From Acaryochloridaceae cyanobacterium VAR_48_metabat_390 (GTDB lineage Bacteria; Cyanobacteriota; Cyanobacteriia; Thermosynechococcales; Thermosynechococcaceae), in contig JANPLU010000091.1 in assembly GCA_031422435.1 (NCBI GenBank), forward strand, positions 1 through 24,931: 24,931 nt of DNA, written 5' to 3'. A program made the translations under genes and the position numbers. The first letter of the stretch is position 1. Each line of letters starts with the position of its first letter. This document shows, piece by piece, positions 1 through 24,931 of this stretch. The notes beneath the pieces were generated by a model. The model searched no databases and had not been told where the DNA came from. It was given only the letters and a program-made list of their open reading frames with translations.

Positions 1-140
1 GGTAGAGGGGAGAGTTTTTTTAAGCATTCTGGTTGATGAGTGGTTTCTGATTCCAGAATGCTGGCTCTCCTTGAATCTTGTCAATTCCCATTCTCCAAAG
101 CGTCCCAGCTCTTTGCCTCAAACTTTTGTCAGTCAACCAG
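1..140 (-). mobile_element. Probable left end of an insertion sequence (possibly IS4-like); terminus CTGGTTGACTGACAAAAG on the minus strand, putative transposase start at 27 running off the window
   Basis: ABC-ATPase homology stops abruptly at 140/141. Reading inward on the minus strand gives TTGACA (84-79), a weak -10 CATTCT (60-55) and an ATG at 27 (MLKKTLPST, open to the edge) lying inside a 10-bp inverted repeat. The family call is from recollection only; the transposase itself is not visible. Confidence 0.55.
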
Positions 141-377
141 CCAACTGCCTCAATTGATCCAGAAAATGAATACGAAGTGTACGGCCTAATTCGTGAAATG
201 GCGAGACACTGCACAACCATTGTGATCAGTCACCGATTAGGAATGGCGCGCTTTGCAGATCGCGTTGTTGTACTCAATGATGGCAGCATTATTGAGGAAG
301 GAACCCATGATGAGCTGATGCTTCAGGCTGGCAAGTATAGCGAGATGTTTAACAAACAAATGAGCCAATACGTTTAG
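141..377 (+). pseudogene. C-terminal fragment of an ABC transporter ATP-binding domain (exporter type), truncated at Walker B
   Basis: PTASID (D-loop), VISHRL (H-loop) and IIEEGTHDELM are present. Upstream in-frame sequence lacks the Walker B DE, the LSGGQ signature and Walker A. Confidence 0.8.
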
Positions 378-498
378 CTGATCCAAACTCCTCACCTGCC
401 ACTATGACTTCCTAACATTCTGTAGCGCTGGCGATAGAAGTTGGGCTTAAGATAAAAAAGCCGCCATCCCGCTTTGAAACCAAGGAATAGACTGCATT

Positions 499-1890
499 AT
501 GGTTCAACTGACCCCCAACCCTAGCTACAGCATTACGGTGCAGGTTCAAATTCCCAATTATGCTGGAATGCTGGCGCGAGTGGTGCAGGCCATTGGTGAC
601 GCAGGGGGAAGCATTGGCGATGTAGACGTGGTTCGGCGCGATCGCACCTCTGTCGTTCGAGACATCACCATTGATGCTGCGAGTCAAGACCATGCCGACT
701 CAATTGTGCAGGCGCTCAAAGACCAGCCCGAAATTCAGGTGCTGACGATCAAAGACCGCACCTTTGAGCTGCACCAGGGCGGCAAACTCATCACCATTAG
801 CAAACTGCCGCTCCAAAGCCAGGATGAGCTGGCGATGGCCTATACCCCAGGCGTGGGGCGCATCTGTATGGCGATCGCCCATGAGCCTGAGCGCGTCTAT
901 GAGCTAACCATTAAAAGTAGCACCGTCGCAGTGGTCACAGACGGCAGCGCCGTGTTAGGGCTGGGCAACATCGGTCCAGAGGCTGCTTTACCCGTCATGG
1001 AAGGGAAGGCGCTGTTGTTTAAGGAATTTGGGCAGCTCAATGCCTTTCCGATTTGCCTTGCAACCCAAGACGTGGATGAAATTGTCGAAACGGTAAAGCG
1101 CCTTGCCCCCGTCTTCGGCGGCATTAACCTCGAAGATATCAGCGCCCCCCGCTGTTTTGAAGTAGAGGCCAGACTTCAGCGAGAGCTAAATATTCCGGTG
1201 TTTCACGATGACCAGCACGGTACAGCGATTGTCGTATTGGCGGCATTGACCAACGCCTTTAAGCTGGTGGGCAAGTCCTTAGTGAACGCCAAGATTGTCA
1301 TCAATGGTGCAGGTGCGGCAGGTGTTGCCATTGGGCGGCTGCTGCGTAAAGCAGGGGCGAATACCATTTGGCTGTGCGACCGCCAGGGCATCATTAGCAC
1401 ATCTCTATCTAACCTCACCCCAGAGAAGCAAGAATTTGCAGTAGACGCGACGGGCAACCTTGCCGAAGCCTTAAAAGATGCCGATGTATTTTTAGGCGTG
1501 AGCGCCCCCGGCGTACTCACCCCAGAGATGCTGCAAGTGATGGCAAAAGACCCGATTGTGTTTGCAATGGCGAACCCAGTGCCCGAAATTCAGCCAGAGT
1601 TGGCGAAGGGTTTGGTTGCGGTGATGGCGACCGGACGCAGTGACTACCCCAATCAAATCAATAATGTGTTGGCATTCCCAGGTATTTTTCGTGGTGCGCT
1701 GCACTGTCGTGCTGCCAGCATTACGACGCGGATGCATCTAGAAGCTGCCCATGCGATCGCCGCTCTGGTTAGCCCTCAAGAGTTAACTGCCGACCACATC
1801 ATTCCGTCTGTGTTTGATGCGCGTGTCTCGGCTGCTGTTGCCGCAGCGGTGGAACAAGCTGCTCGTGAGGAAGGTGTTGCCCAGTGTTAG
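499..1890 (+). CDS. Malic enzyme (NAD(P)-dependent) with N-terminal ACT domain
   Basis: Motifs AYTPGV, VTDGSAVLGLGNIG, GGINLEDI, PVFHDDQHGTA, GAGAAG, TGRSDYPNQINN. ACT-like N-terminus (GMLARVVQAIGDAGG). Confidence 0.95.
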   Translation: MVQLTPNPSYSITVQVQIPNYAGMLARVVQAIGDAGGSIGDVDVVRRDRTSVVRDITIDAASQDHADSIVQALKDQPEIQVLTIKDRTFELHQGGKLITISKLPLQSQDELAMAYTPGVGRICMAIAHEPERVYELTIKSSTVAVVTDGSAVLGLGNIGPEAALPVMEGKALLFKEFGQLNAFPICLATQDVDEIVETVKRLAPVFGGINLEDISAPRCFEVEARLQRELNIPVFHDDQHGTAIVVLAALTNAFKLVGKSLVNAKIVINGAGAAGVAIGRLLRKAGANTIWLCDRQGIISTSLSNLTPEKQEFAVDATGNLAEALKDADVFLGVSAPGVLTPEMLQVMAKDPIVFAMANPVPEIQPELAKGLVAVMATGRSDYPNQINNVLAFPGIFRGALHCRAASITTRMHLEAAHAIAALVSPQELTADHIIPSVFDARVSAAVAAAVEQAAREEGVAQC

Positions 1891-2172
1891 ACAAAAAGGT
1901 GCGGCGGTACCTTACAAAAGCTGTCGATTGTGGCTTTGCGAAAGGGCGTTTTAACGGAGGTAAAAGCCTTGTTAAAGCATTTAGATATGGATTATTTCCC
2001 TGTTACTGAGAGCTTGGCACTCAAAGGGCTGGAACTCTATCAACAGTATGGTAGAGGTGGTAGACATCCGGCTCAGCTTAACTATGGGGACTGCTTTGCA
2101 GCGGCGATCGCCACTGAACGTAAACTTCTGCTTTTGTATACTGGCAAAGATTTTGAGGCGGCTGGCTTTTGA
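1891..2172 (+). pseudogene. N-terminally truncated VapC/PIN-domain toxin remnant
   Basis: HPAQLNYGDCFA...LLYTGKDF matches the VapC C-terminal motif. The N-terminal xxDTS motif is missing and no antitoxin gene is adjacent. Confidence 0.75.
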
Positions 2173-2209
2173 TGCTTTGGGCATTAAGACTGAGTCAGCA
2201 TTAAAAAAC

Positions 2210-3274
2210 CTAAAAGCGGTCATACCGAAAGGCTTTTAATAATGGGTCAGTAACCTGATTGCAAATCAACTCTGCTAGCAGAACAGCGGTAATAGGGGTC
2301 AACAAAATGCCATTGCGATAGTGGCCTGTTGCCAGTACCAAATTTTTGTAAGGGCTTGTGCCTAAAATAGGCAACTCATCTGGTGTTGCAGGGCGAAACC
2401 CCCACCAGCTCCGCTCAAAAATCCAGTCTTGCAACGGCGGATACAGCCGATGGCTTTCGGTTAAAAGCTGCTGGATGCCTGCTGAAGTGTTGTGAGGCGT
2501 AAAGCCAACATCTTCGCTGGTGGCACCAATGACAACCCGTCCATTTCGGCGCGGCACAAGGTAGGTGCCGTTACCAAACAGCACATGGCGCAGCTGCTGT
2601 TCTCCGGTTTTAGCTTGCAGAGACAACATTTGTCCCTTACGCGGTACGACGGGTACAGTGAGTAATTCTCCAGTCCATGCTCCCGTGGCTAGTAGGTAGC
2701 AGTCAGCTTGATAAGTTTCGTCTGCTGTCTGTACTTCCGTAATTTGATCTCCCTGATGGGCAATGTGATTAACCGTGACGTCATCATGGATCGTCACGCC
2801 CAACTGCTCCACTGCAACGCGCAATGCCTTCGCCATAGACTGATTATTGATCTGTCCATCTTCTGGGAACCACCATCCCCCTGTGATTTCGCGGCCTAAG
2901 TCAGGCTGGAGAGCAGTGAGGGAAGGGCGATCGCACCAATACTCATCTTCAGCACTACGAAACCTCTTTGCCTCTCCGTACAGTGGCGCAATGATGCCGC
3001 AAGGCCAATACTCTGGGTCGATGCCCGTCAAAGATTCTAGTTTGCTGACCCATTCTGGATAGAGCGATCGACTTCGGAGGCATAGTGCTAGCATTGGCCC
3101 TGGCAAAAGACCCTCCGCCTGGGGTGCCAACATTCCGGCGGCGGCATGGAGCGCAGCCTCTGGAAAATTACGGCTGAGAACTGTGACCGATACACCCCGC
3201 AATGCCAGCTCTAGGGCAGTCGCTAAGCCGATAGCTCCCCCCCCGATGATTAAAACATCGCTGTGTATCTTCAT
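2210..3274 (-). CDS. thiO: Glycine oxidase (thiamine thiazole synthesis)
   Basis: FAD motif IIGGGAIG, AAAGMLAP, GFRPATPDELP, ATGHYRNGILLTP. Confidence 0.9.
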   Translation of the reverse strand: MKIHSDVLIIGGGAIGLATALELALRGVSVTVLSRNFPEAALHAAAGMLAPQAEGLLPGPMLALCLRSRSLYPEWVSKLESLTGIDPEYWPCGIIAPLYGEAKRFRSAEDEYWCDRPSLTALQPDLGREITGGWWFPEDGQINNQSMAKALRVAVEQLGVTIHDDVTVNHIAHQGDQITEVQTADETYQADCYLLATGAWTGELLTVPVVPRKGQMLSLQAKTGEQQLRHVLFGNGTYLVPRRNGRVVIGATSEDVGFTPHNTSAGIQQLLTESHRLYPPLQDWIFERSWWGFRPATPDELPILGTSPYKNLVLATGHYRNGILLTPITAVLLAELICNQVTDPLLKAFRYDRF

Positions 3275-3305
3275 GAGGAGATAAAACCTCTGTACCGTTT
3301 ATGGG

Positions 3306-3962
3306 TTAAATGATGTCTGTGCGGTTTTGCTGCCAGAGCTTCGCTAAAGTTTCCTGGACATCGTAAAAATCATTCCAGGTATGGTGATAGACGTTGCGAT
3401 CACCCAAATACTGAGCCAGGCGATCGCGCGCAAACACCACATCACCCGCTAAGGCCATCTTGAGGTCCGTCACCGAATCCCCGATGACAATGGTTTGCTG
3501 AGCAGGGTAGCGCTGCATAATCTTGACTTTAGAAACCAGCTCAGAGTCTCCCAGAGCAGGAGAATGCACCTTAAAATAAGCGCCTTGAGTGTCAATTTCT
3601 GCCCCGTGCACCGCCTGTATTTTAGGAAGCAAAGTGGGAATCGCAGCCTCCACCATTGCCTTAAGCCCCCCTGTAATCACCACAAACGGAACGGCTTGAG
3701 CCTGTAAAAAATCCAGAAACTCCGACAACCCAGAACGCAGCGGCTGAGATGCGGCAAAGTCTAAAATCTCGCCATAAACCGAGGATGGCATCGATTCCAG
3801 CAGTTGCAGTACCCCTTCCCGAAGCGTTAGTTCAAGGGCGTACATTTTAGGGATAAGCTCCGCCGCTAAGTCTGGGGTAAATCGCTTCAGCACAGCCACA
3901 AAAGTTTCTTGTGCCGTAATAGTACCGTCAAAGTCACAGAACACAATGCGCTCTAAGGTCAC
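3306..3962 (-). CDS. mtnX: HAD-IB phosphatase, MtnX-like (HK-MTPenyl-1-P phosphatase)
   Basis: FCDFDGTIT motif I, IGDSVTD motif, VFARDRL. Directly follows mtnW. GTG at 3962 gives a GTGA start/stop overlap (the ORF track starts at 3974). Confidence 0.85.
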   Translation of the reverse strand: MTLERIVFCDFDGTITAQETFVAVLKRFTPDLAAELIPKMYALELTLREGVLQLLESMPSSVYGEILDFAASQPLRSGLSEFLDFLQAQAVPFVVITGGLKAMVEAAIPTLLPKIQAVHGAEIDTQGAYFKVHSPALGDSELVSKVKIMQRYPAQQTIVIGDSVTDLKMALAGDVVFARDRLAQYLGDRNVYHHTWNDFYDVQETLAKLWQQNRTDII

Positions 3963-5128
3963 GGTGTCCCCCACTTTTCAAGGGCGCGGCGGAGGGCACC
4001 TTCTGGGATTTTGGCAAGCTCAAAGGATTGTCCTGGCTGGGCGTGTTTTAAGGCTTCAAAGAATGCCCTTACGCCCTCGGCTGGCCCGTCCGGGTGATCC
4101 ATAATGCCTGTTCCCGCGTTAAGAATAACGTCTTGACCGTAGTCGGCGATCGCTCTAGGCACCACCCCAGGATGAATCCCAGCGGACGGCACCGGAAAGA
4201 CATTGCGGCTTCTCAGCGCGTCTCTGATCTGAAATTCTTCGGTGGCTTCAAACGGTAAGCTGCCGTAATGGGCAGGATACAGTACCGCATCGGCTCCAGC
4301 ATGGGCAAACAAAGTACCCAGTAACGCAGAATAGCTAAACCCGTGATCAGGGGCACCGCACCAAGCCCCCGCCAAGGCAGGGTGGGCAAAAATCGGCACA
4401 GAAATCTCTGGATCTGCTGCCAGAGCCTCTAAAACAGAAAATCCGTAAGACAGGACGTTGAGGAGTAGCGCATTGGCTCCGGCTGCAACGAGCTGCTTGG
4501 CCTGGGCTAAAAGCTGATTTGCCTTCCCCGTAACATTGACGGCGTAAAGGAGCGATCGCCCATTTTTCTGCCGCATATCCTCAATCACAGGGCGACAGGC
4601 TTTCAGGCGCTCTAGGGTAGGTGCACTGTCTAGATTGACCATAATTTCGTCATCTTTAATGATGTCGAGGCCTGCTCCGGCAACCTGGCTCAAAATTTGG
4701 GCATGGTCAGCAGCCGATAGCCCCAAGGCGGGTTTATAGATTGCCATGATGAGGGGGCGACTGGGCGTATGGAGGAGCGATCGCACCCCAGTGATGCCAA
4801 ATTTAGGGCTTTGCCCATACCCTGAAGGCAGTCGAATTGCCGTCACTTTTGCTGATCCTGCCATCGAGTATTTGCCAAAAATCATCGTTAGCAGTGATGC
4901 AATATCGCCCTCCACATTGGCAACCGGAAAGCGCACAGTTGCCAATGCTGACCCGTCAACGTCGCTGGTCTGAACGTTGATGACCTCAGCCTTATGAGCC
5001 GAAAAAGAAAATTCACGATGGGCAAAAGATGCATCCCAGGTGCCGACAGTTTGGCCTAGGGCAATCACCTGGGCCTGTTTCTCGGCATCTACTCCTCCTG
5101 GAAAGCGATAGTCAACTTCAATTTGCAT
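3959..5128 (-). CDS. mtnW: RuBisCO-like protein (form IV), 2,3-diketo-5-methylthiopentyl-1-phosphate enolase
   Basis: KDDE motif (GLDIIKDDE), IFGKYS, AHPALAGA, VPSAGIHPG, NAGTGIMDHPDG. Flanked by mtnD and mtnX. ATG 5128 overlaps the mtnD stop. Confidence 0.92.
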   Translation of the reverse strand: MQIEVDYRFPGGVDAEKQAQVIALGQTVGTWDASFAHREFSFSAHKAEVINVQTSDVDGSALATVRFPVANVEGDIASLLTMIFGKYSMAGSAKVTAIRLPSGYGQSPKFGITGVRSLLHTPSRPLIMAIYKPALGLSAADHAQILSQVAGAGLDIIKDDEIMVNLDSAPTLERLKACRPVIEDMRQKNGRSLLYAVNVTGKANQLLAQAKQLVAAGANALLLNVLSYGFSVLEALAADPEISVPIFAHPALAGAWCGAPDHGFSYSALLGTLFAHAGADAVLYPAHYGSLPFEATEEFQIRDALRSRNVFPVPSAGIHPGVVPRAIADYGQDVILNAGTGIMDHPDGPAEGVRAFFEALKHAQPGQSFELAKIPEGALRRALEKWGTP

Positions 5129-5669
5129 GGGTCTGTACGGCAACGGCCTGCATCCGAATGGCTGTCTCTGTATAGTCCGGTGTCCAGCCTAAAGTATCGA
5201 CAAAGTAGCGGACTGCCTTAATGCGACGTAGAGAGGTCAGATAAAACCAGTGTTCTGTTCCGGCGGGGACGTTGATGTACTCTTCTGGCTCAATAGTCAG
5301 CTCCATTTGCGTACCGTCTGGGCACACAAACCCAAAGACTCCTTCACCATCCACGATGTAGCGCACTTCGTCGTCGGCATGAGTGTGGGGACGGCTAAAT
5401 TTTTCGAGCAGCCCGTCAAGGTTAGGGGTATCTGGGTTAAGCACAATCAAGTCTCTCGACTGATAGCCTTCTAGAGACTCGAAGTAGTGGTCAAGCGATC
5501 GCAGCACCTGCTCTTTTTCGTCATCCTGAAGACTTGGCTGAGCGAGTAGAGCTAAGGCATTGCCGCCGACAGGCCATCGTTTGAGCTGAATATTGAGGGC
5601 GGCAAGATGCCCACCGATATGTTCTAGATCGGTTAGCGTTTGCCCATGCTCTAAATGCAAAATTGCCAT
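5118..5669 (-). CDS. mtnD: Acireductone dioxygenase (cupin)
   Basis: HTHADDEVRY metal motif, VPAGTEHWF, IKAVRYF...GWTP. Confidence 0.92.
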   Translation of the reverse strand: MAILHLEHGQTLTDLEHIGGHLAALNIQLKRWPVGGNALALLAQPSLQDDEKEQVLRSLDHYFESLEGYQSRDLIVLNPDTPNLDGLLEKFSRPHTHADDEVRYIVDGEGVFGFVCPDGTQMELTIEPEEYINVPAGTEHWFYLTSLRRIKAVRYFVDTLGWTPDYTETAIRMQAVAVQTHAN

Positions 5670-5704
5670 TGCGTTGTCTTCAGCTTAAAAATCTAGATTT
5701 TAGT

Positions 5705-5718
5705 GTAGCGATTTTTAC
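5705..5718. promoter_or_regulatory. Possible NtcA box GTA-N8-TAC overlapping the putative mtnD -10 (TACACT, minus strand 5707-5702)
   Basis: GTAGCGATTTTTAC lies about 35 bp upstream of the mtnD ATG. This short consensus can also arise by chance. Confidence 0.35.
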
Positions 5719-6164
5719 CGTACATAGGCATGGCGATCGCTACTGTGGTTGGCATGTAACTTTAGGCTGCGTTAGTGTGGCGCATACTAAGATTTTCTAA
5801 AAATGGGATTAAGCACCGCAGCGCATCAATATTTGTAGCATCACTTAGGTAAGGCTGATTCAGATTTCTGATGCAACCGATAGAGATGCCTTTCGCATGG
5901 AGAGGTCAGCACCCTAAATTTAATGTTGAAATTGCTGTTATGTTAAAAATTATTATCTGAGCCTAAAGTCTTCGACTGTTCTCCATAAGAGAAAAAGTGA
6001 GGTATAGCTCTTCATTATTCTTAGAATTCAGCATTTCAGTATTTAAAGGTTAAGTCAAATTTAAGGAATCCTTGGAGTTTATCCATACTCCTCTATCAAT
6101 ATCGACTTCAACGAAAAATATTTCGCGTCTGCTACCCCAAAATTGTGGTAAGGGAAATCTCTTT

Positions 6165-7625
6165 ATGAGCAGCCAGGATACGGATCAAAATTTAGAACTC
6201 AAGCCAAGTGCTGAGCCTTCCAATCATACGCACGGCTTGGAGTCAATAACGCCATCTCCACTGCCCCAACGCCTGCCTCGTCGCTTTCTTGTGCCATTAA
6301 TATTGGTGCTAGCGGTGCTCGGTGGTGTGGGGTGGGTGCTGTTTAACCGCGTTATTTTGCCCATTCTAATGTTTAGCAATATGGCTCCGCCGCCGCCGCT
6401 TGCGGTGCCGCTCAGTCAAGCCAAGGTTACCACCGTTGAAGAAAGTTCTGACTATGCAGCAACGCTAGATTCTCGACAGTCGGTGACGCTTCAGCCCAAG
6501 GTTCCAGGCCAGATCTCAACCATTTTTGTGAGGGCAGGCGATCGCGTCCAGTCCGGAGACGTTTTGATTCAGATTGATGCAGACCAGCAGCGTGCCCAGG
6601 TTGCCAGTCGAGGTGCTGGAGTGAATACCGCAGCGGCTGATGTGGAAACCTCGAGAGCCGATGTTGAAAATGCGAGAGATACGCTTAAATCGCTTCAGGC
6701 GCAGCAGGCATCGGCACAAGCCAATGTGCAGCTTAATCAAGCAGACTATCAGCGGTTTCAGGCGTTGTATGCAGCAGGCGCAACCAGCAAGCAGAGCCTA
6801 GAGCAAAAGCGTAATGCGATTCAAACGGCGCAGGCAGAGCTGAATCAGGCTAAGGCGGATGTTCAGGCGCAGAACTCGGCGATCGCTAGGGCGCAGGCGC
6901 AGGTGGTTCGTAATCAGCAGGCTGTCGCTCAGGCTCAGGCCAATGTGTCTGAGGGCAGAGCAGAACTGCGAGACTATACCATTACCGCCCCGTTTGCTGG
7001 GGTGGTGGGGAATATTCCGGTCAAGCAGGGAGATGGGGTAAGTGCGACAACGCCCTTACTGACGCTTTCTCAAAATCAGCAGCTAGAAGTGCAGATCCAG
7101 GTGCCCTTAGAGCGTTCCTCGCGGCTCCGCCAAGGGCAGCTCGTAAAGCTGCTGGATGATGCAGGTAAAGCCGTGCGGACGGGTCAAATTTCTTTTATTG
7201 CGCCTAATGTTGATCCTGCAACTCAATCAGTACAGGCAACAGCGGCCTTTGCCAACGCAGGCGATACGCTTCGTACCGCGCAATTTGTGCGCGCTAGGGT
7301 GGTCTGGAGTAGTCGTCCAGGGCTGCTCGTGCCCACGACGGCGATTTCTCGACTGGGCGGTAAGGACTTTATTTTTGTCGCGCAGCCTTTTCAAAGTTCT
7401 GGCTGTAAAGCGGCGGCTCAAGCAGAAGGTGGCGGCCCTCCTGTAAAAGTAGAGTTAGGTCAAACCGTAGCGGCACAAAAGCTGATTAAGCTGGGCAAAA
7501 TTATTGGCAATGATCAGGAGGTGTTAGAGGGGCTAGAGGCAGGCGATCGCATTGTCACCTCCGGCATTCTGCAACTGCAAAATTGTCTCCCCATTGCTGA
7601 AGCAGGCCGCAACATAGCGAAATAG
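6165..7625 (+). CDS. RND efflux periplasmic adaptor (membrane fusion protein)
   Basis: N-terminal TM helix, lipoyl half-motifs (GQISTIFVRAGDRVQSGD; ITAPFAGVVG), long Ala/Gln coiled coil. ATG 6165 preferred over TTG 6072. Confidence 0.92.
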   Translation: MSSQDTDQNLELKPSAEPSNHTHGLESITPSPLPQRLPRRFLVPLILVLAVLGGVGWVLFNRVILPILMFSNMAPPPPLAVPLSQAKVTTVEESSDYAATLDSRQSVTLQPKVPGQISTIFVRAGDRVQSGDVLIQIDADQQRAQVASRGAGVNTAAADVETSRADVENARDTLKSLQAQQASAQANVQLNQADYQRFQALYAAGATSKQSLEQKRNAIQTAQAELNQAKADVQAQNSAIARAQAQVVRNQQAVAQAQANVSEGRAELRDYTITAPFAGVVGNIPVKQGDGVSATTPLLTLSQNQQLEVQIQVPLERSSRLRQGQLVKLLDDAGKAVRTGQISFIAPNVDPATQSVQATAAFANAGDTLRTAQFVRARVVWSSRPGLLVPTTAISRLGGKDFIFVAQPFQSSGCKAAAQAEGGGPPVKVELGQTVAAQKLIKLGKIIGNDQEVLEGLEAGDRIVTSGILQLQNCLPIAEAGRNIAK

Positions 7626-7680
7626 CACGCAAGCCTTCAACCCCAAGCACTGAACTAGAACTCCCATCAGGCATGGAACG

Positions 7681-10600
7681 ATGATTTTTTCTATTTCCGA
7701 CTTTTTTATAAGACGTCCCGTGTTTGCAACGGTCTGTTCTTTAATCATTGCGCTGCTGGGGTTAGCCTGTATTCCAACCCTGCCTGTTGCGCAATACCCA
7801 GAAATTACGCCGCCTCAGGTTAGCGTGACCTCTAACTACGTGGGCGCAAATGCCGAGGTTGTAGAATCCACCGTAACCAATATTTTAGAGCGAGAACTCA
7901 ACGGCGTTGAAGGGCTGCGCTACATCAAATCTACCAGCGCCAATGACGGCACCAGCAGCATTAACCTCACCTTTGAGCTAGGCCGAAATCAAGATTTAGC
8001 CGCTGTAGATGTCCAAAATAAGGTGTCTACGGTTCTCTCTCGGCTGCCAGGGCCTGTCACCCAAACAGGGGTGCAGGTGACGAAAACCAACAACAATTTT
8101 CTACTTGCCATTGGGCTGTACTCAGAGCGTGACGAAAAAACGGGTCAGGATGTCTACGACGATGTATACCTGAGCAATTACGCCGATCTCTACATGGGAG
8201 ATGCCCTGCGGCGCATTAGAGGCGTGGGCGGACTCCAGATTTTTGGAGAGCGCAAGTACGCGATGCGCCTCTGGCTCGACCCCGAACGCCTTGCCAGTCG
8301 AGGGTTAACGCCCCAGGATGTGGTAAATTCACTGCGATCGCAGAACCTTCAGGTGGGGGCGGGGCAGGTAGGCCAGCCGCCAGCCGCCCCTGGTCAGCAG
8401 TACCAGTATTCCGTCACGGCGGAGGGTCGTCTTAAAAACGAAGAAGAGTTTAATAACTTGGTGGTCAAAACCACCAGTACAGGTACTTTAGTTCGCCTCA
8501 GAGAAATCGGTCGCGCCCAGCTAGGGGCTGAGAACTACGGTTCTGTGCTGCGGTTTACCCCGAACGATCGCATCACCCATCGCGGGGTCGGGCTAGGGAT
8601 TAATCAGCAGTTGGGCAGTAATGCCCTAGATGTAGCAAAGGCCGTTAAGTCCGAAATTCAGCGCCTGTCCCAAAGCTTTCCGCCTGGGATGCGATACGAC
8701 ATCGCCTTTGATACCACTACCTTTATTGAAGCGGGGGCAGAGGAAGTCGTGATTTCCTTGGTGCAGTCGGTGCTGCTGGTGGTGCTGATTCTCTACCTGT
8801 TTTTGCAGGACTGGCGCTCGGCGCTGATCACCTCCATTGTGATCCCCATTGCCTTTATCGGCACCTTTATCTTTATTAAGCTGCTGGGCTTTTCTATCAA
8901 TACCCTTACCCTCTTTGGCCTCACCCTAGCAACGGGCTTGGTGGTAGACGACGCCATCGTGATTGTGGAAGACATTTCTCGCCGCATTCAGGAAGGGATG
9001 CGGCCTTTAGAAGCGGCGATCGCCTCGATGAATGCGCTGTTTGGAGCCGTCATTGCCACCTCAATTGTGCTGATGACGGTGTTTGTGCCTGTGGCGTTTT
9101 TTCCGGGTACTACAGGGCAGCTTTATAAACAGTTTGCGCTCACCATTGCGTTTTCGGTGGGGGTGTCAACCTTTAACGCCGTTACCTTTACGCCCATGCT
9201 GGCTGCGCTATTGCTGCGCCCTGGGCAGGCACCCAACAACTGGTTTTTTAACGGCATTAATTGGGGCATTGAGCAAACTCGTGTGGCTTACTCCCGCTGG
9301 TTGGGCAAGGTCATTCGCCTTAAGTTTCTCGTGCTAGCGCTGTTTGCATTCGCGCTGGTGCTGACCTACTGGGTTTATACAGTGGTGCCCAAGGCGTTTA
9401 TCCCCGATGAAGATCAGGGGTATTTTATTACCATCGTGCAGGGACCCGAAGGGGTTTCCCTCGACTACACCGAGAAGGTTTTAGCGCAAGCGGAAGCGAT
9501 TTTGAAGCAGCAGCCGGAAGTGCAGAGCATTTTTTCGGTCGGGGGCTTTAGCTTTAGTGGTGCCACGCCCAATAATGGCCTCATTTTCTGCTTACTCAAG
9601 CCTTGGGGCGATCGCACCAGACCAGAGCAGTCCGTGGCTGGCGTGGTCGGCGGATTTTTTCCGCAGCCGACAGGACTGTTTCCAAAACTGCTTGGCATTC
9701 AGGAGGCAACGGTTATTCCCTTTGCGCCCCCAGCGGTACAGGGCTTAGGAAACTTTGGCGGATTTGAGTTTCACCTTCAAGATCGCATTGGCGTGGGCTT
9801 TAATACCATTGGCGAAATTCTAAATCAGTTTTTAGGGCGAGCAGGGGCGTACCCTTCTGCCCAAAGCCCCCAAATTACGGGGCTAAGACCCACATTTAAC
9901 GCCAATACGCCCCAAATTACGGTGGAGGTAGATCGCCTGCGCGCCAATCAGCTCCAGGTTTCGGTCGAAGATATTTTTAATACGCTTCAGATTTTCTTGG
10001 GTTCTACCTACGTCAATGACTTTAACCAGTTCAACCGCGCCTACCGCGTCTATGTACAGGCAGACAGTCGGTTCCGCTCTAACCCAGAAGATATCAACAA
10101 GCTCTATGTGCGATCGCAGTCTGGCGCAATGATTCCTCTGGGCAACTTAGTCAAAATTCGTCAGACCATTGGGCCATCGGTGATTAGCCATTACAACCTA
10201 TTTCGCTCAGTCGAAATTAATGGTGCTTCCGCCCAGGGTTCAAGTTCGGGTCAGGCTATTTCCGCCATGGAAGCCGTAGCAAAGGAAGTGTTGCCCAAGG
10301 GCTTTAGCTTTGAGTGGTCCGGCATTTCTTTAGAAGAAGTGCAGTCTGGCGGCGCGGCGGTGGTCATTTTTGGGCTGGGCATCATCTTTGTGTTTTTGAC
10401 CCTAGCGGCGCAGTACGAGAGCTTTATCGACCCCATCATTATTATGCTGACCGTCCCCCTGGCGATTTTAGGGGCGCTGGCGGCAATCTGGATGCGAGGC
10501 ACCTCTAATGATGTCTACACCCAAATTGGATTTGTGATGCTGATTGGGATGGCAAGTAAGAACGCCATTCTGATTTTGGAGTTTTCTAATCAAATGTACG

Positions 10601-10959
10601 AGACGGGTCTGAGCTTAACCCAAGCGGCCTTAGCAGCCTGCTCCGAACGGTTGCGCCCCATTTTGATGACGGCGATCGCCACTGCCATTGGCTCAGTACC
10701 GCTGCTCATTGCCACCGGACCTGGAGCAGCGGCACGACAGTCTCTGGGCACGGCGATCGTCGGGGGGATGTTTGTTTCTACGGTGCTGAGCCTGTTTGTG
10801 GTGCCCATTCTTTATATTGTGATTAAGACGTTGGCAGAACGGTATAAGCCGTCTTCAAGACCAGCGGATGAACTAAACCACAAAGAAAGAAGTGAGGATG
10901 GGTTAGCGCATTATCCTTTGCAGGCTTTAGCTGATAGCGACAGAACCCAAAAACATTAG
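7681..10959 (+). CDS. RND efflux permease (AcrB/HAE1 family)
   Basis: FFIRRPVFA, LPVAQYP, AMRLWLDP, and proton-relay motifs GLVVDDAIV, SKNAILI, RLRPILMT. Confidence 0.96.
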   Translation: MIFSISDFFIRRPVFATVCSLIIALLGLACIPTLPVAQYPEITPPQVSVTSNYVGANAEVVESTVTNILERELNGVEGLRYIKSTSANDGTSSINLTFELGRNQDLAAVDVQNKVSTVLSRLPGPVTQTGVQVTKTNNNFLLAIGLYSERDEKTGQDVYDDVYLSNYADLYMGDALRRIRGVGGLQIFGERKYAMRLWLDPERLASRGLTPQDVVNSLRSQNLQVGAGQVGQPPAAPGQQYQYSVTAEGRLKNEEEFNNLVVKTTSTGTLVRLREIGRAQLGAENYGSVLRFTPNDRITHRGVGLGINQQLGSNALDVAKAVKSEIQRLSQSFPPGMRYDIAFDTTTFIEAGAEEVVISLVQSVLLVVLILYLFLQDWRSALITSIVIPIAFIGTFIFIKLLGFSINTLTLFGLTLATGLVVDDAIVIVEDISRRIQEGMRPLEAAIASMNALFGAVIATSIVLMTVFVPVAFFPGTTGQLYKQFALTIAFSVGVSTFNAVTFTPMLAALLLRPGQAPNNWFFNGINWGIEQTRVAYSRWLGKVIRLKFLVLALFAFALVLTYWVYTVVPKAFIPDEDQGYFITIVQGPEGVSLDYTEKVLAQAEAILKQQPEVQSIFSVGGFSFSGATPNNGLIFCLLKPWGDRTRPEQSVAGVVGGFFPQPTGLFPKLLGIQEATVIPFAPPAVQGLGNFGGFEFHLQDRIGVGFNTIGEILNQFLGRAGAYPSAQSPQITGLRPTFNANTPQITVEVDRLRANQLQVSVEDIFNTLQIFLGSTYVNDFNQFNRAYRVYVQADSRFRSNPEDINKLYVRSQSGAMIPLGNLVKIRQTIGPSVISHYNLFRSVEINGASAQGSSSGQAISAMEAVAKEVLPKGFSFEWSGISLEEVQSGGAAVVIFGLGIIFVFLTLAAQYESFIDPIIIMLTVPLAILGALAAIWMRGTSNDVYTQIGFVMLIGMASKNAILILEFSNQMYETGLSLTQAALAACSERLRPILMTAIATAIGSVPLLIATGPGAAARQSLGTAIVGGMFVSTVLSLFVVPILYIVIKTLAERYKPSSRPADELNHKERSEDGLAHYPLQALADSDRTQKH

Positions 10960-10994
10960 GGCATCGAACCAGCATTTTTCTGTCTGAGCAGCCG

Positions 10995-11819
10995 CTAAAG
11001 GGACGGATCGCTGACGTGACTCAGTCGATACCCCATTTTCCGATCTGCTTCAAAGGTTGGCGCAGCAGCCTGAAGCGTTCGCTCCAGGAGCCAAGGCATC
11101 AGACGGTTACACCACACCGCCATCTGTCCCTGCCAACCCACAATAATTTCATTCGCGTCTCGGTTTAAGCCCGTGATTAGCGCCTGAGCCACCTGCTCTG
11201 AAGTCATGGGCACCGCCCATCTAAACCACTTCAAGTCTTTCACCATGTCTGTATCTGTCAGGGACGGCAGAAGGCTAATGACCCGAATATTGTGCGCTGC
11301 AAGCTCGCCTCGGATGGCTTGGGTAAAGCCCAAAATGGCAAACTTAGTGGCAGAATAGGTCGCCATCGTGGGCGCAGCAACCTTACCCATCAGGCTGGCT
11401 ACATTCACAATGGTGCCGCTTTGCTGAGAGGCCATGCGACGACCTATGAGTCTGGTAACGCTATACATCCCCATCAGGTTAATGGCAATTTCTTCCTGCA
11501 CTTGCGGCAGTTTAGACTGCAAAAATGGCGCTTGATGGGCAACCCCAGCACAGTTGATCAAAATATGGACAGGGCCATGATCTCGCCATGCTTGCGAAAG
11601 CACCACATTTGTCTGGATGCGATCGCCCAAATCAACCGTCAGCGGAACCGCTTCTACACCAAGTTCCTCAACTTCAGCCGCCACTTGTGCCAGCCGTTGC
11701 GGGTTTCGAGCCACCAGCAGCAGCCGATAGATGCCCTGTTGAGCAAGTTCGAGGGCGATCGCCCGACCAATGCCACGGGACGCACCCGTTACAAGCGCTG
11801 TTTTTCCTTTAATATTCAT
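10995..11819 (-). CDS. Short-chain dehydrogenase/reductase (classical SDR)
   Basis: TGASRGIG, NCAG, catalytic YSATK. GGAGG at 11835-11831 supports ATG 11819. Confidence 0.93.
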   Translation of the reverse strand: MNIKGKTALVTGASRGIGRAIALELAQQGIYRLLLVARNPQRLAQVAAEVEELGVEAVPLTVDLGDRIQTNVVLSQAWRDHGPVHILINCAGVAHQAPFLQSKLPQVQEEIAINLMGMYSVTRLIGRRMASQQSGTIVNVASLMGKVAAPTMATYSATKFAILGFTQAIRGELAAHNIRVISLLPSLTDTDMVKDLKWFRWAVPMTSEQVAQALITGLNRDANEIIVGWQGQMAVWCNRLMPWLLERTLQAAAPTFEADRKMGYRLSHVSDPSL

Positions 11820-12095
11820 CGTGATTAAAACCTCCAAATCTGAAGTCTCACCGCGTCATCAGCTTAAGTAGAAAGCTGATAGAGACCACTGAGTCTCGCC
11901 GCCACGCCGTGAGAGGTCGTTAGTATTGACTAAAACTGATATCAAGCCAAGATTTTGAATGCCTAGACCCAGAAGTGTCGCGAACCGTTCTGTCTAGGAA
12001 CTCAATGGATTAGCAGCAAAATACCGAATTGTAGACGTGGTATTGCATGATGCATATCTCCTGAATGCAGCGATAAACCTGAAGGTGATTGGTAC
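11820..12095 (-). promoter_or_regulatory. Long structured 5' leader of the SDR gene (candidate attenuator)
   Basis: Paired segments 11998-11992/11968-11962, 11914-11904/11856-11846, 11897-11893/11886-11882 and 11880-11873/11865-11858. Contains a uORF. Confidence 0.6.
12010..12048 (-). CDS. Putative leader peptide MQYHVYNSVFCC*
   Basis: AGGAG (12062-12058) sits 9 nt before the ATG. Ends TGC TGC TAA. Lies between a promoter-like element and the structured leader. Confidence 0.5.
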   Translation of the reverse strand: MQYHVYNSVFCC

Positions 12096-12101
12096 ATGCA
12101 T

Positions 12102-12130
12102 ACCTTAGCAACGGGATCAAGCACCTGCAA
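12102..12130 (-). promoter_or_regulatory. Sigma70-type promoter for the uORF/SDR transcript
   Basis: TTGCAG (12130-12125), 17-bp spacer, TAAGGT (12107-12102) with an extended TGn. Confidence 0.55.
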
Positions 12131-12327
12131 CATTTATTAGCAAAATTCTGCAATCTTGATATGTCTCTACATTTTTCTCAGAATTGCCTGCGTTCAAAAA
12201 CACTGCTTTATGCCAACACAGTAATGCGCTCACGATAAATCTCAGCGTTTGAGCTGAGCCTCTACGCTGGCGCTATTCTGAGAATTTACGGCTTAAATGA
12301 GAACTGGCTGCCCGTCAATCTGCGCTG

Positions 12328-13194
12328 TTAAAGCTGTGACTCAGAACCCAATGGGACTGAAGCTTTAGTCGGTGCAACGCTATTTTCTCGATTTGCCACA
12401 CTGCGCCGCATTGCTTCTACAAATCGGCTGACGCGAATAGGGTCTACCCGATTCTCCACTGCGCCCCCACGCTTAAGGGAACTCGCCACAATCACACCAT
12501 TGGCAGCCTGGATCAGATGGGGGATATTCTCCCAACTTGCGCCGCTGCCAATAAAGACAGGTACGCCCTTTGCGGCATTGATCGCCAGCTCTAAATCTTC
12601 AAAACTGGGTGGGCTTCCCGTTGCCCAGCCCGATAAAATAATGCCGTCGGCTAACCCACGCTCAATGGTTTCCTGCACTGCCGTAGTGAGGTTGGGTGAA
12701 CCCAAGGGACGGGCGTGCTTGACCAAAACATCCGCCAAAATCTTCACGTCGCTGCCCAGTTCGCGGCGGTAGCGCAAAAGCTGATGCGCCTGCCCTTCAA
12801 TGAACCCCTGATCGGTTGCCATCACGCCCGTCAGCACATTGACGCGGATAAACTGTGCGCCCACACAGGTGGCGATCGCCATTGCACTTCTCGCGTCATT
12901 TCGCAGCACGTTAATGCCCACGGGTAGCGGCACCAGCGTCATAATTCGCTGCACAATCAGGCTCATGGCGCTCACCACCACCGGATCAACCTGATCTTTA
13001 GCAAAGGGTGCGTCAAAGAAATTCTCAATAATTAGACCATCCACACCGCCTGCCGCCAAGGCCGCAGCCTCTTGCTCTGCGCGATCCATCACGGTCTTTA
13101 AGCTACCGCCCCATCGAGGAGAGGTGGGCAACGGCAAAAGATGGACGACCCCAATAATGGGATGAGCGGATTTGAAAATGTTCTGTAACGCCAC
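12328..13194 (-). CDS. btpA: Photosystem I biogenesis protein BtpA
   Basis: PIIGVVHLLPLPTSPRWGG, ENFFDAPF, GINVLRND, ADVLVKHA. Start uncertain (GTG 13194 or TTG 13209). Confidence 0.92.
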   Translation of the reverse strand: MALQNIFKSAHPIIGVVHLLPLPTSPRWGGSLKTVMDRAEQEAAALAAGGVDGLIIENFFDAPFAKDQVDPVVVSAMSLIVQRIMTLVPLPVGINVLRNDARSAMAIATCVGAQFIRVNVLTGVMATDQGFIEGQAHQLLRYRRELGSDVKILADVLVKHARPLGSPNLTTAVQETIERGLADGIILSGWATGSPPSFEDLELAINAAKGVPVFIGSGASWENIPHLIQAANGVIVASSLKRGGAVENRVDPIRVSRFVEAMRRSVANRENSVAPTKASVPLGSESQL

Positions 13195-13359
13195 GGGTGA
13201 TTGAGTCAAACTCAGTAAAAGGGATGTCTAACGCAAAACTTAAAAAATGATGACGTGCCTGTCTCTTGAGACGGCTTTGCTTGCTTTTACAGTATATATT
13301 CTGAAGGTTCGTCTACTTTATGTTCCTCAAAATGGCTCCCAACCTTAGGCAGCTTTGCC

Positions 13360-13866
13360 ATGACCGCAACCCATAATTCATCAGCCTTAGCTGCCATTGC
13401 CTTAGGCAGCAATTTGGGCAATCCGCTGGCGATGGTCAAAGGTGCGGTAGAGGTCTTCGCCCACGAAGCCACCACCACCCTGGTCGCACAATCGCAGTGG
13501 TACAAAACGATCGCCATTGGTCCAGCCCAGCCAGACTACGTGAATGGGTGCGTGGTGATCGAAACACGGCGATCGCCCCAAGACTTACTTCATCTTTTAA
13601 TGGCAATCGAGCAGCAGTTTGGTCGCCAACGTACTGAACATTGGGGACCTCGCACCCTTGACCTAGATCTATTACTCTACGATTCCATCGTGCTAGAAAC
13701 GCCAGAACTCACCCTGCCTCATCCCCGCATGACAGAACGTGCCTTTGTACTGGTGCCCCTGGCTGAGCTGTTACCAGACTGGGTGCATCCTATTTCTAGA
13801 CTGACCATTCGGCAACATGCTGATCAGGTAGACTGTACCGGAGTTTCGTTAATCCCGTCCCCATGA
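13360..13866 (+). CDS. folK: 2-amino-4-hydroxy-6-hydroxymethyldihydropteridine diphosphokinase
   Basis: IALGSNLG, WGPRTLDLDLLLY, LPHPRMTERAFVLVPLAE. Confidence 0.96.
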   Translation: MTATHNSSALAAIALGSNLGNPLAMVKGAVEVFAHEATTTLVAQSQWYKTIAIGPAQPDYVNGCVVIETRRSPQDLLHLLMAIEQQFGRQRTEHWGPRTLDLDLLLYDSIVLETPELTLPHPRMTERAFVLVPLAELLPDWVHPISRLTIRQHADQVDCTGVSLIPSP

Positions 13867-14420
13867 ACCCAGAACCCATAGAACCGTTTGAACTCATTGA
13901 GCCACAGATTTTGGTTCGCAGCCGTAAATTTAGCTTTGAGACAAATCGACTGCGGTTGCCCAATGGCGTTGTCGGCGACTGGTCTTATATTCGTCATCCA
14001 GGGGGTGCCTTGGCGGTGCCCGTCACTGCCGATGGCGAACTGGTGCTGGTTAAGCAGTATCGCTTTGCCATGCAGGGCAGACTCCTAGAATTTCCGGCAG
14101 GTACGGTAGAGGTACAAGAAGATCCCTTTTTAACCATTCAGCGCGAAATTCAAGAAGAGACGGGCTACCGCGCCCACCGCTGGACTAATTTAGGCCAATT
14201 TCCCCTCGCGCCTGGGTATTCTGATGAGCTAATTTACGCCTACCTTGCCCAAGATTTAGAGCGTCTTGAAGCCCCACCCGCCCAAGATGAAGACGAAGAC
14301 ATTGAAGTGATCCTCATGACCCCTGCTGATTTTGAGGCTGCGATTCATCGGGGTGACGGCATTGATGCTAAATCGATCGCCAGCTACTTCTTGGCGCGGC
14401 CTTACCTAGAGCTGATCTAG
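13863..14420 (+). CDS. NUDIX hydrolase, ADP-ribose pyrophosphatase-like
   Basis: Nudix box EFPAGTVE...QREIQEETGY, LVKQYR, PGYSDE, DEDEDIE. ATGA overlap with folK. Confidence 0.9.
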   Translation: MNPEPIEPFELIEPQILVRSRKFSFETNRLRLPNGVVGDWSYIRHPGGALAVPVTADGELVLVKQYRFAMQGRLLEFPAGTVEVQEDPFLTIQREIQEETGYRAHRWTNLGQFPLAPGYSDELIYAYLAQDLERLEAPPAQDEDEDIEVILMTPADFEAAIHRGDGIDAKSIASYFLARPYLELI

Positions 14421-14427
14421 CTATGCG

Positions 14428-15135
14428 CTAGCGATCGCCGCATAGTTGGGCGATCGCCCCTTCAAGCTGCTTCAGCCCTGTCAAAGAACCCTGAATCAGG
14501 CGCACTGCCCTACGAGGCTGACGAATCATGCTGCTGGCGAGTGCGAGGGGCTTCAGTTCTCCCGTTTCGGTCATGGCAGCGGCTAAATCTGGTACATCAT
14601 GCTGGGCATCGTCGCTGACTACGCGCAGCATCCCCACGGCAATATCTGTGTCTTGCAGCGCCGCTAAGAACGCATAGCCTTCCATGTCTACCACCTCGGC
14701 ATTAAAGCGTTGGGCGAGAATAGCCTTTTCTGTAGCTAAATGCACGAGGTGATCGCACATTAACCCTGTGACCTCCATCACCGATGGGTTAAGGCGCTCC
14801 TGTAAAGTCTTTAGGAGAGATACATCACAGATGAGAGGTGGAACGGATTGCGACACTCTCCCGTCAATACAGCTTTGGTACAGGATGCGATCGCCTACGC
14901 AAAGCCGATTCGTCAAACTGCCACAAAGCCCGACTAATAAAACAGAGGGAGAACTATTCAGGCGTTTACGGTCTGTTTGGAGCCACTGTTTTAGAAATTG
15001 TTGCATTGGCTGAGGCCCCATGGGCGTGGCACAAAGCAAAACGGTCTCTAACAAACCGCTGCGCCTTAACCCCCGCTCAACCGCCTTAAACTCCGCACCT
15101 TGAGGGACAAAAATTGCGCTAACGGGACAGGACAT
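14428..15135 (-). CDS. Nucleoside phosphorylase-fold protein (PNP/UDP family; HpnG- or MtnN-like)
   Basis: GLCGSL, VVDMEG and LRVVSD motifs. Confidence 0.8.
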   Translation of the reverse strand: MSCPVSAIFVPQGAEFKAVERGLRRSGLLETVLLCATPMGPQPMQQFLKQWLQTDRKRLNSSPSVLLVGLCGSLTNRLCVGDRILYQSCIDGRVSQSVPPLICDVSLLKTLQERLNPSVMEVTGLMCDHLVHLATEKAILAQRFNAEVVDMEGYAFLAALQDTDIAVGMLRVVSDDAQHDVPDLAAAMTETGELKPLALASSMIRQPRRAVRLIQGSLTGLKQLEGAIAQLCGDR

Positions 15136-15434
15136 AACACTCCTTTAGCAAAAGCAATCATCCTAAACCAAAAACCCGCAGGCAAAATGTTTACCATAAA
15201 AAGCTAGACAGTTCCCATTGCTGTCACAAAAAATGAGCAAATTAGCATTCGCGTATGGTATCTTCCTCGGAGAGTCAGCATAAACCCTCTAAAGCCGATT
15301 TAACGGTTCTGAGCCAGTTATGGCAGAAGTCTAAAGTCTAGTTGTGAAGAACGTTGAAACCTTACTGGGTCTCAATGGGTTCAATGAGTGTGGTGGAACG
15401 CGTTGTGTTTGGTGTAGCGCAGGAGTGAGCGTGT

Positions 15435-16487
15435 ATGATTCAAATTGCCCTAGAATCTCCCCTTGATCAGCGGGAAGTCGATCAATTTTGTCAGGAAATT
15501 CTGCCGCAGGTTTCTCGCACCTTTGCGATCAGCATTCGGTTTTTGCCCGGTCAACTGGGTCGTTCTGTATTATGCGGCTACCTCCTGGCAAGAATTGCCG
15601 ACACCATCGAAGATGACCCCAAGGCATCGGTTGCAGCCAAATCAGCCTTACTCGACCAGCTCATCAACTGTTTTGAAGACTCCTCTTTAGCTGATCGCTA
15701 CGCTCAGCTTACCCAGTCTGTGAGCGGAGATCCGGCGCACTTAGAGCTGGTTCACCAAACCCATCAGGTCTTTACGCTCTATCGAAGTTTGCCGATTCAG
15801 TCTCAGCAAACGCTTCAGCACTGGCTTACCGAAATGATTGTGGGCATGAAGAAGTTTGTAAACCTCTACCCCAACGGCCTCCGGATTCAGACCCTAGAAG
15901 AGTACAAAGAATACTGTTACTACGTGGCAGGGACTGTAGGCTACCTGCTGACCGATCTTTGGTATGAGCATTCCCCGTTTGTGAGCCGCGAAAACTATCA
16001 GCTTTTACGCAAGACCTGCGCCGAGTTTGGTGAAGCGCTCCAAACGGTCAATATCCTCAAAGATATTGCTTGGGACGCAGAAGAGGAGAATGCCATTTAC
16101 ATTCCTCAAGATGCTCTAGTGGCGCACGGCAGCAGCCATGAGACATTGCTCGACCCCAACTATCTTGAGCAAAATCATGCTGCAATCAAGTCTCTGGTCG
16201 CGCTAGCCTGGACAGACCTCGATAAGTCTGCGGACTATCTCACCAGCCTGCCCCGTGCGTCTCTTGCCATTCGCCTGTTCTGCATTTTGCCGCTGATGTT
16301 TGCCTACGCAACGCTGCGAGACATTACTCAGTCCACAGCCATGCTGAAAAAGGGCGGCAATGTCAAAATTACGCGCGCTGAAGTGAAGGCGCTTATTATG
16401 GCGAGTCCGTTAACTGTGATTAGCAATGGTTTGGTGCGAGGGTTAATTGAACGGGTGCGGCAGAGTGCCTTTCGGCTTTGGTTTTAG
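15435..16487 (+). CDS. Squalene/phytoene synthase family protein (squalene synthase-like)
   Basis: VSRTFA, RIADTIEDD, YCYYVAGTVG, LQTVNILKDIAWD. AGGAG RBS at 15421. Confidence 0.88.
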   Translation: MIQIALESPLDQREVDQFCQEILPQVSRTFAISIRFLPGQLGRSVLCGYLLARIADTIEDDPKASVAAKSALLDQLINCFEDSSLADRYAQLTQSVSGDPAHLELVHQTHQVFTLYRSLPIQSQQTLQHWLTEMIVGMKKFVNLYPNGLRIQTLEEYKEYCYYVAGTVGYLLTDLWYEHSPFVSRENYQLLRKTCAEFGEALQTVNILKDIAWDAEEENAIYIPQDALVAHGSSHETLLDPNYLEQNHAAIKSLVALAWTDLDKSADYLTSLPRASLAIRLFCILPLMFAYATLRDITQSTAMLKKGGNVKITRAEVKALIMASPLTVISNGLVRGLIERVRQSAFRLWF

Positions 16488-16552
16488 TACCTAGCGTCAT
16501 CACCCATCTAAATCACTACAGTGGATAGAGCCTCGGTCAAAGGCAGGTGCCC

Positions 16553-17368
16553 ATGCGTGAAGTCTCTCCACCCCCATCCTTTTGGACTCGACTGGCGCAA
16601 CTGCGAACCACGATTGGGTTTTATCTAGACGATATCCAAACGCCTTTGGGGGTTGCGATCGATGTCATTATCACCCTACTGGTTCTAATCTCGGTTGCGG
16701 TGTTTATTGCCCAAACCTATGCGCTGCCGGAACAGGTTCGAGCTTTTCTAGATGCGCTCAATACCGCAGTTCTTTGGATTTTTGTGGCTGAGTATGCCCT
16801 CAGGCTGTGGTGCGCTGAAAACCGTCTCCGCTTTGTTTTTAATGTCTATGCCATTATTGACCTTGTAACGATCGCCCCCTTTGTGATTGGGCTAAGCGAC
16901 GTTGGGTTTCTGCGCATTTTTCGATGGTTTCGCATTCTGCGACTCATTCGGTTTTTAGAGAATAAGACGATCTGGGGCAACGTCCGGTCTGAAGATGCCC
17001 CGATTTTTATCCGAATTTTGTTTACGCTCTTTGCGATCGTCTTTGTCTACTCTGGCTTGATTTATCAGGCAGAACATCTGGTAAACGCAAAAGAATTTGC
17101 AACCTTTTTGGATGCGTTTTATTTTTCGGTTGTCACCATGACCACCGTTGGGTTTGGGGATGTAACCCCCATCACCGAGACAGGGAAGTTTTTGACGGTT
17201 TTGATGATTGTGACGGGCGTAGCGCTTATCCCTTGGCAGGTGGGCGATTTGGTACGGCGGCTGGTTAAAAGCGGTGCTCAGACTGAAGTGATGTGCGCTG
17301 GATGTGGGCTTGCGTTCCATGACCAAGATGCCCAATTTTGCAGACGGTGCGGGACTCGCCTCCCTTGA
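16553..17368 (+). CDS. 6-TM potassium channel/ion transporter with C-terminal CxxC...CxxC zinc ribbon
   Basis: S4 sensor LRIFRWFRILRLIRF, filter TMTTVGFGD, tail CAGC...CRRC. Confidence 0.92.
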   Translation: MREVSPPPSFWTRLAQLRTTIGFYLDDIQTPLGVAIDVIITLLVLISVAVFIAQTYALPEQVRAFLDALNTAVLWIFVAEYALRLWCAENRLRFVFNVYAIIDLVTIAPFVIGLSDVGFLRIFRWFRILRLIRFLENKTIWGNVRSEDAPIFIRILFTLFAIVFVYSGLIYQAEHLVNAKEFATFLDAFYFSVVTMTTVGFGDVTPITETGKFLTVLMIVTGVALIPWQVGDLVRRLVKSGAQTEVMCAGCGLAFHDQDAQFCRRCGTRLP

Positions 17369-17517
17369 GAAAAAGAAGTTCAATTTGAAGGGGGATGGAT
17401 TTGAATCTTGCTTACGCCTTACAGTCGTGTAAGGATTGCCTATTCTTCCTGGACAATCTGATTCACAATTGAAGAAAGCGCTTGCTTGAAGTCAGTTCTG
17501 CCGAGGAGTTTATTGTC

Positions 17518-17835
17518 ATGTCTGTCCAAAAAGAGTTCACGAGTTTTGAAGATTTGATTGCGTCTGCTGATAAGCCGCTACTGGTTGATTTTTATGCCAC
17601 CTGGTGTGGGCCTTGCCGGATGTTGGTGCCCATTCTAGATCAGGTGCAGGCTTTGTTGAGAGGTAAACTTCAGATCGTCAAAATTGACACCGATCGCTAT
17701 CCAGACCTGGCTACTCAATACGAAATCCATGCGCTGCCGACCTTGGTGTTGTTTAAACAGGGTCAGCCCGTCGAGCGGATTGAAGGCGTGATGCCTCCAG
17801 AACAGCTTGTTGACCGCCTTACGCCTTTGCTGTAG
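17518..17835 (+). CDS. Thioredoxin (probably y-type/TrxQ-like)
   Basis: WCGPC active site, VKIDTDRYP, ALPTLVLFK. GAGGAG RBS at 17503-17508. Confidence 0.93.
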   Translation: MSVQKEFTSFEDLIASADKPLLVDFYATWCGPCRMLVPILDQVQALLRGKLQIVKIDTDRYPDLATQYEIHALPTLVLFKQGQPVERIEGVMPPEQLVDRLTPLL

Positions 17836-17966
17836 ATCTTGCAGAGATAAAAAATGCGATCGCCTGCGGAGGGGTTGAGCTGCAGCAAACCCTAAAACTG
17901 GCACTATCATGGCGGATAAAGATTCTAGACCCGTGAAGTCCTTGAGGGTTAGTGAGGTCACGGTCA

Positions 17967-18587
17967 ATGGCTCAGATCTATACCACCCAAGATTTAGCGC
18001 AGATTCTCGCTCACGAGCGTGAAGCATGTTTGCGGGGCGATCGCCTGAGCCTAACGGCTTCTACTACCCGCTTTCACCCCGTTGTGGAACCGTTTGTGAA
18101 TGCCGAAGGGGTACAAAAATTTACCGCCTACTGCGACTTCCGCGATGCTGTTCATGAGTATCAGCGTAAGCATCAGGTATCTGGGCTATTGTGGCGCAAG
18201 TTTACGGTCAAGGACGTTTCGCTGGAGTATCCAGAAGTGGACGATCACCTGATTGCGCTGCCGGAGGATTTAGAAATTTTAGCGGCTCATAAAACGCTGG
18301 TGCTGACGTTTTGGCAGCAGATCGCGCAAGGCATGGAGACTTACTGCCATCAGGCCAAGCATATTCCCCACAGACCTGTGAGTTCGTCCCAAATCGAAAT
18401 TCAGTCTCAGCGCTCTGAGTGGGCGTATCTGCATAAACTTGAATACCCTGGAGCCTTGGAAATTACGCTTCAGCTCGGCTGGGGCTGCCCGAAGGAGGCG
18501 CTGTACCAAAAATACTGGCCGATCTCCGGCTGCTGCTTTATCCATGCTGTGGAGCCGGGACGGGTGCCTCAGAGCGCGTACTACTAG
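17967..18587 (+). CDS. Hypothetical protein
   Basis: 206-aa ORF filling the intergenic space, GAGG RBS, protein-like composition. No family recognised. Confidence 0.75.
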   Translation: MAQIYTTQDLAQILAHEREACLRGDRLSLTASTTRFHPVVEPFVNAEGVQKFTAYCDFRDAVHEYQRKHQVSGLLWRKFTVKDVSLEYPEVDDHLIALPEDLEILAAHKTLVLTFWQQIAQGMETYCHQAKHIPHRPVSSSQIEIQSQRSEWAYLHKLEYPGALEITLQLGWGCPKEALYQKYWPISGCCFIHAVEPGRVPQSAYY

Positions 18588-19293
18588 ATTCTTTACCGTC
18601 TTCAAAAAGCTGAATTAAGCGCGGTACTTCAAGCTGATCTAGATAGTCTATCGCCCAGTTAGAGCGGCGCTGCATCATGTGAAAGGGATAGGTATGGGCT
18701 ACACCCACTACCGGAATTTGAGCATTGTGGGCAGATGCTAGGCCAGGGAAGCTATCTTCAATGGCAAGGCAGTCTTGAGGGCGTAGATCTAGATTTGGGT
18801 AACGGGTGTTGAATTGGGCGATCGCCGTTTCATAGCCTTCAGGGGACGGTTTGCTGGTGGAAATATCTTCTGCTGCCACAACTAAGTCAAACGCATCTTG
18901 CAGATTTGCCTTCGCTAACACCCATTCAATTTCAGCCCGCAGGGCACCGCTCACGATGCCGAGCTTGATCTGGCTATCTTGCAGAGATTTAACGAGGGTT
19001 TCAACGCCTGGATACAGGGGAAGCGTTTCTAATACCTGAAGCTTTTGCTGGTAAGCGATCGCCTTTTGATTGAGCAGTTTAGTGATGTAGTCTGAGGCTA
19101 CGACCCGCCCGCGCGCGTTGAATAGCTCTTGGAAACAGGCGCGATCGCTGCGGCCTAGGCCAAACTGCTGAAAATCTTCGGGTGTAATGCGGACGTTTTC
19201 TGACAGCATCACGTCTTGGATGAGCTGTTCGTGAATGGATTCATCATCTAAAATAACGCCGTTAAAGTCAAACAAAACGACTTTTAGCGACAT
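18538..19293 (-). CDS. HAD-IA family phosphatase (beta-PGM/CbbY-like)
   Basis: VLFDFNGVI, SKPSPEGY, CLAIEDSFPG. Confidence 0.9.
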   Translation of the reverse strand: MSLKVVLFDFNGVILDDESIHEQLIQDVMLSENVRITPEDFQQFGLGRSDRACFQELFNARGRVVASDYITKLLNQKAIAYQQKLQVLETLPLYPGVETLVKSLQDSQIKLGIVSGALRAEIEWVLAKANLQDAFDLVVAAEDISTSKPSPEGYETAIAQFNTRYPNLDLRPQDCLAIEDSFPGLASAHNAQIPVVGVAHTYPFHMMQRRSNWAIDYLDQLEVPRLIQLFEDGKESSSTRSEAPVPAPQHG

Positions 19294-19471
19294 AGGTTCA
19301 AATCCTGGACAGCCCTGGTCATTGCTCAATGTTATTAAATGCTGTCTCTCAGTTTAGCGCTCTGTTTGCTCTACGGGATCAGTGGGCTGACTGAGCCTCG
19401 GCAGTAGCGTAGAAAACGGCGACATTCGGTATGCTATGCCCAAGGATGCCAATTTTTGCGGGAGTGTAGTG

Positions 19472-19945
19472 ATGAAAACAAAGGTGTTGGGGGTGTTGCT
19501 CAATGGGGTGAGTCAAATTCAGGCGGGTCTGGGTGCCATTGACCCGGAACTGCGGATTCCGATGGCGATCGCCTTGGGTGCAGTGCCTGGTGCCCTCAGC
19601 CGCTATTACATCACGCGGTGGTGCACTCAGTGGTTCGGGCTAGGGTTTCCCTTGGGTACGCTAATTATCAACCTGTCTGGGGCGCTGGTGATGGGCTTCT
19701 TTGCAACTTTTACGATAGAACGGGCGAACTCTGGATGTGCAGCTCTCGCATCTTCAGATATGCGAGCTTTGATTGCGGTAGGTTTTTTGGGGGCTTACAC
19801 CACATTTTCAACCTATGCCTTGGAAACAACGACCCTACTTCACGGCGGATATTTAGGAAAATCTCTAATTTACTGGGGTGGAAGCGCCGTTCTAGGAGTT
19901 TTTTGCCTAGAATTGGGCAGTGCACTGGCTCGAAAATTTGGATGA
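19472..19945 (+). CDS. crcB: Fluoride efflux channel Fluc/CrcB
   Basis: GALSRY, FPLGTLIIN, GFLGAYTTFSTY. GGAG precedes ATG 19472; start uncertain. Confidence 0.92.
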   Translation: MKTKVLGVLLNGVSQIQAGLGAIDPELRIPMAIALGAVPGALSRYYITRWCTQWFGLGFPLGTLIINLSGALVMGFFATFTIERANSGCAALASSDMRALIAVGFLGAYTTFSTYALETTTLLHGGYLGKSLIYWGGSAVLGVFCLELGSALARKFG

Positions 19946-20763
19946 TCCCAGCAAGGCTGGACTGACTGAGGTGCAAAAAAATTCTGAAAATTATTGTGAT
20001 CGCAGTCTTTGCTGAGGTAGGCGATCACAGTCTTGAACCTGCCTTAAGGTATCGTCTTTGATCACATTCTTCTCTGTCTTAGGCGTTATGGGGGACAGAG
20101 ATCGGTTTAGCCTATTACCCGCCTCCAAACTGCCCACTAAGACGCGTTCCTTCCTGAAAATCCTTGTGTTAAGGCAGCTCTCCACAATTTTCTGGCGCGC
20201 GTACGGATTCAATGGATTTTTGCGACTTTTTCGTCTGCAATCTAAAAGATTAAGGCGCGGCCTCTGAGTTATATCGCTCTTTGCCGGTGAAATAGAGATT
20301 GTTGAAACAATGGGTACACCTTAGGGAATAATTGAGTATATTTACTTACTAAAATCATTAAATGTAAAATCTTAAAAATATTCATTATTAATTAACCTTA
20401 GCTATTTTTAACCTAAAGCTATCTCCAAATACTTGTCCACAAAGAACTCCAGGCATTTTTGTTAACCTTGCTGCACAGCTCTTTGCTAAAAATACACGCT
20501 GTTAGGGGCTTGCTTTATTGGAAAATATTACAATAATTAATATAAGTGAGCGCTTTGTTAAATTTCATTGCTAAACGGGATCCGTATCGCTAAAGGGTAA
20601 AGCCTCTAACTGTTGTGATGTAAAGACTGCGGTATGTTTCACCTAGTTCATCGCATCTCCCTTCAGCTCCTGATAGCGATCTTCCTTTACCAAAAAAAAG
20701 GAACTCGGCCCAACGCAAGGCCGCTCAACGACCAGTAACTTCCAATAGGTGAGGCTTCTAGGC

Positions 20764-21720
20764 ATGAGAGCATCCGAAACATCTAAAGATTTGGTGCGGA
20801 CTTATTTACGAGAAATTGGTCGCGTCCCACTGCTCACCCACGAGCAGGAGATTACCTACGGTAAACAGGTACAAAGCCTGAATCTCCTCAATCACATCAA
20901 AGAACAGCTTCAAGGGCAGCTAGAGCGAGAGCCAACCCTCGAAGAATGGGCGATCGCCGCCAATGCCGAAGCCGCGACGCTTCAAAGCGCTGTCTCTGAA
21001 GGGGAACTCGCCAAACGTCGCATGGTTGAGGCTAACCTGCGGCTGGTGGTGTCCGTTGCCAAAAAGTACATCAAACGCAACGTAGACCTGCTGGATCTGA
21101 TTCAAGAGGGCACTATCGGGATGCAGCGCGGGGTCGAAAAATTTGACCCCACCAAAGGCTATCGGTTCTCTACCTACGCCTACTGGTGGATTCGGCAGGC
21201 CATTACCAGGGCGATCGCCGAAAAAGGACGCACCATCCGCCTCCCCATCCACATCACCGAAAAACTCAACAAAATCAAGAAAACCCAGCGCATTCTCTCC
21301 CAGCAGTTTGGGCGAGCCGCCACCATTGCAGAACTGGCGGATGAGCTAGAGTTAACCCCGCGCCAAGTCCGTGACTATCTCGAAAAAGCCCGACAGCCCC
21401 TGTCTTTAGACGTGCGCGTTGGCGACAATCAAGATACCGAACTGGGTGAACTGCTCGAAGACCCCGCCGAGTCTCCAGAAGACTACACTCTGCAAACCTG
21501 CCTGCGGCAAGACCTCGAAAAGCTGATGAATGACCTCACCCCCCAACAGCGACAGGTGTTAAACCTCCGCTTTGGGCTAGAAGATGGGCAGCCCCTCACC
21601 TTAGCTAAAGTGGGCGAATGCCTCAACATCAGTCGAGAGCGAGTCCGCCAAATTGAACGCGAAGCCCTCACCAAGCTGCGTAAGCGTCGAGGCGATATTC
21701 ATGAGTACATGGCAAGTTAA
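20764..21720 (+). CDS. sigD: Group 2 sigma-70 factor, SigD/RpoD3-like
   Basis: [53 protein letters not shown]. No region 1.1. [12 protein letters not shown] resembles the SigD clade. Confidence 0.85.
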
Positions 21721-21845
21721 GGAGTATCTTTATCTAAAGACAAGAACGGTCTAGGGTTATTACGCCCTCCATCGTTCGGTTTTGCCCCCTTAAAAGCATC
21801 CCTGCGGTTGCTACATTGAATTGAGATTCAGTGCTTGCATCTTAA

Positions 21846-21880
21846 TTAAGTTCTGGGAGTGAGAAACCCCCAGAACTTAA
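21846..21880 (+). other. Perfect 12-bp stem-loop in the probable 5' UTR of the DUF760 gene
   Basis: TTAAGTTCTGGG (21846-21857) pairs with CCCAGAACTTAA (21869-21880). Lies downstream of an extended -10 TGcTACATT (21809-21817). Confidence 0.7.
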
Positions 21881-21968
21881 ATTTCCAGACCTGCGATAAA
21901 AACGCTAAGGCGGCATCTGATTTTATTTCATACATCAACTCCTGCATCCTGTTTTTACGGATACCCTC

Positions 21969-22310
21969 ATGAATCAAGCTGCAAACTTTGGTGGAAAAAA
22001 CACAGAGACAACCAACCAGCTTTGGAAATACGTCTCTTCCCTAGAGCCAGACACAATGGCTCGGCTCTCTCAGCCAGCCTCAGATGAAGTGCTTCAGGTC
22101 ATGGAGCGGCACGTTGTGGCAATGCTGGGGCAGCTCCCCTCCGAACACTTTGACGTCATGATCAACACCAGTCGTGAAAACCTGGGGCGCTTAGTAGCAT
22201 CTGCCATGATGAACGGCTACTTCCTGCGAGCCGCAGAGCAGCGGATGGCCTTTGAAAACATGATGCAGGATAACGCAACGCCAGTGGGCGATCGCCCCTC
22301 TGAACCTTAA
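21969..22310 (+). CDS. DUF760 family protein
   Basis: NQLWKYVSSLEP, LGQLPSEHFDV, TSRENLGRLVASAMMNGYFLR..EQR. Confidence 0.9.
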   Translation: MNQAANFGGKNTETTNQLWKYVSSLEPDTMARLSQPASDEVLQVMERHVVAMLGQLPSEHFDVMINTSRENLGRLVASAMMNGYFLRAAEQRMAFENMMQDNATPVGDRPSEP

Positions 22311-22328
22311 CGCACCCTTGGAGATGGC

Positions 22329-23486
22329 GTGACGCCTCAGTCTATAAAACCGCCTCTATCAACACTCCCGCCAGACAATAACGCCTGGCGGGAGTTCCAT
22401 ATTGGGGAACTTCGGCGATCGCTCCTTAATTGGTATGCCCACCAAGGCCGAGAACTGCCCTGGCGCAATACCTCAGATCCCTACGCCATCTGGGTTTCTG
22501 AAATTATGCTTCAGCAAACCCAAGTCAAAACGGTTTTACCCTACTACCAACGCTGGCTAGAGCGCTTTCCTACAGTTCAGTCCTTAGCCGAAGCTGAACA
22601 GCAGGCAGTTTTAATGCTGTGGCAGGGCTTAGGCTACTACGCACGAGCGCGGAATCTTCACAAAGCCGCCCAAAAAGTGATGTCAGACTATGGCGGTCAA
22701 TTCCCAACGCAGATAGCAGAAGTTCTAAAACTTCCTGGCATTGGCAAAACCACAGCAGGTGGCATTCTTAGCTCAGCCTTTCATCAGGCATTGCCCATTT
22801 TAGATGGTAACGTTAAGCGCGTACTGGCACGGCTTGCAGGGCTATTGATTCCCACAAAATATGCCTTATCCTTTCTATGGAAAGGGTCTGGAATCTTGCT
22901 AGATCCTAACGATCCAAAAGCATTCAATCAGGCGCTCATGGATCTAGGCGCGACGATATGTATGCCCAAGCAGCCCACCTGTTTGCTGTGTCCGTGGTCA
23001 AATGTTTGTCAGGCGCATCACCTTAACCTACAGTCGGTAATTCCTATGTCAGAAACCCGTGAACCCATTCCTCATAAGCTGATTGGCGTTGCCGTGATTT
23101 GGAATGAGCAAGGCCAAATTCTAATTGATAAGCGGCCTCAAAGCGGCTTGTTAGGTGGCCTCTGGGAATTCCCAGGGGGTAAATTAGAACCCAATGAAAC
23201 CCTTGCCGAATGCGTGGTGCGTGAAATTCAGGAGGAATTGGGCATAGACATAGAAGTGCTAGAGCATTTCATGACCCTTGATCATGCCTATACACATTTT
23301 AAGGTGACGCTCTCTGTTCATCACTGCCGCCACGTTTCCGGTGAACCGCAGCCTATTGAATGTGATGAAGTGAAGTGGGTCACGCTAGACGAACTCGATC
23401 AGTATCCATTTCCCACAGCAAATCAAAAGATTATTGCGGCACTGCGAGAGAACGGAATGCCCCCTAGCATGGTGCCCATGTCTTGA
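22329..23486 (+). CDS. mutY: A/G-specific adenine glycosylase with C-terminal MutT-like NUDIX domain
   Basis: WVSEIMLQQTQV, WQGLGYYARA, HhH LPGIGKTTA, LDGNVKRV, and [4Fe-4S] motif C-x6-C-x2-C-x5-C. Start uncertain. Confidence 0.95.
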   Translation: MTPQSIKPPLSTLPPDNNAWREFHIGELRRSLLNWYAHQGRELPWRNTSDPYAIWVSEIMLQQTQVKTVLPYYQRWLERFPTVQSLAEAEQQAVLMLWQGLGYYARARNLHKAAQKVMSDYGGQFPTQIAEVLKLPGIGKTTAGGILSSAFHQALPILDGNVKRVLARLAGLLIPTKYALSFLWKGSGILLDPNDPKAFNQALMDLGATICMPKQPTCLLCPWSNVCQAHHLNLQSVIPMSETREPIPHKLIGVAVIWNEQGQILIDKRPQSGLLGGLWEFPGGKLEPNETLAECVVREIQEELGIDIEVLEHFMTLDHAYTHFKVTLSVHHCRHVSGEPQPIECDEVKWVTLDELDQYPFPTANQKIIAALRENGMPPSMVPMS

Positions 23487-23591
23487 GACGTGGTGTGGCG
23501 ATAGCTACGCACCAAGAGTCCGCCATATTCTCTATTTTGATCAAACCAATCGCTACAGTGATGTAAGACGCGCAGTACGCAGCAGGATGAC

Positions 23592-24722
23592 ATGACAAGA
23601 TCCGGAATCGGCATCAGAACGGCTCAAGATCGTTCTGAAAGAATTACAGGCCAAGTTCATGTATATGATGGCACAGGTAAAGGGAAGTCCCAGGCTGCCT
23701 TGGGGGTTGTACTGCGCTCCATTGGTCTAGGGATTGGCTCCACTTTTCAAACCAGAGTATTGTTATTGAGGTTTCTCAAAGGCCCAGGCCGCACCTACGA
23801 CGAAGATGCCGCCATCGAAGCCCTTCAACGCGCCTTCCCCCACCTCATCGATCAGGTTAGAACCGGACGAGCAGAATTTTTCAACGCCGATGAAGTCACC
23901 CGCTTTGATCGCCTAGAAGCTCAGCGCGGCTGGGATATTGCCAAAGGGGCGATCGCATCCGGTCTCTACTCCGTCATCGTCCTCGACGAACTCAACCCCG
24001 TCCTAGATCTGGGACTGTTGCCTGTCGATGAAGTGGTGAGATCGCTCAAGCAAAAGCCAGATCACCTCGAAATCATCACCACAGGGCGTGGCACCCCTCA
24101 AGCCCTTATGGATATCGCCGATCTGCATTCAGAAATGCGACCCCATAGTCCAGAAGGCAACCACCAAGGTATCGAAGGCATTGAAATCTACACAGGTGCA
24201 GGCAAAGGTAAATCCACTAGCGCCCTCGGTCGCGCCCTCCAAGCGATCGGTCGTGGCATCAGCCAAGATCAATCCCACCGCGTTCTCATCATGCAGTGGC
24301 TCAAAGGCGGTTCCGGCTACACCGAAGATGCCGCCGTCGCCGCCATGCAGCAAAGCTACCCTAGTCTCGTAGATCACCAGCGTTGCGGCAGAGATGCGAT
24401 CGTCTGGCGGGGGCAACAGCAAGAGCTAGATTACGTCGAAGCCGAACGGGGTTGGGAAATTGCGAGAGCTGCGATCGCCTCAGGACTTTACAAAACCATC
24501 ATCCTCGACGAACTCAACCCCACCGTAGACCTAGAACTCCTCCCTGAAGAACCGATTCTTCAAGCCTTTCTCCGAAAACCCCGCGATACCGAAATCATCA
24601 TCACAGGCCGCTGCAAAAACAATCCCTCTTATTTCGCCCTAGCCAGCACCCATTCCGAGATGATTTGCCACAAACACTACGCCGAAAAAGGCATAGAACT
24701 CAAAAGAGGCGTAGATTTTTAA
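23592..24722 (+). CDS. cobO: Cob(I)yrinic acid a,c-diamide adenosyltransferase, tandem two-domain form
   Basis: Two P-loops (YDGTGKGKS, YTGAGKGKS), two LDELNP and two IIxTGR motifs. Confidence 0.92.
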   Translation: MTRSGIGIRTAQDRSERITGQVHVYDGTGKGKSQAALGVVLRSIGLGIGSTFQTRVLLLRFLKGPGRTYDEDAAIEALQRAFPHLIDQVRTGRAEFFNADEVTRFDRLEAQRGWDIAKGAIASGLYSVIVLDELNPVLDLGLLPVDEVVRSLKQKPDHLEIITTGRGTPQALMDIADLHSEMRPHSPEGNHQGIEGIEIYTGAGKGKSTSALGRALQAIGRGISQDQSHRVLIMQWLKGGSGYTEDAAVAAMQQSYPSLVDHQRCGRDAIVWRGQQQELDYVEAERGWEIARAAIASGLYKTIILDELNPTVDLELLPEEPILQAFLRKPRDTEIIITGRCKNNPSYFALASTHSEMICHKHYAEKGIELKRGVDF

Positions 24723-24738
24723 TCTTCTCCATCCCCCT

Positions 24739-24772
24739 AAAAAGGCTCCAGGCATAAACCTGGAGCCTTTTT
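24739..24772. terminator. Intrinsic, potentially bidirectional terminator after cobO
   Basis: AAAAAGGCTCCAGG-cataaa-CCTGGAGCCTTTTT, a perfect 14-bp inverted repeat. Confidence 0.92.
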
Positions 24773-24817
24773 AATGTTGATCTTGAGATAAATCCGAAAA
24801 TTCTTTTCTCTACCCCA

Positions 24818-24931
24818 TTGACAACCCCTCTTTCCCTTGATACATTAGTAAAGCGCTCGAGAGACGAAGTCACTCGAACCGCCCAGAACCTAGACAAATC
24901 AATAGTTTGAAAGATTCTTAAAGAATTTTTA
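24818..24931 (+). promoter_or_regulatory. rRNA operon promoter and leader (boxB hairpin, boxA); 16S gene expected beyond the window
   Basis: TTGACA (24818-24823), 17 bp, TACATT (24841-24846). Hairpin at 24857-24877. GAACCTAGACAA (24886-24897) resembles cyanobacterial boxA. Confidence 0.8.

Follow-up and report, generated by a model that had tools for sequence, protein, structure and literature searches.

A conserved twelve-codon reading frame in the leader of a cyanobacterial SDR gene, with length and stop position retained and a nearly neutral peptide

Amino-acid attenuator leaders include trpL and hisL as well as the polycysteine sORFs of actinobacteria. TnaC, MgtL, and SpeFL are instead nascent-peptide sensors, ones which make use of Rho. 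Leader ORFs such as uof-fur and uof-pqsR abut or overlap the main start, and with these it is the act of translation which matters, the peptide being irrelevant. Non-overlapping uORFs also are found in bacterial leaders, e.g., the Sinorhizobium hfq leader uORF8, uORF3, and uORF13, and effects of leader uORFs on stability or translation are described for this class in the available portion of PMC13285730. Cyanobacteria, as described in the available portion of PMC10287535, lack Rho and possess long 5' UTRs.

The locus considered here is found within a window, i.e., the whole of the stretch of DNA that was analyzed, consisting of 24,931 nucleotides from Acaryochloridaceae cyanobacterium VAR_48_metabat_390 (assembly GCA_031422435.1, contig JANPLU010000091.1). 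A first-pass annotation of this DNA described, ahead of an SDR gene, a promoter-like TTGCAG-17-TAAGGT followed by AGGAG, 9 nt, and then a short frame which ends about 190 nt before the SDR start, and all of this is found exactly as had been claimed (Table 1). That is, on the minus strand, TTGCAG (12130-12125) is separated by a 17-nt spacer from TAAGGT (12107-12102), with a TG ahead of the latter giving rise to an extended -10 (TG-n-TAAGGT). AGGAG is then followed by 9 nt, an ATG at 12048, MQYHVYNSVFCC, and a TAA ending at 12010, and 190 nt separate the end of this uORF from the SDR ATG at 11819. The promoter block also holds an A-rich upstream tract, a conserved TTGAT within its spacer, and a conserved GTG/ATG discriminator. 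The predicted TSS of this SDR unit is at 12095 (minus strand), the annotation having expected one near that position, and the published TSS of the Nostoc orthologue, as considered below, has matching spacing.

Table 1. Features of the SDR unit, with positions as counted along the window
Feature	Position	Strand	Basis
Conserved promoter block	12096..12143	-	Conservation in orthologous loci; single match in the window's genome
47-nt 5' UTR with uORF Shine-Dalgarno AGGAG (12062-12058)	12049..12095	-	Shine-Dalgarno and start kept in orthologues
12-codon uORF, MQYHVYNSVFCC then stop	12010..12048	-	Length and stop conserved, peptide not
Predicted hairpin H1, directly after the uORF stop	11955..12005	-	Folds; equivalent stem covaries in core clade
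Predicted long stem H3, TCTCAC with GTGAGA	11846..11914	-	Folds; covariation in 29 chosen loci
SDR Shine-Dalgarno GGAGG (11835-11831); in the window's genome, part of it is predicted to pair within a small hairpin	11831..11845	-	Folds; Shine-Dalgarno kept in orthologues
Classical SDR gene, PF00106, 274 aa from ATG 11819	10995..11819	-	Orthologue of Nostoc all0968
Terminator-like hairpin between btpA and the promoter	12241..12258	-	Weak: chance level is 1.4 such sites per region

Viewed in isolation this site is modest, since a generic promoter scan does not include it in its list and since the window's genome holds 196 arrangements of AGGAG plus short ORF, and the case for it therefore rests on a comparison of loci. 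Alternative, overlapping frames exist as well within the window's leader, e.g., one with an ATG 2 nt after the Shine-Dalgarno (SD). Because a terminator-like hairpin follows btpA and is upstream of the promoter, the sequence suggests that the SDR unit may be transcribed independently.

SDR loci were assembled as five sets, these being 80 from species genomes, 29 from the window's family, 80 from metagenomes, 30 from a sample of the phylum as found by leader alone, and 30 from Nostocales. The first two sets, with one locus that was too short and one duplicate left out, provide 107 loci, and pooled counts refer instead to the first four sets minus duplicates, i.e., 196 loci, with Nostocales counted apart. 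These are the best matches of each search and are related to one another, so the counts that follow are not independent. A metagenome search for closer relatives yielded none above 73% among the matches returned.

The promoter is present in 101 of the 107 loci (score cut-off of 9, versus a best score of -3.8 on 40 shuffled upstream regions) and, pooled, is found ahead of the SDR in 174 of 179 orthologous loci having at least 800 nt of flank. The conserved block spans about 46 nt, consisting of an A-rich tract, TTGC, TTGA, TTG(C/T)TA-nnn-T, and then GTG/ATG, with many columns 90-97% conserved. It has one match only in the window's genome, which led us to reject the idea of a genome-wide regulon there. 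Over the window's promoter (12096-12143, minus strand), TTGCA, TTGAT, TTGCT, and GTGC recur every ~10 bp and the spacer TTGA is 92-96% conserved, because of which the sequence suggests that a dedicated DNA-binding regulator may act at these repeats. Patterns for NtcA and DIF1 boxes were searched for as well and neither is conserved, a loose NtcA box being found near -41.5 in 5 of 145, a strict one anywhere in 10 of 145, and a DIF1 box (TCCGGA) in 0 of 145.

A sequence-only model consisting of promoter plus uORF was searched against 151 sampled genomes of the phylum and matches 46 of them, 5 at chance-like E-values, leaving 41 strong matches. The best 30 matches, which include the window and several loci already in the set, all are upstream of the SDR (30/30). 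Of 10 further matches, 6 again are ahead of the SDR and 2 are instead ahead of another small gene, while the remaining 2 are weak and lack an SDR. Four SDR loci from genomes which the model missed possess a degenerate promoter only.

As to the downstream gene, it is a generic PF00106 dehydrogenase, its nearest structures are generic and FabG-like, and no NCBIfam family is reached at its cut-off among the 25 matches listed. Neighboring genes vary between loci, and a conserved gene neighborhood was not found, the largest true neighbor cluster covering 6 of 96 loci. Because gene neighbors are not conserved, the promoter, leader, and SDR evidently travel as one unit, as judged by comparing these loci.

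Several other features were observed along the way. The same promoter block precedes an unannotated protein of 67-71 aa at three loci (L250:628-840, plus strand; L251:1813-2013, minus strand; and L264), these being from two genomes of one family. That protein has no Pfam match, 13 other homologues are without the promoter block, and the window's genome is without a homologue, with the combination possibly representing a small, lineage-specific regulon. Locus L258, which probably represents an orphaned copy, carries a degenerate promoter plus a 10-codon Nostoc-type uORF that are not followed by an SDR. Locus L054 is labelled Candidatus Gracilibacteria and yet possesses a typically cyanobacterial SDR and leader, probably reflecting a binning or labelling error. 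Elsewhere in the window, a RuBisCO-like protein, an ARD cupin, and an HAD phosphatase are adjacent at 3306-5669 (minus strand), with roles that we take to be in methionine salvage. That row is consistent with a methionine-salvage operon, which is sulfur-related, and there is no sign of its linkage to the SDR, whose neighbors within 1.5 kb vary. At 23592-24722 (plus strand) is a 376-aa protein having two CobA/CobO/BtuR stretches, i.e., a tandem-domain corrinoid adenosyltransferase, and at 14428-16487 are a phosphorylase-family gene and a divergent squalene/phytoene synthase, possibly hopanoid-related.

Turning to the uORF itself, an SD plus start is found 30-70 nt after the promoter in 89 of 101 loci, versus 16/99, 20/100, 14/96, and 12/94 (12-20%) for the same arrangement in four shifted control windows, and its start codons are ATG, TTG, and GTG in 82, 6, and 1 cases, respectively. 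Pooled, and across orders, 158 of 180 promoter-bearing loci possess the SD plus start while 22 do not. As promoter and SD plus start both are conserved across loci, the uORF as originally noticed is real. Its length also is conserved. That is, among 145 distinct uORFs, 77 consist of exactly 12 codons, with 68 having some other length (including 27 of 7-11 codons and 14 of 13-15), and in Nostocales 27 of 29 have 12 codons. No length peak or conservation was found in frames +1 and +2.

Among the 114 cases in which the frame stays open up to and including codon 12, codon 13 is a stop in 77 (59 TGA, 13 TAA, 5 TAG). On the tree there are 13 stop-to-stop switches among TGA, TAA, and TAG, and sense neighbors of TGA are rare at codon 13 (TGG 1, TCA 1, CGA 0). 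In a neutral simulation employing the SDR tree, a 12-codon root, and matched divergence (identity 0.37-0.43), exact 12-mers number 10-15 of 86 versus an observed 47 of 86, with 0 of 1000 runs reaching 47, though this contrast is weaker at slower assumed rates (P = 0.008 at identity 0.49 and P = 0.16 at 0.59) and weakens as well if indels inflate measured divergence. Because early stops (of which there are 15) show no significant depletion (P of 0.07-0.18), selection would be mainly against running past codon 12, and the pattern reads as selection for termination by codon 13 at the latest. As the position of the stop appears to be under selection, translation of the uORF is implied, i.e., it likely is translated.

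The uORF nonetheless has been lost in an Acaryochloris-side clade and in locus L237, and so it is dispensable in some lineages. Between uORF stop and SDR there usually are 165-420 nt (median of 304), with gap lengths evenly distributed as to multiples of three. This spacer is mostly deleted in L013, L016, L026, L163, L164, and L178, largely one clade, and in such spacer-deletion loci only 2-83 nt separate the end of the uORF from the SDR start and the 12-codon length has been lost. Five of these variants have longer frames, with stops 2-37 nt before the SDR start, and 1 of the 77 12-mers is less than 100 nt away.

What is retained does not extend to the encoded peptide, for which the family majority is about MLYINL(A/G)SSPIH and then stop. 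The uORF has a dN/dS of 0.78 versus 0.13-0.16 for the SDR (23 of 28 disjoint pairs, 5 having been dropped as less than 50% identical). The three codon positions are equally diverged, no residue is invariant past the start, and there are 12-36 changes per position on the tree. By these measures the uORF peptide is nearly neutral.

Beyond the uORF is a spacer that is predicted to be structured. In the window this spacer is more stably folded than its shuffled versions (z of -2.2 and -3.3 in two runs), and over 45 loci stability is moderate, i.e., a mean z of -1.5 versus -0.75 for upstream controls. It is the 80 nt after the uORF stop that fold best (66 loci, mean z of -1.15). Peaks of pairing are found 19-33 and 64-73 nt after the stop (76 loci), which, given the size of the ribosome footprint, is just past the front edge of a terminating ribosome. 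H1 in 26 core-clade loci is 91.8% paired with 10 double changes versus 2.1 in shuffles, and H3 in 29 loci, window included, is 78.5% paired with 24 double changes versus 10.9, but both sets were hand-picked and consist of related loci, with relatedness inflating such counts. The window's H1 is equivalent in position to the core-clade stem and is not sequence-alignable with it. RNAalifold alone finds H1 and, on the H3 alignment, returns no consensus pairs. H3 closes ~10 nt upstream of the SDR SD. Leaders of the core clade (L002, L004, L009, L010, L036, L039) display two successive long inverted repeats, with arms AGA(T/C)ATTTCT and AGAAAT(A/G)TCT, which are candidate RNase III or protein-binding stems.

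The first-pass annotation also had proposed attenuation, and this was not supported. No intrinsic terminator was found in the window's leader. Under equilibrium folding of 30 loci, blocking of the uORF hardly alters the predicted energy for opening the SDR RBS (medians of 8.7 and 8.4 kcal/mol), the RBS opening more in 8 loci and closing in 5, that is, without consistent change, and a structural switch at the SDR RBS was not found. A looping of the uORF stop to the SD was rejected, since 17 unpaired nt are not distinguishable from 14 in shuffles. Rfam yielded only 3 chance-level matches over window positions 11500-12600, none at gathering score, and 0 matches over 20 orthologous loci.

The Nostocales orthologue, P0274, is 293 aa in length and has the accession BAB72925.1, which from accession numbering we take to be locus tag all0968; locus L220 encodes P0274 exactly. 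In the available portion of PMC10287535, all0968 of Nostoc sp. PCC 7120 corresponds to TU00610, with a gene-associated TSS, a 248-nt 5' UTR, a 68-nt 3' UTR, and 1197 nt in total, and subtraction of the UTRs therefore leaves room for one 293-codon gene. In L220, position -248 follows the predicted -10 box by 7 nt and precedes the ATG of the uORF by 47 nt, this being the same TSS-to-ATG spacing as is predicted for the window. A single published transcription unit, that is, spans from a TSS upstream of the uORF through all0968, so that SD, start, and in-frame stop all are within the 5' leader and on the same transcript as the SDR, as in bacterial cis-acting uORFs. After nitrogen removal, the log2 fold change of all0968 is 3.4 after 9 h and 4.1 after 24 h (PMC10287535), with reads of 0, 2, 31, and 65 at 0, 6, 12, and 21 h (PMC3141674). 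The all0968 rows in the available portions of these sources give TSS, UTR lengths, and expression only, and do not mention a uORF or structure.

Overall, it is quite probable that this uORF is genuine and under selection, and that it does not represent a Cys sensor common to the family. What these data show are the leader's anatomy and its conservation, selection at the stop, a peptide that is near-neutral, covarying stems, and, for the orthologue, the TSS and induction. We further propose a positive effect of the uORF on output of the SDR, whether by protecting the 5' end or by supplying ribosomes, though the sign of that effect could be negative instead. The reading that we favor, if tentatively and with somewhat less than even confidence, is of a 12-codon leader uORF that likely is translated, whose peptide likely is irrelevant, and whose ribosome likely stabilizes or licenses the mRNA, stopping short of the predicted hairpins. 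The promoter, as in the Nostoc orthologue, would be silent in nitrogen-replete cells and come on late in nitrogen starvation. A ~47-nt UTR, the uORF, a structured spacer of 160-420 nt, and the SDR would then all be on a single transcript. Loading of ribosomes would occur ~35 nt in from the 5' end, and after translation of the 12 codons a terminating ribosome would have its front edge right before H1. So positioned near the start of this long and structured mRNA, the ribosome would either stabilize the transcript or supply ribosomes to the SDR. It is the act of translating the leader cistron that would matter, that is, and not its product.

The position of the stop, fixed just upstream of H1, could alternatively indicate a codon-independent gauge of translation, with the time that ribosomes spend on the uORF or its stop, or readthrough, under nitrogen or amino-acid starvation setting the folding of H1 and the later stems during transcription, and thereby gating elongation, processing, or SDR translation. 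Such a gauge, which we consider improbable if still a serious contender, would fit with the orthologue being starvation-induced, with the base before the uORF stop being a pyrimidine in 73 of 77 12-mers, and with retention of TGA in 59 of 77 12-mers and in 27 of 29 Nostocales loci while SDR genes prefer TAA (43/76). TGA retention, at 77%, is however no higher than that at some internal positions, and the window's uORF ends with TAA. In addition, no alternative structure linking uORF to SDR RBS was found, the window's leader lacks an intrinsic terminator, and cyanobacteria, per the available portion of PMC10287535, are without Rho. A more specific version, unlikely but deserving of consideration, is a length-gauged ribosome sensor, in which a sequence-free frame of 12 codons, terminating one footprint before covarying hairpins, would report translation state in nitrogen starvation and gate the SDR without Rho. 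If true, this would be cyanobacterial leader-peptide control without sensor codons or arrest motif.

The uORF could be instead a vestige, i.e., an inherited remnant of little present effect that is found alongside a still-functional promoter and hairpins. A near-neutral peptide along with repeated loss or change in length would be expected of a remnant, and site-to-site rate variation can mimic conservation. Exchange of stop for stop nevertheless greatly exceeds point change of stop to sense, and the SD plus start are kept across orders in the pooled loci, leaving this explanation distinctly unlikely.

With uof-fur as type system, the ribosome-binding region of the uORF might serve as a relay site, that is, as target for an sRNA or RNA-binding protein, with SDR expression then following from uORF translation. 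Partial conservation is seen for nucleotides near the SD and in the first codons even though the peptide is near-neutral, and in the five spacer-deleted loci only 2-37 nt are between the end of the uORF and the SDR start. Loci with such short gaps belong largely to one clade, however, and the usual gap of 165-420 nt is far over a coupling range of less than 50 nt (PMC13285730, available portion), and we therefore give such a relay only a small chance.

That the 12-residue peptide itself acts, whether as a nascent-chain arrest sensor or in trans, would draw upon the lower dN/dS of codons 2-6 (0.57) and a recurring M-L/S-Y-I start. Codons 7-12 display a dN/dS of 0.94, though, and the +2 frame 0.70, such that the signal is within noise, and this together with the lack of an invariant residue after the start, and the many changes at every position, makes an active peptide very unlikely.

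Lastly, the first-pass annotation had the Cys codons sensing Cys-tRNA and the SDR thereby tied to sulfur limitation or thiol response. The window and Altericista sp. CCNU0014 (L001) do both possess Cys-Cys, despite codons 4-10 being wholly different; 13 of the 77 12-mers end in Cys, for which the tree shows 9 changes; and the window's uORF has the only Cys-Cys ending among the 196 AGGAG-plus-short-ORF arrangements of its genome. Those two are, however, the only instances of Cys-Cys among 127 distinct short uORFs, 72 of which have no Cys at all. The window's sister locus L082, with an SDR 86% identical, reads MQYQTLNPLFRF, without Cys-Cys; L220, encoding the all0968 protein, reads MSHIHSAKYVRT, without Cys; and a further 0 of 29 Nostocales uORFs have Cys-Cys, on which basis Cys sensing as a property of the family was rejected. 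Overall Cys is 4.1% versus the 3.2% expected from base composition, no attenuator structure was found, gene neighborhood is not conserved, and the sole expression data found are for induction of the orthologue by nitrogen removal. Cys-tRNA sensing, even if restricted to the window's lineage, therefore is extremely improbable, and a reading in terms of cysteine and sulfur is best abandoned. What survives from that annotation is a uORF in the SDR leader with a real promoter, which likely is translated and likely regulatory, and its suggestion that orthologous leaders be compared turned up an SD and short ORF that are conserved but Cys codons that are not, an outcome which it had itself named as counting against Cys sensing.

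The first-pass annotation knew of no described cyanobacterial equivalent and, in agreement, the literature searched provided no leader-ORF control in cyanobacteria. A published description of the SDR-leader uORF was not found, though bioRxiv supplements, subscription papers, or Nostoc Ribo-seq tables may list it, and all0968 is absent from the main texts searched. The available portion of the review PMC11848123 contains no description of such a leader element, the uORF motifs are absent from the sRNA list of PMC4734099, which may exclude gene-associated starts, and supplements of PMC9239167, PMC11797042, PMC12756182, and PMC7797909 hold no match. This apparently is a conserved cyanobacterial leader cis-element which is both unannotated and undescribed. 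It is widespread, 41 of the 151 genomes sampled from the phylum having strong matches, and Nostoc all0968, with its mapped TSS and large induction after nitrogen removal, represents a ready test system. The puzzle is that 12 codons are kept though their sequence is free and though they are hundreds of bases from the gene, and its answer would bear on the workings, where there is no Rho, of the long 5' leaders of cyanobacteria.

Relative to trpL, hisL, and the polycysteine sORFs, then, this leader similarly has a leader ORF of comparable size, then RNA structure, upstream of a metabolic gene. It differs in that conserved sensor codons were not found, nor a terminator or SD switch overlapping the uORF, and in that the gene downstream is a generic SDR, apparently not one for amino-acid biosynthesis. 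As with TnaC, MgtL, and SpeFL, stop position is conserved, and there is a long spacer to the gene as in tnaC-tnaA, but there are no conserved arrest residues (dN/dS of 0.78, or 0.94 for codons 7-12) and, unlike those Rho-using systems, the host phylum is without Rho (PMC10287535, available portion). What is proposed here resembles uof-fur and uof-pqsR in that the peptide is irrelevant and translation itself is proposed to matter, but a stop near the SDR start, i.e., within ~50 nt, is found in the five deletion variants only. With all0968 and its TU00610 it shares an orthologous gene and promoter position, TU00610 having a 248-nt leader and being induced by nitrogen removal (PMC10287535 and PMC3141674, available portions). 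Similar also are uORFs of the Sinorhizobium type, as described in the available portion of PMC13285730, which possess an SD, start, and short frame within the 5' leader, with action in cis being for the present uORF our proposal. Here, unlike there, length and stop position are kept across many cyanobacterial families, and the frame is 165-420 nt upstream with covarying hairpins between. By analogy, the cyanobacterial uORF may work like these non-overlapping bacterial uORFs.
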